Virus record (IMG/VR): IMGVR_UViG_2541047691_000016 | From: a virus | Taxonomy: Duplodnaviria; Heunggongvirae; Uroviricota; Caudoviricetes | Strand: one strand, 5' to 3' | DNA length: 39,162 nucleotides | In this document: piece by piece, positions 1-39,162 of the stretch | How positions within the stretch are numbered: the first letter of the stretch is position 1 | How the letters are laid out: every line of letters starts with the position of its first letter | Notes under the pieces: model-generated | Told to the model about the DNA's origin: nothing | Databases searched by the model: none | What the model saw: the letters and a program-made list of their open reading frames with translations, nothing else | Made by a program: the position numbers and the translations under genes

Positions 1-56
1 AGTCTTGAGTCTTGAGTCTTGAGTCTTGAGTCTTGAGTCTTGAGTCTTGAGTCTTA
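1..56 (-). repeat. Heptanucleotide tandem repeat (AAGACTC)n on the coding strand; at least 7 full units plus one unit cut by the window edge
   Basis: Plus strand reads agtcttg x7 (1-49) then agtctta (50-56); the array runs off the left edge so total copy number cannot be counted. Confidence 0.95.
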
Positions 57-60
57 ACAT
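1..60 (-). CDS. neuO: 5' end of phase-variable polysialic acid O-acetyltransferase (partial; gene body lies beyond the window)
   Basis: Minus strand reads ATG (60..58) TTA AGA CTC AAG ACT CAA GAC TCA ... = M L R L K T Q D S with no stop through the repeats; GGA 7 nt upstream as RBS; position next to a CUS-3-type endosialidase tailspike matches the known neuO locus. Confidence 0.6.
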   Translation of the reverse strand, partial: MLRLKTQDSRLKTQDSRLKT

Positions 61-76
61 ATTAGTATCCTACGTT

Positions 77-104
77 ATTTTACCACTAGTTACTTTTCTT
101 GTCA
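77..104 (-). promoter_or_regulatory. Putative sigma70 promoter for neuO (-35 TGACAA, 16-bp spacer, -10 TAAAAT) in an AT-rich intergenic region
   Basis: Hexamers read on the minus strand upstream of the neuO start; motif match only. Confidence 0.3.
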
Positions 105-213
105 TTAAAAAGCATTTAAATTTTTATATTTAATTTCGTTGACGTCAATGTTTTTTGCCAATGTACTTACTTCTTTATGTGATCAGTTCATATTTTTGAC
201 GCCAACGAAACAT

Positions 214-2649
214 TTAGTGCTTCCCTTCTATTAAGTCTAACCTAGCTTTTATTCTTTCTATTTCTCTGCGCTGCCATGCTGCCTCGATATAGAATAAGAG
301 ATCAGGTCTGACCCCCCATCTAGATCCTGCTGGCGTTATTTCAACGCGCTCAATGATGTCTTCCATTACCATCACTGGATTATCATCCTCATCAACAATG
401 ATGCTCCCGTCATTATCAGTCAGCGGCATTTCCCTTTGGCCAGTAATGACGTCATCATATACTGCGGGATAATCGTCATAGCAAAGAAAGGCATAGCGGC
501 ATGTTGTGCTTTCTTCTTCCATGAGTCCGTGAGAAATAAGAACATCACGAAGTTGCTGCGCGATTACACCATGATGTATCCTCGCCCCTTCTTCCCCCTT
601 TATAGCGACAGCGTTCAGCCATTTATAAGCGATATACCTGACGTCACCCCAGGCATCCAGCAATGTTTCGTCAGGAGAGACCGGCTCTGTCTTTAATGTT
701 CCGTCACTGGTAACCACAGGATTGGAGCCAAGATAAACTATCGAGAACCTGTTTCCCGGACCACCAAGAGCATTTACATTATCAAGATAAGGTTTAACAT
801 CTCCGTTCTCAAAAAGATGTTCGAGTGCGTTATATACCGCGCGACGTGGAGTACTGCTTCTGGAACCATGCAACGTTATCATTGCACCATCTGCTGAAGA
901 CGTTGTTTCACCGCCGCTAACGATTAATCTCTGAGCGGTAACATCATCAGACGGTACTTTCTTCGCAATAATGGCGTAATTACCCTCAAGTTTGACTTCC
1001 GCGCGAACTTGTCCTGATGTACCTGCATGGACAGTCAGTGACTGGACGGCAACATCATCTGTGAAATCAACGGGTACAGGAACCGTCCTCACGCCTGACG
1101 TCGACATAAAAGTAGGAAGCGTTCTGTTAGGAGTGGCTCCGTAGACAAAATCCCTTGAAACAAATTCTTCCTGTTTAATTTTCACCCTGAAACAATACAA
1201 ATCAGCCGGGTGACCATCGTGAACATAAGGATATTTTCTGTTGTTATCCCCTATGCTCCATGGGTTTAGAAAGTCTTCCCCACCGAAAATGTAGTACAGC
1301 CAGTTGTCTTTGATACAAACTGAACCAACACCAACCGCAGAGTTAACTATTCCGCCCTGATAAATCTGATCAGTAACATTAACCCACTCTACATTATCCA
1401 GACTCCACTCATTGACGTTAACTCTGGTCATAAATGTTCTTGGATAGTTTCCTGCATAACGGTTATCAGGTTCTCCTCCTTCCCACTCACCAAATGCGCG
1501 CTCACTGCCAAAAATAATCAGCTCATCGCCAACTTTGGCAAAAGGAAGGTTTGAGTGATGAACATTATTTGGGAAGCGAAGAGAATTCCATGATGTACCT
1601 AAATCAGAGCTTCTGTGCAATGAACTACCGGGTTGAGTACTTAATGTCCCCCTGGTCGTCAGATACAGAATGCCATCATAATATTTTACACATGGCTCAG
1701 ATGCATTCGCCTCATATTCTGCAGGTATGCGTCTGCGAACAAAGCTACCAGGAGAACCGAAAGCATCAGAGAAATAGAGTATCCCAAGCTCGCGTGGACC
1801 AATATCACCATTATGGTAGCCAACAGCAAAACTGTTATCGCTAATCGTCGCAAAACTGTGAATCTCAGTAACAGGAGTGCTTCCGTCAACAAAAGAAGGA
1901 ATAGTTCCAAGACTGGTTTTTCTCCATGGTGACGAGTGAAATGATGTACCAAAACTCCAGTATCTACCCTCGTTATTCTGATCCACATCCTGGGTATTTT
2001 GCGTCGTAACTGTAAAAGTATTTTTATCAATAACAGTAGTCACCGTCATATTCCCGGTAACACCTGTAACACCAGAGTTTGAGAAGTTGACAAAATCACC
2101 AGCAAATAATCCGTGATCAGTAATGCGAATATAAGCGACTTGCTGATTTGCTGCTTTCGTTATACCACCATAAACGCGAAGGCTGCGACTCATTGGGCGA
2201 TCCCACAACTCTGCAACCTGCAGTTTATTTCCGCTCACGGTCCGCGTCTCAATTACAGCAAAAAGGCGATTTCTGACAACCCCCATACTCATGCAGTGAT
2301 AGTTAACTGTGGGATAGTTTTCATGTAAATCTGTAAGCCATTCCGGCGTTGTCCAGGTCTTCCCGTCATCTCCTGAGCGAACCCATGCAACATGGAGGTT
2401 ATTTACACCATGGCGGTCTCCAGCCATAAAAGGCGCATAGATGACATTGTCATATACAAACGTTTTATCCTGCGTCCAGGCGTTGTACCACGGTGTATCT
2501 GTAATTTTAAATAACTCTCCCTGGATAAAATCTTCAGAAACATAAAAAAGAGGCTGACCCGGTATTCTCTCAAATAAAAAACGAGCATTTTTAAATCGAC
2601 TGACATCTGGAAGAGTTGATACTTTAAAAGTAAGCCCTCGCCCATCTAT
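214..2649 (-). pseudogene. Tailspike endosialidase (endo-N-acetylneuraminidase), catalytic and C-terminal chaperone part; separated from its head-binding domain by IS2
   Basis: Translation aligns along its length with endoNF-type endosialidase (IPGQPL, DGKTWTTPEWLTDLH, PMSRSL, NFSNSGVTGV, RIHHGVIAQQLRDV motifs as recalled); the ORF-track start at 2676 is a GTG inside the IS2 terminal repeat, so the first 9 codons are IS-derived. Confidence 0.85.
2645..2649. repeat. IS2 target-site duplication copy (TCTAT)
   Basis: Identical 5-mer directly flanks both IS2 ends (2645-2649 and 3981-3985). Confidence 0.85.
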
Positions 2650-2660
2650 TGGATTTGCCC

Positions 2661-3566
2661 CTATATTTCCAGACACCTGTTATCACTTAACCCATTACTG
2701 GCTTGCTGCCGTAGATATTCCCGTGGCGAGCGATAACCCAGTGCACTATGCGGATGCCATTCGTTATAATGCTCGAACGCCTCTGCAAGGTTCTTTGCTG
2801 CCGTTAACCCGTCTGGTTTGGGCATGACACTGATGTAGTCACGCTTTATCGTTTTCACGAAGCTCTCTGCTATGCCGTTACTCTCCGGACTCCGCACCGC
2901 CGTGCTCTTCGGTTCAAGCCCCAACATCCGGGCAAACTGCCGTGTTTCATTAGCCCGGTAGCATGAACCATTATCCGTCAGCCACTCTACTGGAGACGCC
3001 GGAAGCTCGTTGCCGAAGCGGCGTTCCACCGCTCCCAGCATGACGTCCTGTACTGTTTCACTGTTGAAGCCGCCCGTAGTGACCGCCCAGTGCAGTGCCT
3101 CACGGTCACAGCAGTCCAGCGCGAACGTGACTCGCAGTTTTTCTCCGTTATCACAGCGGAACTCGAACCCGTCAGAGCACCATCGCTGATTACTTTCTTT
3201 CACAGCCACTCTGCCTGTATGTGCCCGTTTCGATGGCGGTACAGCAGGTTTTCGCTCAAGCAACAGCGCATTCTGGCGCATGATCCGGTAAACACGTTTG
3301 GCATTGATCGCAGGCATACCATCAAGTTCTGCCTGTCTGCGAAGCAGCGCCCATACCCGACGATAACCATACGTGGGCAGCTCTCCGATAACATGGTGTA
3401 TACGGAGAAGCACATCCGTATCATCAGTGTGACGACTGCGGCGGCCATCCATCCAGTCATCGGTTCGTCTGAGAATGACGTGCAACTGCGCACGCGACAC
3501 CCGGAGACAACGGCTGACTAAGCTTACTCCCCATCCCCGGGCAATAAGGGCGCGTGCGCTATCCAC
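2661..3566 (-). CDS. insD: IS2 transposase OrfB (InsD, DDE integrase domain)
   Basis: 301-aa ORF recognised as IS2 InsD; overlaps insC as expected for the -1 frameshift fusion. Confidence 0.9.
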
Positions 3567-3889
3567 TTTTTTGCCCGTCCATATTCAACGGCTTCTTTGA
3601 GGAGTTCATTTTCCATCGTTTTCTTGCCGAGCAGGCGCTGGAGTTCTTTAATCTGCTTCATGGCGGCAGCAAGTTCAGAGGCAGGAACAACCTGTTCTCC
3701 GGCGGCGACAGCAGTAAGACTTCCTTCCTGGTATTGCTTACGCCAGAGAAATAACTGGCTGGCTGCTACACCATGTTGCCGGGCAACGAGGGAGACCGTC
3801 ATCCCTGGTTCAAAGCTCTGCTGAACAATTGCGATCTTTTCCTGTGTGGTACGCCGTCTGCGTTTCTCCGGTCCTAAGACATCAATCAT
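3524..3889 (-). CDS. insC: IS2 OrfA (InsC, HTH regulator/transposase N-terminal part)
   Basis: Translation from the ATG at 3889 ([18 protein letters not shown]...) matches IS2 InsC; the ORF-track start at 3934 is an upstream extension. Confidence 0.88.
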
Positions 3890-3964
3890 CTGCTCTCCAA
3901 TGACTAGTCTAAAAACTAGTATTAAGACTATCACTTAAATAAGTGATATTGGTTGTCTGGAGAT

Positions 3965-4495
3965 TCAGGGGGCCAGTCTATCTATCTTTTCACCACCTGT
4001 TGCAACAGAAAGTAATTCTGATAGAGCTGATGTATCATCATGAACACCATCACCAATAGCCCCCCACCCTCTTACATCATAACTGTCTCTCCATCTTGCT
4101 ATCTGAAGTTTTGGGTATTTATTCGCTCCATCTGTGTCTTCTAATTGCTGCCGTAACTGATCAGGATCATACTTCAGCACATTAGGAAAATAGAACTGCT
4201 GCGCACCATACGCATCATAAACAGCCATAGAATGGCCTTGCACGGTAACGAATTTGGCAATCTGTCCGTTATATACCGGATATCCAGCAGCGTTAATGAT
4301 TATTGGTTGCGAAACAGGAACGTGAGAACCGTCTTCATTCTCCACATAGACCTGAATCTGGTTTTCTGTATTTACAGGATCAGTGTCAATTTTACCGATA
4401 TAAATTTTGCCATTGGCTACGGCTTTAAAAGAACGCGCCATAGTGAAGAGTTGCGAAGGCATCGATACGATCACATTGGCTGTAATGTCTGTCAT
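3965..4495 (-). pseudogene. Tailspike N-terminal head-binding domain (P22 gp9-like); native sequence is 4495..3986, then the frame runs into IS2 and stops at 3965
   Basis: [40 protein letters not shown]... closely resembles the P22 tailspike N-terminus; the last residues (DRLAP) are IS2-encoded. Confidence 0.88.
3981..3985. repeat. IS2 target-site duplication copy (TCTAT)
   Basis: See partner repeat at 2645-2649. Confidence 0.85.
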
Positions 4496-4553
4496 TTAAT
4501 TTGCTCCAGATACAAGGAATCGCCGAAGCATGGCTACGGTGAATTTTGGGCAT

Positions 4554-4576
4554 AAAAAAACCCAGCCGAAGCTGGG
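4554..4576 (-). terminator. Intrinsic terminator downstream of ant
   Basis: Minus strand: CCCAGC-UUCG-GCUGGG hairpin followed by a U7 run. Confidence 0.6.
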
Positions 4577-4595
4577 TCGTTGCGTTGGTTATCTA

Positions 4596-5498
4596 TCAGT
4601 AGTTATGTACTGAAGGAGGTAATTCTTTATTCTTAAGTCTCATCCATGCGGAAAGATTCGTTGGTCCGTCTGGCTCATTAATATCAACATCTCGTGTATG
4701 GTTGATTAAAACATCTCTCGCCATTCCGATAACATACGAGAATTCATGACCGTAGTCGTAGCATCTGCCGGAATAGTTCGATTGAATTTGTTTTAGCGCC
4801 TGATACAGTTCGCGGAATAATGCCTGTGAGCGGTTGGCATAATCCCATAGCCATACAAGGCTGTTTACTTCTTTTGCAGAAAGCTCGTTGGTTTTCTTCT
4901 CTTGTTTGCCGATGAACTCACCTTCAAGCACTACCCTGTGGATGTACTCTACTGCTTGTGGTATCTGAGATGCATCAAGCTCTTCAATACTTTCCACATT
5001 GAAACGCTGATGAATCATTGCATAAGCTTCTGGGTACATTAGATGCTTTTTGCTGACTAGCATATTTACAGCATCACGAAGCGGAGTCCTGTCATCAACA
5101 GATGTTTTCTTCCGTGCATTTGCTGCCTCTCCCTTTGTCCAGTAGTCATGCAGCACAGTAAAGCATTCTTCCTGGTACTGAATCAGTTTATCGCGGATGT
5201 CAGCACGAACTTTCTCAGGGTTGATGCTGAACAGCCATCCATTTAACTTCTTCAAAGGAAGGCAGAGTAGCTTACGAAGCTTACCATCAGCGGCAACCAT
5301 GTTCATATGAACACAGTTGAATTTGCTAATCTGCTTCATGAGTTTTGTTTGCTGCGTTGACCAGCTCATTCCGAGGTTTTCAACGATTGGCTTCATCGCA
5401 ACATATGCAACTCCGGCAGCCATGGCGGTGATAATTTGCTGACCGTTGAATGGCACGTAAGAGGTGTTCACTGCTTCTAAAATTGCTATACTATTCAT
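4596..5498 (-). CDS. ant: Antirepressor Ant (P22 Ant-like, 300 aa)
   Basis: [26 protein letters not shown]... from the ATG at 5498 with GGAG RBS; the ORF-track start at 5564 is an in-frame upstream extension. Confidence 0.88.
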
Positions 5499-5577
5499 GT
5501 TGGTTTTTCTCCACGGATTTACCGACAACCGAAGCCCTGACTGTTCCAGCAGTTGGGGCTTCACTGTTTTGATTTCT
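5499..5577 (+). ncRNA. Candidate sar-like antisense RNA complementary to the ant ribosome-binding region
   Basis: Extended -10 (TGcTATACT, 5484-5492) on the plus strand inside the ant 5' end; GAAGCCC/GGGCTTC hairpin (5531-5562) followed by a U-rich tract; arrangement matches P22 sar. Confidence 0.4.
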
Positions 5578-5730
5578 TTGCCGCATCAAGCATCACTTCT
5601 GAAAACGTGCGCTTGCCACTGAATACTCTTTCTCTTCTCAATTTTTCGTTCGTGCCAAATGATTCGCCATGAACAAAATTTGGTCTTAAAATGGTAATCG
5701 CAATCTCTTTGACTACTGCATCCAAGCGAA

Positions 5731-5883
5731 TCACACCGTTACCCCCTCTCTCTTCAGGCTGTCTATCAGGCGCTTGATAACCTCTGAGTTAAACGACCTG
5801 CACTCTTCCTTTGCCCTGCTACCGATAGCATCCTTTAACGACTGCGGCATCCTTACCAAAATCTTACTTATTTCTTTCTCCAT
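5731..5883 (-). CDS. arc: Arc-like ribbon-helix-helix repressor (50 aa)
   Basis: MEKEISKILVRMPQSLKDAIGSRAKEECRSFNSEVIKRLIDSLKREG resembles P22 Arc; GGAGGG RBS upstream of the ATG at 5883. Confidence 0.8.
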   Translation of the reverse strand: MEKEISKILVRMPQSLKDAIGSRAKEECRSFNSEVIKRLIDSLKREGVTV

Positions 5884-5997
5884 GTTACCCTCCACGCAAA
5901 CAACTCTTTTCGAATACAAAAGATAGCAAAGTGAGTATATCTAGTCAAAATTTTTTTGCATACACTTTGCTATCAAATTGAATACCAAAGGTGTTAT
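5884..5997. promoter_or_regulatory. Divergent Pant/Pmnt control region with candidate Arc/Mnt operators
   Basis: Lies between divergent arc and mnt; perfect 11-bp inverted repeat ATAGCAAAGTG (5923-5933) / CACTTTGCTAT (5963-5973), each embedded in AGATA...TATCT-like symmetry. Confidence 0.5.
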
Positions 5998-6246
5998 ATG
6001 GCAAAGGGTGTGTCAATTTCTCCAACTACGGTAAGAATCCCTGAATCTTTACGCGAGGCTCTTGCTGTCAGAGCATCAAAAAATGGTCGCTCTGTTAACT
6101 CCGAGATCGTCATGATTTTGCAAGCCGCGATTGATGAAGATAGGTCGCCAAAGTCAGTTGAGTCATTTGCTCAGCAAGAAGCTGATAAATTCAAAGAGGC
6201 GCTACTTGAGACGCTAAAGACCATGTATGCTAAGGATGAAAAATAA
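5998..6246 (+). CDS. mnt: Mnt-like ribbon-helix-helix repressor (82 aa)
   Basis: MAKGVSISPTTVRIPESLREALAVRASKNGRSVNSEIV... with a C-terminus like P22 Mnt; the ORF-track start at 5956 is an upstream extension. Confidence 0.75.
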   Translation: MAKGVSISPTTVRIPESLREALAVRASKNGRSVNSEIVMILQAAIDEDRSPKSVESFAQQEADKFKEALLETLKTMYAKDEK

Positions 6247-6782
6247 TGCTGCACACAATTCATTTCTTATGCCCTGTTAACACTGCCACTGTTGGGCAAC
6301 TTCAGAACCACTGTCTCACCGCATTATCTCAAGGCGCAACTGAATTAAATATCCATATATCAAGTCAGGGAGGGGAAACTGCTGCTGGCTTTACTGCGTA
6401 TAACTTTCTTAAGTCACTCCCTGTTACCGTTAGAACTCACAACATAAGCAATGTTGAATCCATAGCTAATATCGTTTTCCTGGCTGGCTCAGAACGTTTC
6501 GCAAACCCATTATCAAGATTCCTGTTACATCCTCTATTATGGTGCTTTGCCTCCCCAGCCGCCGACCATGCCAGATTGAGAGAGTACGGGAAATGCCTCG
6601 ATAACGATCTTGATCGCTTCGTTGAGACGTTCAATATCGACATCGGAACCCATATTAGGTGGGCATCCCTGATAGCAGACTCGACCATTTTGGATGCTAA
6701 CAAGGCTCTTGAGCATGGCATAATTAATTCCATAAAAACTGCAAGGCTGGCATCCAATCAGGCAAACTGGTGGGTTGTTTGA
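6246..6782 (+). CDS. Truncated ClpP-family (S14) serine peptidase-like protein, 178 aa, translationally coupled to mnt
   Basis: ISSQGGETAAGFTAYNF...SNVESIANIVFLAGSERFANPLSRFLLHP aligns with the ClpP core (INSPGG..AG..IYD..GQAASMG..LLTAGAKGKRF..NSRVMIHQP), with Ser, His and a candidate Asp in register; about 40 N-terminal ClpP residues are absent; start overlaps the mnt stop (TAATG). Confidence 0.65.
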   Translation: MLHTIHFLCPVNTATVGQLQNHCLTALSQGATELNIHISSQGGETAAGFTAYNFLKSLPVTVRTHNISNVESIANIVFLAGSERFANPLSRFLLHPLLWCFASPAADHARLREYGKCLDNDLDRFVETFNIDIGTHIRWASLIADSTILDANKALEHGIINSIKTARLASNQANWWVV

Positions 6783-6807
6783 TGGGTAAATCATGATTAC
6801 TCCTTAT

Positions 6808-6834
6808 AAAAAACCCACCTGACGGTGGGTTTAG
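6808..6834. terminator. Bidirectional intrinsic terminator between convergent genes
   Basis: AAACCCACC-TGAC-GGTGGGTTT hairpin with A/T runs on both sides; overlaps the stop codon of the 149-aa gene. Confidence 0.65.
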
Positions 6835-7280
6835 TCAAACATAGTGTTTCTAAAGTCTCTCGCATACCCTGCTAACACTCTCATTCTATTATGATTGTTA
6901 GCAGACATGTGAGCTACAGGATGAAAAAGAGCAATCAATGAATACCTGTTCTCATCAAAAAGATTTTGTGCATAAACGAGAGCGGTATTGGATGTTTTAT
7001 GCCACTGCAACTTTTGCGGTGTGCTGATATCTGTGCCATTTTTTATTGGCTCAAATTTATTTTCACCAATTGCTAAATGAAGGTGCATAAGGCCTGCATC
7101 TTCAATATCAGGAGGTCGATGATAAGAGGTGTCTCTGCCAAAATAGCTGGGCAACGTTCCCGTAGACTTGTAGATGATAAAATCATCTACAAGTGTTTGT
7201 TTTAAATCAGGAAACTCAACAAAAACCGGGGAGAAAAAATAGTCAAAACTATCCTGATTATATTCCACGGTTACTTGCAT
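6831..7280 (-). CDS. Hypothetical protein, 149 aa (distal gene of the AT-rich immI two-gene operon)
   Basis: ORF with GAGG RBS 8 nt after the upstream stop; AT-rich; no family recognised. Confidence 0.6.
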   Translation of the reverse strand: MQVTVEYNQDSFDYFFSPVFVEFPDLKQTLVDDFIIYKSTGTLPSYFGRDTSYHRPPDIEDAGLMHLHLAIGENKFEPIKNGTDISTPQKLQWHKTSNTALVYAQNLFDENRYSLIALFHPVAHMSANNHNRMRVLAGYARDFRNTMFD

Positions 7281-7288
7281 GTTTTACC

Positions 7289-7855
7289 TCAGTGGAAGTT
7301 ACCAGAGTGAAACACACGAGTCCCGTGCTCAGCAAGCGCACGCAAACCAGCCATATCTACGGAACTATCAAAAACAACCGGAACACATGAGCGTTGTTTA
7401 ATAAGACTATTCAGGTTGGTTACGGCAGATCTGGCATCAGCAACAACGATATAGATATCTCTTGCGATCTCTTTAAAATCAGCAGAAGCTTCTTTGAATA
7501 CCGATTTCATTGCCCCTTCAAGTCCTCTCAATTGATGCTCTATCAATCGAGACTTTTCTGGTTCAATGATAGACAACACATTGTCTACATTCTCATCGGT
7601 AGCGTTTGCAAGAACACGATAAGCGTATTTCAGCATTCGAGACAATTCTTTAATCGAAGACACCGCCTCATGAAGCTCATCATTAGCCCGTTCACTGCTG
7701 AATGAGGATTGATGGTAAGCGTGCTGAACGTTATCAGTAACAACCACCTCACAACTGAACGCAGAAGCTTGCTGTAATAGCAAACCTATTGCGACTCCAG
7801 CTTTGGCAGCGTTCAAGCTAAACATTTCATCAATCCCATTAGTCTCATTGCTCAT
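7289..7855 (-). CDS. Hypothetical protein, 188 aa (proximal gene of the immI two-gene operon)
   Basis: ATG at 7855 preceded by AAGGAGG with a 5-nt spacer; the ORF-track start at 7885 is an extension; no family recognised. Confidence 0.6.
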   Translation of the reverse strand: MSNETNGIDEMFSLNAAKAGVAIGLLLQQASAFSCEVVVTDNVQHAYHQSSFSSERANDELHEAVSSIKELSRMLKYAYRVLANATDENVDNVLSIIEPEKSRLIEHQLRGLEGAMKSVFKEASADFKEIARDIYIVVADARSAVTNLNSLIKQRSCVPVVFDSSVDMAGLRALAEHGTRVFHSGNFH

Positions 7856-8030
7856 ACAAACCTCCTTCTTATCGGAGATTATCAATAGCTATGCATCCAT
7901 TGAATACACGCTATGCGCAATAAGTTTACGTCACGTGATATCATTATGCAACCACCGTTCTATCACCGACTAACTTTACTCCCACTCCTATACATCATCT
8001 GGTATCCTGCGCAAAACTAAGGAGGTTGGT

Positions 8031-8381
8031 GTGAATGCTCAGTCTGTCATCATGGTTTTCCTTGGGCTGATTGTCGCAAAACTATATCCAGACTGGTGGA
8101 AAGGGGCATTAGCTACTGTCGCCATCTATTTGCTTTTATCCATCGTTAAGCGATCACTCGCTGAGACCGTAAATCAAGCAAAACGTTTCTCATTTAAGAG
8201 TTTAATAAACTATGTTACTGGGCTTATTTTTTGCCTTTCAATTCTGATCGCTTCGGCTTTTTTGCCCGTATCAATAGCTAATTTTTTTGGCGCACCATAT
8301 GAGGTAGGTTATCTATTCTCTGTTTCCTGTCTTGCCATTGCTCTTCTTTACCTGTGGACGAGATCAAAGAATAAAAATTAG
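8031..8381 (+). CDS. Small multi-pass membrane protein (116 aa), divergent from the two-gene operon; positional analogue of P22 sieA
   Basis: GTG start with TAAGGAGG RBS (8018-8025); three to four hydrophobic segments; no sequence-level identification. Confidence 0.55.
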   Translation: MNAQSVIMVFLGLIVAKLYPDWWKGALATVAIYLLLSIVKRSLAETVNQAKRFSFKSLINYVTGLIFCLSILIASAFLPVSIANFFGAPYEVGYLFSVSCLAIALLYLWTRSKNKN

Positions 8382-8398
8382 CCATCCGTGGCTGCCAG

Positions 8399-10414
8399 TT
8401 ATTGAGCTTCTTTTTGTGATGCCTGTGCGACTCTGGTGAGCGATTGTGTGACCGTACTGATCGCTCTGTCATATGCTGTGCTACCTTTTGGCGTATTTGC
8501 CAGACGTAACAAGGCATTTCGTATAACAGGGCTTTCGTATGCCTTCGCAGCTCCTCCTACGACACCAGCAGCAGGAACAACAAACGCAGCCGTTTTTAGC
8601 ATCCCCGCTAATACTGCTGCGTTTATGATGCCACCACCAACTAACAATCCATAAAGCTGCTGACCATTTAAGTTTTGAACGTTCGCTTTTGCCGCGTGTC
8701 TTGTATCGTTGAGGTATTTAATAACGCCGTCCAGTTCCTTTCCATGTACGCCTTTAAAGAAAGTTGCTGATTGCTTCCTGTTCCGGTGTAACGCATTAAT
8801 AAACTTTTCAACACTAATATTTCCAGACGGATCAGTCGCCTTATCTACAGCATTCTGAACTATGGCTGCTCGTGCGTTTTGCCTACCATTGTCATCCAGA
8901 AGCCTGTAAAGCTGAGAACGTTCTGATGGGTTTTGGCTAAAAACGAGTTTTGTTACATCCTCAGGTGTAGCCTTGCCGCTGGCTATTGCCTTTTGAACGC
9001 GCGTTCTTCCCATCATGTCATTGAATCTAGCCCATGAGCGATCAACCCTAGACATATTGGCAGCTTCTTCTGAGCCTAGTTTTTGGGATACTGCTTTTTT
9101 CATATCCGCTGTATATGCCTTGTAGACAATATCGCTGGCTTTCTGGAGCGTGTCTTTATCAACAGTCTCGTTTGAATTCATGAACCGCTTTCGAAGGTCA
9201 GTTCTGTTTTCTCTCGCCAGACGCAGGTCATTGGGTCCGCTGGTGATATCGTCTTTAAATTGCTGCAAGACTTTTACCGCGGCTCTATCCTGAGATTTGC
9301 CCGGGCGGCTTAACACGGCAATCTGATTGTCGATAGCTTTTACCGTGTTTGAGAGATCGACAGGGGTATCCCCCATAGCGTCAATTATGCGGTTATATCG
9401 CTTTCCTGCTGCCTCAATGAATTTTTGTTGCCCTTTAGTCGCAGATTCATAAAGCTGTTTATCAGAAATGCCACCCAGACCATCGCTAAATGTTCTGACT
9501 AAATTTTCTCGTGCTTGTTGTTGATTCAGCCGATTCTTACCGGTTCCAAAAAAAGGAACTCTTTCGCCTAATGTCTGAGCCTGACTCTGCATAAAGGTTT
9601 TATCTTTCAGCGTGTCACTGGTCATTAACGGCAGGTTTCTTTCCGACGCAAAATCGACAGCAGCCTTTGCTTCCGGTGACATCTCACCGCGAACAGCCCT
9701 GGAAACCGCACTAACTGTATTTTCCAGCCCCTTGCCAACACCACCAATGCCAGCAGAAATTACCGTTTGTGCAGGATCAATATCTTCTCCGCCAGCAAGG
9801 CTGGTGCCACCCTGTAGTGCTAAATCTGTAGCAGCTGATTTCCCTATGGCACCAAGCACCGTTCCAGCCCTGCCCGCTGGTGTGAACGCTAACGCATTAG
9901 CAAGAAACGAAGTCAGGTCTTGCGGTGATAAACCTGGCTTGTTCAGGGCATAATCACCGGATGGCAGGGAAACGATAGTGTTACCCTTCTCATCCTGCCT
10001 TAATTTCGCCCCCATACTCTGAAGAATCTTTTCCTGAGACGCGTCGGAGCCGAAAAGTTGAGACCATCCAGCCTTCAGGGCATCCATGCTTAGTGAGTTC
10101 AACTCAGGGGCAGCCCCAACATTTTGCAGTCTCTCCATTTCTGGTGTCATTCGGCTTTCACCGGTAACGGCATCGCGCATTGCAGCACCTAAAACAGCCC
10201 CTTGCTCAGCAGAGCGATCTAGTCCTTCCTTCTGCTGAGTGGCAAGCTGTGCATATCCTGATGCAAGTGAGTTGTCTGCTGGCGATTGCTGAACACCTTG
10301 TTGTGTTGGCGCTGACTGACCAGCAAAATACTCATCAATGGCGGACCCAATATCTTCCGTGCTCGTACCATCAGGAAAGGTAAATGTCTTACCATTTGCA
10401 GTTACTTTCATCAT
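8399..10414 (-). CDS. Ejection (DNA transfer) protein, P22 gp16-like
   Basis: 671-aa ORF last in the gp7-gp20-gp16 order after the tail needle; Gly/Ala-rich, typical of E-proteins. Confidence 0.8.
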
Positions 10415-11862
10415 TCCACCGTAAATTGAATGCCTGATTTTGACGTGTAGCTACCTCCTGCTGATTGCTGAGTAGCTGGCTGTTGCCTTGATGATTTCTT
10501 CCCGCCATTACCAACATTAACGTTATATTGCTGGTTGTAATTGTCGGTATATTGCTGAATGTCGCGCATTGATTGTTGCAGCGCTTCAGGACTTGAGAAA
10601 TCAGGCTTTGGCATACCCTGAAAATACCTATTGGCCTCTGCTTCGGTGTTGATGCCAGATGCCCCCATATCTCGGGCTGCTGCAATCCCCTGATTTTGCA
10701 TTTTGCCCATGATTCGCTGTGCAGCGTTGTATGGCCTCCTCTCCTCAACACCAGATGCCCTGCTACGAATATCTGCACCAAGAGCAAAAGAACCTGAAGA
10801 ACCTGTAATACCTGTCATGAAGCCAAGATCGTCAATTGATGCGCCAGAAATTGCATCAAGATCTTTCTTCATTTCGTAATTCTGTGCATTAGCTGCCGAT
10901 GTAGCCGGAGCAGCAATAGAACTGGCGGGGACGCGAATCATATTGCCCTCGTTGTCTATTCCTTCGTAGAACGCATTAGCACCAGCGCCGTGAAGCTTCC
11001 TACCAACCGTTACCGTTCTGCCATCTGCCAGTTGCACAACATTCTCCCCGCCAGCATCAGGACGACCTCGAACACGAAGATATGTCTTTTGTTGCTCTGG
11101 AGACAGGCTGTTGAAATATTGATATTCTTTAACAGATGCAGGAACAGCACCTCCAGCAGTGCGCAGGGAGTTTTCACGGCTAACAGCAATGCTTTGCGCC
11201 TTTAAACCTTCCCCAGCTTTATTGCTGCGAATCGTCTCTGCCAACTTGCCACGCTCAATATCCCGACCTTCCATTTGATCTTTGATATCGAAATACTTCT
11301 CATGACCGAGAGAAAATAGTGCCAGATTACCTGCGAAGTGCTGGAAGCCCTGCGGGTCATTAACCTGCATTTCCGCAATAGTTTCTGGAGGGATACCTAA
11401 ACGACGCATCTCCTTTTCGTTATCCATCATGAACCTGCCAAATGCACCCGGACCAAGCGACGAAGCGACCTGAGCCTTAAGCGCCAGATTGCCAAAATCA
11501 TCCCGCTGGGCGTCATCGACATACCCCATGCCTTTACGGACTTCCTCAAACTCTTCGGGGAATGCTGTAATAAGATTACGCATCTGCTCCCTGTCGCCGG
11601 ACGCATAAGCATCCGCATAACCTTTCTGGAATGCCGCTTTACGCTCCTGCTTTTGCTGCTGCTTATAAATATCAGCAACTCCAGCCAGACCACGAAGACC
11701 TGTCAGAGCAACGTTATTTGCACCTGATCGAGCCAGTTCATTGTTTTCGCGGATCAGACCAAGCGTTGCGTTAATGTCGCTTGCCTTTGGCGCATTCTCA
11801 TTTTGCGTACCGATGCCAGCCAGAAACCCACCAGAATTAATACCCTGTTGCCACGTAGCCAT
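10411..11862 (-). CDS. Ejection protein, P22 gp20-like
   Basis: 483-aa ORF, position and size match P22 gp20; overlaps the gp16 start. Confidence 0.8.
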
Positions 11863-11872
11863 TGATTACCCC

Positions 11873-12565
11873 TTAAAACAACGAGCCAAGCAGACCAAGA
11901 CCAGCACCGATACCAGCACCCCACGGAGTTGATAGCTCGAGAGCACTGGCTATGCCACCACCCAAAAGCGCACCGGATGCAGCACCACTAACACCCTGCT
12001 GCAATGCTGACGGTCGGTTGGCGTTTGCCGCTGCAAGAGCCGCGCTTTGCTGTGAAATCTGACTCATGTTGTTGGCATATGTTTGCCCGGCGTTTGCCTG
12101 CCCCTGAAGAGCGCCAAGACCGATATTTGCCAGGTTGTTGTAATTGTTCATTTGTCCAGATAGCCATTGCTGACCAAGCGTTGGTGCGATTGTTGCTAAC
12201 TGATTACTGGTTGCGGTGGAACCCAATCCACCTGTTGCTTCCGCTGCCGCCAGACTCTGATAGCGAGCCTGACCTGCAAGGTCTTTATACTGCTGAGAGT
12301 TGTAATACTGGTTAAGTGCCTGACCTTGCCCTTCCAGAGACGATAAGTTCTCAAGGCTGCCGACATACTTCCCAGCCAGAGGAGTAAACAGCTTCAGGTT
12401 GTTCATGATGGTGTTGAACTGCTGATTTTGCAGGTCTGCGGCATACTTCTGAGCTTCTGCTGCATACTTTGCGCTTTTATCAGAACTGCCACCTTTCCCG
12501 CCTTTTTCAGGGTAATAAGGTTCCTCGCCGCGCAGTTTTCTGCCCAGCGTAAATGCATATAACAT
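11873..12565 (-). CDS. Ejection protein, P22 gp7-like
   Basis: 230 aa; N-terminus MLYAFTLGRKLRGEEP resembles P22 gp7. Confidence 0.8.
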   Translation of the reverse strand: MLYAFTLGRKLRGEEPYYPEKGGKGGSSDKSAKYAAEAQKYAADLQNQQFNTIMNNLKLFTPLAGKYVGSLENLSSLEGQGQALNQYYNSQQYKDLAGQARYQSLAAAEATGGLGSTATSNQLATIAPTLGQQWLSGQMNNYNNLANIGLGALQGQANAGQTYANNMSQISQQSAALAAANANRPSALQQGVSGAASGALLGGGIASALELSTPWGAGIGAGLGLLGSLF

Positions 12566-12567
12566 GG

Positions 12568-13023
12568 CTATCTCCCGTGATTCAGGAAGTCGATTAGTTC
12601 TTCGCGTGTGGCGCTGTAAAACGTCACGTCATCCACGCCTTTGAAGTATTTCTTGATGGTTCCTACACGCTTAAGGCCAATCATTGCGCAGTACATCTGC
12701 CCGTGGCGGAATTTGCGTGCAGCAAATGATGTGACGCACTGAACGGTGGTGTTGGTCAGAATGTATCGCCAGAACGCCAGCCCTATTTCCTTGCTGAAGC
12801 CGCGAATCTCTGGCAGGTACATGGCGTGGCAATCGAATGTAAGCGGCTGAATCTCCTGATAGTAAACAATGCCGCCAAACTGACCGTGCACGTTCACCTC
12901 AAAGTAACGGCAATCAGGTTTGTAGTCGTATCCATCACTGTTGTTGCTCCCGGCGATGATGTCAGGGTGATTTCCTACTGCTTCGATCAGGTCGATGTTT
13001 CGCGTTGGTTTGAATGTAATCAT
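12568..13023 (-). CDS. Virion assembly protein, P22 gp14-like
   Basis: 151-aa ORF between tail needle and gp7, as in P22 gene order. Confidence 0.7.
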   Translation of the reverse strand: MITFKPTRNIDLIEAVGNHPDIIAGSNNSDGYDYKPDCRYFEVNVHGQFGGIVYYQEIQPLTFDCHAMYLPEIRGFSKEIGLAFWRYILTNTTVQCVTSFAARKFRHGQMYCAMIGLKRVGTIKKYFKGVDDVTFYSATREELIDFLNHGR

Positions 13024-13724
13024 CAGTCAATCAGCCCATGTAATCTAAGTGCTGTTTCAAGCGCCAGAATACGCTGCCGCGCCTGCTCCAAACCTGTAGC
13101 GATAGCTGCGACTTCGGATTGTGTGTACGTAGTGCCGACCGTGTATGACTGGTTAGCGTTGAATGAGCCAAGAAGTGGTGTGCCTGTGGCCGCTGTCCAT
13201 CCGGTCTGCCTTGCTCCAACGACCTGAATTCCATCAACTGAATATGATGTTTTTACATCCAGCGGTGACGCAAGAGACTGCGATTCTGTTACGGTTTTCG
13301 ATACGTAATCACTCTTAATGTCAGATATATCGCTTTCTACGCCATCCAGTCTTTGGTCAACAGTGACCAGATGCGCCTGAATATCGATAACCTCATCCAG
13401 CAAGTAATCAACATCGCTACGCAGTACAACTATCTTCCCTTCGGCGGTTGTTAACCTGACCTCAAGGAGATTTATCGCTTTTGTGTTTGCGGTGATTCTT
13501 GCATCGTGGTCAGCCAGTTCGACATCCTGTTCATCGTTTTTCACCTGAGCATCGTAAGCGCCCTGACCAGCCTGATTTGCTTTCCCGGCAATTGCGCCGA
13601 CATCAGCCCCCTGATTAATGACATACAGCAGGTAAGACTGGCTGAATATATTGCGTGGAAGGATTGATGTATCGAGCCGCGTCGCCTGCACAATAACAGG
13701 GGTGTTGAGATTCGAATCAGCCAT
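13023..13724 (-). CDS. Tail needle protein, P22 gp26-like (233 aa)
   Basis: [36 protein letters not shown]...ALRLHGLID resembles P22 gp26 at both termini; ATG at 13724 overlaps the gp10 stop; the ORF-track start at 13826 is an extension. Confidence 0.88.
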
Positions 13725-15142
13725 TACTCGATCCTTATCTGGCAGCCAGACAGAGTGACAGGTGACTTCGTGATAACGCGCAATTTGAAGCCGACATTTT
13801 TCCTGATGCGCCCGACTCGCTTCCACAAAACGCGTTTGTCGTAAACAAACGGTTCATTCTGCTCAATCATCTGCTCACGACCGTAATTGATGCCGTCAGT
13901 GGTTGCAGAGAGAAAAAGGCGGTCGGCGTACTGCGCAACGCCAGTTGAAGATTCAACTTCAAGGTCGAAAACTCTGGCGTTATCCGCTTTGAACAGAGGA
14001 GTAAACAGCAGATGCTCCTGTTGCTTGTCGTACTGGCTGCTGATGTCGAATTGCAATTTCCCGGTCACGGACTCCAGCTTATCGCCGCACGTTATCTGAT
14101 TGCCTTCGTAAATGAAGTCGATAGCGCGGTACACATCGTCATACAGACCTGTTTTCAGTACACACCATTGCGGAGCATTGGCGCTTGAAGATGCGTCGTA
14201 TACGAGGACATGGCGCGGAAGATGGATAATCAGCAGCTCATGCGCATCAAATCGCAGAGACTCCATCACACCATCAGCCAGTTCATCAGCAGTGTAGGAG
14301 CGAAGAATTTTCTCAATGCTCGCGCTGGCGATTGGTGACACCTGCCCGGAACCGATGATGTATACAGACGGCGCACCTGTTGCCGGATTGCTGATGAACG
14401 CATAGGAATCAGCGAATGGCGTTTTGCAATAGGTTCCGGCGATGCCTTTTTGCACCATCAGTGATGGCTGTGCGACATACAAAGCAGCACCAACGGTGGT
14501 TGCGCCAGTCAGGGAGAAATATTCAATAGTCGATGAACCAAAGCAGACGATGAAGTCTCGCCATGTCCCGATACCGATGATGCCGTCCGGCTGCGATTCT
14601 GCGCGATATTGTGCACTGTATCGGTCAGGGTGCGATTCGTCTTCAAGGTCAGTGATAAACCATGAATCAGTTCCGTCTTTTGACCACGCATAACGCCCAC
14701 GTAAGCGAGTAATGTCGCGAACTGAACCTAACTCATACTGCGTGAATCCACTGTCTGTAGGCCAGTTTGAGACGGTTTTAACCGTGCCATCATAACGATA
14801 CTCGACCAGTTGACCATTAACGCCTACAGCCTGTGATGTTCGACCATGCGCCATTGATACGCGACCACTTCCGGCGACGTCACCGACTTCGCTTTCTCCT
14901 TTGTACAGCTTGCCGCCACACACGCGATAAACAGCACTCTGCGCCATGTTGTACTCGACGCCGCGCGATATACCATTCACATCAGAACGTTTGGCAATGC
15001 CCGGGAATGAGCGAAGATATCCGCTGCTGTTCAGGATTTCTTTGGGCGTAGCCAACATATTCACTGGCAGATAGTCGATATAGTCGGCGTTTCGAAAGTC
15101 TTTGCCGACACCTTTCATAAGCGGAAGTTGCTGAATCGGCAT
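13724..15142 (-). CDS. Tail accessory protein, P22 gp10-like (472 aa)
   Basis: Same length as P22 gp10 and in the syntenic position. Confidence 0.85.
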
Positions 15143-15151
15143 TTATTCACC

Positions 15152-15613
15152 TCACGTACTCGGATCATCTTTCTCGATGTAAAACCGATTCCACGTAAAC
15201 GCGCTTTTGTTACCACTACCGCGAGGCATGTCATTTCGCCGCTCAAGTGGTGGTATTTTGGTTAAAGCGATACAGATTGTCTGATATGCACTGTCAGCAG
15301 CGGTAAGGAGAGCGTCTGACGGCTGAATGACGTTATCCATGCACACTTGCACAGCGAGTTTCAAAGCGACGCCATCATTTGCCCATGCAGGGATACCTGA
15401 ATCATCGTCAGGTAACGGCATGATGCCGTTTTCTGTATCAGCAAACTGATATCCAAGCTCGATACCTTTAGCCTGCCATGCTGCCATCATGTCTTCGAGG
15501 TCATTAATGGCATCTTCAATTGCCTGAGGGTCAGCATCTGTCAACGTGGCATTGGAATACAGCCCGGCTTTTCGTAAAGCCTTTAGAACGAGATCACCCT
15601 TCGTTTTCGCCAT
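15152..15613 (-). CDS. Tail accessory / head completion protein, P22 gp4-like
   Basis: N-terminus KTKGDLVLKALRKAGLYSNATLTDADPQAIEDAINDLEDMMAAW resembles P22 gp4. Confidence 0.85.
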   Translation of the reverse strand: MAKTKGDLVLKALRKAGLYSNATLTDADPQAIEDAINDLEDMMAAWQAKGIELGYQFADTENGIMPLPDDDSGIPAWANDGVALKLAVQVCMDNVIQPSDALLTAADSAYQTICIALTKIPPLERRNDMPRGSGNKSAFTWNRFYIEKDDPST

Positions 15614-15782
15614 CTTCTTCCGCCTTAGCCACTTTTTGCTTCGTTGCGGTTTCTTCAGGAGTTTTTACCCAACCTTTTTTCAGGTGAGATTTAACTTCTT
15701 CGTCATCAACAATGACGTAATCGACAGCAAACTGACCACAGGTGATCATGTTGCCAGGCTTATAGAGCATTGTTCGTGCCAT
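15594..15782 (-). CDS. Small hypothetical protein (62 aa) between coat and gp4
   Basis: ATG at 15782 with GGAGAAG RBS; the ORF-track start at 15821 is an extension. Confidence 0.5.
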   Translation of the reverse strand: MARTMLYKPGNMITCGQFAVDYVIVDDEEVKSHLKKGWVKTPEETATKQKVAKAEEDGENEG

Positions 15783-15823
15783 TGTCTTCTCCCAATAAAA
15801 ATGGGGCCGAAGCCCCACCAAAA

Positions 15824-17077
15824 TTACTGCCCGGCAATAACGATGCCCGTATATTCAGGAACAAGTACAGAGCAACCGTACAGAGTGGTGAAACGAGCAG
15901 TGGTTACGCCTTTGATGTGGTCGAAGGAGTAAGACATGATCAGCGTAGCGCCCTGCTCGGTGGTTGCTGTCATTACCTGTGGACCCTGACCAGTTGGGAA
16001 CGCCAGTTTGCCGTACATCAGTTCAACAGAACCATCAGCCCAGAACAGGTTAGCAGGTGCTGCGTTCTTGTTGAGAATGGTGATTGCTGCTGATTCTGCC
16101 GGTTTGGCATCGACGTTTGCATATGGACGACTCGCAACATCAGTATTTTCAACAGGGAGAATCTTTGGAGAAATTGTTACGGTAGTTCCGCTAACAGCCA
16201 GAACACGGAATACCTGCGGTTGACCGGTGGTATCTTTTGTGATCTGGTGTACGGAATTCACACCGGCAATGGTGAACGCATCACCAACCTGCAAGCCAGA
16301 TGCAGATACCGTAATAGTCCCCTGTCGGTTATCAACTGGCATACCATTTGAATCTTTCGCTTCAACCTTGTGTTCAGGTTGGCCTGATACTGTCAAGGAT
16401 TCAGTGCTTCCTTTCGGTAATCGACCAGAAATATCGGTCTTGTAGCTATCGAAGGACGCAACCGGAGGGATTTGCGCTTTTTCGTATGCTGTCAGGGTTG
16501 CGCCCTGAGCATAGGCACGGTGACCAAGCTCGCCAGCAAGGTCTTTGTAGTTGAAGGGGTTCCAGAAAGAGCGACGGTTGATACCCTGAGGTACACCAAT
16601 CGCCGTCATGGTGGCATCAATACCTGCCGCACAGTTCCACAAATCACGGCCCTGTGTACCTGCGGTTGAGTCAGCCATCGTGATCACGTTAGTAGCACGC
16701 TGCGTGACCATGGAAATCAGGTCAGAGTCAATCTGTGCAGCAAGGCGCATACCTGCGGCGCGACCAGCTTCAGTTTTATGTTCCGGATCACGCATTTCAC
16801 GCGCATCCAGAGTGTACAGAATGTTTTTCGGCTCCTTGAACACTGAAGGAACAAGGCGCTGAACCAGTGCTGTTGGCGTTTTGCTGCTGAGGTCGAGGCC
16901 TTCCTCAATATTCATGTGGTAATGCTGCGGACGATACAGAACATCACCTGCTCGCTGCATTGCTGTATCACCGGGACGGAATTTTTTAGCGTTACGGGAA
17001 ACTACGCAGGCGGCCTCAAAGCCTTCAACGTAGTTTTCGAACATGATTTCAAGGTCTTTTGCTAATTGGTTAGCCAT
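15824..17077 (-). CDS. Major coat protein (P22 gp5-like)
   Basis: 417-aa ORF directly downstream of scaffold, in the position of P22 gp5. Confidence 0.88.
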   Translation of the reverse strand: MANQLAKDLEIMFENYVEGFEAACVVSRNAKKFRPGDTAMQRAGDVLYRPQHYHMNIEEGLDLSSKTPTALVQRLVPSVFKEPKNILYTLDAREMRDPEHKTEAGRAAGMRLAAQIDSDLISMVTQRATNVITMADSTAGTQGRDLWNCAAGIDATMTAIGVPQGINRRSFWNPFNYKDLAGELGHRAYAQGATLTAYEKAQIPPVASFDSYKTDISGRLPKGSTESLTVSGQPEHKVEAKDSNGMPVDNRQGTITVSASGLQVGDAFTIAGVNSVHQITKDTTGQPQVFRVLAVSGTTVTISPKILPVENTDVASRPYANVDAKPAESAAITILNKNAAPANLFWADGSVELMYGKLAFPTGQGPQVMTATTEQGATLIMSYSFDHIKGVTTARFTTLYGCSVLVPEYTGIVIAGQ

Positions 17078-17095
17078 GCTTAATGCTCCAATAGG

Positions 17096-17989
17096 TTATT
17101 TTTTTGCCTTTTTAGCGGCGAAATACGGCGTCCAGTCACCAGTTTCCAGCGCCTTGGCTTTCAATTTGTCGAGGTTGTTGATTACTGCGCCGTTGCTCCC
17201 CTTAACCGTCGGGGTTGTGGCTGCCGTGGTTTTTGCTTTTGGCATGATTCTGGCCTTCGATTCGATACGTTCCAGCAGACGACCAATTGCTACGGGGTTG
17301 GTAGCTTCTGCCAGTTGCTTGCGCAGTTCAGCGTTGCGACCAAGCGCCAGAACAACGATTTCCGGATTCTCTGACTCAAACAGGATCGCGTTTTGTGTCT
17401 CGATGGGGATTTCCTCGAGTACGGCCTGCTCAGCTTCCTGATAGCCAGGAACTTTGAGAGCCTTAACACGTTGCTGATATTTGGATAATCGCTCTTGATA
17501 GGCAGCCTGAAGCTCCTGCTCCTTCTGCTTGCGAGCCATCTCCTGTTGCTGGTACTTGCCATTATCCTCTGCCCACTTAGCCATGCGTTGCTGGTAGATT
17601 TCTTCATCGAAACCGATGTCCTCATCATCCAGTTTTGGCATTCGCGGTGGTTGAGTGATTACCGGCTGCTGCTCGACGGGTTTCTGAGACTGACGCATCA
17701 GCTCTTTCAGCTCGCGGTCTTTCTCTTTAATCGTCTTGCGCAGGTGTTTTACCAGTCCATGCTCAGCGCCATCTTCGCTGGTTGGCGAATCCAGCTTTTC
17801 GTCACCAAAGTAGAATTCCTGTTCTGATTCGTCGTCATCAGTTTCAGTAGCCTCCTCTGCATCATTGCCTGAGGACTCACTGCCATCTTCTGTTTCGACT
17901 TTTTCAGCCAGTTCGACATCATCAGGAATCTGCTCTGACGCGTCGGTTTCGATTTCAACTTCTGGTGTGTTTTCTGCCATCTGGTCCAT
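17096..17989 (-). CDS. Scaffolding protein (P22 gp8-like)
   Basis: 297 aa, acidic N-terminus, coiled-coil middle, basic C-terminal helix-turn-helix ending KKAKK. Confidence 0.88.
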   Translation of the reverse strand: MDQMAENTPEVEIETDASEQIPDDVELAEKVETEDGSESSGNDAEEATETDDDESEQEFYFGDEKLDSPTSEDGAEHGLVKHLRKTIKEKDRELKELMRQSQKPVEQQPVITQPPRMPKLDDEDIGFDEEIYQQRMAKWAEDNGKYQQQEMARKQKEQELQAAYQERLSKYQQRVKALKVPGYQEAEQAVLEEIPIETQNAILFESENPEIVVLALGRNAELRKQLAEATNPVAIGRLLERIESKARIMPKAKTTAATTPTVKGSNGAVINNLDKLKAKALETGDWTPYFAAKKAKK

Positions 17990-18079
17990 TTGTTACCCCT
18001 GTTTACTCGATGTTCAGCCCATCGGAAGGCAATAGGGTGCCAGGCCTCATAAAGACAGCCATTGCACGTTATGGGTTAA

Positions 18080-20278
18080 TTACTGCTGTGGTTGTTGCTG
18101 AGTTGATTTTTGCAGGATGCTGCTGATGTCCATGCGCTGCGCATGGCCCTGTGCCTGACTTTTCAGGACAAGCTCTGCATCAGCACGGGCATTGTCTCCT
18201 TGCTGTTGCTGGAACTGTCCGAGCAGTTTCAGAGCCTCGCGGATATCAGATTTCTGCTGGCTATCGGCAGATGCGAGGATTTTCACAACATTTGCCGCTG
18301 CAACCTGAGCATCAGTCTGTGCCTGGAATGCTTTAACCTGAATGGCTGCCTGCTCGTTCTGCGCTTTCTGCAATTCAGCCTGACCAGCAAGAAGCTGACC
18401 TTGCGCAGCAACCATAGCCGGATCTGGCTGACTGGCCTGTTGTTGTTTCGCCTGCTCAACCATCTGCTGTTCTTCTGGCGTTCTCGGCTTGATAACTCCA
18501 GACAGAAGCAACTGATTGCGGTTGTATTCTTTAAGGTCGTCCATCCCTTCGCCGTCCATATTGTCGAGGATCATCGACGATACAAGGTCGTGTTTCGGCG
18601 TTCCGGGCGGGATAAGTGCCAGCATGGAAAGTAACGACTTAACCGTTGCGTCACGGCGAGTAGCGAACGACTGACCGACATCGACAGTCACTTCATAGTT
18701 ACCCTGCGAAAGGTCGTTAAGCGCGATAACCTGCCCTGTCTGACGGTCAACCACTTCACCAGTCATCAGCGCCACGTCATCGCTGCCGTCCTCATTAACG
18801 ATACGCATCGGCGTATCGCTGCCATAGACTTCACGAGCCATAGAAAGCCACACAACGCCAGCGCGACGCATGGATTTAGCCATGTTGTCCATGTAGATAT
18901 AGGACTGCGTATCCATCCGGTTAAAGATGCTATCAACGGTATCGGTAGCAACGTTGCTCGGCATGTTCTCAAGCTGCGACGCACCTGTAATTTGCTGAAT
19001 AGCCGTTCCGGTGTACTGCAATAGCCCGGCAAGAGCTGGAGGCATTTGTGTCGGAGGCGTATAACTGCTGACCTGAGCCTGCGCAGTAATATCTCCGTTT
19101 TTGTTTTTCAGACTGACCATCGGCAGGAACGCCGGGCGCTTTTTGTTGCGCTCCGCCCAATGAGTGGCGAGAGGACCAGGAATCATGTCAACATCAACTA
19201 CAGGAATGCCATCACCGCCAGCCTGAGTAGCGTTATCTGCAATCATGGAAACCATCAGGTTCTCAAGACGCTGTGCATCCATCGCTTTTGCTGCGTGGCC
19301 TTCGATTCGTTCCTGATTATCAACAAATGAGCGACGTCCATATACCGGGATGAGAGGAATATGTTCGCCCGGAATACGCTTCGGTTCTTCCAGCCATTCA
19401 GCGCCAGACAGAAGGCCGCAATAAACGCGGCGTTTCTTCACCGTTCGCTCGCCAATCAGTTCGAATGCACCATCGGTCAGCTCGTCGACAATATCTTTGA
19501 TTTGCTCTTCATCATAGATTGCCGTTTCTCCGCTAACAGGGTTGCGCCATGCCGTGAGCTTCACCTTCTCTATGCGAACTTCGTAGTAGCGCCCAACATA
19601 GATGGCATCTGGCGTTGACCAGTCATATTGAGTGCCAGTCTCATCACGAGAAAGGCCTGCCGCGATGGAATCAGGGTATTCAGCCTCGAACGCTTTAGGC
19701 GTCATGGAGAACATTTCCATAGCCCACATAGCATCAGAACGGTCATATTGCTTGCTGTCCTGATCGAAGAAGACGCATGTCGCAGGGTCGTAAACAGGAA
19801 GAAGGCTGATGCGTCGCTGCTCGTTACTTGGGTCCATTTCATCTTCGTAATCGGCACACATGCGGAAACAACCGAATCCGCCCGTTACAGCATCATCAAA
19901 TGCGTTATCACACGCTTCGCCACCTGATGTTTCCTGATAGTCAGCGCGGAATTTGCCGTTCATCTTTTTGGCTAACGCTTCCGATGCCTTGTCATCCTTC
20001 GGCCTGAATTTAACGCTGATGCGATTCTGTCGATACTCGCCAATGATGCGATCACATTCACGGGCAATCTTATTCAGTTCAAAGCGCGGGTAATGCTCAA
20101 ACCTGCCTTCATCAAATGAGTAACCAGCGTTTGTGCTGCCTTCCCACTGTGCGCCGGATACCCGGACGAAACGTTGAGCCTCAATAATCTGCTCACGCAT
20201 ATCCTGCGTTGCTGACCAGGCATTATCAAAGTTGCACAGCACCTTGCGATGCCAGTCAGTCATCTTTTTTTCTGCCAT
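18080..20278 (-). CDS. Portal protein (P22 gp1-like)
   Basis: 732 aa; Gln-rich C-terminal barrel segment (PDPAMVAAQGQLLAGQAELQKAQNEQ) resembles P22 portal. Confidence 0.92.
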   Translation of the reverse strand: MAEKKMTDWHRKVLCNFDNAWSATQDMREQIIEAQRFVRVSGAQWEGSTNAGYSFDEGRFEHYPRFELNKIARECDRIIGEYRQNRISVKFRPKDDKASEALAKKMNGKFRADYQETSGGEACDNAFDDAVTGGFGCFRMCADYEDEMDPSNEQRRISLLPVYDPATCVFFDQDSKQYDRSDAMWAMEMFSMTPKAFEAEYPDSIAAGLSRDETGTQYDWSTPDAIYVGRYYEVRIEKVKLTAWRNPVSGETAIYDEEQIKDIVDELTDGAFELIGERTVKKRRVYCGLLSGAEWLEEPKRIPGEHIPLIPVYGRRSFVDNQERIEGHAAKAMDAQRLENLMVSMIADNATQAGGDGIPVVDVDMIPGPLATHWAERNKKRPAFLPMVSLKNKNGDITAQAQVSSYTPPTQMPPALAGLLQYTGTAIQQITGASQLENMPSNVATDTVDSIFNRMDTQSYIYMDNMAKSMRRAGVVWLSMAREVYGSDTPMRIVNEDGSDDVALMTGEVVDRQTGQVIALNDLSQGNYEVTVDVGQSFATRRDATVKSLLSMLALIPPGTPKHDLVSSMILDNMDGEGMDDLKEYNRNQLLLSGVIKPRTPEEQQMVEQAKQQQASQPDPAMVAAQGQLLAGQAELQKAQNEQAAIQVKAFQAQTDAQVAAANVVKILASADSQQKSDIREALKLLGQFQQQQGDNARADAELVLKSQAQGHAQRMDISSILQKSTQQQPQQ

Positions 20279-20279
20279 A

Positions 20280-21695
20280 TCAACCTACACCACAAGGAAT
20301 TGAGTAACTGGAATAGTCGGGTTGCGCAGCCGACTCCGGGCAATGCATACACATCATCAGCGCATCAGCCAGGTTAGGAGATGGGATACCGAGCTTCTGC
20401 TTCATTTCGACCTTAGTCATAAGCTCCAGTTTCCCGTTATTATTGAATTTGCGCTGAATCTGCGTCAGTTCTGCAAACAGTTTCTCCAGCATCTTCTCGC
20501 CTATCGCTTCTTTGTCGAAGCTCAGCATGTCGTCGGGGTCTGCATACTCACCGTGGACAACCGCCCGATATGTCAGATACAGCCTGTCAGCCAGCGCGTA
20601 ATAGAATTGCGCTCGCTTATTGCGGAATACATCGCCAATAGTGCGAACGTTGTCACCCTGTACGACTTCATCAGCCCATGCTCCGGCCTGATACGGAGCA
20701 TCTTCATCGAATGGCGATTCGCTGCCCTTGAACATCGTGGCGGTAATTTTCTTGCCGGAGAATGCTTCCGTTGTCTGTCTGCGTAGCCCTGCACCGACAC
20801 CATCGCCATCCCACAGGTAATGGTCAGCGCCGTCTTCAATCGCCAGCGAAGTAGCCCAGTCAGCACCCTCGTTGATGTCCATCAGCAGACCTTCGGCAAT
20901 GCGCTTAACTACCGAACCGTGACGCGATGCATAACCTTTAGCATCTGGCCCTGTATCTGATGGGTCATGCGCAGAGACAACCGCGCCTTTCGCTTTCCAT
21001 CCGAGTTTCTTGTGCGCATCGGTTGCGGCTTCAAGCCATTCACGTTTGATGATTGCCATATCACTTGCGCTTACTGGCTCACCAAGCCAGATGTGACGAT
21101 ACAGTGTCGGGTTTCTGCGTTTACACTCTTCCATCTCCAGACGGAGAACTTCAGGAAAGTGCGGGTTGTCGGTGTAGTTCACCGTCAGCAGACAAATATC
21201 ATCGGGAGGGTTTACTACGAATCGCTGATAGGTATCGTCGAGGATGTTTTTCGGGTTGAAGCTCACCCATATTTCGGAAAATGGCTTGCGGATGGTTGGT
21301 ATCAGGATATCCCATGATTCCTTCGTTACCGCTTCCGCTTCCTCCACCCAGCAGATATCAATGCCTTCGAGCGATTTAATCTTCGTCGGGTTGTTTTTGA
21401 TGCCGTAGAACATGAACTCAGCATTCGTCCCGAGATGACGAATCATGGAACGCTGAATTTCAAACTCAGCCGTATACCCTTCACGCTCTATGGTGTCTTC
21501 AAGCAGCCGGATTACCGAATCGCTGATACTGTTTTGCAGTTCACGAGCGCAGAGAATACGCACTGGCTGCCGACGCGCCGCTTCAACAAGCAGTCTCGCA
21601 ATTGCCCATGATTTACCGCTACCTCGACCGCCTTTGGCGACTTTGTAGCGATGCGCCTCAATGAACGGTTCAAAGATAGGATTAATCGAGGTCAT
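20280..21695 (-). CDS. Terminase large subunit
   Basis: Walker A motif KGGRGSGKS near the N-terminus; 471 aa; follows the small subunit. Confidence 0.9.
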   Translation of the reverse strand: MTSINPIFEPFIEAHRYKVAKGGRGSGKSWAIARLLVEAARRQPVRILCARELQNSISDSVIRLLEDTIEREGYTAEFEIQRSMIRHLGTNAEFMFYGIKNNPTKIKSLEGIDICWVEEAEAVTKESWDILIPTIRKPFSEIWVSFNPKNILDDTYQRFVVNPPDDICLLTVNYTDNPHFPEVLRLEMEECKRRNPTLYRHIWLGEPVSASDMAIIKREWLEAATDAHKKLGWKAKGAVVSAHDPSDTGPDAKGYASRHGSVVKRIAEGLLMDINEGADWATSLAIEDGADHYLWDGDGVGAGLRRQTTEAFSGKKITATMFKGSESPFDEDAPYQAGAWADEVVQGDNVRTIGDVFRNKRAQFYYALADRLYLTYRAVVHGEYADPDDMLSFDKEAIGEKMLEKLFAELTQIQRKFNNNGKLELMTKVEMKQKLGIPSPNLADALMMCMHCPESAAQPDYSSYSIPCGVG

Positions 21696-22132
21696 TTTCC
21701 GAATAGAGTACTCATCGGTGATGTTTCAATCTGGATTGCGCCGCCGTCTTTGCCTGTTAGCTCGTGATCAACCTTGTCGCGCCATTTATCCTTCTGTCGG
21801 TTCTTAAGCCAGAAGATGGCAGCTGTTGTATCAGGCGGGTAATACTTCTCAAGAGGAGTTTCGACAATTCTGTTTTCAATAACACGAATATCGATGTCTG
21901 GAGCCACGAAGCCCATAGCGCGTTGATAAAGACGGTCACTAACTTCTGCATCAGCGACGGCCTTACCCTTTTTTATGGACTCCGAAAACTCAGGATAATC
22001 AAGCTTCCACTTGTTAATAGTTGACTCACTGACTTCGAAGAAATCAGCAAGCTCTGCATCGGTGTAGCCCAGCAAGCACAGTTTGCGTGCCTGTTCGGCA
22101 TACGCCTCTTGATACTTTGTTGGGCGCGCCAT
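21692..22132 (-). CDS. Terminase small subunit
   Basis: 146 aa with N-terminal HTH (LGYTDAELADFFEVSESTINKW); start of the morphogenetic operon. Confidence 0.8.
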   Translation of the reverse strand: MARPTKYQEAYAEQARKLCLLGYTDAELADFFEVSESTINKWKLDYPEFSESIKKGKAVADAEVSDRLYQRAMGFVAPDIDIRVIENRIVETPLEKYYPPDTTAAIFWLKNRQKDKWRDKVDHELTGKDGGAIQIETSPMSTLFGK

Positions 22133-22134
22133 GT

Positions 22135-22377
22135 TTATGCTCCGGTGGTGAACAGGTCTAACGCTTCCTTCGATTTACGCACCGCTTCGATAGTGCGGGT
22201 CGTGATATCTGAATTAGCGCCGCCTGACTGGAAGTGAATTTTGAATAGCTCAAGCTTCAGTTCGTCAGTGCCAATGAACTGAAATGCTTCCTCTGCGGCT
22301 GCGTTCTGGTTCATGACCAGCTTGTAAATCTCTAACTGGAATTTCTGTTCTTCAGTCATGGGAATAATCTCTGCCAT
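22135..22377 (-). CDS. Hypothetical small acidic protein (80 aa)
   Basis: ORF coupled upstream of the terminase small subunit. Confidence 0.5.
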   Translation of the reverse strand: MAEIIPMTEEQKFQLEIYKLVMNQNAAAEEAFQFIGTDELKLELFKIHFQSGGANSDITTRTIEAVRKSKEALDLFTTGA

Positions 22378-22604
22378 TGTTGGCTCCGTTTATCCGTTAA
22401 AAGGGATATCAGTTAAGTTATCCCGTGTAGGGTATAAGCCATTGTCGAGACCACTCATTGAATGGTCTCTGCAATAACCGATGTCTTTCCATCAGTCCGC
22501 CACCACAAAGAATCTTTTTTGCCATAAGGCAGGAGGTTCATCTTTCAGTGGCTGCCAGTGTTATTTCCCCACTTTCTGGCTTGGGTTGTTTCGCTGTACT
22601 GCCG

Positions 22605-23147
22605 TTAATTGGTGAGTCCGGGGATTACGGTTTGCCCGTGCTGTTCAAGGCGTTCAATTCTCGCCAGTAGCTGAGGCTTCTTAATTTTTCCCCAGCGATT
22701 AAGCAGGCGGCCTGACATGCTGGCAACATCCTTCTCTTTCATGTACTCCAGCATTACGGCATTTCTCTCTTCTTCAAATTGACGATGACCAACCTGAAGC
22801 ATGGCGTACATCCAGTTGAATGCGTTGATGTAAGCAATTTTGATACGCATTGCTTCTTTTTTGGTGTAGGACATAACCAAAAGCATCAACCCATCCTTGC
22901 GGAGACGGTAGAATTTTTGCGGCTTACCATTCTGTAACTCATTGTTTTTATAGCAAAGCTCAAAGTTGAGCTTTGTATCAAACTCAGGAGGGCAAGCTTC
23001 TATGGTTCGTTCAATGTCACGAACCACGTTCTTCGGCAGCTTTCCAAATGCTTTTGCCACCATAAAAGAATCTGTAACCGGATCGTTGTTTGCTACAAAA
23101 ATTAGGTCTCTGAAATCTATATCGTTAACAACGGTTGGGTAGTTCAT
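22605..23147 (-). CDS. Rha-family phage regulatory protein
   Basis: MNYPTVVNDIDFRDLIFVANNDPVTDSFMVAKAFGK is typical of the Rha N-domain; the ORF-track start at 23216 is an extension. Confidence 0.7.
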   Translation of the reverse strand: MNYPTVVNDIDFRDLIFVANNDPVTDSFMVAKAFGKLPKNVVRDIERTIEACPPEFDTKLNFELCYKNNELQNGKPQKFYRLRKDGLMLLVMSYTKKEAMRIKIAYINAFNWMYAMLQVGHRQFEEERNAVMLEYMKEKDVASMSGRLLNRWGKIKKPQLLARIERLEQHGQTVIPGLTN

Positions 23148-23492
23148 TGCGTCTTTACCTTTTAGAAAGATGAGCCTGTTCGCACAGAAAAGCCGCCCCG
23201 AGATGGTCGCCACCATATACGGCAGTTCTCAGGCTCAGCTTTCTGAAAGACTCGGGATTGTTACGCGCTGCGATGCGCGGTTTACTGCAGATATAAAAAA
23301 GCCCCGCGAATGCGAGGCTAAATCCTGGTATTTGTAATGACTGGCTCTTATCTCAACGCAGCCCCTTACCGCGCGCCAGATGCTCAATATCAAGCATCAG
23401 CAATGAGATGTTTAATCTGGATTCACTCCAGAAGTGATCACCACCCTGTCTACAGAGCCAGATGTGAAGGATGATGAGTAAAATTATCGCTA

Positions 23493-23930
23493 TCATCGAA
23501 GGCATTGCGTCCTGATGTACTCCTGCAGGTAGTTAACCTGCGCGGTTATCCTGTCGATTCCACTTCGGAGACGGTAATAATTGAGTTCAGCATCTGCTGT
23601 AAGTCTTGGGTTTTCTCCATCGCCCATGCTGCTGGCTCCGGTCGTTGACTTTGCACAGGTGGCGGCGACTTGCAGGCGCTTACGCCCAGCAGAAACATCA
23701 GCACGGAGACTTTCGATAGTCGCGTTAGCATCAGCAAGCTCCTTTGTGTATCTTGCGTCGAGTTCTGCTACATCACGTTGACGCTTCCGCATATCAGCGA
23801 TGATGGATGTGGCTTTATCGCGCTGCTCTTTGTAGGCGATTGCATTATCACGGTAATGATTAACAGCCCATGACAGGCAGACGATGATGCAAATAATCAG
23901 AGCGGAGATAATCGCGGTGACTCTGCTCAT
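23493..23930 (-). CDS. Rz: i-spanin Rz
   Basis: N-terminal TM segment plus coiled-coil; follows the endolysin; contains Rz1 in the +1 frame. Confidence 0.85.
23546..23737 (-). CDS. Rz1: o-spanin Rz1 (outer-membrane lipoprotein embedded in Rz)
   Basis: Lipobox LLGVSAC followed by a proline-rich segment ([13 protein letters not shown]); fully embedded in Rz. Confidence 0.8.
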
Positions 23931-24403
23931 ACCTCAATCTCTCTGACCGTTCCGCCAGCCTCTTTGAATTTTGCAATCAGGTTGTCAGCCTTATGCTCGA
24001 ACTGACCATAACCAGCGCCCGGCAGTGAAGCCCAGATATTGCTGCAACGGTCGATTGCCTGACGAATATCACCGCGGTCAATCATCGGTAAAGCGCCACG
24101 CTCTTTAATCTGCTGCAATGCCACAGCGTCCTGACTTTTCGGAGAGAAGTCTTTCAGACCAAGCTGCTTACGGTAGGCATCCCACCAACGGGAAAGAAGC
24201 TGGTAGCGTCCGGCGGCTGTTGATTTGAGTTTTGGGTTTAGCGTGACAAGCTTGCGAGGGTGATCGGAGTAATCAGTAAATAGCTCTCCGCCTACAATGA
24301 CGTCATAACCATGATTTCTGGTTTTCTGCCGTCCGTTATCAGTTCCCTCTGACCACGCCAGCATATCGAGGAACGCCTTACGTTGATTATTGATTTCCAC
24401 CAT
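23927..24403 (-). CDS. R: Endolysin, lambda R-type lytic transglycosylase
   Basis: [42 protein letters not shown]... near-identical to lambda R as recalled. Confidence 0.93.
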
Positions 24404-24710
24404 CTTCTACTCCGGCTTTTTTAGCAGCGAAGCGTTTGATAAGCGAACCAATCGAGTCAGTACCGATGTAGCCGATGAACACGCTCGTTATATAAGCGAG
24501 ATTGCTACTTAGTCCGGCGAAGTCGAGAAGGTCACGAATGAACCAGGCGATAATGGCGCACATCGTTGCGTCGATTACTGTTTTTGTAAACGCACCGCCA
24601 TTATATCTGCCGCGAAGGTACGCCATTGCAAACGCAAGGATTGCCCCGATGCCTTGTTCCTTTGCCGCGAGAATGGCGGCTAACAGGTCATGTTTTTCTG
24701 GCATCTTCAT
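24387..24710 (-). CDS. S: Holin, lambda S-type (S107/S105 dual start)
   Basis: [39 protein letters not shown]... near-identical to lambda S as recalled. Confidence 0.93.
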
Positions 24711-25244
24711 GTCTTACCCCCAATAAGGGGATTTGCTCTATTTAATTAGGAATAAGGTCGATTACTGATAGAACAAATCCAGGCTACTGTGTTTAGTAAT
24801 CAGATTTGTTCGTGACCGATATGCACGGGCAAAACGGCATGAGGTTGTTAGCGCAACCTCATGCCACCCGCTTTCACGAAGGTCATGTGTAGAAGGCCGC
24901 AGCATAACTATCACTGATGAATTCAGGATAGCCAGTGGCTACGGCTCAGGTTGGGTTGTGGCGGTCGGTGCTGAACTCCGACTTAATGACGATAGGCGTG
25001 TACCGACGCCTCGTTTTACTTCCTCCGCTTTCACGGCTTCACCCTAGACCAGCTTTACGAAATCCTCGTAAACCTAACCGCGGCAGATATGACCGGCACG
25101 GTGTGCCATATCACGGACCGGCGGGTGTCTCGTTCACCTGATTAACGCATCAGCCTGCGTATTCACCACAACGATAAGAGTACTGCGCGGCACCTTTCAC
25201 CAATTCCGCGAGGTCTGCGGGTTCAATGCTCTTACCTGTTGTGC

Positions 25245-25289
25245 AAACAAAAAAGCCACCGTTGCAACTTAAGAGTCACTAACGGCAGC
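25245..25289 (-). terminator. tR'-like intrinsic terminator of the short late leader transcript
   Basis: Minus strand: GCUGCCGUU...AACGGUGGC hairpin followed by UUUUUUGUUU. Confidence 0.6.
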
Positions 25290-25299
25290 TTACCTTCTA

Positions 25300-25329
25300 A
25301 TTATGGCTAAATGGATAATTGCATGTCAA
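25300..25329 (-). promoter_or_regulatory. Late promoter pR' (-35 TTGACA, 18-bp spacer, -10 CATAAT), overlapping the Q stop codon
   Basis: Near-consensus hexamers on the minus strand between Q and the lysis cassette. Confidence 0.5.
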
Positions 25330-25825
25330 GGTTTTTAACAGCAACATGCTTAACTTTCTCAACACGTTTACGCATTTTGAAAGCATTTTGCATTGGCTGG
25401 TATAAAACAAATAATGACGCTTTCAGGATGTCGTCAATTTCGTTTCTACAGGTTGCCAGTGAAGGTTTTCTCCATCCCTCGCCACCACGTCCACACATCT
25501 TGCGTGGCTTTGCAGTCGCGTGATAGTAGGATGCAATTGCTCGCTTAGATGAACCATGAGCGTAGTAGCTGAGGAGGATGCCAAAGGCTTTCTTGTCAAT
25601 GTACATGACGGAATCAACGACCTGAGAAATCAACATTCCATCATCATCATTACACATTGGCCTTGTCATAATTCTTCCCGGCTCTACGCTCTCCATGAAC
25701 TTCGCTATTACGCTGCTCATGCGCTTTTCCAGACGACCTGAATAAACCCATGCGCCCCACAGTTCAAGCCAGCCATTCAGCCACTCGTGCTGCTCTTTGG
25801 TGAGGTTTAGTTCTCTTATGCTCAT
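25307..25825 (-). CDS. Q: Late-gene antiterminator Q (Phage_antitermQ / QuuD-like type, not lambda Q)
   Basis: ELWGAWV and CNDDDGML motifs resemble QuuD-type Q (ERWGAW, CCDDD); sits directly upstream of pR'/tR' and the holin. Confidence 0.7.
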   Translation of the reverse strand: MSIRELNLTKEQHEWLNGWLELWGAWVYSGRLEKRMSSVIAKFMESVEPGRIMTRPMCNDDDGMLISQVVDSVMYIDKKAFGILLSYYAHGSSKRAIASYYHATAKPRKMCGRGGEGWRKPSLATCRNEIDDILKASLFVLYQPMQNAFKMRKRVEKVKHVAVKNLDMQLSI

Positions 25826-26010
25826 CGTCTTCCCCTCTTGCCTTGTTTGACCATCAGGACGCCGTTAACTATTACGTGACGCTCGCCTTTGCTGTCTCGG
25901 TTGTACTTGAGCACTGTTCCTCTTGCGCAGGAAAGCATCCTCGCCACTTCGGTCTGATTGCCTCGTGTCTGGATAAGAAGCTCTGGTATCGTTTGAATTG
26001 TGGCGTTCAT
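25822..26010 (-). CDS. ninH: NinH-like DNA-binding protein
   Basis: TIPELLIQTRGNQTEVARMLSCARGTVLKY...VNGVLMV resembles lambda NinH. Confidence 0.8.
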   Translation of the reverse strand: MNATIQTIPELLIQTRGNQTEVARMLSCARGTVLKYNRDSKGERHVIVNGVLMVKQGKRGRR

Positions 26011-26369
26011 GCGTTCTCCAGTTCGGTGATTTTTATTCCAAGCCTTCCGCCTGGTACTTTCACACCACGAATTACGCGAATGTCATCGAATTGCTCGTCG
26101 TCTTCCGCAAATCCGGCGTGGATAAGGGAGTCGAGTAAACCTTTCAGGATGTTGTCGAGGTCGCGGCGGCGGGAGTCTGGAACGTCTGCGATGACTTTGA
26201 TACGGAGTCGTGATTTGGTGAAAATGTCTAACTTGAGTTGGCGGATGATTTGCTGAACGTCTTTTCGGTATTTCTGGCCTTTATCGCTTATGTAATATTG
26301 GCTTCCCCGTCTTCGCCAGTAGGTATTCACCGACGGCGGGTATGGAAGCACAAACTGATATTCGTTCAT
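26007..26369 (-). CDS. rusA: Holliday junction resolvase RusA
   Basis: 120 aa; DSRRRDLDNILKGLLDSL and GGRLGIKITELE motifs resemble RusA. Confidence 0.85.
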   Translation of the reverse strand: MNEYQFVLPYPPSVNTYWRRRGSQYYISDKGQKYRKDVQQIIRQLKLDIFTKSRLRIKVIADVPDSRRRDLDNILKGLLDSLIHAGFAEDDEQFDDIRVIRGVKVPGGRLGIKITELENA

Positions 26370-26656
26370 GACTTAATCTTCCCCTCCCTCAGCAGTATCG
26401 CCTGCGTTCTGATCACGCCTTCGAGGTGGTAAAGTCTGGCGTCTTTGTTGTCGAGATTATGGGTGCGTCGGTCGATTTCATCGTGACACGCACTACAAGC
26501 CCATGCACCGATCAGGTCGTCAGGCTTCATTCCCGTTCCGCAAATTCCAGCCATCCGGTAATGTGCCAGAACTGTAGTTTCAGGGTTGCCATTGCATACG
26601 CCGTAAATACGTACCTGACATTCTCTTCCGCGCGCTTCTTTGCGTAGGTTAGCCAT
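26366..26656 (-). CDS. DUF1364 (YbcO-like) Cys-rich putative nuclease
   Basis: RGRECQVRIYGVCNGNPETTVLAHYR...CSACHDEIDRRTH resembles DLP12 YbcO. Confidence 0.75.
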   Translation of the reverse strand: MANLRKEARGRECQVRIYGVCNGNPETTVLAHYRMAGICGTGMKPDDLIGAWACSACHDEIDRRTHNLDNKDARLYHLEGVIRTQAILLREGKIKS

Positions 26657-27378
26657 TAAGCAGCCTCCCCTGTTACTTTCAGCATTCCGTTATCGAGCAG
26701 CTTTCTGGTCAGCCACTGTTGACCACGCCCGGTGATTTTTGTGGTGAACGATATCTGTATTCCGTGATTTGTGTTGACCGCTGTTTCTTTCACTGTGAAA
26801 TAGCCGCGATCCATATATTCCTGCATTGGCACATTGCGCCGGGAACCTGAAGCAATAAGGATTTTGTGATCACGCATCCACGCAAACAGTTTGTTTTGAC
26901 CAATACCAACAACCTTTGCAAAGTTTCCAATCAAAATTCCGCTGGCCTCGCCAACGCGATCGGCAAACTCAACTTTAGGTGCGACAATTGCGAGCTGGTT
27001 TTCCAGTTGCATTTTCTGCTCAGCAAGATCGGCAGCAAGGCGCAACGCTTCCGGTAGCGTTTTGGGGATATTAACCGCAGCTTCTTCAAGCTCTCGCCAG
27101 CGGTCAACAAGGCGAGCGGTGAACTCTGGCGACAACTGGGCAACAACGACAATACTGTCTCGCTTACCTTGTTCGCCCTCGAAGACGTAATGCTCGTACT
27201 GAACATTGAACCCTAAGTTATTGATTCTTTCGGAAACCTCAATTTGAGGAAGCCGGATAACACCATTTTTAGCCAGCGTTTCGATGGTACGTTTCACATT
27301 GTCATGACGCTTACCAACCAACTCAGCAATTTCAATGCTTGTCATTTTGATGGCATTGCCATTCATTAACTCATTCAT
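26656..27378 (-). CDS. Rha/KilA-C domain phage regulatory (antirepressor-like) protein
   Basis: N-terminal SIEIAELVGKRHDNVKRTIETL (Rha-like HTH) with a C-terminal KilA-C-like region. Confidence 0.65.
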   Translation of the reverse strand: MNELMNGNAIKMTSIEIAELVGKRHDNVKRTIETLAKNGVIRLPQIEVSERINNLGFNVQYEHYVFEGEQGKRDSIVVVAQLSPEFTARLVDRWRELEEAAVNIPKTLPEALRLAADLAEQKMQLENQLAIVAPKVEFADRVGEASGILIGNFAKVVGIGQNKLFAWMRDHKILIASGSRRNVPMQEYMDRGYFTVKETAVNTNHGIQISFTTKITGRGQQWLTRKLLDNGMLKVTGEAA

Positions 27379-27547
27379 CGTCTTCTTCCTCGTACATTGA
27401 GCTATTCGGATCGCTCATCAGTTCTGCGCAGCAATCGGAGCACACGTGAACTTCAAGCACATGCAGCTTCTGACCGCAGTTAGCGCACGTTAATGCCCGC
27501 TCGACGCTTTCTTTCTGGTATTGAAGGGATTGGGATGGGCTAAGCAT
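27371..27547 (-). CDS. ninF: NinF-like zinc-finger protein (58 aa); absent from the supplied ORF track, which reports only ORFs of 60 aa or longer
   Basis: Hand translation: [58 protein letters not shown]; overlaps neighbouring genes at both ends. Confidence 0.7.
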   Translation of the reverse strand: MLSPSQSLQYQKESVERALTCANCGQKLHVLEVHVCSDCCAELMSDPNSSMYEEEDDE

Positions 27548-27965
27548 TATTGGCGTCCTGCATCATGAGAAATACAATCATGGCGGCGCGGAGTGGAGAT
27601 TCACCGCAGAAGTAGTAGCCAGGAATATTTTCCCATTCCCAACAACCTTCCTCTAAATCACCTCCTGACCATGCGCACCATTCTTTTTCCGCTGTCATCC
27701 ACATAGTGCTGATTTTGCTTTCAGTGATAATTGGCCACGCGTATTCAGGATTATTGCAAGGATTGAAGCAATTTCCGTTTGAAGAACGGAAGCCATTAAT
27801 ATCCCTTTTTTGCGTCTGCCAAATAGGACCTCTTTCGTCAGTGGGGATCTCAGAATCGAAGTCTGCTTCGTCATCAGGTATGAAGAAATGCTCCTCCATA
27901 TCTAAAGCCTCACATACTCGTCTGTTAATTTCAAAATCACTTAACTGTGAATAATCCATTGTCAT
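27540..27965 (-). CDS. Hypothetical nin-region protein (141 aa from the ATG at 27965)
   Basis: ATG overlaps the ninE stop (ATGA); Trp- and Cys-rich; no confident family. Confidence 0.55.
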
Positions 27966-28138
27966 TTCCTCGCACGATGTCTTAGCAACCGGATATCCCA
28001 CAGGTGAGCCGTGTAGTTGAAGGTTTTTACGTCAGATTCTTTTGGGATTGGCTTGCGTTTATTTCTGGTGCGTTTCGTTGGAAGGTATTTGCAGTTTTCG
28101 CAGATGATGTCGGTGATACTTCGTCGCTGTCGCCTCAT
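27962..28138 (-). CDS. ninE: NinE
   Basis: [50 protein letters not shown] resembles lambda NinE; ATG at 28138 overlaps the ninB stop. Confidence 0.85.
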
Positions 28139-28545
28139 TCGTACCTCCTGTCGGTAAATCTGACACCCTGACCAATAGCCCATGCTGTTGTGTACTCGAT
28201 CAGACTTGCCATACGCTTCACACTCATCTGCGCGCTGCTTTCGCGAATGTTGACGTATTCGCCTTCAAGCCCGGGCAAAACATCAGCTTCCTGTTTTGTT
28301 GCCACTGCATGACCGCTGATCAACAAAACCTTCCATTGTTCTGGTTTTAACCATTTATCGCGCCACTGAACTTGCCTAGCGATATCTGCGACCATCGCGT
28401 GAAATTTTGCGTTCTGGTCAAGGTTGCGCTTGTAGTCAGTAATGCGGATGGTGACTGGCTTGTCTTTATCGAGTGGTGTTGCGAGGATGGCATTTATTGC
28501 AGCTTGCTGTTGTTGCTTAGTTCGGAGGAATATTGTTTGCTTCAC
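28135..28545 (-). CDS. ninB: NinB (Orf-family recombination mediator)
   Basis: 136 aa; NinB-like sequence and first position in the nin region. Confidence 0.8.
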
Positions 28546-28556
28546 TGAATACTCCT

Positions 28557-28748
28557 TTATTTTTTATGCCTGTAACCCCATTCTTCCAGCAACCTTGCGG
28601 CGTACCACCCAAGAAACAAAGGAAAGAACATTACAATGAGATATTTCCCGCCACGGTCAATGTTCGAAATTGACCAGATTACGATGTAACCAGTGCAGGA
28701 CAGGAATATTACAAACCCCAAAAAGCTACTTCGTCGACTCATGCTCAC
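28557..28748 (-). CDS. Small membrane protein (63 aa, two predicted TM helices)
   Basis: Hydrophobic segments FLGFVIFLSCTGYIVIWSI and YLIVMFFPLFLGWYAA. Confidence 0.45.
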   Translation of the reverse strand: MSMSRRSSFLGFVIFLSCTGYIVIWSISNIDRGGKYLIVMFFPLFLGWYAARLLEEWGYRHKK

Positions 28749-29059
28749 TCCTTCACTTTGATTCCAGCGGCGCGGATAGCCTCTACATCGCTTTCGTATT
28801 GCGATTCTGCACCTGAGTCATAGCCAATGTGATAATCACCGGGAAGTGGGCCTTTCTTTGGCTTTTGCAGCTCAATTTCAATAGCTGCTCTCGATGCCTG
28901 CCACGTTTGCCAGTGGCCTTGAACATCGTCCATCACGTATTGACCACCAATATCACCACTGCCAATTTCATGGTGATTTTCAGGGTAACGGATAAGGTCT
29001 GAAGATTCGCCCCCCACGTCGTAACCAACTCTCTTCAAACTGGCATCTGCTTTCGTCAT
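28745..29059 (-). CDS. Hypothetical protein (104 aa), acidic and Gly-rich
   Basis: ORF with a plausible ATG; its 5' part overlaps a Cys-rich ORF in another frame. Confidence 0.45.
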   Translation of the reverse strand: MTKADASLKRVGYDVGGESSDLIRYPENHHEIGSGDIGGQYVMDDVQGHWQTWQASRAAIEIELQKPKKGPLPGDYHIGYDSGAESQYESDVEAIRAAGIKVKE

Positions 29060-29162
29060 CTTTCATAAGGCAGTCACATTCAATAAAAATCGGCTCTCCC
29101 CAAGGAGTAGAACCTCCGCTATCACACATTCCTGTGTTATTGCACTTTTGGCACTTGCTCAC
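28980..29162 (-). CDS. Putative Cys-rich zinc-ribbon small protein (60 aa), overlapping the 104-aa ORF
   Basis: CxxC...C...CxC pattern in the first 31 residues; the overlap means only one of the two readings is correct over the shared 80 nt. Confidence 0.3.
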   Translation of the reverse strand: MSKCQKCNNTGMCDSGGSTPWGEPIFIECDCLMKDDESRCQFEESWLRRGGRIFRPYPLP

Positions 29163-29174
29163 ATTAACCTCCGA

Positions 29175-29381
29175 TTAACTCACAAAACGCCACGCCACTT
29201 TTGCTACGACAACAGGCATAACACCGATAATCACCCACAGAAAAATGCTACCGAAAAGCACACCAACCAGGTCTTTACCTTCGCCTACCAACCGGACAAA
29301 ACTGCTGGCAACCACAATGAACGTCGCCACCATCCACATAGCACCGAGAATCCTCAATGCAGAAAAAATCAACTCAACCAC
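29175..29381 (-). CDS. Small membrane protein (68 aa, two TM helices)
   Basis: Almost entirely hydrophobic ORF immediately downstream of the helicase gene. Confidence 0.45.
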   Translation of the reverse strand: MVELIFSALRILGAMWMVATFIVVASSFVRLVGEGKDLVGVLFGSIFLWVIIGVMPVVVAKVAWRFVS

Positions 29382-29453
29382 GATTTACCCTCCCCCAAAT
29401 AAAAAGGCCTGCGATTACCAGCAGGCCTGTTACAAGCTCAGTGATGTAGATGG

Positions 29454-30830
29454 TCATACGTCAGCCCCTTGTGCATATCGTCTGCCACGCGCAGCAGGTG
29501 CATTTGATGCTGTGCAAATCTGTCTGGCTTCATCCTGGTCACATGCAACAAAGTGTCCGTTGCAGAACCGCTGGTAAACCGTACCAAGTGAGCCAAAACG
29601 GTTTTTCGTCACGATGATTTCAGCAAATGGCGCGGCGCTACTGTTCTCGTCATATACCGCTTCCCGATAGAGCATGATGATTGAGTCTGCGTCCTGTTCA
29701 ATGCTTCCTGAATCACGCAAATCTGCGTTTGTCGGGCGTTTGTTTGGTCGCTTCTCAACATCGCGTGAAAGCTGACTCAGGGAAATAACCGGTGTTTTCA
29801 GGTCTTTCGCCATCGCCTTCAGGCTTCCGGAGATGTGAGCAATTGCGAGGTCGTTGCGGTCTGCTTTCGGCTTCTCAATCAGGCCAAGATAATCCGCCAT
29901 GATGAGTGAGAGGTTTGGATTTTCCTGTTTGTGCCGTTCTGCGATTGAGCGTATTTCTTCGACCGATAATCGCGAGGCATCGACTACCCATACATCCAAA
30001 TCTGCAAGCTGACTCATGCCGTTAGCAACACGTGCCCAGCCCTCGTCATCCATCGATGCAGGATTTCGCAGTACGCTAACCGACATCCTCCCGGCGTTGG
30101 CAATGCTTCGCTCTGCAATCTGCAATGCGCTCATTTCCATTGAGAAAATCAATACCCCGCGCCGGACGTCAGAACCAGGAATAACGCGGCTTGCAACGCC
30201 TTCGGCAATCTTCAGCGCCAGTTCGGTTTTCCCCATACCAGGACGAGCAGCGATTATCACCAGGTCTTCCGCGTTCATCCCTCCGGTGATGGCATCAAGT
30301 TCTTCGATTCCGGTCTTCAGGGTATCGGACTCTTCTCCGTTCCTCAGACGCCTGTCAAGCGTGTCAGTGTAGTCGGTGATGATTTCCCCTAACCGTACAG
30401 GTTTAACCTCGTCACGGGGCTTTCTGATGGCTGAGAGACGTTTTACAAGTTCATCCATCGCCTGACTCGATGCGTCGATGGTTCCGCTTTGGATTGGTTC
30501 ACGCATTTCATCCATGATTTCCAGCACCAGACGGCGGTGATAGTTATCCGCGACCATTCCGGCATATCCCTTCAGGTTTGCGGCGCTCGGGCAGTTTTTG
30601 CTGGTCATCAGGATTGACGTGAAATGCTCCTCTCCGCACGCCTCGGCAACCATCAGCGCGTCGATTAGGTTTCTGTTTCTCGCCTGCTTCCGGATAACCT
30701 CGAAGGCTTTCCGGTAGAGCGGAATTGAAAACGCTTCCGGCTCCAGCGTTGCAAGAACGTCACTGGCGGTTGGAGTTAATCCACCAATCAGCAGGCCACC
30801 GATAACGCTCGCTTCGATATCCTGTCTCAT
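29454..30830 (-). CDS. Replicative DNA helicase, DnaB family (P22 gp12-like)
   Basis: Walker [18 protein letters not shown]; DnaB-like N-terminal domain; 458 aa. Confidence 0.9.
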
Positions 30831-31774
30831 GCAATCCCCCTGTCTGCAAACTTCCCTTCCCGAACTCCCGTTAACGAGTCTTCTCTCAGCAGGTAATCAA
30901 AATCAGCCGTCCAGCCCGTGTCGTTGTCTCCGAAGTAAAACGGCTTGGCCTGATGCACAAACGCCCTGACATACGCTCTGAAACCGTCCACGTTTGGCGT
31001 TTTCAGTTGCGGGATGATTTTCTTCAGGCGGCGTTTTCGTTTCTCGTTGACCGCAACAGCGTGTGGCAGTCTGTCACCGACTTCGGTGTTGTAGGCGTTC
31101 AGGAAGGATTCGTAGTCGATTCGTTCTGCCTTGCGACGTTCAGGTTTAACCTGCCCATCGCCTCCCCCATTGGGGGGTAGGGGGGTATTATTTATATTCT
31201 TGTTAATACCTTCTTGTTCATGATGTGCGGTTGTTTGTGCGGCTTCATGTGCGCTTTCATGTGCGGCATGTACGCTGAAAGCCGCGCTATTGCTGGCTTC
31301 ATCATGTGCGGCATCATGTGCGGTTGTTTGTGCGGCTTCATGTGCGGGTAAATTGTCCATTTTTTGAGCATATTCATGGTAATTTGTGATGGTTATCACA
31401 CGGCCTTTTTGCTTCTCTCCATCAATGGAGATCATCCCCTCTTTCACAAAAACCTGAAGCATCCGCTCAACCTGATCACGGCTTGCTGGCTTGCCATGTC
31501 TGTCGCATAACTGAAGACCTAAATCAGCTGCTGTCACAACCAGTTGACCGGGTTGCAGATGCCATTCATGACCTTTGAAATTCGCTTTGTATGGCTTTCT
31601 GGCGGCATTCAGGAGAAGGTTTTCCCACAGGGTGCGAAGATAAACATCTTTCGCCCATGACTGTTTCAGAATGCTCCGGTACAACGGAATGTAACCAGTT
31701 TTCTGGTTCTCCATCCTGTTGCTCCTGCGCTCGTGTGCGGCGCTGAAATCGTAGATTTTTGCTGTATTGCTCAT
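30827..31774 (-). CDS. Replication initiator (lambda O / P22 gp18-like) with internal origin iterons
   Basis: 315 aa; central [10 protein letters not shown]-type peptide repeats are encoded by DNA iterons; Pro/Gly linker PPNGGGDG. Confidence 0.8.
31219..31349. repeat. Candidate replication origin: about 6 copies of (C)ATGTGCGG, including a 31-bp direct repeat at 31223-31253 and 31316-31346, flanked by AT-rich tracts
   Basis: Direct repeats read in the sequence inside the initiator gene, as for lambda ori inside O. Confidence 0.65.
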
Positions 31775-31776
31775 AA

Positions 31777-32049
31777 CTACCTGCCTTGACGAAAGACCTT
31801 AAGAACATCGTTAAACTGACTTACGGATATGTCTTCTTTGAGAAGCTTTTCCAGAAATGCGTTTGGAATGAACGTATATCCCTCCTCTTTTGGTAGAGAC
31901 GGGAGCAACGCCCTCGCCTCAGCCTTCAGAAGCTCCGTTCTGGCAACTTTCACAAAAGAGATTTGAGTTCTTTCATCAATGGAACGAAGGAAGCGCAAAC
32001 GCTTAGCTTCTTTGTGTGTATCAGGTGGATTAAAGCCTTTGTTTCGCAT
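31777..32049 (-). CDS. Hypothetical protein (90 aa) between cII and the initiator gene
   Basis: ATG at 32049 with GAGG RBS; the ORF-track extension to 32322 overlaps cII in another frame and is rejected. Confidence 0.5.
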   Translation of the reverse strand: MRNKGFNPPDTHKEAKRLRFLRSIDERTQISFVKVARTELLKAEARALLPSLPKEEGYTFIPNAFLEKLLKEDISVSQFNDVLKVFRQGR

Positions 32050-32071
32050 ATAATTACCTCGTTGGATGTTG

Positions 32072-32365
32072 TTAAAATTCCATTTGTATTTGATCAGAAC
32101 GCTCGGTTGCCGCCGGGCGTTTTTTATTGGTGAGAATCGAAGCAACTTGTCGTGCCAATCGAGCCATGTCGTCGTCGACAACACCCCATTCAAGAACAGC
32201 AAGCAGCATTGAGAACTTTGGAATCCAGTCCCTCTTCCACCTGCTGATCTGCGACTTATCAACGCCCACAGCTTCCGCTGTCTTCTCAGTTCCAAGCATT
32301 GCGATTTTGTTAAGCAACGCACTCTCGATTCTTAGAGCCTCGTTGCGTTTGTTTGCACGAACCAT
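32072..32365 (-). CDS. cII: Transcriptional activator CII (lambda-type)
   Basis: MVRANKRNEALRIESALLNKIAMLGTEKTAEAVGVDKSQISRWKRDWIPKFSMLLAVLEWGVV... near-identical to lambda CII as recalled; start at 32365. Confidence 0.92.
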   Translation of the reverse strand: MVRANKRNEALRIESALLNKIAMLGTEKTAEAVGVDKSQISRWKRDWIPKFSMLLAVLEWGVVDDDMARLARQVASILTNKKRPAATERSDQIQMEF

Positions 32366-32424
32366 ATGTAAGTATTTCCTTAACAAATAAGAAGTTATGC
32401 GCATCAACTTATGCGCGTTGTATT

Positions 32425-32466
32425 CCCGCATTTCGGCGGGAATGAGGACCATGACTGTTAAAGAGC
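32425..32466 (-). promoter_or_regulatory. nutR (boxA GCTCTTTAA plus boxB hairpin CCCGC-CGAAAU-GCGGG)
   Basis: Between cro and cII on the minus strand; the same boxA/boxB pair recurs in the PL leader. Confidence 0.7.
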
Positions 32467-32473
32467 AATTTGC

Positions 32474-32659
32474 TTATGCCGCTTTGCGGTAAGCGCTTTC
32501 TTGATACTTCAGGGCGCCAGCTGTAACGACTTCCAGTCGATAGGCGTCTTTCTCTGGGATGACTTCCTTCCACTGAGAGACTGCTGCGTCGCTAATGCCT
32601 AACGCTTTAGCTACAGCACGCTGGGTTCCGAAGTGGTCGATAACATCTTTCTTGTACAT
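32474..32659 (-). CDS. cro: Cro repressor (P22-type)
   Basis: MYKKDVIDHFGTQRAVAKALGISDAAVSQWKEVIPEKDAYRLE... resembles P22 Cro. Confidence 0.92.
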   Translation of the reverse strand: MYKKDVIDHFGTQRAVAKALGISDAAVSQWKEVIPEKDAYRLEVVTAGALKYQESAYRKAA

Positions 32660-32672
32660 AGACTCGCTCCGA

Positions 32673-32739
32673 AATTAAAGAACACTTAAATTATCCACTA
32701 AAGGAATCTTAAGTCAAGTTTATTTAAGATGTCTTAACT
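32673..32739. promoter_or_regulatory. OR operator cluster with PR/PRM (three P22-type 18-bp operators)
   Basis: ATTTAAGTGTTCTTTAAT-type sites at about 32674-32691, 32697-32714 and 32722-32739, between divergent cro and c2. Confidence 0.75.
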
Positions 32740-33390
32740 ATGAAAACTCAATTGATGGGAGAGCGCATTCGCGCTCGGAGAAAAGAACTCAAGATCAGGC
32801 AGGCCGCACTTGGAAAGATGGTCGGCGTGTCTAATGTTGCCATATCTCAGTGGGAACGCTCTGAGACAGAGCCAAATGGAGAGAATCTTCTCGCCCTGGC
32901 TAATGCGTTGAAGTGTTCCCCTGACTATCTGATGAAAGGAGAGGAAAGTCTTTCAAACATTGCCTATCACAGTAGGCATGATCCAAGAGGGTCATACCCT
33001 CTGATTAGCTGGGTGAGCGCAGGATGCTGGATGGAAGCTGTAGAACCATATCATAAGCGTGCAATAGATAACTGGTACGATACAACCGTAGACTGTTCAG
33101 AAGATTCGTTTTGGTTGGACGTGAAGGGAGACTCAATGACGGCTCCGGCCGGTCTCAGTATCCCTGAAGGAATGATAATACTCGTCGATCCTGAAGTAGA
33201 GCCGCGTAACGGGAAACTGGTAGTTGCAAAGCTCGAAGGAGAAAACGAGGCAACTTTCAAGAAGTTAGTTATTGATGCAGGCAGGAAGTTTCTAAAACCA
33301 CTTAACCCACAATATCCGATGATCGAGATCAACGGAAACTGCAAAATCATCGGCGTAGTTGTCGATGCAAAACTAGCAAACCTTCCATAA
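32740..33390 (+). CDS. c2: C2 repressor (P22-type CI homologue, 216 aa)
   Basis: MKTQLMGERIRARRKELKIRQAALGKMVGVSNVAISQWERSETEPNGENLLAL... resembles P22 C2, including the LexA-like C-terminal domain. Confidence 0.93.
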   Translation: MKTQLMGERIRARRKELKIRQAALGKMVGVSNVAISQWERSETEPNGENLLALANALKCSPDYLMKGEESLSNIAYHSRHDPRGSYPLISWVSAGCWMEAVEPYHKRAIDNWYDTTVDCSEDSFWLDVKGDSMTAPAGLSIPEGMIILVDPEVEPRNGKLVVAKLEGENEATFKKLVIDAGRKFLKPLNPQYPMIEINGNCKIIGVVVDAKLANLP

Positions 33391-33414
33391 GGGGGCATTC
33401 GCCCCTTTTTTTTT
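33391..33414 (+). terminator. Intrinsic terminator downstream of c2
   Basis: GGGGC-AUUC-GCCCC hairpin followed by U9. Confidence 0.75.
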
Positions 33415-33437
33415 ATTTCCTTTAAAAATCAAAGCCA

Positions 33438-33511
33438 AACTTAAGTTACGAAAGAAAATTTAAGTTTTCTTCAAAAATGCTCTTGACCATTAATTAAAGA
33501 GATCTTAAATT
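33438..33511 (+). promoter_or_regulatory. OL operators and PL promoter (-35 TTGACC 33483-33488, -10 TAAATT 33506-33511)
   Basis: P22-type operator half-sites (ATTTAAG...CTTTAAT) overlapping the promoter hexamers. Confidence 0.6.
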
Positions 33512-33546
33512 TAAGCCATCAGCAGGACGCTGGAAGCCAAACGGAA

Positions 33547-33586
33547 CAGATTGGCAGGCTCTTTAACATTGATGGGATTGTCCCGC
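33547..33586 (+). promoter_or_regulatory. nutL (boxA GCTCTTTAA 33547-33555; boxB CCCGCCGAAATGCGGG 33571-33586)
   Basis: Identical boxA/boxB pair to nutR, located in the PL leader upstream of the N-like gene. Confidence 0.7.
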
Positions 33587-33911
33587 CGAAATGCGGGAAC
33601 CAAAGAGTAGTTGGCTTTGGGGTGACGTGAAGTGCAGCTGCACGACGGCAACCGGAAGATAAGCACCCGGCGCGTCACCGCCAAAGTCAATTCCATAGGC
33701 GTTATGCAGCCGCCACCATATTCAAGAAAGCTGCACAAGAGGTAGGAGGATTTATGTGAATGCATAACTTCAAAACCGAGGTTAATTAAATCTCTCGATC
33801 CGAGCATCGACCTATTAGGTGGCGAGATGCTCTTTCTGCCCCTCAGTTCGAGGGGCCAGAAACCACTTTGCAATCACTATCAATTCCAAAGTTGTTTCAT
33901 CGGAGGTCAAC

Positions 33912-34211
33912 ATGACAGTAGTCATTACATATCTGGCTGACGATAACGCCAGAAATCGCCGCAGAGCACGCAGACAGGCTCAACGTGAACAGGCGATGCA
34001 AGAACAGCGACTGGCGCGAAAAATTGCGCTAAAGCTCTCTGGTTGCGTCAGAGCGGATAAAGCAGCATCACTCGGAATCCTTCGCTGCAAGAAGGCAGAT
34101 GAAGTCGAGAGTAAACAGAATCGTATTTACTACCGCAAGCCACGCAGTGAAATGGGTGTGACTTGTGTTGGTCGCCAGAAAATGAAATTAGGCAGCAAAC
34201 CACTTATTTGA
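33912..34211 (+). CDS. N: N-like transcription antiterminator (99 aa) with an arginine-rich motif
   Basis: ATG at 33912 with GGAGG RBS; N-terminal DNARNRRRARRQAQREQ; first gene of the PL operon after nutL; the ORF-track start at 33819 is an extension. Confidence 0.75.
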   Translation: MTVVITYLADDNARNRRRARRQAQREQAMQEQRLARKIALKLSGCVRADKAASLGILRCKKADEVESKQNRIYYRKPRSEMGVTCVGRQKMKLGSKPLI

Positions 34212-34219
34212 GGTGATAT

Positions 34220-34690
34220 ATGACAAAATCATGGAGCGTACCTTTTCCTGAATCAGAAACTGAACATGATGGAATGCCTGTTTTCTGGAGATTCCAAGCG
34301 ACAGTTGAAGAAGATGGAATCAAAATATTCGCACTTCAATATATAGCTTTTCATCAGACAGAGCATTATGCATGGTTGGTTCCTGCGCATTGGATTGTTA
34401 ATTTTAAACCAGCACCAAATCAGTGGTTACAGGAATGGAAACAAAGGAGAAATAGATATGCAATTAAGAAAGTAGCAAAAAATGCAGAAAGATCTTTTGC
34501 ATTCCCGACGAAGAAACTTGCCATTGAAAGTTTATTGCGCCGGAAGAAATACCATTTGATGAGAATCAAACAAGATTTGGCTGTTGTATCAACTCTTGTT
34601 GATGGGATGAAGAATATTGATACATCAACACCAGGTATTGAATATAACTTTGGACACAACCAAGAAACAGAAAACTGGGTGTTTTATTAG
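34220..34690 (+). CDS. Hypothetical protein (156 aa), AT-rich gene between N and tL
   Basis: ORF with lower GC than its neighbours; no family recognised. Confidence 0.55.
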   Translation: MTKSWSVPFPESETEHDGMPVFWRFQATVEEDGIKIFALQYIAFHQTEHYAWLVPAHWIVNFKPAPNQWLQEWKQRRNRYAIKKVAKNAERSFAFPTKKLAIESLLRRKKYHLMRIKQDLAVVSTLVDGMKNIDTSTPGIEYNFGHNQETENWVFY

Positions 34691-34804
34691 TACGAATAAG
34701 CACTGTGTATTCATTCCAACGAGTGAATACACGGAGCAATGTCGCTCGTAACTAAACAGGAGCCGACTTGTTCTGATTATTGGAAATCTTCTTTGCCCTC
34801 CAGT

Positions 34805-34830
34805 GTGAGGGCTTTTTTATATGCATACCA
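34805..34830 (+). terminator. Intrinsic terminator (tL1-like)
   Basis: GCCCUC-CAGUGU-GAGGGC hairpin followed by U6. Confidence 0.7.
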
Positions 34831-34884
34831 ATAACGCTTCACTCGAGGCGTTTTCGTTATGCAATCAAACAGAAGGAGCATCCT

Positions 34885-35055
34885 ATGCAACAGTTCGCTA
34901 TTGCAGGGGCGGCATCGGTTCGCCCTTTCAACCCGATTTTATCGGTACAGCATTCACGAAAAAACATTTTAACCGGAGCAGACTTTAAACAACCAAGAAT
35001 GAAAAGCTTGCTCGAAAAGCTTTGGGATATTTTGAAACAACAAGGCCGTCCATGA
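34885..35055 (+). CDS. Small hypothetical protein (56 aa)
   Basis: ATG at 34885 with AAGGAG RBS; the ORF-track start at 34780 overlaps the terminator and is rejected. Confidence 0.45.
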   Translation: MQQFAIAGAASVRPFNPILSVQHSRKNILTGADFKQPRMKSLLEKLWDILKQQGRP

Positions 35056-35210
35056 GTTTTACGGATAACTGGTCAGACGAAGAATTCATTCGTCAGATAA
35101 AAGAATTAATCGGTAACGAAGGAGATATTCATGTCACTTGCAACCACAGTGAAGGAGAGCAAGTTACAGAGACGCATGTACACGCAGAAAGCTCTCTGGT
35201 ATCGCCATAA
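35052..35210 (+). CDS. Small hypothetical acidic protein (52 aa)
   Basis: ATG overlaps the upstream stop (ATGA coupling). Confidence 0.4.
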   Translation: MSFTDNWSDEEFIRQIKELIGNEGDIHVTCNHSEGEQVTETHVHAESSLVSP

Positions 35211-35311
35211 TGGTGACCGCGAAGGAATGCGGGTATGCCTTAATTTGTCCCGAGTCGAAGTATTAAATCAGCGTTATTTCCTTGGGCCGTGTCCATTCTG
35301 AGAGCAATCAT

Positions 35312-35917
35312 ATGAGCAAAGAATTTTACGCAAGACTGGCAGCTATTCAGGAGAATCTGAACGCGCCAAAGAATCAGTACAACTCATTCGGCAAATATAA
35401 ATACAGAAGCTGCGAAGATATTCTTGAAGGCGTTAAGCCGTTACTGAACGGTCTGTTTTTATCAATCAGCGATGAAGTTGTGTTGATTGGTGATCGGTAT
35501 TACGTGAAAGCCACGGCAACTATTACCGATGGCGAAAACAGTCATACGGCAACCGCTCTTGCACGAGAGGAAGAAAGCAAGAAAGGAATGGATTCTGCAC
35601 AAGTTACGGGAGCTACAAGCTCTTATGCACGCAAGTATTGCCTCAATGGTTTGTTCGGCATTGATGATGCGAAAGATGCAGATACAGACGAGCATAAACA
35701 TCAGCAGAACGCAGCAGCAAAGCAATCAAAACCATCACTTACACCTGAACAGGTTCTAAAAGCATTCACTGACGCAGCAATGCAGAAAAACACCGTAGAA
35801 GAGCTTAAACAGGCGTTCGCCAAAGCGTGGAAGATGCTCGAAGGGACGCCGGAGCAGCACAAAGCGCAGGACGTTTACAACATCAGACGAGACGAATTAG
35901 AAGGGGCAACTGCTTAA
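35312..35917 (+). CDS. erf: Erf single-strand annealing recombinase (P22 Erf-like)
   Basis: MSKEFYARLAAIQENLNAPKNQYNSFGKYKYRSCEDILEGVKPLL... resembles P22 Erf; start at 35312. Confidence 0.92.
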   Translation: MSKEFYARLAAIQENLNAPKNQYNSFGKYKYRSCEDILEGVKPLLNGLFLSISDEVVLIGDRYYVKATATITDGENSHTATALAREEESKKGMDSAQVTGATSSYARKYCLNGLFGIDDAKDADTDEHKHQQNAAAKQSKPSLTPEQVLKAFTDAAMQKNTVEELKQAFAKAWKMLEGTPEQHKAQDVYNIRRDELEGATA

Positions 35918-36300
35918 TGGCACATTCGATTACAGTAAGACTAAACAAACCCGCAAGAGAGTTTCAGGGCGGGGAAAATATCGGATTCAACATCCGTGCT
36001 GGCGTTCAGTATTACGATCGCCAGACAAAAAAGAAAGAATGGACAAACTACAGCGCCGTTGTATTTGCCAAGCCGGGAGCGCAAGCGGATTACTATCGTA
36101 GCGTTCTGGTTGAAGGAGGCATTGTAGAAATTACCGGAGAAAACATCAGGGTTGATGTTTATCAGGGGCAAAATGGTCAATCAATCACTCTTGAATTACT
36201 GAATGCAAAGATTGGATTTGCAACTTCAGGAAACAGCCAACAGCAGCAAAGTAGCAATCATCAAAATAATCCTGAATACGACGATTCCATCCCATTCTGA
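35917..36300 (+). CDS. SSB-like single-stranded DNA-binding protein with acidic C-terminal tail (DDSIPF)
   Basis: OB-fold-like sequence; C-terminus ends EYDDSIPF, like the SSB DDDIPF tip; start overlaps the erf stop. Confidence 0.65.
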   Translation: MAHSITVRLNKPAREFQGGENIGFNIRAGVQYYDRQTKKKEWTNYSAVVFAKPGAQADYYRSVLVEGGIVEITGENIRVDVYQGQNGQSITLELLNAKIGFATSGNSQQQQSSNHQNNPEYDDSIPF

Positions 36301-36323
36301 TTTAGAAAAATAAGGATTTAATT

Positions 36324-36620
36324 ATGCCAGCGCCTTTGTATGGTGCGGATGACCCGCGCCGCTGTTCCGGCAATTCCGTATCGGAGGTGCTGGATAAATT
36401 CAGAAAAAACTACGATCGAATAATGTCTCTACCGCAGGAAACGAAAGAGGAAAAGGAATTTCGCCACTGTATATGGCTTGCAGAGAAAGAAGAACGCGAG
36501 CGAATTTACCAGACATCAATCCGACCATTCCGCAAAGCCACATATACCCACTTCCCTGAATATATCGACCCGCGCCTGCGTAATTACCGCTCACGCTATG
36601 GCGCTATCAGTAATGACTGA
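36324..36620 (+). CDS. Hypothetical phage protein (98 aa)
   Basis: ORF in the PL operon; no family recognised. Confidence 0.5.
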   Translation: MPAPLYGADDPRRCSGNSVSEVLDKFRKNYDRIMSLPQETKEEKEFRHCIWLAEKEERERIYQTSIRPFRKATYTHFPEYIDPRLRNYRSRYGAISND

Positions 36621-36696
36621 GGAATTTACCATGAGAGGACTTGCTTAAGAGAAAGAGTTTCGGTTCTGTTAATGACAACAAATATCTGAATGCGAT

Positions 36697-37233
36697 GTGG
36701 CGGAGTGGGAAGAAATGAAACAAATGTCACTAATTGAGATGGATGGTTTTCTGAAAGGTAAATGCATCCCAAGTGATTTAAAGGTTAACGAAACAAACGC
36801 TGAATACCTTGTCCGTAAGTTCGGTGAACTTGAATCAAAACTGGAAACGGCGTTGCGGGAGTGTAGTTCTGCTGGAATCACGATTGATAACCTTGAGGCT
36901 AAATGCGCGAAGATGGCTGCTGAAAATACCTCACTTAAGCAATCTGAGAAGGAATTTAATGACTTTTGTCGTGAGGAGTTTAGCGAATGGGAAGATGATG
37001 TTACTGAAACCCCAGCCACCGATGCTTTTCTGGCTGAAATTCGGGCGCAGGGGGTGGATGCTGCTATAGAAGCTGCAAAAAATCTGGTGGCCCAAGAATA
37101 TGAGTATAAGGATTTCAAAGCGGCGCAGAGTGATTGCTGTATGCACCCTGGTTCAGACCTGGTAGGGAAGGTTGAAATGACTGAGTGGTTAGTTGACTTT
37201 GCTGCCCAGCTTCGCAAAGGAGGCAACCAGTGA
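36697..37233 (+). CDS. Hypothetical coiled-coil protein (178 aa from GTG at 36697; alternative ATG at 36715)
   Basis: Charged, helical-looking ORF on the operon strand; the antisense ORF 36669..37466 is rejected. Confidence 0.55.
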   Translation: MAEWEEMKQMSLIEMDGFLKGKCIPSDLKVNETNAEYLVRKFGELESKLETALRECSSAGITIDNLEAKCAKMAAENTSLKQSEKEFNDFCREEFSEWEDDVTETPATDAFLAEIRAQGVDAAIEAAKNLVAQEYEYKDFKAAQSDCCMHPGSDLVGKVEMTEWLVDFAAQLRKGGNQ

Positions 37234-37529
37234 CTGTATGTCTTATTGATAAACGTCGACGTGGGCAACAAATACCATCTGTTGAAATGCCGAATCACAC
37301 ATGGTTTTGCGTACTTGATATCGATGGTATGGATACGTTGGTTGACACTCGTCATTACTGCGATACCGCAACAGCTACTCCGGCGAAAGCAAAGAAAATG
37401 GCTGCTCTGATAGAAAACTGGACTCCACCTGATGGTTGGTGCAATGGGAATGATCGAGATTGGCACGAAAAAATGAAGGGCTATATCTGCGATTTTTTAC
37501 GTAAATGCAACGGCTTCAGGGGGATGTGA
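37230..37529 (+). CDS. Hypothetical phage protein (99 aa)
   Basis: ORF overlapping the upstream stop. Confidence 0.5.
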   Translation: MTVCLIDKRRRGQQIPSVEMPNHTWFCVLDIDGMDTLVDTRHYCDTATATPAKAKKMAALIENWTPPDGWCNGNDRDWHEKMKGYICDFLRKCNGFRGM

Positions 37530-37530
37530 T

Positions 37531-38103
37531 ATGACCAAAATTAACTATCAGGCACTGCGTGAGGCGGCAGAACGTGCAATTCCGGCAATGGAACGCCTGT
37601 TAATGTTGCCAGTTGATGATGATTTGTTAAGTGAACAGGAACTTAAGGATTACGGTGTGGATATTGATGCGCTCAACGCCTTCAAATTTCTGACCGGACC
37701 AGAAACCGTGCTGGCGCTGCTGGATGAACGGGAAAGAAACCAGCAATACATCAAACGCCGCGACCAGGAGAACGAGGAAATTGCGCTAACGGTAGGGAAG
37801 CTGCGCGTTGAGCTGGAAGCTGCAGAGAAGCGCATTGCAGAACTGGAAGCCGAACCTGTAAGCCAAACTTACAAGTTGAACGAGCTGTCGGGCAACTATC
37901 CGGTAACTCCGGATGGTTGGATAAGCTGTAGTGAGCGAATGCCCGCTCAAGATGATTGGATTTTAATTTATTCAAAGCACGGCGAGTATATGGCAGGACA
38001 GGTACAAGGGGAATACGTGGAGTTGAGCGACGGCACTTTATCGTGGTTAGGGAACGCCTTGTACTGGATGCCTCTACCGGAACCGCCGCAGGAGGTTAAT
38101 TGA
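37531..38103 (+). CDS. Ead/Ea22-like protein with C-terminal DUF551
   Basis: Coiled-coil middle; C-terminal WLGNALYWMPLPEPP is typical of DUF551. Confidence 0.65.
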   Translation: MTKINYQALREAAERAIPAMERLLMLPVDDDLLSEQELKDYGVDIDALNAFKFLTGPETVLALLDERERNQQYIKRRDQENEEIALTVGKLRVELEAAEKRIAELEAEPVSQTYKLNELSGNYPVTPDGWISCSERMPAQDDWILIYSKHGEYMAGQVQGEYVELSDGTLSWLGNALYWMPLPEPPQEVN

Positions 38104-38387
38104 TGGTCTCCTTCGCGAAATATACGATTATTGACTGGATAGCATTCATTCAGGTTTTGCTCATCTGGTTTTATATGGCTTACAGGAGTGGACAGTGGAT
38201 TGTCAGTGTAGCCTGTAGCAATGGATGGCGTTGGTGGAACCGGAAGAATAAAAAAGCGCTGGCCTTGGCTTCGTTTTACGAAGCATTCAATCTTAACAGT
38301 CTTCAGCCTGGTTCTGTCGTTGTAGTCACCACTCAAAGCGGCATGACGATACAAATTCACAAGCCAAAGGAGGAAGGTCGTGGCTAA
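38100..38387 (+). CDS. Hypothetical protein (95 aa), Trp-rich with a hydrophobic N-terminus
   Basis: ORF overlapping the upstream stop. Confidence 0.4.
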   Translation: MMVSFAKYTIIDWIAFIQVLLIWFYMAYRSGQWIVSVACSNGWRWWNRKNKKALALASFYEAFNLNSLQPGSVVVVTTQSGMTIQIHKPKEEGRG

Positions 38388-38664
38388 CCTGCAACTTGCC
38401 GTTAAAGGTGAATACTTCGATGCCATGATTCGCGGAGAGAAAACGGAAGAGTATCGCCTGTGTAATGACTACTGGAATAAGCGAATTATGTTCCGCGAGT
38501 ATGACCGCCTGATTATCACAAAGGGATATCCGAAGCGCGACGATTCCAGCCGCAGAATTGACGTCCCGTATGACGGATATGAAATCAAGACAATCACACA
38601 TCCGCACTTCGGCGATAAACCGGTAAAGGTGTTCGCTATAAAGGTGAATATCGACAATGAATGA
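38380..38664 (+). CDS. Hypothetical phage protein (94 aa)
   Basis: ORF in operon context; no family recognised. Confidence 0.5.
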   Translation: MANLQLAVKGEYFDAMIRGEKTEEYRLCNDYWNKRIMFREYDRLIITKGYPKRDDSSRRIDVPYDGYEIKTITHPHFGDKPVKVFAIKVNIDNE

Positions 38665-38736
38665 TAATCCTCGCACTCGCGGGGATTTCTTTTATCTGAA
38701 CTCGCTACGGCGGGTTTTGTTTTATGGAGATGATAA

Positions 38737-38904
38737 ATGCACTTCCGAGTCACAGGTGAATGGAATGGAGAGCCATTCAACAGAGTTATCGAAGCAGAGA
38801 ACATCAACGACTGCTATGACCACTGGATGCTGTGGGCGCAGATAGCACATGCAGACGTAACTAATATTCGAATTGAAGAACTGAAAGAACACCAAGCCGC
38901 CTGA
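38737..38904 (+). CDS. Small hypothetical protein (55 aa); absent from the supplied ORF track, which reports only ORFs of 60 aa or longer
   Basis: Hand translation MHFRVTGEWNGEPFNRVIEAENINDCYDHWMLWAQIAHADVTNIRIEELKEHQAA; stop sits in the loop of the downstream terminator hairpin. Confidence 0.4.
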   Translation: MHFRVTGEWNGEPFNRVIEAENINDCYDHWMLWAQIAHADVTNIRIEELKEHQAA

Positions 38905-38916
38905 TGGCGGTTTTTT
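38896..38916 (+). terminator. Intrinsic terminator upstream of xis
   Basis: CCGCC-UGAU-GGCGG hairpin followed by U6. Confidence 0.6.
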
Positions 38917-38961
38917 ATTGCCTGATTTGCAGGTTCGATTCCCTATTCGGAGATAGCACTC

Positions 38962-39162
38962 ATGCAACACGAACTACAACCTGATTCACTGGTTGATTTG
39001 AAATTCATCATGGCCGATACTGGCTTCGGTAAAACCTTCATCTATGACCGGATTAAGTCCGGCGACCTGCCAAAAGCCAAAGTTATCCACGGGCGAGCAA
39101 GATGGTTATATCGTGACCATTGTGAATTCAAAAATAAGCTCTTAAGCCGCGCCAATGGGTAA
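38962..39162 (+). CDS. xis: Excisionase-like DNA-binding protein
   Basis: 66-aa ORF ending at the last base of the window; LVDLKFIMADTGFGKTFIYDRIKSGDLPKAKVIHGRARWLY looks like an excisionase/AlpA-type HTH; int would lie beyond the window. Confidence 0.6.
   Translation: MQHELQPDSLVDLKFIMADTGFGKTFIYDRIKSGDLPKAKVIHGRARWLYRDHCEFKNKLLSRANG

Follow-up and report, generated by a model that had tools for sequence, protein, structure and literature searches.

The AAGACTC repeat array of neuO at the left edge of a CUS-3-like prophage sequence, and an IS2 element in the adjoining tailspike gene

The neuO locus

Positions 1–213 of the window (the window is the whole stretch of DNA analysed, 39,162 nt in length) are, with a probability that we put at about 97% on the basis of sequence comparison, the 5′ end of neuO together with the region that precedes it. 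This cargo gene of an E. coli K1 prophage, which is CUS-3-like and of the P22 type, encodes the polysialic-acid O-acetyltransferase. Four points are shown directly below: what the locus is, its frame rule, an intact enzyme open reading frame on the other side of an assembly gap, and an extensive polymorphism in repeat number between genomes. The poly(psi) contingency locus of neuO was described in phage CUS-3 of E. coli RS218 (Deszo et al. 2005, as cited in PMC3046976 and PMC13001214).

The window begins inside the repeat. From position 60 onwards the minus strand reads ATG-TT-(AAGACTC)×7-AAGACT, and the edge of the window falls within the array; in plus-strand letters the window starts with AGTCTTG repeats. 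The neuO start codon is at positions 60..58 and the two nucleotides TT are at 57..56 (together 56..60, minus strand). The 5′ part of the poly(psi) array occupies positions 1..55 of the same strand, with the first unit at 55..49, seven full AAGACTC units at 55..7 and the first six bases of an eighth at 6..1. The first-pass annotation had reported at least seven perfect units directly after a minus-strand ATG-TT, and this count is confirmed. The layout of neuO given in PMC3046976, where the variable number tandem repeat begins two nucleotides past the start codon, is the same as that in the window.

Tandem Repeats Finder shows positions 1–55 to have a period of 7 with 7.9 copies, 100% matches and a score of 110. 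The chance expectation for 48 further bases that keep a perfect period of 7 is about 2e-24 occurrences per window. Outside of the array, AAGACTC is found once more on each strand in the whole 39-kb window.

None of the three minus-strand frames of the array contains a stop, and the array encodes RLKTQDS in rotation. The plus strand displays a stop in every frame, and because of these stops a reading of the array as a plus-strand feature was rejected. The part of the neuO coding sequence that is present in the window consists of the first 20 codons. Thus a 7-base unit whose coding strand is free of stops is found in the 5′ coding region, which is the arrangement of a simple-sequence-repeat translational contingency locus.

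Comparison with CUS-3 and related sequences

Window positions 1–2649 have 100% nt sequence identity to positions 2313–4961 of the CUS-3 sequence (accession number CP000711.1). The annotation of CP000711.1 refers to a "neuO poly(psi) domain" with 19 copies of AAGACTC. The neuO/CUS-3 arrangement proposed in the first-pass annotation is therefore supported. In CUS-3, neuO is directly preceded on its strand by the endosialidase tailspike gene siaK1, and int and attL are found beyond neuO. The AAGACTC unit, the ATG-TT start, a 153-bp spacer and a location downstream of an endosialidase tailspike are shared by CUS-3 and the window; in addition, CUS-3 shares the enzyme body with scaffold KE698993.1 (see below). 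There are three differences. The CUS-3 record has 19 units (OFF), whereas the array analysed here is broken by an assembly gap. The tailspike gene carries an IS2 element here, unlike that of CUS-3. Lastly, about 6.7 kb at window positions 4929–11658, together with parts of the early region, differ from CUS-3.

The segment at 4929–11658 lies between the start of the tailspike gene and the injection-protein genes and, like those parts of the early region, is not CUS-3-like. It contains a ClpP-like protease gene (6246–6782, plus strand), a gene of the YafO toxin family (6831–7280, minus strand) with a 188-aa partner upstream, and Arc-family repressor genes.

A second close relative is phiv205-1 (accession number MN340231.1) from the avian pathogenic strain APEC DE205B, which is 99.7% identical over window positions 1–2649. 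Its array is resolved and has 18 repeats (ON). The phiv205-1 tailspike is also interrupted by an insertion sequence, but by a different one, with three transposase-associated open reading frames, and at a different site. It should be noted that the intact 258-aa neuO open reading frame of phiv205-1 (positions 2642–3418) is mis-annotated as a "general stress protein".

Outside of the phages, OatWY of N. meningitidis W-135/Y (PDB 2WLC) is likewise a left-handed beta-helix hexapeptide acetyltransferase that acts on sialic-acid capsules. The match to OatWY begins at residue 39 of the query, such that the N-terminal heptad domain of NeuO is not covered. OatWY is the capsule O-acetyltransferase of serogroups W-135/Y and is not a phage gene, and the poly-psi domain is unique to NeuO (PMC3046976).

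The array and the enzyme body in scaffold KE698993.1

Since the window carries only the first 20 codons of neuO, the locus was extended by an exact look-up of the 176-aa chimeric head-binding protein encoded in the window. This yielded scaffold KE698993.1 of assembly GCA_000456265.1; the protein was also matched in a contig of more than 1 Mb. The reverse complement of window positions 1–14495 aligns with this scaffold with 0 mismatches (14,495/14,495 bases).

The order of sequences in KE698993.1 is ATGTT, 8 AAGACTC units, 30 N, 8 AAGACTC units, and then the sequence GTTTTCCGTTGATG that opens the neuO body, followed by the integrase gene. All 646 bases of the neuO body are identical to those of CUS-3 (646/646). 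The translated protein matches the Pfam family Hexapep and agrees at every residue with NeuO in the crystal structure PDB 3JQY, "Polysialic acid O-acetyltransferase" (E-value = 1.2e-153). The nearest solved relative after 3JQY is OatWY (E-value = 8e-31). Extension of the sequence to the left, which had been put forward as a check of the neuO assignment, thus leads from the array through the 30-N gap to an acetyltransferase open reading frame identical to CUS-3 neuO and to 3JQY.

Because the array runs into the 30-N gap of KE698993.1, the edge of the window marks a point within the repeat at which the assembly breaks. The first-pass annotation had stated that the ON/OFF state cannot be called, on the grounds that the window cuts the array. 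This is correct, and it goes beyond the mere cut, as the array is interrupted by 30 N in the assembly itself. If the gap is taken as an estimate of size, the array has ~142 bases, or roughly 20 units; n mod 3 (n being the number of units) is not derivable from such an estimate. The gap inside the array also causes gene callers to give, instead of neuO, a stub of 20 aa and a Hexapep fragment of 233 aa at this locus (14436–15228 of the retrieved scaffold sequence).

No copy with a resolved array was obtained for this strain. The 42-mer at the IS2/tailspike junction gave no exact match in the viral_contigs or genome_contigs collections, and an exact look-up of the 820-aa chimeric endosialidase yielded the gapped KE698993.1 only. 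The Logan contigs end at IS2.

Frame rule and mechanism

The effect of the number of units on the reading frame was determined by rebuilding CUS-3 neuO with n = 15 to 24 units and translating each version. Full-length NeuO is obtained at n = 15, 18, 21 and 24 only, with chain lengths of 251, 258, 265 and 272 aa, respectively. At the other values in this range, translation stops 3 or 18 codons past the array. The same follows from frame arithmetic, in that 5 + 7n + 1 = 0 mod 3 is satisfied only when n is a multiple of three. The rule that a multiple of three gives full-length NeuO, as proposed earlier for this sequence, thus holds by direct translation as well as by arithmetic. Published work likewise gives multiples of three as the ON state, with a copy range of 2 to 93, and reports that among ON alleles a larger number of heptads results in greater catalytic efficiency (PMC3046976).

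The mechanism is as follows. Translation from the ATG at 60..58 (minus strand) enters the AAGACTC array directly, and the frame of the ribosome at the far end of the array depends on the number of units, because 7 is not a multiple of 3 and the unit is free of stops in every frame. When n is a multiple of three, the product begins with M-L-(RLKTQDS)n/3 and continues into the acetyltransferase, a left-handed beta-helix of 214 residues (ON). With other values of n, a stop is met 3 or 18 codons past the end of the repeat (OFF). According to published work, replication adds or removes units by slipped-strand mispairing, and this leads to a reversible, stochastic switching of capsule O-acetylation.

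Variation of repeat number in E. coli genomes

A 1001-base segment of CUS-3 that spans the array was used to search all complete E. coli genomes, and the lengths of the matched spans were converted to n. The length of the locus differs from that of CUS-3 by exact multiples of 7 in 44 out of 45 sampled full-length matches. Across these 44 sampled complete genomes the inferred n is 5–60, and the state is ON in 12 of them (12/44). Strain MS7163 has an inferred n of 21, which is equal to the published count from Sanger and long-read sequencing (PMC13001214).

Units were also counted directly in three sequences: ATCC 11775 has 30 (an intact CDS is annotated), UPEC129 has 5, and phiv205-1 has 18 (intact CDS). 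Annotated intact neuO CDSs were found exactly at n = 3, 18 and 30.

The one sampled genome that is off the multiple-of-7 spacing relative to CUS-3 is that of UM146. Its array shows one imperfect 6-base unit, AAGGTT, among ~20 units (at ~905–910 of the retrieved segment). This unit may be a genuine break in the array, or else an error dating from older sequencing.

In a published survey of 64 complete genomes, 3–53 repeats were found and 65.6% were OFF; within one culture, 93%, 1.9% and 5.4% of the cells had 21, 20 and 22 repeats, respectively (PMC13001214).

Upstream spacer and putative promoter

The region between the tailspike stop codon and the neuO ATG is a 153-bp AT-rich spacer (61..213, minus strand) with a G+C content of 27%, compared with 47.5% for the whole window. 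A search of 5426 complete E. coli genomes with window positions 56–1200, which include the spacer, gave matches in 194, of which 189 have ≥99% identity.

Two sites on the minus strand resemble sigma-70 promoters. One consists of ATGACA (105..100), a 17-base spacer, and the extended −10 element TG-n-TAAAAT ending at position 77, and has 10 out of 12 matching positions. The other has TTGACG (148..143), also a 17-base spacer, and AAAAAT ending at position 120, with 9 out of 12 matching. An AGGA ribosome-binding site is found 7 bases ahead of the neuO ATG. The number of promoter-like sites counted (5, compared with 1.9 ± 1.5 in shuffled sequences) is not significant by itself, and no mapped transcription start was found. 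No terminator-like hairpin was found between the tailspike gene and the neuO ATG when window positions 1–600 were scanned.

Positions 61–213 had been described as AT-rich and promoter-like. The AT-richness is evident from the base composition and "promoter-like" is a fair term, where promoter is to be read as a resemblance to the consensus. It appears that neuO may be transcribed in the lysogen from a putative promoter of its own within the spacer.

IS2 in the tailspike gene

Upstream of neuO and on the same strand, positions 214..2649 (minus strand) encode the endosialidase portion of siaK1, the CUS-3 tailspike gene. At this point the sequence is interrupted by a 1331-bp IS2 element of the IS3 family (2650..3980, minus strand; orfA 3524–3934, orfB 2661–3566). 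The 5-bp target sequence TCTAT is duplicated on either side of the element, at 2645–2649 and 3981–3985. The alignment with CUS-3 stops at position 2649 and restarts at 3980; on the CUS-3 sequence the two aligned parts overlap by 5 bases.

The head-binding N-terminal part of the tailspike is left as a 176-aa fragment (3965..4495, minus strand; Pfam Head_binding), the last residues of which come from IS2. On the other side, the endosialidase open reading frame extends to a GTG at position 2676 within the IS2 end. Its 820-aa chimeric product displays the Pfam domains End_N_terminal, End_beta_propel, End_beta_barrel, End_tail_spike and Peptidase_S74. The tailspike sequence proper is thus found at 214–2649 and 3981–4495, with the endosialidase and head-binding parts separated by IS2. 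An IS2 at the same tailspike site is absent from complete RefSeq E. coli genomes, in which thousands of IS2 copies were matched elsewhere.

A prophage with a tailspike split in this manner probably forms no infectious particles. The IS2 insertion is a sign of prophage decay with retention of neuO, and it is the sole strain-specific feature of the locus. There is no sign of an effect of IS2 on neuO.

Two other neuO-carrying prophages with independent insertions in the tailspike gene or at its end were observed. In phiv205-1 the three-ORF element is at positions 6348–8669 and the 153-bp spacer is intact, as is neuO with its 18 repeats (ON). In FDAARGOS_1296 an IS1 clips the 3′ end of the tailspike gene (1150–1900 of the retrieved segment), and neuO and the spacer are intact, with 3 repeats (ON). 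As neuO is spared in both, these insertions agree with the published comment that neuO is kept as phages of the CUS-3 type decay (PMC9659370).

Several features of this arrangement touch on a further proposal, which we regard as unlikely. IS2 is able to activate downstream genes. The element is on the same strand as neuO, ~2.6 kb upstream, and its transcription might reach neuO because no terminator-like site was found in positions 1–600, which comprise the 3′ end of the tailspike gene and the spacer. Read-out from IS2 could then conceivably drive both the endosialidase open reading frame that lacks the head-binding part (from the GTG at 2676) and neuO in the lysogen. If this were true, the decaying prophage would become a fixed capsule-remodelling module, and the insertions in the two other prophages would reflect selection that immobilises the element and keeps neuO.

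Prophage context

The sequence in the window together with KE698993.1 places neuO between the endosialidase tailspike gene and int, i.e. in a P22-like prophage location. The prophage extends from beyond the left edge of the window, where the neuO body, int and attL are located, to the attR core of a CUS-3-like prophage, TTGCAGGTTCGATTCC, at positions 38927..38942 (plus strand). The window ends with the stop codon of a short open reading frame at 38963–39162, which is outside of the prophage. The kps/neu capsule genes of the host, without which neuO would lack a substrate, are outside of the window as well. Scanning of the whole window detected no tRNA gene; the right end displays only the 16-bp attR core.

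Alternative interpretations

Two other readings of the array were considered. The array might be the stump of a decayed neuO, truncated or rearranged as in the argW copy of strain CE10, in which case the repeat would control nothing. CUS-3-like prophages tend to decay, and alleles of neuO that have been truncated are known, e.g. in CE10 (PMC9659370); the tailspike of the present prophage itself carries IS2, and the link between the array and the enzyme body spans a scaffold gap that was joined by the assembler. However, the identical perfect repeat is found at both contig ends. Beyond the gap the whole neuO body is present and shows 0 differences from that of CUS-3, and int comes next, as in the canonical arrangement. 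The CE10 truncation, moreover, takes away the 5′ end of the gene, which is the very part that is kept here. A decayed stump is therefore considered highly improbable.

The repeat might instead work on transcription, either through the spacing of a promoter or through the binding of a regulator such as DsdC, and not on the reading frame. Contingency loci that vary the spacing of promoter elements occur in other bacteria. DsdC binds inside neuO as well as downstream of it, and an influence on slippage has been speculated on by the authors of that work (PMC9659370). The position of the array argues against such a role, as it is past the ATG and not between the promoter hexamers. The array is also open in three frames on the coding strand only, and the intact annotated CDSs are at exactly n = 3, 18 and 30. 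In addition, the published frame-shift mechanism has experimental support, and recoded, locked-ON alleles also speak against a transcriptional switch (PMC3046976, PMC13001214). With this evidence a transcriptional switch has almost no likelihood, and the assignment of the array to a translational contingency locus at the 5′ end of neuO is preferred.

Function and significance

The enzymatic activity of NeuO, switching within a strain, graded activity, and protection from phages and neutrophils are taken here from the literature. O-acetylation by NeuO is reported to give protection from K1 phages and from neutrophils and to result in greater serum sensitivity (PMC13001214). Protection from K1 phages is also described in PMC9659370, where neuO transcription is reported to depend on DsdC.

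Judged by its sequence, which is identical to the reference, the locus in the window is the contingency locus already described, and its recognition brings no new biology; the value lies in annotation. The neuO gene is split by the assembly gap in KE698993.1, and its phase state is unreadable from short-read assemblies, which constitutes a hazard for annotation. The tailspike split by IS2 is one more case of the decay of a CUS-3 prophage in which neuO is kept. The locus as a whole is a textbook example of a mobile contingency locus, in which a prophage-borne repeat toggles O-acetylation of the K1 capsule.

Follow-up and report, generated by a model that had tools for sequence, protein, structure and literature searches.

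P22 heads that lack the gene 9 tailspike are stable and non-infectious, and they become infectious once purified tailspike is added. In the P22-like prophage CUS-3 of E. coli RS218, the tailspike is an endosialidase encoded by the uninterrupted, 2946-bp gene siaK1 (ABQ88383.1; CP000711.1 2526..5471), and the GenBank entry for this gene records endosialidase activity by direct assay (IDA, PMID 16689790). The insertion sequence IS2 (IS3 family) moves by a copy-and-paste pathway via figure-of-eight and minicircle forms (PMC3219604, PMC3299598), which leaves the donor copy in place (PMC3219604). IS2 has been described with a 42-bp IRL (5'-TAG...) and a 41-bp IRR (5'-TGG...), and with an A6G motif at which a programmed -1 frameshift joins orfA to orfB (PMC3299598). 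Here we describe a CUS-3-like prophage in which siaK1 is split by IS2 after codon 170.

The endosialidase tailspike gene of a CUS-3-like prophage

The DNA analysed here, hereafter the window, is a 39,162-nucleotide stretch (IMG/VR record IMGVR_UViG_2541047691_000016) whose prophage is a mosaic relative of CUS-3. Between the neuO repeat and the attR core it runs collinear with CP000711.1, with 97–100% identity, save for three replaced segments (4929–11658, 27595–29425 and 34223–35051) that differ from CUS-3. Gene order is that of the CUS-3 type (P22-like, Lederbergvirus): int, neuO (AAGACTC repeats), siaK1, ant/immI, ejection, tail, head, lysis, Q, replication and immC genes, and attR. The heptad array occupies window positions 1–55 and the integrase lies outside the window, int being seen only in sister loci. 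CUS-3 and the window share the neighbours of the tailspike gene, with ant upstream, and the neuO poly-psi repeat and then int downstream. Apart from the tailspike gene, all morphogenesis genes in common with CUS-3 (those for gp7-, gp14-, gp26-, gp10- and gp4-like proteins, coat, scaffold, portal and terminases) and all lysis genes are full length and 99.3–100% identical to their CUS-3 counterparts; two ejection genes are different alleles. Across the whole set of virion, lysis, replication and immunity genes found in both prophages, siaK1 aside, every gene is full length at 97–100% identity, except for some nin-region genes that are divergent alleles (37–96%). The IS2 insertion is the only visible lesion of the prophage.

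The tailspike region comprises the following features:

4559..4578, minus strand: terminator-like hairpin with T-run, between ant and the tailspike start
3986..4495, minus strand: 5' fragment of siaK1, codons 1–170, with Head_binding, a linker and the first 25 residues of End_N_terminal (4060..3986)
4495..4157, minus strand: P22-type Head_binding domain, residues 1–113 (Pfam E 5e-66)
214..2649, minus strand: 3' fragment of siaK1, codons 171–981 plus stop
2649..2524, minus strand: rest of End_N_terminal
2523..1174, minus strand: beta-propeller, with a nested beta-barrel at 2190..1942
1173..709, minus strand: tail-spike stalk
708..526, minus strand: Peptidase_S74 chaperone

By sequence, the interrupted gene is siaK1, which codes for the endosialidase tailspike of CUS-3, and the prophage around it is CUS-3-like and of the P22 type. 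Aligned to intact siaK1 of CUS-3, the two flanks of the insertion show 100% and 99.8% identity and overlap by exactly the duplicated bases, so the resemblance is not due to chance. Within the gene, both 3986..4495 and 214..2649 match CUS-3 at 100%. At the protein level, the 5' part matches CUS-3 at 172 of 172 residues and the C-terminal part is 99.6% identical, with mismatches confined to the IS2-derived overlap. The hairpin at 4559..4578 suggests that the tailspike gene would be reached by read-through or antiterminated transcription.

In a Pfam search of the restored protein, all six tailspike families scored far above cut-offs, in the order Head_binding, End_N_terminal, propeller with inserted barrel, stalk and Peptidase_S74; as sequenced, this order is broken within End_N_terminal. 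The head-binding domain found PDB matches in the N-domains of the P22, Sf6 and HK620 tailspikes. A query made up of the N-terminal extension plus the propeller's first half aligned with chains of Endosialidase F from K1F (1V0E/1V0F, 3GVJ-L, 3JU4) and with a further endosialidase chain (4HIZ), at E about 1e-108. Pfam assigns the rest of the propeller, the barrel, the stalk and the chaperone to Endosialidase F as well as to the window protein.

As sequenced, no single reading frame links the particle-binding and catalytic modules, since IS2 parts codons 1–170 from codons 171–981. The first-pass annotation had the element separating the head-binding domain from the catalytic and chaperone part; the two parts are indeed split, but the break does not fall at a domain boundary. 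Head_binding ends at residue 113, and the cut after residue 170 lies within End_N_terminal (residues 146–212), 25 residues beyond the point at which the solved fragments matched here start to align (residue equivalent 145/146). The fragment downstream of IS2 thus starts only at residue 171. Genes broken in this way are called as two unrelated ORFs, which affects prophage annotation.

Structure, spread and reversibility of the IS2 insertion

The boundaries proposed in the first-pass annotation, a complete 1331-bp IS2 at 2650–3980 between TCTAT copies, proved correct to the base:

2650..3980, minus strand: complete IS2, 1331 bp, transposase read in the same direction as the tailspike gene
3980..3939: IRL, 42 bp, beginning TAGACTGG
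2690..2650: IRR, 41 bp, beginning TGGATTTG
3981..3985: target-site duplication, copy 1, TCTAT on the plus strand and ATAGA on the coding strand
2645..2649: target-site duplication, copy 2, TCTAT
3524..3889, minus strand: orfA (insC), 121 aa, HTH_Tnp_1
2661..3566, minus strand: orfB (insD), 301 aa, HTH_21, rve and rve_3, with a TAG stop at 2663..2661
3566..3572, minus strand: AAAAAAG (A6G) slippery site, single copy, at IS2 position 409

This copy is 99.9% identical to annotated InsC/InsD copies across all 1331 bp. Its ends agree with those described for IS2 and form imperfect inverted repeats (30 identical positions and one indel in the end alignment), and orfA and orfB overlap at the A6G site. 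The mechanical ORF list gives orfA as a longer, 136-aa GTG ORF starting at 3934. Compared with IS2 of E. coli K-12, the copy is ordinary, at a new site and with no difference of note. Its target was siaK1 nt 511–515 (codons 171–172), a sequence that occurs once in intact CUS-3 and is present here as a perfect 5-bp duplication.

As sequenced, the 5' ORF stops at 3965 and encodes 176 aa (tail ...KIDRLAP), the last six residues of which come from the duplication and the IS2 left end. Because it ends in IS2-encoded residues, this product is possible only with IS2 at this site. It was found on seven independent public contigs, namely in GCA_000456265.1 and GCA_964052555.1 and on five short-read Logan contigs; the seven include two assemblies that run right across the IS2. 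The one Logan contig that was fetched (L007) ends 14 bp past the 176-aa gene, about 29 bp into IS2. Wrong placement of IS2 by scaffolding or gap filling, for which the unfinished source scaffold with its N-gap in the nearby neuO repeat array might give cause, is thus extremely improbable: the element is bounded by a perfect duplication, a second, independent assembly is identical across the IS and also resolves 48 heptad repeats, and the IS2-specific product recurs on five short-read contigs, the fetched one stopping just inside the element. The insertion is real and the allele is rare. None of 5,426 complete E. coli genomes gave a full-length match to it, searches for the exact junction in IMG/VR viral contigs and in JGI metagenome contigs returned no matches in either, and a full-text literature search found no description of an IS2-broken siaK1 allele.

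Deletion of 2650..3985, that is, of IS2 and one TCTAT copy, yields a minus-strand ORF (original 4495..214) that is 2946 nt long, with 981 codons before its stop and none of them a stop, as had been predicted, and the restored ORF is identical to intact CUS-3 siaK1, also of 981 aa. The accompanying suggestion that IS2 "would excise in frame" is uninformative, because the frame returns whenever a simple insertion that made a target duplication is taken out; the restored frame says only that the insertion was clean, and an IS2 donor copy stays in place (PMC3219604). We asked whether the allele could be a reversible switch, in which precise excision at a useful rate restores tailspike production. 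The identity of the excised gene to CUS-3 siaK1 is consistent with such a switch, yet the copy-and-paste pathway keeps the donor copy (PMC3219604, PMC3299598), slippage would have only the 5-bp repeats to act on, and all seven contigs carry the insertion (consensus assemblies would hide a mixed population), all of which leaves the switch with a negligible probability. Reversion would require a rare, host-mediated deletion between the two 5-bp repeats rather than action of the transposase.

Probable loss of tailspike function and the fate of the 3' fragment

A simple loss-of-function insertion of IS2 in siaK1, disabling attachment of the phage to new hosts, is very probably what this locus represents. 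On this reading, one IS2 copy transposed into codons 171–172 of siaK1 in a small E. coli K1 lineage, leaving a gene with at most two possible products. The first would be the 176-aa stub, made up of the head-binding domain, the linker, 25 residues of the next domain and six foreign residues, and the second a 3' fragment without a proper translation start. The head-binding and polysialic-acid-cleaving modules are no longer on one polypeptide, so induced particles would package DNA without a working tailspike and would be unable to bind or digest the K1 capsule.

By analogy with P22 lacking the gene 9 product, such particles are predicted to be spikeless and non-infectious, and the two systems share a homologous N-terminal head-binding domain. 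With IS2 as the only visible lesion, a tailspike-deficient, non-adsorbing particle is a sound expectation. The first-pass annotation had also called these particles tailless, which overstates the defect, as only the tailspike is lost and the genes homologous to those for tail hub and needle are undamaged. Unlike in P22 lacking gene 9, a head-binding stub may be made here, and it could fill the positions meant for tailspikes. Head-binding domains of the P22 type are common, the 5' region here matching 1,177 of the 5,426 genomes, and a further P22-like prophage in the cell could in principle lend a compatible tailspike. The prophage would be confined to vertical inheritance, with its cargo gene neuO staying beside the broken gene.

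A different outcome was also considered, in which IS2 donated a start codon to the catalytic part. A GTG inside the IRR (2674..2676, minus strand) opens an 820-aa ORF (2676..214) that encodes nine IS2-derived residues (MSGNIGANP) followed by tailspike residues 171–981. In-frame stop codons lie upstream of this GTG, and it is the only in-frame start ahead of Met245 (window 2427). If translated on induction through coupling to orfB termination, the 3' fragment might fold, trimerise via its C-terminal chaperone and be released as a virion-free K1 capsule depolymerase. The ORF is open and keeps all that follows the break, from the remainder of End_N_terminal through propeller, barrel and stalk to Peptidase_S74; its GTG precedes the stop of orfB by 13 nt, making termination-reinitiation geometrically possible; and the phage late operon or an IS2 promoter transcribes in the right direction. 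Moreover, a near-identical endosialidase module in a different prophage type begins at residues 171–174, implying that this stretch is exchanged as a unit.

Expression of the fragment nevertheless appears poorly provided for. The best anti-Shine-Dalgarno pairing of the GTG is just -3.1 kcal/mol, a consensus scan flags no promoter-like site at the IS2 right end, and a reporter study detected no promoter activity at this end (PMC12095673). A hybrid promoter, formed from the outward IRR -35 and a -10 in the flank as at ampC, requires a spacing of 17 bp (PMC3219604). We infer both the outward -35 assignment (TGGAAA) and the exact Pjunc hexamers from PMC3219604; at 17 nt this -35 faces TAGATG, a poor -10 without the final T, and the consensus scan finds no such promoter. 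The alternative starts, Met245 and Met290, both sit within the propeller and neither has a Shine-Dalgarno sequence. The protein itself would lack residues 146–170, a stretch present in each of the five solved endosialidase chains that matched, and insertions in other strains lie at varied positions, giving no sign of selection for keeping a functional 3' module. The catalytic part could be translated from the GTG, as had been proposed, but with almost no Shine-Dalgarno sequence and no promoter a free depolymerase is weakly supported, and we regard it as very unlikely. Were it true, an insertion sequence would have turned a structural gene of a phage into a new gene for a secreted enzyme, and the enzyme would begin at the point of natural exchange of endosialidase modules among phage types.

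Recurrent breakage of siaK1 in K1 prophages

Mobile elements also interrupt siaK1 of this prophage type in phiv205-1 (MN340231.1) and in strains 2022E04-002, M15, FY26 and N58, with elements and positions that differ from those in the window. Lesions elsewhere in siaK1 comprise an IS66-family element at nt 208–215, IS3 at nt 496–499, IS903B near nt 753 and an IS3-family element near nt 945, besides an IS-mediated deletion, 3' remnants and deletions with other end points. In N58, an IS-associated deletion took almost the whole prophage and kept the siaK1 3' end, neuO and int. These independent lesions in other strains indicate that breakage is a common fate of the gene, and together with the IS2 allele they suggest visible damage to about one in ten of the K1 endosialidase prophage genes found in complete genomes.

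The IS2, IS3 and IS66-family insertions all lie in the first 516 nt, which at first looked non-random, as though this part were a hot spot or breaks near the 5' end were selected; this idea was dropped after a wider sample added IS903B (about nt 753), the IS3-family element (about nt 945) and the deletions. The IS3 of 2022E04-002 lies 12–15 nt upstream of the IS2 site in the same orientation, and the 12-nt distance between the two sites remains a curiosity.

Recurrent loss of the tailspike might also be favoured in K1 strains, grounding the neuO prophage or avoiding self-inflicted capsule damage, so that the allele would be adaptive and the prophage domesticated. At least five independent IS events and several deletions in siaK1 of different strains could be read this way, as could the sparing of the siaK1 3' end, neuO and int by the N58 deletion and the sister isolate with the same IS2, which keeps neuO in frame with 48 heptad repeats. 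However, 181 of the 194 genomes carrying the module retain at least 80% of it in one place (search with the catalytic part), and contiguity was kept in 153 genomes in a separate search with the CUS-3-type 5' region. The IS2 allele itself is absent from the complete genomes and from the viral and metagenome contigs searched, and neutral erosion of a prophage would be expected to leave just such a scatter of insertion sites and deletions. Selected domestication is therefore unlikely, and the insertion is most likely ordinary, recurrent prophage decay.

The siaK1/IS2 case shows no new mechanism and matters modestly. For K1 phage typing and phage therapy, it means that infectious CUS-3 would be missing from the lysates of these strains. 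The allele also offers a natural system for measuring precise IS2 loss, in which revertants would form plaques. For the biology of E. coli K1, it adds one more route by which the neuO-carrying prophage CUS-3 would turn non-transmissible while keeping its capsule O-acetylation switch.

The IS2 insertion in the endosialidase tailspike gene

The endosialidase tailspike gene siaK1 of this CUS-3-like prophage is interrupted by a complete IS2, and the ORF listing over window 1-5000 returned the following products around the insertion.

Open reading frames at the insertion
4495..3965, minus strand, 176-aa ORF
3934/3889..3524 and 3566..2661, minus strand, two overlapping transposase ORFs
2676..214, minus strand, 820-aa ORF

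The first-pass annotation had described a tailspike gene split by IS2 into two parts that rejoin in frame, and our script reproduced its coordinates and arithmetic exactly: the inserted element spans 2650..3980 (1331 bp) between TCTAT copies at 2645-2649 and 3981-3985, and deletion of 2650..3985 leaves a 2946-nt ORF of 981 residues plus stop with no internal stops. In the comparison with the intact CUS-3 tailspike that it had proposed, the flanks of IS2 matched siaK1 (CP000711.1 2526..5471) at 100%, and the restored gene had the same length, 2946 bp; the GenBank entry for CUS-3 siaK1 records endosialidase activity with direct-assay evidence. In a whole-window BLAST against CUS-3, window 1-2649 aligned to 2313-4961 and window 3980-4928 to 4956-5904. 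The two aligned pieces share only the duplicated bases on the intact gene, which is the signature of simple transposition.

The 1331-bp middle was 99.9% identical over its full length to an annotated IS2 (InsC/InsD) in a phage collection search. Pfam domains (HTH_Tnp_1 in orfA; HTH_21, rve and rve_3 in orfB), a single AAAAAAG slippery site at IS2 position 409, and imperfect terminal repeats of 42 bp and 41 bp, starting TAGACTGG and TGGATTTG in an end alignment, all agree with the published description of IS2 (PMC3299598).

The last residues of the 176-aa product are encoded by the duplication and the IS2 left end, so IS2 must be at this site for the product to exist. A look-up of the exact sequence placed the product on seven contigs, two of them in NCBI assemblies and five from the short-read Logan set. 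Both NCBI assemblies (GCA_000456265.1 and GCA_964052555.1) span IS2 and match the window at 100% identity over 10.5 kb. The one Logan contig fetched (L007) ends 14 bp past the 176-aa gene and includes about 29 bp of IS2; a repeat boundary is expected to break a contig in this way. An assembly artefact, a possibility raised by the annotation, is thereby excluded, and the insertion is borne out. The IS2 allele of siaK1 is rare: none of 5,426 complete Escherichia coli genomes had a place covering at least 80% of the 4282-bp query, and the exact junction had no match in IMG/VR or JGI metagenome contigs.

The annotation had also stressed that IS2 would excise in frame. Deletion does restore the frame, but this is true of any clean insertion minus one duplication copy, so the statement adds nothing beyond the boundaries and the weight on it was misplaced. 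IS2 moves by a copy-and-paste pathway (PMC3219604) in which the transposase does not remove the donor copy, and siaK1 reversion would need slippage, a rare event, between two 5-bp repeats that lie 1336 bp from each other.

Position of the break and fate of the 3' fragment

Pfam domains of the restored protein
Residues 1-113, Head_binding
Residues 146-212, End_N_terminal
Residues 213-662, End_beta_propel
Residues 324-406, End_beta_barrel (nested)
Residues 663-817, End_tail_spike
Residues 818-878, Peptidase_S74

The break follows residue 170 and therefore lies inside End_N_terminal (146-212), not at the domain boundary previously proposed. Alignments to five solved endosialidase chains (1V0E, 3GVJ, 3GVK, 3GVL, 4HIZ) begin at residue 145 or 146, and 25 residues common to all five are missing from the siaK1 3' fragment (codons 171-981). 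A non-P22-like prophage type (SCU-125, EC67, IAI39 and others) encodes a 1039-aa endosialidase that is 95% identical to the siaK1 product over the aligned region, continuously from residues 171-174, and only weakly similar upstream. This continuity indicates that the stretch downstream of the IS2 site has been exchanged between phages as a unit. It favours the earlier view of the fragment as a module. The near-identical stretch extends from gene nt 522 to nt 2914 (residues about 174-971), with its left recombination end point within about 10 nt of the IS2 site and of an IS3 insertion site in another genome. In this prophage type (SCU-125, L008 3303-6422; EC67, L009; IAI39 and others), the enzyme has a different N-terminal module and adjoins holin and GH19 lysis genes.

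The annotation had further suggested that the 3' fragment might yield a free depolymerase. The 820-aa ORF does open at the GTG at 2676 (minus strand), which has stop codons immediately upstream in its frame; no other in-frame start precedes Met245 (window 2427), itself already within the propeller. The 16S anti-SD paired at best at -3.1 kcal/mol with the 17 nt preceding the GTG. This start is followed 13 nt later by the orfB stop (2663..2661), and re-initiation at the GTG after orfB termination is conceivable, if inefficient. A promoter scan of the minus strand reported no promoter-like site close to the IS2 right end. The outward -35 of the right inverted repeat (IRR) and the -10 at the tip of the left one (IRL) form the minicircle junction promoter, for which a 17-bp spacer is mandatory (PMC3219604), and fusion promoters are possible where a suitably placed flanking -10 meets the IS2 -35 (PMC9330008). 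Here, the hexamer 17 bp from the IRR -35 (TGGAAA by our own reading) is TAGATG, which lacks the final T, and the IS2 right end was picked in a reporter study for undetectable promoter activity (PMC12095673). Given this promoter evidence, the fragment would be transcribed only by read-through, presumably from the weak promoter of IS2 or from the antiterminated late operon. The poor anti-SD pairing and lack of a promoter-like site weaken the idea, and a free depolymerase is very improbable.

Next to the IS2 right end, the DNA (A TAGATG, window 2620-2680, minus strand) resembles the minicircle junction, in which one spacer base is followed by TAGACT of IRL. The target ATAGA/TGG holds the first bases of both IS2 ends, which could hint that IS2 targets end-like sequences, or else be coincidence.

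The remaining prophage genes

A gene-by-gene check of the genes that CUS-3 shares with the window found the head, tail-hub, needle and lysis genes and a gp7-like ejection gene at full length (99.3-100% identity to CUS-3), as were Q, O, P, cI, cro, cII, N and erf (98-100%). Divergent alleles were found for ninB, ninE, ninF and one hypothetical gene of the nin region (37-96%), and the immI region and two ejection genes (window 4929-11658) are different alleles from those of CUS-3. The IS2 insertion is the sole visible lesion, and its reading as a loss of function is sound. From this gene content, it is reasonable to expect that induction would give DNA-filled particles without working tailspikes, for which P22 gene 9 mutants are the model; "tailless", as first proposed, is too strong for a prophage with intact hub and needle genes.

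By its sequence, this is a mosaic prophage related to CUS-3 and not CUS-3 itself. Segments 4929-11658, 27595-29425 and 34223-35051 have no CUS-3 DNA match. Pfam marks from sister locus L005 place a different ant, Arc-family genes, genes for a ClpP-like protease and a YafO-family toxin, and different ejection genes of the gp16/gp20 type in the first of these. A P22-type antisense regulator of ant, sar RNA (RF00262, 83.9 bits; 5499-5565, plus strand), overlaps the antirepressor gene at its 5' end, and the product of that gene shares just 59% identity with CUS-3 Ant. Window 38927-38942 aligns with the attR core of CUS-3, the final 220 bases (window end 39162) being host flank, and no tRNA gene was found inside the window.

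At the opposite end, window 1-60 (minus strand) opens in the poly-psi array of neuO, the O-acetyltransferase gene beside siaK1, with 7.9 copies of AGTCTTG (AAGACTC on the coding strand); the neuO ATG is at 60..58, and the gene extends beyond the window. The GCA_000456265.1 scaffold has an N-gap within this heptad array (L005 10436-10582), and the first base of the window comes directly after that gap, so the window was probably taken from this assembly. In the other assembly with the same IS2 (L006 10441-10776), the array is resolved at 48 copies, more than the 14-39 quoted for phase-on strains (PMC8653822), and NeuO is in frame (328 aa). Two promoter-like sites between the tailspike stop and the neuO start (window 77-148, minus strand; TTGACG-17-AAAAAT, and ATGACA-17-TAAAAT with upstream TG) are candidates for the neuO promoter.

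siaK1 lesions across complete genomes

The catalytic part of siaK1 occurred in 194 of the 5,426 complete genomes, 181 of which keep 80% or more of it at a single place, and the CUS-3-type 5' region was contiguous in 153. Among 60 of the 194 genomes, taken at even spacing, seven (roughly one in ten) were visibly disrupted.

Independent lesions of siaK1 in other strains and phages
phiv205-1: IS66-family element with 8-bp duplication, nt 208-215
2022E04-002 (L004 2999-4257): IS3 in the same orientation, nt 496-499, 12-15 nt upstream of the IS2 site
M15: IS903B, about nt 753
FY26: IS3-family element, about nt 945
N58 (CSF isolate; L012 1745-6743): IS3-family element with truncated emrY on one side and, on the other, all that is left of siaK1, its final 1416 nt; neuO, int and tRNA-Arg kept
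Three further genomes: 3' remnants covering 8-21%

N58 looks like an IS-mediated deletion that took nearly the whole prophage and some chromosome and kept the O-acetyltransferase. An early impression of a 5' insertion hot spot was dropped after this census of lesions across siaK1. IS2 and IS3 are different IS3-family elements, and their closeness within the 2946 nt of siaK1 could be due to a local preference for target sites. Selection for grounding a neuO-bearing prophage is a possible cause of siaK1 loss; the lesion pattern is as predicted by ordinary prophage erosion. Our literature search found no published description of the IS2-siaK1 allele. Both of its components are known at near-100% identity and IS inactivation of prophage genes is commonplace, and the allele is a new instance of a known phenomenon.

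Follow-up and report, generated by a model that had tools for sequence, protein, structure and literature searches.

The sar antisense RNA and a small arc-coupled reading frame in the immI region of a P22-like Escherichia coli prophage

The window, by which we mean the whole 39,162-nucleotide stretch of viral DNA that was analysed (IMG/VR record IMGVR_UViG_2541047691_000016), contains at about 4.5-6.3 kb the immI region, or "ant moron", of a P22-like prophage of the CUS-3/phiv205-1-like type from E. coli. Three intact genes are found here. The antirepressor gene ant (4596-5498, minus strand) encodes 300 aa with the Pfam domains P22_AR_N (4.3e-45) and P22_AR_C (5.2e-29). An arc-like gene for a ribbon-helix-helix repressor of 50 aa (5731-5883, minus strand; Pfam PF03869 Arc, 5.1e-12) yields a protein that has diverged from P22 Arc, and a mnt-like gene for a second ribbon-helix-helix repressor of 82 aa (5998-6246, plus strand; PF03869, 9.5e-11) is transcribed divergently from it. 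RefSeq names both products "Arc family DNA-binding protein". A Pant-like promoter (TTGACT, 17-nt spacer, TGcTATCTT; 9 of 12 matches with the TG in a promoter scan) lies at 5920-5948 on the minus strand, at the position that corresponds to Pant/Pmnt of epsilon34, and is predicted to drive arc, the small reading frame orf57 described below, and ant. This assignment rests on context, since the count of promoter-like matches in the region is at chance level. The stretch 5499-5900 has a 100% identical counterpart in the E. coli ATCC 11775 chromosome and is present at coverage ≥80% in 76 of 5,426 complete E. coli genomes, and 5400-6300 is 98.6% identical to phage phiv205-1.

Several further features surround these genes. 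A 12-nt perfect inverted repeat, GATAGCAAAGTG / CACTTTGCTATC, has its arms at 5922-5933 and 5963-5974, 29 nt apart; one arm overlaps the Pant -10 and the other a putative Pmnt, making the repeat a pair of candidate operators for the divergent Arc/Mnt pair. Just 3′ of ant on the minus strand is an intrinsic terminator (4553-4576; CCCAGC-TTCG-GCTGGG, then TTTTTTTA), the counterpart of one that the epsilon34 annotation places between ant and the tailspike gene. Villafane et al. 2008 (PMC2629481) describe the ant moron as having the gene 16 homologue on one side and the tailspike gene on the other, the same region as in the window. The tailspike here is a K1-type endosialidase (214-4495, minus strand) split by an IS3-family element at about 2677-3960 into a fragment with Head_binding and End_N_terminal domains (3965-4495) and one with End_beta_propel, End_tail_spike, and Peptidase_S74 domains (214-2676); the parts of the element are an HTH_Tnp_1 orfA (3524-3934) and an rve orfB (2661-3566). 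From this split endosialidase gene we take the prophage to be CUS-3-like and probably defective, and selection on immI may be relaxed in such a prophage. On the other side, the start of a gene for a ClpP-like protease of 178 aa (6246-6782, plus strand; Pfam CLP_protease, 2e-11; RefSeq "ATP-dependent Clp protease proteolytic subunit") falls on the mnt-like stop codon (TAATG), and the gene is apparently transcribed together with the repressor; in sibling prophages a P63C-domain gene takes its place. The ant moron also holds a YafO-family type II toxin gene (6831-7280, minus strand; Pfam, 3e-22), and upstream of it an ORF of 188-198 aa (7289-7885, minus strand), in which no Pfam domain was found, would occupy the antitoxin position.

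On the plus strand, the segment from 5499 to about 5570 is almost certainly sar, the cis-antisense RNA of immI (mnt-arc-ant) in P22-like phages. The Rfam model RF00262 (sar RNA) matches 5499-5565 end to end (model positions 1-68 of 68) at 83.9 bits against a gathering score of 43 (E 2.3e-16) and is the sole above-threshold Rfam match in a scan of the whole window. A sub-threshold match to ctRNA_pGA1 (26 bits versus 45) reflects the generic hairpin shape of antisense RNAs alone and was rejected. Judged from the Rfam match, the fold, and a terminator scan, the RNA would be about 67-74 nt long (5499-5572). Its 74-nt form folds at -32.4 kcal/mol (z -6.3), a value that none of 200 shuffled sequences attained, and the minimum free energy structure is the centroid structure, consisting of two stem-loops. 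The first (5499-5526) holds the anti-Shine-Dalgarno sequence UUCUCC (5507-5512) in its loop. The second is the terminator (5531-5562), a 32-nt hairpin of 14 pairs with a 4-nt loop, which the terminator scan reports as followed by ACTGTTTTGA and which leads into the tail ACUGUUUUGA. Its coding segment is antisense to the 5′ leader, Shine-Dalgarno sequence included, of an ant gene with P22_AR_N/P22_AR_C, where the target is GGAGAA at 5507-5512, 8 nt upstream of the ATG at 5496-5498 on the minus strand.

The promoter of this RNA, Psar (5464-5492, plus strand), sits within the first codons of ant and comprises a -35 element GTGTTC (5464-5469), a 17-nt spacer, and the extended -10 element TGcTATACT (5484-5492), the -10 falling in ant codons 3-5. 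Psar was not listed by a generic sigma-70 scan of the region, which we attribute to the weak -35 element; the call is made from the extended -10 and from identity at 29 of 29 positions to the epsilon34 feature "promoter, located by similarity with P22 Psar". The TGCTATACT-type -10 is kept across differing ant types. An earlier note on this DNA had proposed a sar-like plus-strand RNA directed against the ant ribosome-binding site, naming this extended -10 just inside ant and the hairpin with its U-rich tract, and had suggested a covariance-model search. Both elements are present where it placed them, and the RF00262 score, the epsilon34-identical Psar, the two-hairpin fold, and the covarying first stem (below) together argue for the proposal at the level of sequence. 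The note also set the hairpin about 70 nt after the -10. The hairpin ends 70 nt after it and begins only 39 nt after it; the figure of about 70 nt is the length of the sar transcript, not the distance from the -10 to the hairpin.

The same architecture is seen in relatives. P22 sar (RF00262) is likewise antisense to the ant leader and ribosome-binding site, with its promoter in the first ant codons, two hairpins, and the same 32-nt terminator, and nucleotide identity between P22 and the window is 89% over 5401-5563. The two differ in the gene upstream of the terminator, where the window has orf57 and P22 has arc; in the stop codon of that gene, which reaches 2 nt into the hairpin in the window and lies 4 nt away from it in P22; and in the terminator tail, which is ACUGUUUUGAUUU in the window and AACUUUACG in P22. 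The sar of epsilon34 (misc_RNA epsilon34_gp72, EU570103) accompanies the same ant type and is 98% identical over window 5400-5563, and the homologous stretch of that phage is annotated with Psar, the sar misc_RNA, ant, and arc. The 3′ end of sar adjoins a P22-type arc in epsilon34, whereas the window has a divergent arc and orf57 at this place. Neither the RefSeq record of ATCC 11775 nor the phiv205-1 record lists a sar RNA feature. Rfam also finds sar at loci with other ant types (62.6 bits at L003 and 81.8 bits at L005), including a KilA-N-type ant in Klebsiella aerogenes. In 16 ant-leader variants the first stem is re-formed by different sequences with compensatory changes, and the pyrimidine-rich anti-Shine-Dalgarno sequence lies within the loop region in all 16. 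Such covariation of stem 1 with each ant leader indicates selection on the RNA itself.

Between the ant start at 5498 and the arc stop at 5731 the gap is 232 bp, just as the earlier note had measured it. The note viewed this as an enlarged intergenic region in which roughly 150 bp (5578-5730) were unexplained. That view does not hold. The space is filled by a small arc-coupled ORF of 57 codons, orf57 (5561-5734, minus strand), which is present in our ORF list. Public records annotate it as a hypothetical protein, under QGF19908.1 for phiv205-1 and under WP_000620145.1 for E. coli ATCC 11775. The ORF opens with a GTG that shares bases with the TGA stop of arc (GTGA), a Shine-Dalgarno sequence GAGGGGG is located within the last arc codons 5 nt upstream of the start, and the terminator hairpin has as its first two bases the GA of the ORF's own TGA stop. 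The actual intercistronic gap before ant is thus 62 nt, essentially the P22 geometry, and with orf57 occupying the apparent gap, sar would still span the whole intercistronic region before ant, as it does in P22. The protein matches the phage protein family phrog_17642 at E 1.3e-43 (residues 2-57 to profile positions 2-57 of 57). A literature search for WP_000620145 returned no paper that mentions the accession.

We used the terminator sequence to scan IMG/VR for related loci and obtained at least 120 contigs; 5 of the 120 listed were too short, leaving 115 informative ones. The pattern was the 32-nt hairpin with 2 loop positions free, and its constancy in the listed contigs follows from this. 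In 60 of the 115, arc (of several types) abuts the hairpin directly, and in 50 (about 45%) an extra ORF lies between the two. The commonest class of these cassettes comprises four types of zinc-finger-like ORFs (25/115), and the slot is otherwise occupied by orf57 (8/115) or its deletion remnant (3/115), a 73-aa ORF (6/115), an 89-aa membrane protein (6/115), or an 80-aa ORF (2/115); no ORF ends at the hairpin in 5/115. In related phages at least nine small ORFs, orf57 among them, alternate in the arc-sar slot. All cassette ORFs in the listed contigs start on the arc stop and end at the same hairpin-base TGA, and all follow an arc ending in ..DSLKREGxxV, including hybrids with a P22-Arc N-terminus, which implies one recombination joint in the last ~10 arc codons.

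The zinc-finger-like class offers the closest comparison to orf57. One type matches Pfam zf-C4_ClpX (PF06689) at 7.6e-11, and RefSeq calls it "ClpX C4-type zinc finger". These ORFs (for example WP_047668240.1, E. coli AR_0118) share with orf57 their position, the 4-nt overlap with arc, and a terminal ..KQ-TGA on the hairpin base; they are unrelated to it in sequence, and orf57 lacks cysteines as well as any Pfam domain. CxxC...CxxC proteins of 60-74 aa were also noted in the slot of sibling prophages (L006 1563-1745, L008 1312-1494) and of many IMG/VR loci (e.g. L027, L033, L049, and L058).

The terminator hairpin also marks a mosaic boundary (5531-5562). Megablast matches of the region to P22 and epsilon34 stop at window position 5563 (query position 164), the outer edge of the hairpin, and among the 120 viral contigs listed many pairings are seen between the ant-leader types on one side and the arc or cassette types on the other. 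The slot is delimited by the last ~10 codons of arc and by the invariant terminator hairpin, both of which probably serve as recombination joints. The exact 32-nt sequence was additionally seen next to ant-like genes in Pectobacterium brasiliense (L129, 5906-5937) and Entomohabitans teleogrylli (L130, 6776-6807), the only species-representative genomes matched and both outside Escherichia and Salmonella; no arc is adjacent and no arc ORF ends at the hairpin in either.

One tentative interpretation is that the stretch from the end of arc to the terminator is a slot dedicated to the exchange of small accessory genes that are driven by Pant and coupled to arc, with the terminator doubling as a recombination linker. 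The occupants seen in it are orf57, the four zinc-finger-like types including the ClpX-ZBD-like one, the membrane protein, and others. orf57 would then be a previously uncharacterised early protein, active during the burst that follows infection or when Mnt is lost, and its part might lie, for instance, in rivalry among prophages or in taking over the host. We consider this possible, although we would not place it at even odds.

The contrary reading, which we regard as rather unlikely, is that the 170 bp separating arc from the sar terminator have no function: they would be a spacer or a relic, a decaying cassette in which orf57 stays open by chance or inertia. The signs of selection on orf57 are weak. 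Its sole diverged copy, that of K. aerogenes, is 94% identical at the nucleotide level, and the 11 differences fall into 3 synonymous and 8 non-synonymous codons (6/2/3 by codon position), near the neutral expectation; this one comparison gives no sign of purifying selection and leans neutral. Frameshifted or truncated copies are found in public data (P0004, P0006, and P0008-P0010), and in three viral contigs (L032, L066, and L128) a 135-nt internal deletion between GATGC microhomologies leaves a 12-codon ORF, showing that orf57 is dispensable there. Homologues are limited to near-identical copies in a word-index search and in an exhaustive phmmer search of 1.8 billion representative proteins, which confines orf57 to a narrow set of enterobacterial prophages; the 6 sequences in the alignment are 86-98% identical. 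No match was obtained in Pfam at E ≤1 or by sequence in PADLOC or the PDB, a protein scan of species-representative genome contigs found nothing, and the AlphaFold2 single-sequence model is poor (pLDDT 57), giving no confident fold.

Several features of orf57 speak against decay. The start coupled to the arc stop and equipped with a Shine-Dalgarno sequence is shared with the zinc-finger ORFs of the same slot. By codon usage the orf57 frame scores best of the six (0.14, compared with 0.00 for arc and 0.27 for mnt), resembling the neighbouring moron genes, on a scale where the long genes of the phage give 0.30 ± 0.12 for in-frame windows and -0.56 ± 0.26 out of frame. Both natural indels keep the frame, as the 135-nt deletion and a 45-nt insertion in a metagenomic contig (L005, 1542-1760) are multiples of three. 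The ORF has stayed intact with three different arc types in front of it and, after its move to Klebsiella aerogenes, ahead of a KilA-N-type ant, and it forms a PHROG family. On balance we lean slightly toward orf57 being translated into a functional accessory protein.

The sole similarity found for orf57 is to FG-GAP-like repeats, and we judge it to be due to chance. The ORF (5564-5734, minus strand) resembles P0013 residues 220-500 with 35-40% identity over ~50 aa (RxDAVV..ITI.R.N..G.SFG.NE). An assignment to FG-GAP (PF13517) was rejected: each repeat contributes about 25-28 bits, the Pfam models give no match, and the E-values of ~1e-7 to large FG-GAP-repeat proteins are chance similarity inflated at the whole-protein level by the summing of near-identical repeats.

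It is very unlikely that sar is not made or is inactive in this copy, with the element surviving as a recombination linker and as the terminator of a defective prophage. The IS3-family interruption of the tailspike and the coincidence of the hairpin with a mosaic boundary are what such a reading would have in its favour. Against it, the identity of Psar to the epsilon34 promoter is complete, the covariance model matches the whole RNA and extends beyond the hairpin, stem 1 covaries with each ant leader, and ant, arc, and mnt are intact; in P22, moreover, sar was expressed abundantly in recent small-RNA sequencing (PMC13397905). We consider sar likely to be functional in this prophage copy.

Most improbable of all is that the product of the extra 170 bp is an RNA, either a structured one or a longer isoform of sar, instead of a protein: small-RNA reads of P22 do pass the sar terminator into arc, with a 104-nt cluster (PMC13397905), and make a read-through antisense RNA over orf57 conceivable, but a structured RNA at 5566-5735 was rejected for a fold no better than that of shuffled sequences (z -0.5) and for the lack of any Rfam match in the region even at E ≤10, and sibling phages carry unrelated protein-coding cassettes in place of the region. 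A plus-strand promoter-like site at 5664-5692 was also discarded, such sites being as many as expected from shuffled sequence.

The explanation we prefer, with high confidence for the whole, is that the locus consists of sar and an arc-coupled orf57 occupying the slot between arc and the sar terminator. P22 sar was reportedly worked out by Liao et al. in 1987, Wu et al. in 1987, and Schaefer and McClure in 1997. As described in the portions of PMC2629481, PMC11016777, and PMC13397905 that treat sar, the P22 RNA base-pairs with the leader of the ant mRNA and keeps Ant from being translated, limiting antirepressor synthesis and so influencing the choice between lysis and lysogeny. From this P22 literature we infer an equivalent antisense mechanism for the window. 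Psar, inside the first ant codons, would fire opposite to Pant and yield an RNA of ~70 nt perfectly complementary to the ant leader including its Shine-Dalgarno sequence, and pairing would block ant translation such that antirepressor is made in a short burst only. orf57 would be co-transcribed from Pant and translationally coupled to arc, ending on the base of the sar terminator.

The sar RNA is an already known RNA family that has been correctly identified here and is not in itself biologically new; what the window offers is a textbook antisense regulator intact in an E. coli prophage of the CUS-3/phiv205-1 type. The ant moron is described as highly mosaic in the relevant portions of PMC2629481, with ten types in sixteen genomes, unique small genes, and a set that includes the CUS-3, UTI-1, and APEC-1 type prophages of K1 E. 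coli. The arc-sar slot, its alternative cassettes, and the terminator as a boundary come from the present analysis, and no description of them was found in those portions of PMC2629481. This picture has modest added value in that it refines the documented flux of the ant moron. As a lead and not yet a result, if any of the cassettes, such as orf57 or the ClpX-zinc-finger-like ORFs, acts early, the slot would be a place to seek small phage effectors.

Follow-up and report, generated by a model that had tools for sequence, protein, structure and literature searches.

The window, by which we mean the whole 39,162-nucleotide stretch of DNA analysed here, is a P22-like (Lederbergvirus-type) prophage. 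The region containing mnt and the gene for a 178-residue Clp protein is 100% identical to prophage DNA of E. coli ATCC 11775, APEC O1 and other E. coli strains, most of them extraintestinal. The minus strand carries ant (4596–5498), a 57-residue open reading frame (5561–5734) and arc (5731–5883). The antirepressor gene ant, whose RefSeq product is a 300-residue Ant, is identified by Pfam P22_AR_N (5e-45), Pfam P22_AR_C (5.9e-29) and phrog_245 (anti-repressor Ant), while arc, for which the RefSeq coordinates were carried over from APEC O1, encodes a 50-residue Arc repressor (Pfam Arc, 9.6e-12). A divergent promoter/operator region at 5920–5997, the equivalent of P22 Pant/Pmnt, separates arc, which runs leftward, from the mnt-like repressor gene, which runs rightward (5998–6246, plus strand). 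The 82-residue mnt product consists of a ribbon-helix-helix (RHH) N-terminal half and a helical C-terminal half, and matches Pfam Arc (9.5e-11) and FitA-like RHH proteins; RefSeq names it 'Arc family DNA-binding protein', and its Pectobacterium and Providencia orthologues match PF11423 Repressor_Mnt. The initial annotation, made from the sequence alone, had called this gene mnt, and the profile match and the divergent arrangement with arc-ant bear out that call. With an RHH-type Mnt divergent from arc-ant and with P22_AR_N and P22_AR_C domains on Ant, the neighbourhood is that of a P22-type immI module.

Directly behind mnt lies clp (6246–6782, plus strand; WP_000903306.1), which encodes a gate-less ClpP-fold serine peptidase subunit of 178 residues (Pfam CLP_protease). 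It is followed by a bidirectional terminator hairpin (6811–6832, both strands) shared with a convergent yafO-like operon, by a YafO-family toxin gene (6831–7280, minus strand), by a 198-residue gene of unknown function (7289–7885, minus strand), by a small membrane-protein open reading frame (8031–8381, plus strand) and by a gp16-like ejection protein gene (8399–10414, minus strand). The variable interval from mnt to the ejection-protein genes is a classic cargo position, and clp sits there. The immI region of P22 has the same divergent mnt/arc-ant layout, but differs from the window in that here a cargo gene overlaps the mnt stop codon; to our knowledge, P22 itself has no clp gene and nothing fused to the end of mnt. 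Within the immI module, clp is an optional extra and not a core part.

The mnt-clp junction (6232–6248, plus strand), as read from the sequence, combines an AAGGA Shine-Dalgarno sequence inside mnt with a TAATG stop/start overlap. Specifically, the final A of the mnt TAA (6244–6246) is the first A of the clp ATG (6246–6248), as had been noted initially, and the AAGGA is located 9 nt 5′ of this ATG. The Pectobacterium copy has an identical TAATG junction, and in the Providencia copy the overlap is replaced by a 29-nt spacer bearing its own AAGGA. A σ70-like site (TTGACT-17-TATCTT) is present at 5948–5920 on the minus strand, and a simple scan upstream of mnt did not find a consensus Pmnt promoter. 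Lysogens of P22 transcribe mnt, and Mnt holds Pant off, so that the antirepressor stays silent. The hairpin downstream of clp (AAACCCACC-TGAC-GGTGGGTTT) was missed by the terminator scan and recovered by RNA folding of both strands, which gives a 9-bp stem with z-scores of -2.95 and -3.25. Because a long T-run is present on the minus strand only, with just TTT on the plus strand, the hairpin mainly terminates the convergent yafO-like operon and stops mnt-clp less strongly.

The Clp protein matches Pfam CLP_protease (PF00574) over residues 24–165 with a score of 44.4 bits against a cutoff of 20.2, placing it in the ClpP superfamily (MEROPS S14 fold), in agreement with the family first proposed for it. 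It fails the equivalog cutoffs of canonical ClpP (TIGR00493, 19.2 versus 308.6; PRK00277, 31.3 versus 249) and those of the head maturation models (NF045542, 49.3 versus 120; NF045540, 49.4 versus 475), and it passes no curated NCBIfam cutoff. The best match in PHROGs, a collection with no curated cutoff, is phrog_94, head maturation protease (7e-21). As regards descent from phage prohead proteases, the similarity of the protein to these enzymes and its similarity to cellular ClpP are equally remote. Among solved structures, the best match by a wide margin is 9uxt_A, a 183-residue 'Clp protease' (phmmer, residues 3–175, E 1.6e-35), and canonical ClpP structures reach only about 1e-7. The AlphaFold2 model of the Clp protein, computed with an alignment of 25 relatives, has a pLDDT of 90.8, and Foldseek likewise ranks 9uxt_A first (TM 0.91, rmsd 2.0 Å), with E. 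coli ClpP (EcClpP) and other structures at TM 0.7–0.8.

Residue 1 of the Clp protein aligns with residue ~24 of mature EcClpP. The chain is thus short of about 23–26 residues of the mature enzyme, or about 37–40 of the 207-residue precursor, so that the initial estimate of roughly 40 absent residues holds when counted on the precursor. All relatives share the start M-x-H-T-V-H-F, indicating that the N-terminus is natively short; the family has a median of 8 residues ahead of strand 1, compared with 26 in EcClpP. At the other end, an N-W-W-V tail is conserved in the enteric branch. The Clp protein is a short, gate-less ClpP paralogue of the family of PpClpP1, the Pseudomonas plecoglossicida protein in 9UXT (Chen et al., PLoS Pathog 2026, PMC12900304).

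To describe the active site across the family, we drew 137 representatives from the 287 clusters, mostly of 180–200 residues, that a profile search of 1.84 billion cluster representatives returned at E ≤ 1e-30. In the alignment, Ser72, the serine of the 'SNVESIAN' motif, corresponds to EcClpP Ser97, His95 corresponds to EcClpP His122, and the GG oxyanion loop (G42-G43) is aligned with EcClpP Gly67/68. Ser72, His95 and both glycines are invariant in the 25 close relatives; among the 137 representatives, Ser72, His95 and Gly43 are likewise invariant and Gly42 is kept in 135. The initial annotation had placed the Ser, the His and a plausible Asp in register, which is correct for the serine and the histidine but not for the aspartate, as the position of the canonical triad Asp171 is occupied by Ser146. 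In the family at large, this column holds Gly (58 of 137), Ala (29), Arg (9), Pro (7), Ser (6) and others; Asp is outside the eight commonest residues, and at most a few of the 137 sequences can therefore have it. The neighbouring Asp145, probably the residue that the initial annotation had in view, is shared with the Pectobacterium copy only. Judged from these alignments, the family is a Ser-His variant of ClpP, in agreement with the mutagenesis of PpClpP1. An acidic residue on the handle helix, Asp121, is present in 104 of the 137 sequences, and the PpClpP1 residue at this position lines the bortezomib pocket (PMC12900304); that Asp121 might act as an alternative acidic partner is speculation.

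The surface that docks unfoldases is altered as well. Specifically, the EcClpP residues Y60, Y62, F82 and I90 of the pocket for the IGF loops of ClpX and ClpA correspond to N35, H37, S57 and H65 in the Clp protein, so that polar residues replace the hydrophobic pocket, and the N-terminal axial loops are absent. With a polar pocket and a chain that starts at strand 1, direct docking of an unfoldase is unlikely, as was found for PpClpP1.

PpClpP1 is the shortest ClpP characterised, and it has neither the N-terminal helix nor the axial loop (PMC12900304). It forms a homotetradecamer with an axial pore of 42.7 Å and has a Ser73-His96-Pro151 active site that depends on Ser and His and tolerates the loss of Pro (PMC12900304). 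On its own, PpClpP1 has a peptidase activity about 13-fold below that of the canonical paralogue, degrades neither FITC-casein nor GFP-ssrA, does not bind ClpX, and neither responds to nor is stabilised by ADEP (PMC12900304). With canonical ClpP2, it forms a stable heterotetradecamer that binds ClpX and is somewhat more active than ClpP2 by itself, with higher peptidase activity and 'slightly higher' ClpX-dependent degradation; deletion of its gene impairs growth and motility (PMC12900304). The phage Clp protein resembles PpClpP1 over its full length (38–40% identity; 178 versus 183 residues), lacks the same axial loops and helix, has the same Ser and His together with a non-acidic third position, and, like PpClpP1, coexists with a canonical ClpP in its cell. 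The two differ in the third position, which is Ser146 in the phage protein and Pro in PpClpP1, and in location, as PpClpP1 is encoded among ordinary chromosomal genes and the window copy in a prophage. The initial annotation had described clp as encoding a standalone protease. This description is doubtful, as PpClpP1, the sole characterised relative, is weak by itself and acts together with the housekeeping ClpP in a mixed tetradecamer.

Two further groups of ClpP-fold proteins invite comparison. P. aeruginosa ClpP2, Listeria ClpP1 and M. tuberculosis ClpP1P2 provide second isoforms that act only in mixed tetradecamers, and the phage protein may share their logic, by analogy, of a divergent ring that is weak or inactive alone and is stacked on an unfoldase-docking ring. 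Listeria ClpP1, which has Asn in place of Asp, is likewise without the catalytic Asp, and second-isoform structures (4ryf) are among the next-best fold matches of the phage protein. Unlike the latter, however, the second isoforms are encoded on the chromosome and have lost little of the N-terminal region, and their similarity to it is at the superfamily level only (E about 1e-5 to 1e-7). The S14 prohead proteases (such as those of phi3396 and the protease-scaffold fusions of Stx phages) are phage ClpP folds that are similarly devoid of the ATPase-docking N-terminus. They are 22–32% identical to the phage Clp protein, which, in contrast to them, is neither fused nor adjacent to scaffold or capsid genes and is encoded outside the head cluster.

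E. coli, Pectobacterium and Providencia all have P22-like prophages with the mnt-clp pair. The E. coli prophages that carry it have several different tailspikes and downstream cargo genes; in Pectobacterium parmentieri the TAATG junction is kept even though the DNA-binding half of Mnt is quite different; and the mnt-linked Providencia copy is 65% identical. Furthermore, in lambdoid PhiR12 phages the entire ant-arc-mnt-clp block is found between tail genes L and K. A nucleotide query comprising mnt-clp (5998–6830) matches 172 of 5426 complete E. coli genomes (about 3%), always on the chromosome, and the matching genomes include the type strain and APEC O1; a few of these 172 matches cover mnt alone or the terminator alone. 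The E. coli match often starts inside mnt, at query position 168 or 209, so that clp and the conserved 3′ half of mnt are inherited together, and the half that recognises the operator is swapped. The mnt allele of the window also occurs in E. coli without clp.

Stand-alone relatives (52–75% identity) occupy other prophage sites, where inspection of flanks of about 4–5 kb revealed no mnt, arc or ant. They lie at the junction of the lysis cassette and terminase (Leclercia, Klebsiella, E. coli, Serratia, Citrobacter and the metagenome/SRA cluster P0042), just downstream of N (Proteus), between tail-fibre and lysis genes (Chromobacterium) or within a Mu-like tail cluster (Pantoea), and they are always antisense to the flanking phage genes. 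A promoter scan upstream of three stand-alone copies gave no convincing σ70 site, and an alignment of seven upstream regions had only a Shine-Dalgarno-like GGAG and the ATG in common, with no conserved upstream element; given that no promoter or upstream element is recognisable, expression of the stand-alone copies in the lysogen is suggested by their orientation only. In the enteric and Chromobacterium branch, all 13 arrangements examined are prophages, with many different insertion sites. The Massilia and Pseudomonas branches, which are more distant, have ordinary chromosomal neighbours (HIUase, aldehyde dehydrogenase, OprD). Upstream of the chromosomal homologues, an RHH gene was found in none of 80 genomes; as the upstream-ORF script produced spurious long open reading frames in the high-GC Massilia and Pseudomonas DNA, we trusted only the recurrent HIUase and DUF4153 neighbours. 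A type II toxin-antitoxin pair was considered and rejected, as clp is often solitary and the RHH gene is the immI repressor, which also occurs without clp.

Neighbour-joining places the stand-alone copies of Leclercia and Serratia within the mnt-linked clade, indicating that the context has switched. Linkage to mnt is not a defining feature of the clp family. The clp gene shows the behaviour of mobile prophage cargo, with a product that is independent of immI, and the idea that its link to a repressor is a clue to its function is not supported, given the stand-alone relatives, the shared clade and the occurrence of the same mnt allele without clp.

The clp gene is maintained as a coding sequence. 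Compared with the Pectobacterium copy, to which it is 80% identical in amino acids, the window copy has a dN/dS of 0.077, which points to strong purifying selection; for more distant pairs, dS is saturated and dN is 0.2–0.45. The exact protein, WP_000903306.1, is listed in 7904 assembly-index blocks, and other prophage hosts of clp include Klebsiella, Proteus, Serratia and Pectobacterium, among more.

The explanation that we favour, at about even odds (a probability of roughly 0.5), is that clp is a lysogen-expressed cargo gene, or 'moron', that uses the mnt transcript and whose product, by analogy with PpClpP1, would remodel host Clp proteolysis through the host ClpP. On the simplest reading of the junction, clp attached itself to mnt and thereby gained constitutive expression in the lysogen. 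In P22-like phages, it would be the distal cistron of the mnt transcript, and the TAATG overlap and the Shine-Dalgarno sequence ahead of it would couple its translation to that of mnt. The product would form heptameric rings which, alone, would have weak peptidase activity and a wide-open pore and would recruit no unfoldase. A phage ring could stack on a ring of the host housekeeping ClpP to give a mixed tetradecamer, the host face of which would still be served by ClpX or ClpA, and the activity or specificity of host Clp proteolysis would be altered as a result, with a benefit that may lie in host fitness, lysogen stability or phage exclusion. Because identity to PpClpP1 is only about 38–40%, the oligomeric state and the pairing with E. 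coli ClpP are extrapolations. More tentatively, and in our estimate with less chance of being right than wrong, the captured host ClpP would become a hybrid protease that reprograms AAA+ proteolysis of the lysogen, with lysogenic conversion or phage exclusion as the outcome; such a viral route would extend over many Enterobacterales prophages and be common in ExPEC/APEC K1 lineages.

Several observations run against parts of this scheme. With respect to a hybrid protease, the reported gain in ClpXP activity with the mixed particle is small, and the Pseudomonas and Massilia branches are chromosomal, so that their biology may not transfer. With respect to coupled expression, a consensus Pmnt was not detected and the overlap is not conserved in Providencia.

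We weighed four other explanations, which in order of plausibility are an autonomous exclusion or defence peptidase, a poison subunit, a dedicated immI protease and a prohead-protease relic. An autonomous open-pore peptidase would act as a superinfection-exclusion, abortive-infection or defence effector with neither host ClpP nor an ATPase, the gate-less homo-oligomer itself degrading unfolded or incoming phage proteins or peptides. Its catalytic Ser-His pair is invariant, the pore of its homologue is wide open at 42.7 Å, and prophage-borne clp always sits in cargo hot spots where defence and exclusion genes gather; in the window, a YafO-family toxin gene adjoins it, and the interval between gene 16 and mnt is the position of P22 sieA. 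We nevertheless consider this explanation unlikely: PpClpP1 alone is inactive on FITC-casein and GFP-ssrA and about 13-fold less active as a peptidase, the chromosomal Massilia and Pseudomonas copies resemble housekeeping paralogues, no PADLOC-DB 2.0 family matches the 178-residue protein at E ≤ 0.1, and a PADLOC scan of clp and its neighbours yielded no defence model. Co-assembly with host ClpP could instead lower ClpXP and ClpAP capacity, as a particle with one face devoid of unfoldase docking and an open pore that might uncouple degradation would stabilise particular phage or host proteins. The loss of the axial loops and of the hydrophobic IGF pocket is consistent with such a poison or decoy, as is the stable pairing of PpClpP1, which binds no ClpX, with canonical ClpP, which implies that the particle can be capped from one side only. 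However, the mixed PpClpP1-ClpP2 particle was measured to be higher, not lower, in both peptidase and ClpX-dependent activity, and loss of PpClpP1 impaired growth and motility, which makes a poisoning role improbable.

The two remaining explanations are poorly supported by the context data. A protease dedicated to immI, as the initial annotation had proposed, would adjust the antirepressor switch by processing or degrading Mnt, Arc or Ant. Such a role would account for the overlap of clp with mnt in E. coli and Pectobacterium, for their adjacency in Providencia and for the transfer of ant-arc-mnt-clp as one block into the lambdoid PhiR12 phages. Most of the surveyed relatives, however, have no mnt, arc or ant within about 4–5 kb, and stand-alone and mnt-linked copies are intermixed in the tree. 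P22 itself is not known to carry clp, the same allele of mnt is found in E. coli without clp, and the breakpoints in mnt at query positions 168 and 209 fit cargo inherited with the conserved 3′ end of mnt; it is therefore very unlikely that the protein is dedicated to acting on Mnt, Arc or Ant. That clp is a relic or a mis-annotated form of a ClpP-type prohead (head maturation) protease is suggested by its best PHROG match, by the weak NCBIfam head maturation matches and by the label 'head maturation protease' in GenBank MN340231 (phage phiv205-1). This reading is effectively refuted. The NCBIfam score is 49.3 against a cutoff of 120, genuine prohead proteases are just 22–32% identical, and the late genes on either side of the stand-alone copies run in the opposite direction. 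Heads of the P22 type are made without a protease, and the Citrobacter prophage that carries clp already encodes its own HK97-type S78 prohead protease. Purifying selection and the existence of chromosomal homologues likewise oppose a relic. The initial annotation had also set clp apart from prohead proteases on the grounds that it lies in the immunity region and not in the morphogenetic cluster, and its place in immI directly behind mnt sustains that judgement.

Both database labels for the protein, 'head maturation protease' in GenBank and 'ATP-dependent Clp protease proteolytic subunit' in RefSeq, are misleading. The protein family itself is already known, as the structure and biochemistry of PpClpP1 were published in 2026. 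That paper never mentions prophage (PMC12900304), and a full-text literature search for phage or prophage ClpP cargo genes found only that paper. Two things seem to lack a description so far, the large branch of the family carried by prophages and the repeated joining of clp to the end of mnt; this large mobile branch of the published 'ClpP1' family went unremarked by those who described the family. If the phage subunit pairs with host ClpP, prophages would alter a central regulated protease of the cell; RpoS, SOS proteins, antitoxins and phage replication proteins are among the substrates of ClpXP and ClpAP. This would be a concrete example, and not a new principle, of how a phage may rewire the Clp protease of its host. 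With a solved structure for the family and with bortezomib as a known inhibitor of PpClpP1 (PMC12900304), the hypothesis is directly testable.

The enteric prophage branch of the ClpP-like proteins shares a conserved hydrophobic C-terminal tail, N-W-W-V(-x-C), in alignments A1 and A3. In the 178-aa protein encoded by clp (6246–6782, plus strand), the tail comprises residues 174–178 (window positions 6765–6779) and forms a short strand in the predicted model. Canonical ClpP lacks this tail, and that of PpClpP1, the short ClpP of Pseudomonas plecoglossicida (PDB 9UXT), differs from it; one possibility is that the tail occupies the protein's own docking pocket. At the other end of the protein, the homologue in the Klebsiella prophages (L089–L092, gene at 5001–5717) is called as 238 aa, from a start 56 codons upstream of the family start M-I-H-T-V-H-F, indicating that the annotated start is probably over-extended.

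Comparison with E. coli genomes, L084 and Escherichia phage PhiR12_1 (L002, PV340549) reveals that mnt (5998–6246, plus strand), the gene directly upstream of clp, is a mosaic. Specifically, the half encoding the N-terminal DNA-binding segment is swapped between prophages, with breakpoints near window positions 6165 and 6206, while the C-terminal half of the product ('...FKEALLETLKTMY.KD.K') changes little, even when E. coli is compared with Pectobacterium. PhiR12_1, a lambdoid siphovirus, carries a complete ant-arc-mnt-clp block of the immI type (2606–4618) in the midst of its lambda-like tail genes, flanked by the tail assembly genes K and L. The annotation labels all four genes of this block hypothetical, or antirepressor in the note field only.

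In the window, a 57-aa ORF (5561–5734, minus strand; RefSeq WP_000620145.1, hypothetical protein) sits between arc and ant and overlaps the arc stop; P22 is not known to encode a protein here. On the other side of clp, a YafO-family toxin gene is preceded, in place of a YafN-like antitoxin gene, by a 188/198-aa gene (phrog_8416, function unassigned; the pair spans 6831–7885, minus strand). The toxin gene product matches Pfam YafO_toxin at 3.4e-22, yet falls under the NCBIfam equivalog cutoff. Many E. coli copies of this prophage region have the pair, whereas others lack it; it is convergent with clp, and the two share a terminator. Further downstream, an ORF encoding a 116-aa predicted membrane protein (8031–8381, plus strand), for which a search for a family match found none, fills the space that separates the cargo genes from the gp16-like gene. 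Because P22 has sieA in the equivalent interval, this ORF is a candidate exclusion gene.

Outside phages, dozens of Massilia species carry a short ClpP paralogue (L009–L063, Massilia and Telluria genomes), usually adjoining a 5-hydroxyisourate hydrolase gene or a gene for a large DUF4153 membrane protein. With so many species carrying it and such recurrent neighbours, the paralogue seems to be a stably maintained gene of the Massilia chromosome.

Follow-up and report, generated by a model that had tools for sequence, protein, structure and literature searches.

A P22-like prophage carries two minus-strand genes, A and B, in its immI region. The window, by which we mean the whole stretch of 39,162 nucleotides that was analysed, is a complete prophage of the Lederbergvirus type. 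It is located at a tRNA-Arg gene (argW), between yfdC/intS and torI/dsdC. The window is 100% identical to a prophage in E. coli APEC O1, S88, ATCC 11775, and further ExPEC strains, and the host background of this prophage is ST95-type E. coli. The immI region was confirmed by an Rfam search, which found the P22 sar antisense RNA at positions 5499-5565. The features of the locus are collected in Table 1.

Table 1. Features of the A-B cassette and its flanks (positions are those of the window)
Feature	Positions	Strand	Details
gp16	8399-10414	-	One flank of the interval holding the pair
116-aa predicted membrane-protein gene	8031-8381	+	Holds the true sieA slot
Candidate cassette promoter	7923-7951	-	TTGCAT (7951-7946), 17 nt, TAAACT (7928-7923)
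Leader hairpin (RNA fold)	7859-7880	-	Shine-Dalgarno of A, AAGGAGG (7867-7861), with AAUCUCC (7880-7874)
Gene A, 188 aa	7855-7289	-	ATG 5 nt past AAGGAGG (7867-7861)
Coupling junction	7281-7291	-	Stop of A, TGA (7291-7289), overlaps the GAGG Shine-Dalgarno of B (7290-7287)
Gene B, 149 aa	7280-6831	-	YafO-family toxin, predicted endoribonuclease / mRNA interferase
Intrinsic terminator of the cassette	6808-6830	-	Stem 6830-6824 / 6819-6813, loop GTCA, T-tail 6812-6808
ClpP-like gene	6246-6782	+	In the gp16-mnt interval
mnt-like gene	5956-6246	+	Other flank of the interval holding the pair

A sequence-only reading of this DNA had described two tightly coupled minus-strand genes with an AAGGAGG ribosome-binding site and 8-nt spacing, and the coordinates and sequence agree with this description. 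The gap between A and B is exactly 8 nt, TGAGGTAAAACATG, and is followed by the ATG of B. A longer form of A, starting from a TTG at 7885, is possible; neither RefSeq nor the family alignment backs it. Both genes are real, since their homologues retain frame and length (34-79% identity for A and 54-89% for B). The AT-richness claimed for the 149-aa gene was also borne out. The GC content is 0.378 for B, 0.432 for A, and 0.475 for the window, and the value for B falls in the lowest 0.5% of the window's 450-bp windows.

The pair had been placed between the ejection-protein genes and mnt, and this is correct. The interval also holds the 116-aa and ClpP-like genes, and the cassette is co-oriented with the ejection genes. 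The further claim that the pair sits where P22 carries sieA did not hold. In P22, the order is 16, sieA (antiparallel), a gap, the mnt terminator, orf59a, mnt, arc, and ant. In the window, it is the 116-aa gene that is antiparallel to gp16 and retains a sieA-type ribosome-binding leader, ACACCAACCTCCTTAGTTTTG. This gene fills the sieA slot and the cassette lies beside it; the A-B pair is, therefore, no replacement of sieA. The 116-aa protein showed no similarity to SieA (E 0.29). P22 SieA, an inner-membrane protein, shares its neighbourhood with the cassette, between gene 16 and the mnt operon in immI, but neither A nor B resembles it. Two neighbours were considered as further parts of the system and rejected. 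The ClpP-like gene is missing from the other P22-like cassette loci and is present without the cassette in phage phiv205-1. The divergent 116-aa gene is replaced in the same slot of relatives by unrelated genes of 107-297 aa, one of them Rap1a-like.

The sequence-only reading could assign neither protein to a family. For B, this was wrong. B matches the Pfam family PF13957 with 78.9 bits (gathering cutoff 25; E 3.4e-22), residues 37-145 aligning to positions 3-101 of the 101-position profile. It scores 79 bits against NCBIfam NF007377, under the equivalog cutoff of 153, and a pairwise comparison with K-12 YafO showed 38% identity across 120 residues (E 7e-20). Its RefSeq record, WP_001198454.1, already carries the name "type II toxin-antitoxin system YafO family toxin". 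By these matches, B is a member of the YafO family and not an ortholog-grade equivalent of K-12 YafO. E. coli YafO has been described as an mRNA-cleaving toxin, with its dependence on the ribosome disputed. Homology predicts that B is likewise an endoribonuclease, one that cleaves mRNA and so blocks translation. In an alignment that takes in K-12 YafO, Pseudomonas members, and distant phage members, residues D33, F34, Y37, P44, F47, G48, Y53, H66, H68, Y103, E110, H124, and M133 of B are invariant, and these are candidate catalytic residues.

It is this conservation of residues from which we infer that B is an active toxin. Alleles in which the toxin gene is dead support the toxicity of B. In the L031 allele, an extra T at 7240 (+1) shifts the frame of B and leaves A intact. 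The same allele has TTT changed to AAA in the loop of a palindrome within B, which turns the invariant F34 into K. P0019, an allele of B frameshifted past residue 80, was found on eight contigs. The palindrome itself (7166-7194, a perfect 13-bp palindrome) was considered and rejected. It is perfect only in the window's lineage, is not kept in other clades, and is largely accounted for by the VDD/IIY codons.

The circulation of toxin-inactivating alleles raises the question of whether the copy in the window is itself decaying or domesticated, with a B that has lost its toxicity and an A that serves no function. The cassette of strain SF-088, which is 1 nt shorter, and the score of B under the equivalog cutoff would also fit such decay. 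Against this, both open reading frames in the window are intact and represent the majority allele, shared at 100% identity by about 50 genomes. Every family-invariant residue is retained, and purifying selection on the two proteins is clear across clades. We consider decay of the window's copy very improbable.

Gene A, in contrast to B, stayed without a family assignment, as had been stated. No Pfam, NCBIfam, or PADLOC family was found, and sequence and profile searches gave no PDB match. In PADLOC-DB v2.0.0, B matched no family and A gave only a 14-bit coiled-coil match to ZorA. This match, together with those to DUF745 and HEPN_RnaseLS, was rejected as noise. A Pfam search over 50 members of the A family gave no consistent match, no DNA-binding family, and no PhdYeFM. 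What A does match is phrog_8416, at 2e-96; this PHROG (8416) is labelled "unknown function". This family is a small one: a set of 5.8 billion proteins holds 59 clusters of it at 90% identity, every one from Enterobacterales, and a set of 1.84 billion proteins yielded 43 representatives at 50% identity. When the literature was searched by accession and by combinations of terms, nothing on this partner protein came up.

Structure prediction with a fold search had been suggested as a check on both proteins, and it was informative for A only. The AlphaFold2 model of A, built from a 50-sequence alignment, is an all-helical bundle (pLDDT 77.8, pTM 0.63) with a disordered linker at residues 36-53 and a pLDDT of about 90 over residues 60-160. 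The fold search with this model returned no structural neighbour at E <= 1e-3. The C-terminal tail of A bears an invariant motif, ...HGTxVFxSGxFH. The model of the B monomer, built from a 15-sequence alignment, reached a pLDDT of 52.5, which was too poor for a fold search and did not confirm a BECR fold, and the copy of the PDB that was searched holds no YafO-family structure. At 188 aa, A is about twice the size of a typical type II antitoxin and is larger than the toxin. Since it is large and has no recognisable DNA-binding domain, A may do more than neutralise B, or something else.

A and B are also linked by inheritance. A member of the A family lies directly upstream of a YafO gene in 53 of 53 complete loci, which came from four independent retrievals (starting from A, from B, from contigs of viruses, and from genomes of species). 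The co-occurrence that the sequence-only reading proposed to check held in all of these loci. Most of them share the 8-nt gap, and the junction TGAGGTnnnnn[A/T]TG is common to loci whose proteins are only 34-69% identical. Remote homologues of A (E 1e-14 to 6e-6) keep a YafO partner, and an A-type partner was found upstream of a YafO gene in a Pseudomonas aeruginosa prophage. A mirror-tree comparison of the A and B distance matrices gave r = 0.89 (Mantel 0/2000), with A diverging about 1.27 times faster than B.

Transcription of the pair would end at its own terminator. The hairpin ACCCACC-GTCA-GGTGGGT followed by five Ts begins 1 base past the stop of B, and RNA folding gave -14.9 kcal/mol (z = -3.2). 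Salmonella phage Emek has the identical sequence, annotated there as a terminator, although a simple terminator scan of the window did not list this hairpin. The terminator had been called bidirectional. The terminator stands; its action in both directions is doubtful, since on the plus strand the stem is trailed by TTT only. The cassette is inserted between the 116-aa gene and this terminator, which closes the mnt/ClpP-like operon too.

The claim that the pair has its own promoter region at 7856-8030 fared less well. This stretch is a shared divergent intergenic region, which also bears the sieA-type leader of the 116-aa gene, and a consensus promoter scan detected no minus-strand promoter in it. 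What remains is a weak conserved block. The sequence TTGCAT-N17-TAAACT matches the consensus at 7 of 12 positions, and a block of the form TTGCAn-N17-TAnACT is kept in five P22-like loci. Its spacer contains the palindromes TGATATCA and TCACGTGA. Its conservation makes the block a candidate for the cassette promoter.

The leader of A can fold into a hairpin with a 7-bp stem (MFE -12.6 kcal/mol, z = -2.3), and CUCC occurs 8-11 nt 5' of the GGAG of A in 17 of 17 distinct leaders, with varying loops. These features are suggestive of a hairpin that may sequester the Shine-Dalgarno sequence of A. They go no further than suggestion because the core pairs are invariant among the distinct leaders and so permit no covariation. 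Leaders of the non-P22 clade are built differently. Their first element is promoter-like and carries the perfect palindrome TTGCTCA-AAAA-TGAGCAA. The second, about 35 nt ahead of the ATG, is a GC-rich hairpin with a U-tract that shows compensatory changes and is possibly an attenuator. Neither the terminator-like hairpin nor the palindromic promoter of that clade is present in the leader of the window.

The cassette occupies many different slots. It was found in P22-like immI regions, between tail genes in siphoviruses and HK639, in the tail region of a myovirus, between the Q antiterminator and holin genes, and adjoining integrase or repressor genes. Homology of the window to phages lacking the cassette stops at the stop codon of B (6832). 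In phiv205-1, an identical ClpP-like gene and terminator flank are present, and two other genes stand in place of the cassette. On this comparison, the slot swap is the behaviour of a moron cassette. Together with the slots in other phages, it upholds the proposal of an autonomous mobile moron in a variable immI slot. Among 5426 complete E. coli genomes, the cassette occurs in 55, at 58 places; many are APEC/ExPEC strains, including an ST95-32 isolate. The YafO subclade partnered by A appears to be exclusively phage-borne.

Some of these slots could point to a role in the phage life cycle, with YafO acting as an RNase for host shut-off or mRNA turnover during lytic growth and A serving as a timing inhibitor or chaperone. 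Read-through of late operons would then supply most of the expression. Many phages do carry the cassette within late operons (tail genes; Q-holin), co-oriented with them in the loci that were fetched, and the window's cassette runs in the same direction as the ejection genes. The terminator-like hairpin upstream of A in the non-P22 clade could gate such read-through. However, the cassette is dispensable, being absent from close relatives and from all but a small number of the E. coli genomes, and it has its own terminator and promoter-like and operator-like elements. Early or integrase-proximal positions are also occupied, and the window's cassette is kept apart from gp16 by the divergent 116-aa gene and the intergenic region. 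A life-cycle role, including expression by late read-through, is very unlikely in our view.

We favour the reading, at a probability of about 70%, that A and B are a type II-like toxin-antitoxin pair carried on a mobile prophage moron. The genes are adjacent and co-oriented with the partner upstream and a short junction, and they strictly co-occur and are co-inherited, as in type II systems. A is most likely the cognate antitoxin of B and a new, family-specific helical partner. Four points lead to this assignment: A precedes B, translation of the two is coupled, they are obligately linked and co-inherited, and the upstream gene evolves faster. The pair departs from the yafNO subfamily in that no YafN or Phd-YefM homologue lies upstream. 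Against the toxin-antitoxin reading, the pI values of A and B did not follow an acidic-antitoxin and basic-toxin pattern, A is unusually large and has no recognisable DNA-binding domain, the candidate promoter scores poorly, and no PADLOC defence model was matched. Palindromes occur in or near the candidate promoters, and no DNA-binding family was found among the 50 A members.

As a toxin-antitoxin pair, the cassette would work as follows. In the lysogen, it would be expressed from its own weak promoter. A would be made first from the common mRNA, by translation coupled to that of B, and would bind and neutralise B in the place held by YafN in chromosomal yafNO. If the supply of A failed, free YafO would arrest translation. 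This supply could be lost when an infecting phage shuts off transcription, when the prophage is lost, or by proteolysis of an A that would be unstable. The outcome would be abortive infection or the exclusion of competitors among phages, or else addiction to the prophage. Judging from its genomic context, the role of the cassette is probably one of these two. Defence seems the likelier, a preference that is far from established.

Prophage-borne toxin-antitoxin and abortive-infection modules include RnlAB/LsoAB, CapRel-SJ46, and systems with PanA-type antitoxins. Like the cassette, they are found on mobile elements; A has no match to their antitoxin families in Pfam or PADLOC. To our knowledge, the YafO family has no established physiological role, and we know of no YafO module with a known defence phenotype. 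In CapRel-SJ46, the antitoxin domain senses a capsid protein, which offers a parallel in concept for A as a sensor or switch. The cassette would then be a dedicated prophage abortive-infection system in which YafO is freed when A binds a protein of the invading phage. The large, folded body of A and its lack of a DNA-binding domain would suit a sensor, and its faster divergence than B is what an arms race would lead one to expect. All positions of the cassette are moron slots and hotspots of temperate phages, and in the window it adjoins the sieA exclusion slot. Ordinary toxin-antitoxin pairs also show faster antitoxin evolution, though, and the variable part of A includes the easily drifting disordered linker. 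The lack of a PADLOC match also speaks against this reading. We regard a sensing role for A as unlikely, while giving it more weight than decay or a life-cycle role. We are similarly doubtful of the wider proposal that A founds a new antitoxin/sensor fold, that the cassette is a phage-carried abortive-infection system in which A frees YafO on sensing a competitor, and that a leader attenuator and a Shine-Dalgarno-sequestering hairpin gate expression in part of the family.

As a type II-like pair, the cassette can be compared with yafN-yafO of K-12 (dinB-yafNOP), whose toxin belongs to the same Pfam family as B. The order is the same in both, with the partner upstream and the toxin downstream, and the gap is 2 nt in K-12 compared with 8 nt in the cassette. 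YafN is a 97-aa protein of the Phd/YefM type, whereas A is all-helical and unrelated; aligning the A-family profile to YafN with hhalign gave a probability of 0.35%. The N-terminal region of B (1-36) lies outside the Pfam domain, and its first 13 or so residues have no counterpart in K-12 YafO. This region is conserved in all A-partnered YafOs. In addition, the cassette is a prophage moron, whereas yafNO of K-12 belongs to the SOS-regulated dinB operon.

The pair gp17-gp18 of Escherichia phage HK639 is the same cassette (PHROG 8416 + PHROG 1651), with homologous pairs in other temperate phages and prophages. Its gp17, annotated as a hypothetical protein, is 38% identical to A, and the 8-nt gap and the CUCC...GGAG leader motif are as in the window. 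The HK639 pair differs in its slot, which is between the tape-measure/lipoprotein and minor tail genes and not in immI. It also belongs to the other clade, with the palindromic promoter and terminator-like leader hairpin that the window does not have.

What is new here is a YafO-family module with a novel helical partner, spread among temperate phages, and not a new kind of system. YafO is among the least understood toxin families of E. coli. The cassette belongs to a distinct phage-borne YafO subclade, which invariably comes with a helical partner from a family that had no name before. It moves among moron hotspots in phages of the P22-like, lambdoid, HK639-like, and P2-like types, and Pseudomonas prophages are among its carriers. 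As a compact unit of about 1.2 kb, it is a test case for a new antitoxin fold and for prophage defence or addiction in ExPEC ST95 lineages. Were the wider abortive-infection proposal true, the YafO family would for the first time have a biological role in phage-phage conflict.

Since toxins are known to swap antitoxins, the cassette will not surprise specialists. YafO toxins have been reported to pair with Phd and with unclassified "guilt-by-association" antitoxins ("mix and match"), and to be found on neither phages nor plasmids (Leplae et al. 2011). The A-B cassette resembles these "mix and match" families in joining a known toxin to a non-homologous partner. The literature also gives the order of partner first and toxin second (A/T) for PF_YafO. 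In papers on Pseudomonas prophages, such YafO genes are reported as lone toxins, and the upstream partner corrects this treatment of them as orphan "toxins alone". The sequence-only reading had put the pair forward as the best candidate for an undescribed two-component system. This was overstated, given the type II layout, the known toxin family, and the partners listed in surveys. A 2023 survey of E. coli found 13 partner clusters for YafO toxins, 8% of them known. In the same survey, the cluster "YafO_toxin 70H" was nearly restricted to ST95, where 22 of 50 isolates carried 1-3 copies of it. This cluster is presumably gene B, and the distribution of the cassette fits.

Gene B, the YafO-family toxin gene of the cassette, carries within codons 30-39 an inverted repeat that is perfect only in the lineage of the window (see table). 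In viral contig L031 (4001-4451), the loop of this repeat is flipped, from TTT to AAA at 7179-7181. From the sequence, the flip looks like an inversion of the gene B palindrome. The flipped loop replaces the invariant F34 of the gene product with K. The same allele has one additional T in the T-run at 7240, which shifts the reading frame. Due to F34K and this frameshift, the L031 toxin is predicted to be dead. Gene A, which encodes the presumed antitoxin, is intact in this contig. Another variant allele of gene B, P0019, was found on 8 contigs and carries a frameshift past residue 80. In E. coli SF-088 (NZ_CP012635.1 1486500-1487523), the copy of the cassette is shorter by 1 nt, and some genomes, such as ExPEC XM and PU-1, contain 2-3 copies of the cassette.

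Features of the gene B repeat, the gene A leader and the neighboring immunity region (window coordinates)
Feature	Position	Strand	Details
sar antisense RNA	5499-5565	+	P22 regulator of ant; Rfam RF00262, 83.9 bits
Mnt-like RHH gene	5956-6246	+	
ClpP-like serine protease gene	6246-6782	+	178 aa; Pfam CLP_protease, 2e-11; 'head maturation protease'-like
Inverted repeat in gene B	7166-7194		perfect, 13 bp; 3-nt loop
Predicted leader hairpin of gene A	7859-7880	-	7-bp stem
Predicted membrane protein gene	8031-8381	+	116 aa; P22 sieA slot

The leader of gene A was compared among 17 distinct sequences. In 17/17, a CUCC motif precedes the GGAG Shine-Dalgarno by 8-11 nt, and this CUCC/GGAG core is invariant while the loop sequence varies. 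Since the pairing partner is present in every leader and the loops differ, the leader is predicted to form a hairpin that sequesters the Shine-Dalgarno, with an invariant core that precludes a covariation signal.

Cassettes in other phage backbones (the non-P22 clade) have three ordered elements within ~230 nt 5' of gene A. These were seen in L009 (3196-3422), L011, L012, L013, L020 (phage HK639, 2720-2964), L033, L034, L048, L052 and L055. Element 1 is promoter-like, TTGCTC...TGgTATTAA, with the perfect palindrome TTGCTCA-AAAA-TGAGCAA, and element 2 is an ACAAC/GTTGT hairpin. Element 3, a GC-rich hairpin followed by CTTTTTG, lies only ~35 nt before the ATG of gene A. Its stem shows compensatory changes (GCCGAAG/CTTCGGC, GCCGGAG/CTCCGGC, CCAAAAC/GTTTTGG and GTTGAAG/CTTCAAC). 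This hairpin may function as a leader attenuator; alternatively, it may represent a short leader RNA.

A distant gene A homologue of 167 aa was found in the Pseudomonas aeruginosa prophage vB_PaeS-D14L (L021, BK061587.1, 1507-2459), with a YafO-family toxin gene 8 nt past it. In the paper describing this prophage, the YafO toxin was entered as lone and partnerless.

The ClpP-like gene begins where the stop of the Mnt-like gene overlaps its start, and it sits in the immunity region rather than among the head genes. It is shared with phage phiv205-1 and absent from other P22-like loci. In the Rfam search of the window, no family but sar passed the threshold.

The 116-aa protein matched no family in family searches, and sequence comparison found no similarity to SieA, the P22 superinfection-exclusion protein. 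Its gene retains the conserved sieA-type leader and RBS, ACACCAACCTCCTTAGTTTTG (minus-strand reading). In the sieA slot, behind the same leader, related prophages carry unrelated genes of 107-297 aa, and the gene at locus L008 is Rap1a-like (a T6SS immunity family). The sieA slot thus looks like a cargo hotspot.

Follow-up and report, generated by a model that had tools for sequence, protein, structure and literature searches.

Among inhibitors of the trans-envelope DNA conduit of podoviruses, SieA alone has been characterised. A 2024 survey of sieA diversity described three homologous types, found most P22-like phages to be without sieA, and named FxRYPxEAxxFNK as the most conserved feature of types A-C (Leavitt et al. 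2024, PMC10883804). At the inner membrane SieA targets the C-terminal regions of gp16 and gp20, and a standing question is how it can recognise versions of these proteins that diverge so widely (PMC10883804). The gp20 C-terminal domain faces the cytoplasmic membrane and gp16 associates with it; P22 gp16 alone opens no membrane (bioRxiv 10.64898/2026.09.03.749273). On the P22 map, sieA lies on the opposite strand, 22 bp from the end of gene 16, and is read the same way as mnt. T4 and HK97 also encode small proteins of the inner membrane, Imm and gp15, that stop phage DNA from entering at the cytoplasmic membrane. Immunity proteins of pore-forming colicins likewise reside in the inner membrane, with ~100-180 aa and 3-4 TM helices, and their genes lie on the opposite strand, directly downstream of one encoding a membrane-active protein; the immunity protein acts against the C-terminal region of the latter.

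We analysed a 39,162-nt window (IMG/VR record IMGVR_UViG_2541047691_000016), a complete CUS-3-like, P22-like E. coli prophage that runs opposite to the P22 map. On its + strand, 8031..8381 is an ORF whose 116-aa product is predicted to cross the membrane four times (the 4-TM ORF and 4-TM protein below). An earlier note, made from the sequence alone, had placed this ORF, as the gene of a small membrane protein, at the map position of P22 sieA and had left similarity to SieA unconfirmed. The position held up: like P22 sieA and the type-B sieA of prophage HS1, the ORF occupies the slot between gene 16 and the immI/tailspike region (homologs of genes 16 and 9) and converges on gene 16; it stops ~20 nt from the gene-16 stop codon over a related hairpin and shares its direction with mnt. 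A true sieA homolog holds the same slot in 103 E. coli genomes. The transcriptional layout given in the note was also found, with the ORF reading away from a two-gene operon (7885 to 6831) and toward the gp16 gene (8399..10414, - strand).

The surroundings of the ORF are mosaic. From ~11659 onward, across the virion assembly genes, the window is 99.7% identical to phage CUS-3, and it differs from CUS-3 in gp16 (671 aa, an ejection or DNA-transfer protein), most of gp20 (10411-11862, - strand) and the region downstream. Mosaic joints fall in or near gene 20, where the match to phiv205-1 begins at ~10508 and that to CUS-3 at ~11659, so the module of gp16 and C-terminal gp20 differs from the nearest sequenced phages. 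No sequenced phage carries the window gp16, and the nearest, N7, reaches 70-72% amino-acid identity. On the other side of the slot, the window holds a complete P22-type immI region made up of sar, arc and an mnt-like gene: ant (4596-5564, - strand) is overlapped at its start by a full-length sar antisense RNA (5499-5565, + strand; Rfam RF00262, 83.9 bits, E=2e-17), followed by arc (5731-5919, - strand) and a Mnt/Arc-like repressor gene (5956-6246, + strand). Directly after the latter, with a stop/start overlap, lies a gene for a 178-aa ClpP-like (head-maturation-protease-like) protein (6246-6782, + strand), in an orientation expressed in the lysogen and in an odd place for a protease.

The divergent two-gene operon (6831-7885) comprises a YafO-family toxin homolog (6831-7280, - strand; PF13957, E=3e-22) and, upstream of it, a gene for a 198-aa protein of phrog_8416, a group with no known function (7289-7885, - strand). 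Some copies of this prophage have it and others (L024, L025) do not, so that it counts as an insertion of its own; it is a candidate for a toxin-antitoxin or defence pair. We considered the 4-TM ORF as a partner of this operon and rejected the idea, as many loci carry the ORF without it: the operon is absent from L024, L025, L003 and all island copies of the ORF. The other neighbours vary between loci as well, and the 4-TM ORF is therefore an autonomous unit.

The GTG at 8031 is the most upstream start available to the frame and stands 5 nt downstream of a perfect Shine-Dalgarno site, TAAGGAGGT (8018..8026, + strand), in agreement with the 116-aa length, GTG start and strong ribosome-binding site reported in the note; the ORF closes with TAG. 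In E. coli ATCC 11775, whose DNA is identical here, PGAP/RefSeq annotates a 109-aa 'hypothetical protein' (WP_011703616.1) that starts at the internal ATG 8052. Homologs of 37-38% identity, however, carry an ATG at the codon of the window GTG and keep the MN.Q N-terminus together with the Shine-Dalgarno site, and since such distant homologs start at the same codon, the 116-aa start is better supported than the PGAP start. The Shine-Dalgarno string CTAA(A)GG(GA)GGTTGGTGTGAA is kept in loci that differ both in the DNA before it and in the ORF after it. Against the Yersinia enterocolitica copy we obtained dS 1.24, dN 0.18 and dN/dS 0.14, and against the Edwardsiella copy, at low divergence, dN/dS 0.39; the ORF is a real gene under purifying selection, not a chance ORF. 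At 39.9%, its GC content is below the 47.5% of the prophage, which makes it moron-like in this respect.

Expression from a resident prophage or island is most likely. The divergent intergenic region (7886..8030) holds only weak + strand promoter candidates: a relaxed scan returned two extended -10 elements, TGaTATCAT (7936-7944) and TGgTATCCT (8000-8008), both weak, and a consensus sigma-70 scan of the + strand upstream of the ORF returned no site. Phylogenetic footprinting upstream of the ORF failed because the DNA is not kept between contexts such as the islands and Yersinia. An Rfam scan gave no RNA family at the locus.

To place the protein among known families we compared it with sequence, profile and structure databases. 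Searches of Pfam (E<=0.01; in a release apparently older than PF26849) and PHROGs gave no match, NCBIfam gave noise only (LIC10906_fam, 17.6 bits against a cut-off of 200), and PADLOC-DB gave no family at E<=1; P22 SieA itself has no PADLOC model, so PADLOC is blind to Sie-type proteins. Among 50,697 phage genomes tblastn found no match to the protein, and megablast of the locus region against phages yielded nothing beyond fragments of 33-36 nt. A word-indexed search of 5.8 billion proteins found 19 matching clusters; all are labelled 'hypothetical', and they come from E. coli, Salmonella, Edwardsiella tarda and Yersinia enterocolitica. When 1.84 billion representatives at 50% identity were searched exhaustively by HMM, the search returned seven family members, four of them new at ~38% identity, and linked the family to no other. 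Sequence-profile search of the PDB gave a single match (E=8.9), and Foldseek of the model against BFVD gave a best E of 0.39, a value that is meaningless for a helical model of pLDDT 64. Species-representative genomes contained no relatives, and the one match in a plasmid scan lies on a 4.9-Mb record that is evidently a chromosome. Taken over these searches, the 4-TM proteins appear as a very small orphan family, found in E. coli, Salmonella, Edwardsiella, Yersinia and metagenomes. Within E. coli the gene is present in 280 of 5426 complete genomes (~5%) and is common in ExPEC/APEC strains of the ST95 type. We found no paper describing the family, and the 2024 survey of sieA diversity does not mention it (PMC10883804).

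Two further identities were considered and set aside. A GtrA-like flippase (~120 aa, 4 TM, O-antigen conversion) was rejected in view of the missing Pfam GtrA match and of the locus, which has no neighbouring gtr genes. A holin was rejected on the lack of a Pfam or PHROG match and on Foldseek holin matches of E>=0.8; the holin/endolysin/lysis region, as placed by the annotation of related prophages, is at 23493-24710 of the window, far from the 4-TM ORF.

The note had counted three to four hydrophobic segments, and our predictions favour four. Kyte-Doolittle hydropathy (19-residue window) peaks near residues 10 (1.6), 35 (1.7), 74 (2.5) and 101 (1.8), all reaching or exceeding the threshold of 1.6 usual for membrane segments. 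Two AlphaFold2 runs, fed with 7 and 10 aligned sequences and of low to moderate confidence (mean pLDDT 57 and 64), placed the same helices at about 3-18, 22/23-49, 55-85 and 90-114/115. Across 10 family members, the N-terminus, loop 2 and the C-terminus together hold 75 lysines and arginines, against 18 in loops 1 and 3, a bias from which the positive-inside rule gives a four-pass topology with both ends inside. From the hydropathy, the charge bias and a modest-confidence model, the product is thus predicted to be a four-helix inner-membrane protein with both termini in the cytoplasm, a basic cytoplasmic loop at residues 40-56 and a basic tail at residues 110-116 (C-terminus ...LLYLWTRSKNKN). 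Its best-conserved motifs, KLYPDWW (17-23) and APYEVGY (88-94), form two very short turns on the predicted periplasmic face, and the residues K17, L18, Y19 and P20 never vary among homologs down to 37% identity.

Relatedness to SieA, by contrast with the shared position, found no support. BLASTP of the protein against P22 SieA gave E=0.29. Alignment of the 10-sequence family profile by hhalign with a SieA profile, built from eight type-A sequences and the experimentally tested type-B SieA of prophage HS1, gave a probability of 0.1%. The same method can detect a distant SieA, since the 191-aa protein of locus L012, only 29-34% identical to P22 and HS1 SieA, scored 97.2% (E=3.4e-11) as a positive control. 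The FxRYPxEAxxFNK motif, present in the P22, HS1 and L012 proteins, is absent throughout the 4-TM protein, as is the FENRxxD element. We therefore rejected membership in the SieA family (PF26849) on BLASTP, profile and motif; of what the note raised, the slot and the membrane character stand and relatedness to SieA falls. The predicted architecture nonetheless matches the one published for SieA types B and C, with four TM helices, both ends inside, short periplasmic loops, and a basic cytoplasmic loop and tail (PMC10883804). The proteins differ in size (116 aa against 164-212 aa for SieA) and in the cytoplasmic loop (17 aa against ~50 aa), and the C-tail of the 4-TM protein is 7 aa. No SieA is encoded elsewhere in the window, nor within 6 kb at 17 IMG/VR viral loci.

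We surveyed the slot by searching 5426 complete E. coli genomes with the 4-TM ORF and the gp16 3' end as a joint query. Both parts were present in 185 genomes; many more had the gp16 end only, with the match breaking at query position 350/352 (the hairpin) or 368 (the gp16 stop). In the 103 genomes mentioned above, the slot allele encodes a 191-aa true SieA homolog (L012) with the motifs FKNRLSD and NRYPGEA, joined at the hairpin to a gp16 3' end that is 88-96% identical to the window at the nucleotide level; the 4-TM ORF and a true sieA homolog are allelic at one and the same gp16 end. A third allele, found in 126 complete E. coli genomes, encodes a secreted protein of ~131 aa with no family match (L013:3542-3940; L014:3554-3955) and what looks like a cleavable signal peptide, VNQLKRLVVSGLLFASFGANA/E.... 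The upstream DNA, the Shine-Dalgarno site, the GTG and the next codon, AAT, are common to this allele and the 4-TM allele, which places the joint between the two within their first two codons. The slot is filled by ORF14 (106 aa, a single TM) in phage N7, which has a gp16 72% identical to that of the window, and in CUS-3 by HkcB, with a single TM helix and a coiled coil. HkcB (of HK620, CUS-3 and epsilon34) and N7 ORF14 resemble the 4-TM protein in being small (~106 aa), anchored in the membrane and encoded just after gene 16 in convergent orientation. They differ from it in having a single N-terminal TM helix and a soluble or coiled-coil part, and share no sequence similarity with it.

The 3' boundary of the slot is a short palindromic hairpin, AGCCATCCGTGGCT (8380..8393), that overlaps the stop codon of the 4-TM ORF. 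It is terminator-like for gp16 on the - strand, with a T-run after it, and this label draws only on its conservation and the T-run, as the hairpin folds no better than shuffled sequence and is thermodynamically weak. The palindrome (A)GCCATCC(R)TGGC(T) after gene 16 is common to the slot alleles. In the form GCC(A/G)TCC(N)TGGC it follows gene 16 in P22 (L002), in the Yersinia prophage and in the islands described below, and it is degenerate in CUS-3 and HS1; the Yersinia locus (L003) has a second copy, AGCCTTCCATGGCT, upstream of the 4-TM ORF. The P22 hairpin between gene 16 and sieA, GCCGTCCTTGGCT, is nearly identical to that of the Yersinia copy, and this near-identity of the gene 16 3' palindromes makes the P22 and window slots homologous. 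Homology between alleles stops at the palindrome, which to judge from these joints behaves as a boundary for cassette exchange, and the slot occupants are exchanged as cassettes that, for the 4-TM gene, comprise the Shine-Dalgarno site, the GTG, the ORF and the hairpin.

Slot alleles also lie on ~19-kb integrative islands, represented by L018 (E. coli D8, NZ_CP010151.1 4298000-4322000) and also by L012, L013, L014, L016, L004, L008 and L026-L032, which occupy chromosomal sites at yicC/dinD, at ykgL and near vat. Their genes include an integrase, an AlpA-like HTH protein, Ash-family and AntA/B proteins, a TOPRIM+DUF927 primase and a PerC-family regulator, together with homologs of P22 gp14 (DUF2824), gp7, gp20 and gp16, and no capsid, portal or terminase genes. 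From this gene content, the islands look like P22-like phage satellites that bring their own ejection proteins; a literature search on them gave no relevant match. The gp16 3' ends of prophage and islands are 88-96% identical in DNA, which argues that the two kinds of element exchange the gp16 module.

The 4-TM ORF is consistently linked to gp16. In the window it ends 17 nt from the convergent gp16 stop codon, and a spacing of ~17 nt recurs in 17 of 17 IMG/VR loci and in eight other complete loci: the window itself (L001), L003 (Yersinia), L004 (Edwardsiella), L006, L008, L009 (metagenomic), L015, L016 (E. coli islands). The 1-kb contig L007 repeats the arrangement of L006 and was left out of the gp16 comparison, as it contains only 42 residues of the convergent gene. 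The gp16 next to the 4-TM ORF is of a single sequence type, 63-100% identical to the window gp16, and the identities of ORF and gp16 rise and fall together (99/100, 88/94, 71/75 and 38-40/67-69%). The sole exception is found in O111:H8 strains, where a remnant 4-TM ORF adjoins ykgL and gp16 has been lost. The window gp16 is 30% identical to that of P22 and keeps G532, the P22 SieA-escape site, with a hydrophobic Gly/Ala-rich stretch directly after it.

Position, allelism and architecture together suggest an exclusion function directed at the ejection machinery, and our leading, though tentative, reading makes the 4-TM protein an analogue of SieA without homology to it, which may stop the DNA of P22-like phages from entering at the inner membrane. 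Expressed from a resident prophage or island, the protein would be placed in the inner membrane. On superinfection by a P22-like phage it would stop the productive gp20-gp16 membrane step, or completion of the DNA-delivery conduit, at the outer face of or within the cytoplasmic membrane, and keep the incoming DNA out of the cytoplasm. It would work through its membrane helices and the two conserved aromatic turns that face the periplasm, and its presumed target would be the gp16-class protein brought in by the superinfecting phage. All known or candidate occupants of the slot are envelope proteins and the sole characterised one is an exclusion protein, which is suggestive and falls short of proof; HkcB, N7 ORF14 and the secreted ~131-aa protein need not be exclusion proteins. 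The reading as a SieA analogue is weakened by the lack of shared homology or motif, by these other uncharacterised occupants and by the lack of a convincing or conserved promoter. A broader scheme, possible in our view but doubtful, would make the gene 16 3' end a dedicated, hairpin-bounded cassette site at which P22-like prophages and the satellite-like islands swap unrelated envelope proteins. Its occupants (SieA types, the 4-TM family, a secreted protein and HkcB-like proteins) would each inhibit the incoming conduit differently, with the 4-TM proteins as a fourth, non-homologous class of injection-blocking 'immunity' proteins that would touch gp20 or gp16 through their conserved periplasm-facing loops, KLYPDWW and APYEVGY.

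If the 4-TM protein does block injection, its 116 aa and near lack of soluble parts would narrow the block to the membrane or the periplasmic face, and it would offer a comparative handle on the question of SieA recognition. With the gene in ~5% of complete E. coli genomes, ExPEC/APEC ST95 strains included, it could affect the susceptibility of K1 strains to CUS-3-type phages. As a candidate non-homologous occupant of a superinfection-exclusion slot, the protein will seem plausible rather than startling to P22 specialists.

An unlikely alternative to the SieA analogue is a lysogenic-conversion or fitness gene, acting in envelope stress, transport or host interaction, that happens to sit in a recombination-permissive slot. 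The slot accepts unrelated cargo (HkcB, N7 ORF14, the secreted protein), the gene is common in strains of the ExPEC/APEC ST95 type, and the O111:H8 copy survives alone after loss of gp16, all as such a role would have it. The envelope character of every occupant and the exclusion activity of the one characterised speak against it, however, as does the confinement of the family, that one remnant excepted, to gp16-carrying elements.

Quite unlikely, in our estimate, is a membrane defence of another kind, either a SieB/RexB-like abortive-infection or depolarising effector or a protein that excludes phages other than P22-like ones, as T4 Imm and HK97 gp15 do for their own phage types. A small protein with several membrane passes, encoded in a low-GC, moron-like cassette, would suit this role; the gene is carried by the prophage and by islands with Abi, Panacea and toxin genes, and no homology binds it to SieA specifically. 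Imm and gp15 themselves are unrelated to it in sequence and belong to other phage types with other targets, and no family model matched the 4-TM protein. That the ORF keeps so strictly to the gp16 3' end and is allelic with sieA nevertheless points to the ejection machinery, the protein matches nothing in PADLOC or Pfam, and no partner gene is conserved beside the ORF.

We regard as improbable a role as an immunity-like partner of the element's own gp16, protecting the carrier cell or modulating the membrane activity of gp16. The module is inherited with one gp16 type and the divergence of ORF and gp16 rises in step; the gp16 C-terminal stretch, hydrophobic and Gly/Ala-rich, lies at the region to which P22 SieA-escape mutations map; and the layout resembles that of the convergent 3-4-TM immunity genes after pore-forming colicin genes. 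That likeness is one of layout only, with no homology, and gp16 is not a colicin. The same gp16 type also occurs with sieA, the secreted protein or N7 ORF14, so gp16 needs no 4-TM ORF, and the ORF lies on the strand opposite to the late operon and is hence not co-expressed with gp16. P22 gp16, moreover, opens no membrane by itself (bioRxiv 10.64898/2026.09.03.749273).

That the ORF is a chance or decaying, non-functional frame, as its lack of a family match and its PGAP name 'hypothetical protein' might imply, is so improbable that we set it aside: its dN/dS of 0.14 at a dS of 1.24, the retention of start codon, Shine-Dalgarno site and length across genera down to 37% identity, and its 280 carriers among complete E. 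coli genomes essentially refute it.

Elsewhere in the window, the gene for the K1-specific endosialidase tailspike is split into a head-binding N-terminus (3965-4495) and a catalytic part (214-2676), with IS3-family transposase ORFs (2661-3566 and 3524-3934) between the two halves. This copy of the CUS-3-like prophage is probably unable to make functional tailspikes. In ATCC 11775 an IS21/ISEc12 element lies between the tailspike gene and ant instead.

Follow-up and report, generated by a model that had tools for sequence, protein, structure and literature searches.

The two boxA–boxB elements described here are very probably nutL and nutR of an N antitermination system of the lambda type, belonging to the HK620/CUS-3 sequence class, in which the arginine-rich motif (ARM) of N and the boxB hairpins appear to have been exchanged as a set. 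The pair itself is already known: it has been annotated in HK620 since 2001, is common in E. coli and looks ordinary in its mechanism.

The DNA analyzed, called the window below, is the whole 39,162-nucleotide viral record IMGVR_UViG_2541047691_000016. It represents a CUS-3-like P22-type (Lederbergvirus) prophage, whose virion genes are 99.9% and whose immunity region is 97.5% identical to those of CUS-3; the immunity region is also ~87% identical to that of phage 21.

Immunity Region and nut Sites

Based on open reading frames and Pfam matches, the gene order is cII-cro-cI-N, the standard lambdoid immunity layout, in the orientation opposite to the lambda map. The cI gene (32740..33390, plus strand) encodes a phage-21-like repressor, recognized by its Pfam HTH_3 and Peptidase_S24 domains and by alignment with phage 21, and cro (32474..32659, minus strand) belongs to the P22_Cro family. 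The first gene past nutR and the presumed tR1 is cII (32072..32368, minus strand; Pfam Phage_CII, E = 5e-48), with the genes for O and a DnaB-type helicase located farther along the same strand. On the other side, a gene for an N antiterminator of 99 amino acids (33912..34211, plus strand) was assigned by homology and by its location downstream of PL and nutL. A scan for sigma-70-like consensus sequences yielded candidates for both early promoters at the expected positions, namely PR (TTGACT-16-GATAAT, 32690..32717, minus strand) and PL (TTGACC-17-TAAATT, 33483..33511, plus strand), the latter corresponding to the annotated pL region of phage 21.

When the 39 kb window was searched for the exact pattern GCTCTTTAA-N(10-25)-CCCGCCGAAATGCGGG, using 100 shuffles as a control, we obtained two matches, at 32425-32466 on the minus strand and at 33558-33597 on the plus strand, with zero expected from the shuffles. 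A first-pass annotation, made by reading the sequence, had indeed proposed that the same boxA and the same boxB hairpin occur twice. Its coordinates for nutR were exact, but those for nutL (33547-33586) were 11 nt too far to the left, so as to span boxA and just the first 5 nt of boxB. It had also placed nutR in the PR leader, but, as in lambda, the site follows cro and precedes cII. Each early transcript has one nut site, that of the PL transcript (nutL) being upstream of N, and no third copy of the boxB hairpin was found in the window, even allowing three mismatches.

At both sites, boxA (GCTCTTTAA; 33558..33566, plus strand, in nutL and 32458..32466, minus strand, in nutR) is followed 15–17 nt farther on by the hairpin CCCGC-CGAAAU-GCGGG. 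The boxB of nutL is UCCCGC-CGAAAU-GCGGGA (33581..33598, plus strand) and that of nutR is AUUCCCGC-CGAAAU-GCGGGAAU (32422..32443, minus strand), both being identical to the corresponding annotated sites of HK620. The first 8 nt of boxA form the sequence, GCTCTTTA, that is annotated in phage 21 as boxA-L and as boxA-R. The boxA of the window is of the rrn type, as opposed to CGCTCTTA in lambda, and matches the rrn boxA, UGCUCUUUAACAA, as well as the NusB/NusE-binding consensus.

It is hardly credible that N does not target the two hairpins, and that they are chance palindromes, terminators or sites for some other factor. Such a reading would agree with the outcome of an Rfam scan of positions 31500-35500, in which no family matched at E <= 1 (Rfam holds no curated boxB/nut family). 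However, the hairpins are identical copies found at a fixed distance after boxA, one per early operon, in a number not expected by chance, and neither of them is followed by a U-tract. Furthermore, their positions are exactly those of the annotated boxB elements of phage 21 and HK620, and they are co-inherited with one type of ARM (see below).

A structured boxA–boxB spacer, as described for H-19B, was considered and discarded, given that the spacer folds no better than shuffled sequences (z = -0.35 for nutL and -1.4 for nutR). A long hairpin, sharing ~80% identity with the leader of phage 21, is predicted in the N leader (33609..33692, plus strand; z = -4.0 for the whole leader). It starts within the element GGCUUUGGGGUG, found after nutL, which we take to resemble lambda boxC, and presumably sits where the RNase III stem of the lambda N leader does.

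Two intrinsic-terminator-like hairpins (34795-34812 and 34833-34852, plus strand) occur downstream of N and of the next open reading frame; within the PL operon, these are likely to be antitermination targets of the tL1 type. The same scan, which covered intrinsic terminators, found none in the interval from nutR to cII, where tR1 would be Rho-dependent, as it is annotated in the HK620 record.

Folding and Covariation of the boxB Hairpin

ViennaRNA folded both boxB elements into a G+C-rich stem of 5–8 bp capped by the 6-nt loop CGAAAU; the 20-mer UUCCCGCCGAAAUGCGGGAA had a folding energy of -10.7 kcal/mol (z = -3.0). Comparison of related loci attested to the stem, with compensatory changes in four of the seven pairs (for example, from CCCGC/GCGGG to UCCAC/GUGGA) and with 95% of stem cells paired, as against 38–67% in a control where the 3' arm was slid. 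No shuffle attained a covariation score as high as that observed, in a sample that is small and comprises only about nine distinct hairpin sequences. A scan of metagenomes and two additional viral scans, aimed at a wider diversity of boxB, returned almost exclusively the identical hairpin.

The loop was CGAAAU at 328 of 330 sites. The remaining variants, UGAAAU and CGUAAU, both belong to a single lineage (L094), which also shows the ARM changes N12K and A28V, a single anecdote. The resulting consensus, Y-GNRA-U, comprises a pyrimidine, a GNRA sequence (GAAA, or GUAA in one relative) and an invariant U. Given this conservation and the analogy with the boxB of phage 21 and the boxB-right of P22, we infer that the most appropriate reading of the hairpin is that of a canonical GNRA tetraloop resting on a non-Watson–Crick pyrimidine–U flank, on top of the G+C-rich stem. 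In phage 21, the CUAACC hexaloop adopts a GNRA-like UAAC fold flanked by a cis-Watson–Crick C–C pair (PDB 1NYB; PMC12550061), so that its six loop nucleotides, too, amount to a four-base fold with a non-canonical pyrimidine pair at its base. Similarly, a 6C-12C flank surrounds the GACAA loop in P22 boxB-right (PMC6023938).

In light of these precedents, the term hexaloop, used in the first-pass annotation to set this boxB apart from the pentaloops of lambda and P22, is only partly apt. The loop does have 6 nt, but this is no departure from the known paradigms, as phage 21 has a hexaloop in its boxB too, and mismatch-flanked GNRA tetraloop is the better description of the element. Its form, a true GNRA on a Y–U flank, would be intermediate between the structural solutions of P22 and phage 21.

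We also considered a lambda/P22-like pentaloop, GAAAU, closed by a C6–G12 pair, with C5 bulged out of the stem. Either C5 or C6 can pair with G12, leaving the number of Watson–Crick pairs unchanged, and the 5' flanking U of the variant lineage could still form a wobble pair with G12. However, nearest-neighbor folding favors the unbulged stem of 5–8 bp with the 6-nt loop, and in a GAAAU loop the terminal A needed for the GNRA-like sheared G–A pair would be missing. In the solved natural examples with pyrimidine flanks, moreover, the C–C flanks of phage 21 and of P22 boxB-right are non-canonical pairs on a continuous stem (PMC12550061, PMC6023938). Such a bulged structure is therefore very unlikely.

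The N Protein and Its Arginine-Rich Motif

The N protein of the window is 98% identical to that of CUS-3 and 68% identical to that of phage 21. The similarity to the latter is unevenly distributed: residues 34–99 are nearly identical to phage 21 N, but residues 1–33 are replaced. Residues 63–99 align with residues 75–110 of lambda N in the structure of the antitermination complex (PDB 6GOV; E = 0.0012). Against the Pfam family N_peptide (PF25694), the protein scores 19.4 bits, under the gathering cutoff of 27.9; because the protein shares 68% of its residues with phage 21 N, we attribute this sub-threshold score to the limited breadth of the model. This N is short and disordered, a peptide that depends on RNA.

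The ARM is encoded at 33945..33983 on the plus strand (NARNRRRARRQAQ, residues 12–24), and its residues are invariant or nearly so in homologues. It keeps the frame A-x-x-R-R-x-x-R-R, has a C-terminal half of its own and contains no tryptophan. Sequence comparison agreed with the first-pass annotation in calling this ARM distinct, as it is neither that of lambda, nor that of P22, nor that of phage 21.

Comparison with Phage 21

A windowed DNA alignment of the window with phage 21 revealed a strongly discontinuous pattern. Identity is 85–100% over cro and cI, the operators with PL and PR, and the two boxA elements, but it falls to 37% in the boxB patch of nutR and to 47% in that of nutL, to rise again to ~80% in the leader immediately 3' of the nutL boxB. 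Likewise, the ARM codons are 33–57% identical to phage 21, as against 93–100% for the remainder of N. Conserved sequence separates the nutL boxB patch from the ARM patch.

On this comparative evidence, three short patches (boxB-right, boxB-left and ARM) appear to have been exchanged, as a specificity cassette, onto an immunity region that otherwise shares with phage 21 a common scaffold made of cro, cI, the operators, boxA, the leader and N residues 34–99. The case, of modest biological importance, cleanly illustrates how antitermination specificity may change naturally among lambdoid phages, through co-swapping of three patches.

Within the patches, the two phages differ. The annotated boxB elements of phage 21 are UCUCAAC-CUAACC-GUUGAGA and UUCACCU-CUAACC-GGGUGAG, whose stems are unrelated to those of the window and whose loop core, UAAC, is a U-turn/UMAC mimic of the GNRA fold, as opposed to the genuine GAAA of the window. 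Phage 21 has the ARM GTAKSRYKARRAELIAERR, where the window has DDNARNRRRARRQAQREQA. Hence the window falls outside the phage 21 class, defined by ARM GTAKSRYKARRAELIAERR together with a CUAACC boxB, and identity with this already characterized pair, a possibility raised in the first-pass annotation, did not emerge from the comparison.

Co-Inheritance of ARM and boxB

We gathered ~200 related loci, using protein-anchored contigs in addition to IMG/VR, GTDB genomes and metagenomes. A Y-GNRA-U boxB was found after boxA at nutL in 166 of the 167 loci with the window's ARM, although this figure is no count of independent events, the loci being mostly near-identical prophages. The hairpin was present at both sites in 147 loci, and where it was not, nutR lay off the contig. 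The sole exception among the 167 is a contig of 1.1 kb with a 1-nt insertion.

What makes the co-inheritance convincing, despite the near-identity of so many prophages, is the mosaic nature of the contexts in which the pair occurs. The N C-terminus is of the lambda/phage-21 type in 119 of the 167 loci and of the P22/H-19B type in 27, and at least two further types are found; the same ARM and boxB also occur alongside different repressors. Other ARM types occur with their own loops. Those of the P22 type were accompanied by GACAA loops in 8/8 loci and those of the phage 21 type by CUAACC in 8/8 loci, some of which have another C-terminus. A lambda-type ARM occurred in two loci (L087 and L168), both with a lambda boxB, the loop being GAAGA in one of them.

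Taken together, these data provide good support for the view that the ARM and both boxB elements are co-inherited as one separate module. The first-pass annotation had suggested an N/boxB specificity pair that differs from the paradigms of lambda, P22 and phage 21, and a separate class is indeed what the loci indicate; its novelty, in contrast, is contradicted by the HK620 annotation. As for binding itself, we infer from the co-inheritance that the specificity would differ from those of the paradigms.

The common ARM variant A13T (cluster P0026, 454 members) was considered as a possible case of altered boxB, but the boxB proved to be unaltered. Two of the three A13T loci shown look defective, with a truncated cI (and, in one, also a truncated cII), so that the variant is uninformative.

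Relationship to the P22 and Lambda Pairs

Judging from the alignments, the nearest relative of the window's ARM/boxB is the P22 pair, with the boxB closest to P22 boxB-right; the two systems would share their mode of action. The boxB elements of P22 gp24 (N) are GCGCU-GACAA-AGCGC on the left and ACCGC-C-GACAA-C-GCGGU on the right, and the P22-type loci that we surveyed carry the boxB-right ACCGC-CGACAAC-GCGGT. Common to P22 boxB-right and the window are the CCGC/GCGG stem, the 5' flanking C and a pyrimidine–pyrimidine flank around a GNRA-type loop. The proteins have in common their N-terminus (MTVITY...) and an ARM core, NA(K/R)(T/N)RRxxRR, and an alignment of the N-terminal regions gave 12/29 residues identical to P22-type N, the top score among the comparators.

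The differences are just as clear. The window reads MTVVITY...NARNRRRARR, as compared to MTVIVY...NAKTRRHERR in P22-type N, with Arg in place of the P22 His, and the C-terminal halves of the two ARMs are unrelated (QAQREQAMQ versus RKLAIERD). With respect to P22 boxB-right, the loop of the window is devoid of the looped-out C and has U instead of C on the 3' flank. The window thus does not belong to the P22 class (ARM GNAKTRRHERRRKLAIER and GACAA pentaloop); it is related, not identical.

These resemblances raise the question of whether the sites, albeit real nut sites, represent just a drifted sub-type of P22, with mutual cross-recognition by P22 gp24 and perhaps by lambda N. The MTVVITY and ARM-core similarity, the CCGC-C...GCGG stem and 5' flank, and a loop separated from that of P22 by only the lost looped-out C and the C-to-U change on the 3' flank would all be in keeping with this possibility. 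Cocozaki et al. (2008) are said to have found that what P22 N requires is chiefly a GNRA-like loop and that some hexaloops keep moderate activity, which would also favor it; on the other hand, the same authors reportedly observed that P22 N strongly prefers U:A or A:U beside the loop, a feature absent in the window.

Against a simple drift from P22, all the natural loci examined pair the P22-type ARM with GACAA and the window's ARM with Y-GNRA-U, and this pairing holds even where the N C-terminus is P22-like. In addition, the looped-out C of the P22 pentaloop contacts a His and an Arg of the peptide (PMC12550061), and the window lacks both the looped-out C and the His. On balance, we consider cross-recognition of this kind to be rather unlikely.

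The mechanism and the layout would be those of lambda. Both systems have boxA, boxB and a boxC-like element, N is the first gene of the PL transcript, and nutR lies in the same intergenic position. The two ARMs have a common frame, A-x-x-R-R-R-x-R-R, and the C-terminal segment of N that binds RNA polymerase is homologous. In the lambda boxB, GCCCU-GAARA-AGGGC, a U–A pair closes a pentaloop whose fourth base is extruded, and Trp18 of N stacks on the loop. In the window, by contrast, there is neither a Trp nor an extra loop base, which places it outside the lambda class (ARM MDAQTRRRERRAEKQAQW and a GAAAA/GAAGA pentaloop closed by U–A).

Proposed Mechanism and Specificity

By virtue of homology, the system is expected to work like lambda N. 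The PL and PR transcripts would each present boxA, as a site for NusB/S10, followed by boxB, and Nus factors would presumably be needed. The arginine-rich helix at the N-terminus of N (residues ~10–30) would bind the major groove and the loop of boxB, and the phage-21/lambda-like center and C-terminus of the protein would engage NusA and RNA polymerase. The polymerase so modified may then read through tR1 before cII and through the terminators downstream of N.

It is possible, although we advance the idea only tentatively, that the pair constitutes a fourth, functionally orthogonal natural solution of the N–boxB problem, in which a Trp-less ARM reads a Y–U-closed GNRA without cross-reacting with the lambda, P22 or phage 21 components. 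It is already generally accepted that lambdoid phages possess many N specificities besides the three paradigmatic ones; for epsilon34, for instance, a 'novel BoxB specificity' has been predicted (PMC2629481). Should the pair prove orthogonal to the tethering systems based on lambda N and P22 N, it could provide a useful extra peptide–RNA tag.

HK620 and the Distribution of the Pair

In the HK620 record (GenBank AF335538, 2001; Clark et al. 2001), the sites are annotated as 'nutL; putative N-utilization leftward' and 'nutR'. At both sites boxA, spacer and boxB are identical to those of the window, and the ARM is also the same. The window accordingly carries the features that define the HK620-type class, namely ARM DDNARNRRRARRQAQREQ and (U)CCCGC-CGAAAU-GCGGG(A) at both nut sites. 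The surroundings are dissimilar: the repressor and cro of HK620 are different, its N has a C-terminus of the P22/H-19B type (...YAAGYRKSKQLTAR) rather than the phage-21/lambda-type C-terminus of the window (...GRQKMKLGSKPLI), and the N leader of the window contains an insertion of ~205 nt relative to HK620.

A literature search, with key older papers lying outside its reach, returned no paper with this boxB or ARM sequence in its full text, nor any biochemical or structural study of the HK620/CUS-3-type pair. At the sequence level, however, the pair is widespread. We found the same ARM in CUS-3, HK630, HK140, mEp213, IME10, N7, JEP4, ECP1, HZ41, phi296 and a Stx2c phage, and the protein clusters with this N have up to 1223 members.

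The DNA from nutL to the ARM is present in 547 of 5426 complete E. coli genomes (~10%). RefSeq E. coli genomes label N proteins of this type 'hypothetical protein', and this, together with the score below the Pfam threshold, amounts to an annotation gap for a gene carried by about one in ten of the complete genomes. This ARM is also present in Cronobacter and Salmonella relatives.

N Leader

Downstream of nutL, the N leader is predicted to form a long, stable hairpin (33609-33692) that starts in the boxC-like GGCUUUGGGGUG and is about 80% conserved with respect to phage 21, the folding z-score predicted for the leader as a whole being -4.0. This hairpin occupies the same position as the RNase III processing stem of the lambda N leader.

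When compared with phage 21 and HK620, the leader also contained an insertion of about 205 nt (33690-33895), lying between the long hairpin and the ribosome-binding site of N. In the phage collection this insertion was matched only in HK140 (92%) and CUS-3 (80%), and the CUS-3 copy falls within an annotated feature termed "bsq5 boundary sequence". Two more hairpins were predicted inside the insertion, whose ORFs are all tiny. Such an insertion would set the N start apart from nutL and the leader stem. Lambda N autoregulates its own translation, and the spacing may matter if the N protein encoded here behaves in a lambda-like manner.

Variation of boxB and N among Related Loci

Among the related loci compared, changed boxB loop bases were confined to one lineage, represented by the metagenome scaffold L094, where the loop reads UGAAAU in nutL and CGUAAU in nutR. 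The N protein of this scaffold (P0111) carries the substitutions N12K and A28V in its arginine-rich motif (ARM); the loop and ARM changes may represent protein–RNA co-variation, in a single case.

Another N variant, P0026, is very common (a cluster of 454 members), and is characterized by the ARM substitution A13T and an altered C-terminus, ...RGKSIPAYYD. In two E. coli contigs encoding it, L202 and L203, the nut sites were unchanged and the adjoining cI was truncated to 119 aa; in L202, cII was truncated as well (42 aa). The element bearing P0026 is probably a widespread defective prophage.

Some short contigs with lambdoid immunity regions of the E. coli type, and with nut sites of either the window type or the phage 21 type, were found in MAGs assigned to non-enterobacterial taxa, namely L083 and L089 (Segatella copri) and L086 (Oxalobacter). 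Their presence there most likely reflects binning contamination.

Annotation of N and Neighboring Features

The N gene (33912-34211) is labelled "hypothetical protein" in complete RefSeq E. coli genomes, including those of the type strain ATCC 11775 and of S88, and its score lies under the Pfam N_peptide threshold. About 10% of complete E. coli genomes contain this gene, which represents a gap in their annotation. Directly downstream of N, on the plus strand, lies a 156-aa ORF (34220-34690) with no Pfam match; a metagenomic relative, L093, has an ORF of equal length at the corresponding place (3311-3781).

A strong intrinsic terminator (32096-32123, plus strand), with a 12-bp stem and a T-run, lies opposite the 3' terminus of cII on the antisense strand and resembles the terminator of a lambda oop-type antisense RNA. 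Rfam returned no match for this putative RNA in a scan of 31500-35500 (E ≤ 1).

Finally, the O replication gene contains tandem 12-nt repeats similar to TTCATGTGCGG (31217-31359), which are translated as a His/Ala-rich protein repeat and presumably are the origin iterons.

What the first reader, a model, noticed from the sequence alone, without database searches (positions are those of the whole stretch)
34220..34690. AT-rich gene of unknown function immediately after the N-like antiterminator
A 156-aa ORF with visibly lower GC than its neighbours sits between the N-like gene and a strong terminator (34805-34830). In lambda the equivalent position carries accessory genes such as ral and sieB. 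I recognise no family for it. It is a single-gene moron candidate for exclusion, anti-restriction or defence.
Basis: partly seen in the sequence, partly recalled or inferred. Interest (0 to 1): 0.55.

Follow-up and report, generated by a model that had tools for sequence, protein, structure and literature searches.

The report
Uncharacterised early gene after phage N
The AT-rich ORF is real, but it is the long-catalogued and never-characterised HK97 gp45 / 933W p19 gene: a swappable early cassette transcribed with the N antiterminator that encodes a small basic protein of unknown function, so it is a reasonable knock-out candidate rather than a surprise.

Summary
Window 34220-34690 (+) is a 156-aa ORF directly after an N-like gene, followed by a structured 3'UTR and an intrinsic terminator (stem 34795-34812 plus T6). 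Its GC is 0.367 (GC3 0.293), the lowest of 46 ORFs in this P22-like/CUS-3-type E. coli prophage.

It is not an orphan. It is 98-99% identical to HK97 gp45, 933W ST933Wp19 and Phi24B vb_24B_11c (PHROG 1636, unknown function). It occurs in 83 phage records and in 598 of 5,426 complete E. coli genomes, always annotated hypothetical. About 655 bp (leader, ORF, 3'UTR, terminator stem) moves as one cassette between unrelated backbones. CUS-3 has the same cI and N but carries ral plus other genes in this slot.

The gene is under purifying selection. The protein is soluble and basic: a conserved +10 core, and an acidic tail that in most distant relatives ends Phe-Asp/Glu (here Phe-Tyr). A confident AF2 model (pLDDT 95) has no solved structural relative.

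No promoter of its own was found. It lies between pL/N and the first terminator, so it should be immediate-early and silent in lysogens. That argues against a strict moron or a lysogen defence gene. An early cytoplasmic nucleic-acid- or host-factor-binding role, possibly counter-defence, is more likely. Function remains unproven. Interest is modest.

The parts
33483..33511 (+). pL-like sigma-70 promoter (TTGACC-17-TAAATT). Its -10 is overlapped by the operator-like palindrome CTTAAATTTAAG (33504-33515).
   Evidence: the only promoter-like site in 33300-35300. I10 and for the palindrome. Related CTTAA/TTAAG half-sites lie between cro and cI at 32683-32735. Its role as the repressor-controlled pL is inferred.
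33828..33856 (+). nutL-like element: boxA-like TGCTCTTT followed by a boxB-like hairpin GCCCCTC-AGTTC-GAGGGGC (7-bp stem, 5-nt loop)
   Evidence: Sequence; inverted repeat I19; the hairpin is in the MFE and centroid folds. Assignment as nutL is by analogy with lambda/P22 nut sites (own knowledge).
33912..34211 (+). N-like antiterminator gene (99 aa, arginine-rich N-terminus)
   Evidence: PHROG 271 'anti-termination protein N-like' E = 2.9e-36. Pfam N_peptide E = 0.0016, sub-threshold. Identical gene annotated N in CUS-3 and 611R6.
34158..34219 (+). 62-bp stretch that travels with the cassette. Here it is the 3' end of N plus the SD GAGGTG (34210-34215), which overlaps the N stop codon TGA (34209-34211). 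In HK97 and 933W the same 62 bp is non-coding leader.
   Evidence: Alignments.
34220..34690 (+). The ORF: 156 aa, 18.6 kDa, pI 9.3, HK97 gp45 / PHROG 1636 family
34700..34737 (+). Conserved 3'UTR hairpin (core GTGTATTCA / TGAATACAC), part of a strongly structured 3'UTR
   Evidence: I3; 34688-34825 folds at -46.3 kcal/mol, z = -5.07, 0 of 200 shuffles as stable. Nearly invariant in five phages. No Rfam match.
34795..34818 (+). Intrinsic terminator (stem GCCCTC-CAGTGT-GAGGGC plus T6). It is the first terminator of the pL operon (tL1-like) and the right end of the cassette.
   Evidence: The HK97 homologue is annotated 'terminator, putative'. 933W and PA28 diverge immediately after the stem.
34885..35055 (+). 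cIII-like gene, the next gene downstream (context only)
   Evidence: PHROG 550 'CIII' E = 1e-22

Best explanation
The ORF is the cargo of a ~655-bp exchangeable cassette (N-3'-end/leader, ORF, structured 3'UTR, terminator) in the N-cIII accessory slot of lambdoid early-left operons.

In this prophage it has no promoter of its own. It is transcribed from the repressor-controlled pL together with N, and it lies before the first terminator. It should therefore be made at once on infection or induction, without needing N antitermination, and be silent in the lysogen.

Its product is a soluble cytoplasmic protein of a phage-specific family with no solved structural relative. A strongly basic core (beta-hairpin plus the start of a long helix) is flanked by acidic ends, with a C-terminal tail that in most distant relatives ends Phe-Asp/Glu (here Phe-Tyr).

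I infer that it acts early in the lytic programme by binding nucleic acid, or a host enzyme that handles nucleic acid, through the conserved basic surface. The acidic tail may gate that surface or recruit a partner. The most likely biological role is counter-defence or host takeover that protects or favours incoming and replicating phage DNA.

Shown: gene reality, family membership, cassette boundaries, transcript anatomy by sequence, charge architecture, absence of known homology. Inferred: timing of expression, nucleic-acid or host-factor binding, counter-defence role.
For: Family and reality. PHROG 1636 full-length E = 1e-111. The gene is 98-99% identical in HK97, 933W, Phi24B, BP-4795, H-19B and others: 83 phage records and 598 of 5,426 E. 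coli genomes. Purifying selection is shown.

Cassette. 97-99.8% nucleotide identity over window 34158-34812 in five phages whose flanks are unrelated. CUS-3 has the same cI and N but carries ral plus other genes, with the breakpoint exactly at the ATG. Slot neighbours elsewhere are ral, a gp17-like gene and an ea10-like gene.

Expression. The only promoter-like site is pL at 33483-33511, overlapped by an operator-like palindrome. The SD overlaps the N stop. The terminator lies after the ORF. A Phi24B lysogen-expression screen, which was not saturating, did not recover this CDS.

Protein. No TM segment, pI 9.3, and 16 K/R in residues 74-117. Across 62 distant relatives the median pI is 9.0, the core segment has a median net charge of +10, basic columns are conserved (K87 97%, K109 87%, R24 94%), and the C-terminus is 70% Phe followed by 76% Asp/Glu. 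The AF2 model has pLDDT 95.4 and pTM 0.82.

Context of relatives. They always lie in early-left, recombination or integration operons. Structural relatives occur in diverse phages, including ones I believe are virulent, which argues for a lytic-phase function.
Against: There are no functional data of any kind.

The promoter scan is a simple consensus search, so a weak or non-sigma-70 promoter, or read-through from cI, cannot be excluded.

In Brenneria, Pectobacterium and other relatives the gene sits at the distal end of the operon next to xis-int, not after N. The immediate-early position is therefore a feature of the E. coli clade and not of the family.

The gene is not recognised by DefenseFinder's anti-defence module, which was run on phi296 and phi367 (PMC12502783); both carry it. 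No homologue was found in the held supplements of a 196-gene accessory-gene screen.
Confidence: 0.4

Rival explanations
1. Lysogen-expressed moron that protects the host (superinfection exclusion or abortive-infection defence).
For: The composition is deviant and the cassette carries its own terminator. The slot holds sieB in lambda (own knowledge) and a gp17-like 'superinfection exclusion' PHROG in PA28. Up to 4 copies occur per E. coli genome.
Against: No promoter-like site was found. The gene is embedded in pL between N and the first terminator. There is no TM segment, unlike SieA, SieB or HK97 gp15. PADLOC gives no hit for it or for 75 relatives. It was not recovered in the Phi24B lysogen-expression screen. 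Fold relatives occur in phages that I believe are virulent.
Confidence: 0.1
2. A DNA- or RNA-binding regulator of phage development. It would tune early transcription or antitermination, the lysis-lysogeny decision, or excision.
For: It has a conserved basic surface. It is co-transcribed with N and lies next to cIII here. It sits directly upstream of xis/AlpA-int in Brenneria, Pectobacterium and a metagenomic prophage. Exo-xis region genes of lambdoid phages are reported to bias the lysis-lysogeny decision (abstract of PMC7093339, seen).
Against: It pairs with at least four different N alleles and also occurs in phages with no recognisable N. It is dispensable in phages with the same cI and N (CUS-3). 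No HTH, RHH or other known regulator fold was detected. Position within the operon is variable.
Confidence: 0.2
3. An accessory factor for phage DNA transactions (recombination or replication). It would be SSB-like in design, with a basic binding core and an acidic C-terminal tail ending in an aromatic residue that recruits partners.
For: The charge architecture is conserved across the family. Neighbours are repeatedly Erf, RecT, YqaJ, Gam, RdgC and DNA methylase. In T7 gp2.5 and bacterial SSB an acidic tail ending in Phe mediates partner binding (own knowledge).
Against: No OB fold or any SSB-like hit by sequence or structure. The gene lies outside the contiguous Rec module. A 2025 survey of lambdoid early-left operons found very few unassigned genes inside canonical Rec modules, and no universally present unknown-function gene in phages lacking a Rec module (PMC12315714). 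The AF2 model places the tail confidently, which suggests it is packed and not free.
Confidence: 0.15

Closest known systems
HK97 gp45 (NP_037731.1) = 933W ST933Wp19 (NP_049479.1) = Phi24B vb_24B_11c; PHROG 1636
   Same: It is the same gene. Protein identity is 98-99% over all 156 aa, the 3'UTR and terminator are the same, and the position immediately after N is the same.
   Different: Nothing material. Here the N allele is the 99-aa CUS-3 type, so N reads into the 62-bp stretch that is a non-coding leader in HK97 and 933W. None of these homologues has an assigned function.
Lambda Ral and the other occupants of the N-cIII accessory slot
   Same: Same slot and same pL regulatory context. CUS-3 has identical cI and N and carries ral (PHROG 1055) where this prophage carries the ORF.
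   Different: There is no sequence relationship. Ral is 66 aa. Some phages (phi296, phi367) carry both genes, so they are not functional alleles in any strict sense.
Morons as defined for HK97/HK022 (for example HK97 gene 15, lambda lom and bor)
   Same: Deviant base composition, a single gene with its own terminator, and sharp mosaic boundaries between otherwise adjacent genes.
   Different: No promoter of its own was detected, and it is embedded in the repressed pL operon. Expression from the prophage, the functional hallmark of a moron, is not expected.
T7 Ocr (gene 0.3) type first-expressed anti-restriction proteins
   Same: It is among the first genes transcribed after DNA entry, and it is a non-essential accessory gene.
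   Different: Ocr and ArdA are highly acidic DNA mimics. This protein is basic (pI 9.3). There is no sequence or fold similarity.
Acidic-tailed ssDNA-binding proteins (T7 gp2.5, bacterial SSB)
   Same: Basic core plus an acidic C-terminal tail ending in an aromatic or aromatic-acidic residue, conserved across the family. It is encoded near recombination genes.
   Different: No OB fold and no detectable homology. The resemblance is one of design only.

Membership tests
PHROG 1636 / HK97 gp45 family | Full-length profile match | tested here: met
   E = 1.1e-111, residues 1-156 against profile positions 1-156 of 156. All 75 members of alignment A2 hit it.
PHROG 1636 / HK97 gp45 family | Near-identity to the named members and the same genomic position (after N, before the terminator) | tested here: met
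   98.7-99.4% amino-acid identity to HK97, 933W, Phi24B, BP-4795 and H-19B. Annotated contexts are; nucleotide alignment.
Moron (Juhala/Hendrix definition) | Base composition different from the surrounding genome | tested here: met
   GC 0.367 against 0.474; lowest of 46 ORFs; z = -2.76.
Moron (Juhala/Hendrix definition) | Own terminator downstream | tested here: met
   Stem 34795-34812 plus T6. It belongs to the shared cassette in four of five phages.
Moron (Juhala/Hendrix definition) | Own promoter upstream | tested here: not met
   No sigma-70-like site between N and the ORF. The gap from the N stop to the ATG is 8 nt. This was a consensus scan only, so a weak promoter is not excluded.
Moron (Juhala/Hendrix definition) | Expressed from the repressed prophage | not testable with these tools
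   There is only indirect evidence: the CDS was not among those recovered in the non-saturating Phi24B lysogen screen (PMC3342100).
Ral (restriction alleviation) | Homology to lambda/P22 Ral (PHROG 1055), about 66 aa | tested here: not met
   No PHROG 1055 or Pfam hit. The ral gene of CUS-3 is a different gene in the same slot.
SieB/SieA/gp15-type superinfection exclusion | Inner-membrane protein with transmembrane segments | tested here: not met
   Maximum 19-residue Kyte-Doolittle hydropathy is 0.56 and GRAVY is -0.57. No homology was found.
Known anti-phage defence systems (PADLOC-DB 2.0) | Match to any defence-protein model | tested here: not met
   The best hit is Cas1_II at E = 0.018 over 45 residues, which is noise. 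The 75 relatives give only scattered single hits of E 0.001-0.005.
DNA-mimic anti-restriction proteins (Ocr, ArdA) | Strongly acidic surface that mimics DNA | tested here: not met
   pI 9.27, and the family median pI is about 9.0.
SSB / T7 gp2.5-like ssDNA-binding proteins | OB fold | tested here: not met
SSB / T7 gp2.5-like ssDNA-binding proteins | Acidic C-terminal tail ending in an aromatic residue | tested here: met
   The C-terminal segment has a median net charge of -4. The penultimate column is 70% Phe and the last column 76% Asp/Glu in 62 distant members. This is a design resemblance only.

The most novel reading that the evidence does not exclude
The ORF may be the E. coli representative of a pan-phage family of early proteins with a previously unseen fold. 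Such a protein would bind nucleic acid, or a host nucleic-acid enzyme, to neutralise an as yet unassigned host defence or to redirect host DNA or RNA transactions. Because it is co-transcribed with N as an immediate-early gene in 933W, Phi24B and many other Stx phages, it could also influence Stx-prophage induction success and host range.
Probability: 0.25. Interest if true: 0.6.

Novelty: already known. Interest (0 to 1): 0.35.

Why it matters
The gene itself is not new. It has been in the HK97, 933W and H-19B sequences since about 1998-2000, and it sits in roughly one in nine complete E. coli genomes.

It is nevertheless a well-defined 'known unknown'. It is strongly conserved and under purifying selection. 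In its E. coli clade it is placed to be the only gene co-transcribed with N before the first terminator. It encodes a confidently predicted fold with no solved relative.

If it proves to be a counter-defence or host-takeover factor, it would add a new protein family to that repertoire. It would also bear on the biology of Shiga-toxin phages. If it does nothing measurable, it is one more lambdoid accessory ORF.

Tried and rejected
- Sequence libraries. Pfam, NCBIfam, PADLOC and PDB-sequence searches gave nothing, using the single protein, the 22-sequence profile, the 75-sequence profile and all 75 members individually.
- Spurious hits. Two long 'relatives' in the exhaustive search (P0059, 940 aa; P0080, 444 aa) are low-complexity or repeat artefacts.
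- Literature. Searches for HK97 gp45, for accessions and locus tags, for PHROG ids and for the position found no functional work. The gp45 mentions that turned up belong to other phages. No homologue was found in the held supplements of Silas et al. 2025.
The genome-contig scan gave only 7 loci.
- RNA. Rfam found no RNA family in 33300-35300.
- Misaligned comparison. The right-hand window/CUS-3 alignment used a poorly chosen CUS-3 range and is uninformative.
- Link to N. A functional link to N is rejected. The gene pairs with several N alleles and in other genera sits next to xis-int.

Full report
1. WHAT IS THERE

The window is a P22-like E. coli prophage of the CUS-3 / phiv205-1 type. The reported ORF is exactly where stated: 34220..34690 on the + strand, ATG start, 156 aa.

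Its GC content is 0.367 and GC3 is 0.293. The means for 46 ORFs of at least 90 aa are 0.474 and 0.473. It ranks lowest of the 46, with z = -2.76 and -2.67, and only 0.18% of 471-bp windows in the 39-kb window are as AT-rich.

The upstream gene (33912..34211) is N-like. It matches PHROG 271 at E = 2.9e-36, matches Pfam N_peptide below threshold, and is annotated N in CUS-3 and vB_EcoP-611R6.

Downstream there is a terminator-like hairpin (34795-34812) followed by T6.

2. IT IS A REAL GENE OF A CATALOGUED BUT UNCHARACTERISED FAMILY

The protein matches PHROG 1636 (unknown function) end to end at E = 1e-111.

It is 98-99% identical to HK97 gp45, 933W ST933Wp19, Phi24B vb_24B_11c and the equivalent ORFs of BP-4795, H-19B, Min27, PA28 and dozens of Stx1a/Stx2a phages. 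That makes 83 phage records in all.

It is present in 598 of 5,426 complete E. coli genomes, with up to four copies per genome, and is always annotated 'hypothetical protein'. The exact sequence is UniProt B7MH11 'Prophage protein'.

Homologues of 55-85% identity occur in Salmonella, Cronobacter, Pectobacterium, Brenneria, Rosenbergiella and Symbiopectobacterium. Across 22 sequences, 40 columns are invariant.

An exhaustive profile search found 87 cluster representatives at E <= 1e-3. Most are stand-alone proteins of 130-155 aa with 18-27% identity. None carries a Pfam domain, a name or a fusion partner.

Purifying selection is clear. dN/dS is 0.07-0.26 where dS is estimable, and dS is saturated elsewhere. 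Among five near-identical phage copies, 10 variable codons are synonymous and 2 non-synonymous.

GC below the flanks is a family trait, seen in 10 of 11 loci (-0.03 to -0.10). It is most extreme in the E. coli clade.

3. A MOBILE CASSETTE WITH SHARP BOUNDARIES

An alignment of the window with HK97 (siphovirus), 933W and PA28 (Stx podoviruses) and 611R6 (P22-like) shows 97-99.8% identity over window 34158-34812. That span is 62 bp upstream of the ATG, the ORF, a 105-nt 3'UTR and the terminator stem. The flanks on both sides are unrelated.

933W and PA28 diverge immediately after the terminator stem. 611R6 diverges just before it.

It has the same cI and the same 99-aa N, yet between N and cIII it carries ral, three unknown genes and an unannotated 28-aa acidic ORF. 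Window and CUS-3 are identical up to and including the SD and the ATG, and they diverge at the next base.

The 62-bp 'leader' of HK97 and 933W is therefore a fossil of the 3' end of a CUS-3-type N gene. PA28 retains about 28 further bp of it.

The slot is an accessory island. Its occupants elsewhere are ral (PHROG 1055), a gp17-like 'superinfection exclusion' PHROG 1510, an ea10-like protein and unknowns.

4. TRANSCRIPT ANATOMY (SEQUENCE SHOWN, REGULATION INFERRED)

The order along the + strand is as follows.

| Feature | Coordinates | Evidence |
|---|---|---|
| cI | 32740-33390 | |
| Strong terminator after cI | 33389-33408 | |
| pL-like promoter, the only promoter-like site in 33300-35300 | 33483-33511 | |
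| Operator-like palindrome CTTAAATTTAAG over the -10; related half-sites recur between cro and cI | 33504-33515 | |
| boxA-like TGCTCTTT plus boxB-like hairpin (7-bp stem, 5-nt loop) | 33828-33856 | |
| N | 33912-34211 | |
| SD GAGGTG, overlapping the N stop codon | 34210-34215 | |
| The ORF | 34220-34690 | |
| Highly structured 3'UTR (-46.3 kcal/mol, z = -5.07) | 34688-34825 | |
| Terminator (stem plus T6) | 34795-34818 | |
| cIII | 34885-35055 | |

By analogy with lambda tL1 (own knowledge), the N-independent immediate-early pL transcript should consist of N plus this ORF. In a lysogen both should be silent.

A non-saturating antibody and 2D-gel screen for Phi24B genes expressed in lysogen cultures did not recover this CDS (PMC3342100).

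The strict moron criteria of an own promoter and prophage expression are thus not met. Deviant composition, an own terminator and mosaic boundaries are met.

5. THE PROTEIN

It is 18.6 kDa with pI 9.3 and has no hydrophobic segment. Residues 74-117 hold 16 Lys/Arg (pI 11.7 for that segment), between acidic N- and C-terminal parts.

This architecture is conserved in 62 distant relatives:
- median pI is 9.0, and 95% have pI above 8;
- the core segment has a median net charge of +10;
- basic columns are conserved at R24 (94%), K87 (97%), position 92 (85%) and K109 (87%);
- the C-terminal segment has a median net charge of -4;
- the last two residues are Phe (70%) and Asp/Glu (76%).

With the deep alignment, AlphaFold2 gives a confident model (pLDDT 95.4, pTM 0.82). 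It has a three-stranded meander of long strands (19-55), two short helices, a small hairpin (83-95) and a 33-residue helix (98-130), and the tail is placed confidently.

In BFVD, 14 uncharacterised viral proteins match at E <= 1e-3. They include proteins of Erwinia phiEa2809, Achromobacter phiAxp-3, Delftia RG-2014, Cellulophaga phi17:2 and Tenacibaculum Gundel_1. To my knowledge several of these are virulent phages.

6. CONTEXT OF RELATIVES

In every locus with enough flank, the gene lies in an early, leftward-type operon.
- cI - N - X - KilR - Gam/RecT or Erf - int.
- RecT - YqaJ ... X.
- RdgC ... DNA methylase ... X ... int.
- First gene of an operon divergent from the replication genes.
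- First gene of an operon in Salmonella phage NX263.
- In Brenneria, Pectobacterium and a metagenomic prophage, immediately upstream of xis/AlpA and int.

Adjacency to N is therefore specific to the E. coli clade. The gene pairs with at least four N alleles, so a dedicated functional link to N is unlikely.

7. MECHANISM

Best reading (confidence about 0.4): an immediate-early, pL-driven, cytoplasmic accessory protein. It would bind nucleic acid, or a host protein that handles nucleic acid, through the conserved basic surface. The acidic tail may gate that surface or recruit a partner. It would act in the lytic or early phase, most plausibly as a counter-defence or host-takeover factor.

Arguments for it:
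- earliest possible expression;
- an exchangeable slot shared with ral and close to gam/abc2-type genes;
- fold relatives in phages I believe are virulent;
- cytoplasmic location.

Arguments against it:
- no functional data;
- no recognised nucleic-acid-binding fold;
- variable position within the operon in other genera;
- DefenseFinder's anti-defence module, run on phi296 and phi367, reported only MTase, Ral and Gam (PMC12502783), and both phages carry the gene.

Rivals:
- a developmental DNA/RNA-binding regulator (0.2);
- a recombination or replication accessory factor with an SSB-like acidic-tail design but no OB fold (0.15);

An Ocr/ArdA-type DNA mimic is excluded by charge.

8. COMPARISON, NOVELTY AND VERDICT

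This is the HK97 gp45 / 933W p19 gene. As a sequence it is already known, and as a function it is unknown. I found no paper that addresses it.

A lambdoid-phage specialist would not be surprised by an uncharacterised AT-rich ORF in the N-cIII region.

The features that do make it a good experimental target are:
- very wide distribution, including the classic Stx phages;
- strict conservation;
- placement as the only passenger on the immediate-early N transcript;
- a confidently predicted fold with no solved relative.

Interest is 0.35. The most novel reading still open is a new pan-phage family of early counter-defence or host-takeover proteins (probability about 0.25, interest 0.6 if true).

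Noticed in passing
window 34691-34818: The 3'UTR of the ORF is almost invariant in five unrelated phages and folds very stably (-46.3 kcal/mol, z = -5.07). It has a 12-bp hairpin (34705-34732), a second stem and the terminator. It could be a processing or stability element, or a 3'UTR-derived small RNA. Rfam has no match.
   Followed up: partly
window 34158-34222; L023 (CUS-3) about 2556-2620; L001 (HK97) 1501-1565: The mosaic breakpoint between this prophage and CUS-3 falls exactly at the ATG of the ORF. HK97, 933W and PA28 carry a 62-bp (PA28 about 90-bp) fossil of the 3' end of a CUS-3-type N gene as the 'leader' of their gp45 homologue. This implies the cassette spread from a phage with this N type.
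   Followed up: yes
L023 (CUS-3, CP000711.1) locus about 2618-2704: An unannotated 28-codon, very acidic ORF (MEEEFEEFEEHPQDVMEQYQDYPYDYDY, read off the alignment by eye) starts at the same SD and ATG that serve the gp45-like ORF in the window, upstream of ral.
   Followed up: no
window 214-4495 (- strand): The K1 endosialidase tailspike appears to be split. The head-binding domain plus endosialidase N-terminal extension lies at 3965-4495, and the catalytic part at 214-2427. They are separated by two ORFs at 2661-3452 (rve integrase core, IS-type transposase) and 3524-3889. The prophage is probably defective for tailspike.
   Followed up: partly
window 6831-7280 (-), with 7289-7855 (-) upstream: This is the second lowest-GC ORF in the window (0.378). 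It encodes a YafO-type type II toxin domain (Pfam E = 3.4e-22). The 188-aa ORF just upstream has no Pfam hit and could be its antitoxin partner. The pair lies next to a Clp-protease-like ORF (6246-6782, +) and the P22-type antirepressor (4596-5498). It is a better moron or defence candidate than the finding itself.
   Followed up: partly
window 33437-33515 and 32683-32735: Operator-like CTTAA/TTAAG palindromes flank and overlap the pL-like promoter (CTTAAATTTAAG over the -10). They recur between cro and cI. They are the likely OL and OR sites of this immunity type.
   Followed up: partly
L018 (Brenneria alni) 5001-7011; L019 (Pectobacterium betavasculorum) 5001-6922; L025 7001-8939: [quoted passage not shown]
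   Followed up: partly
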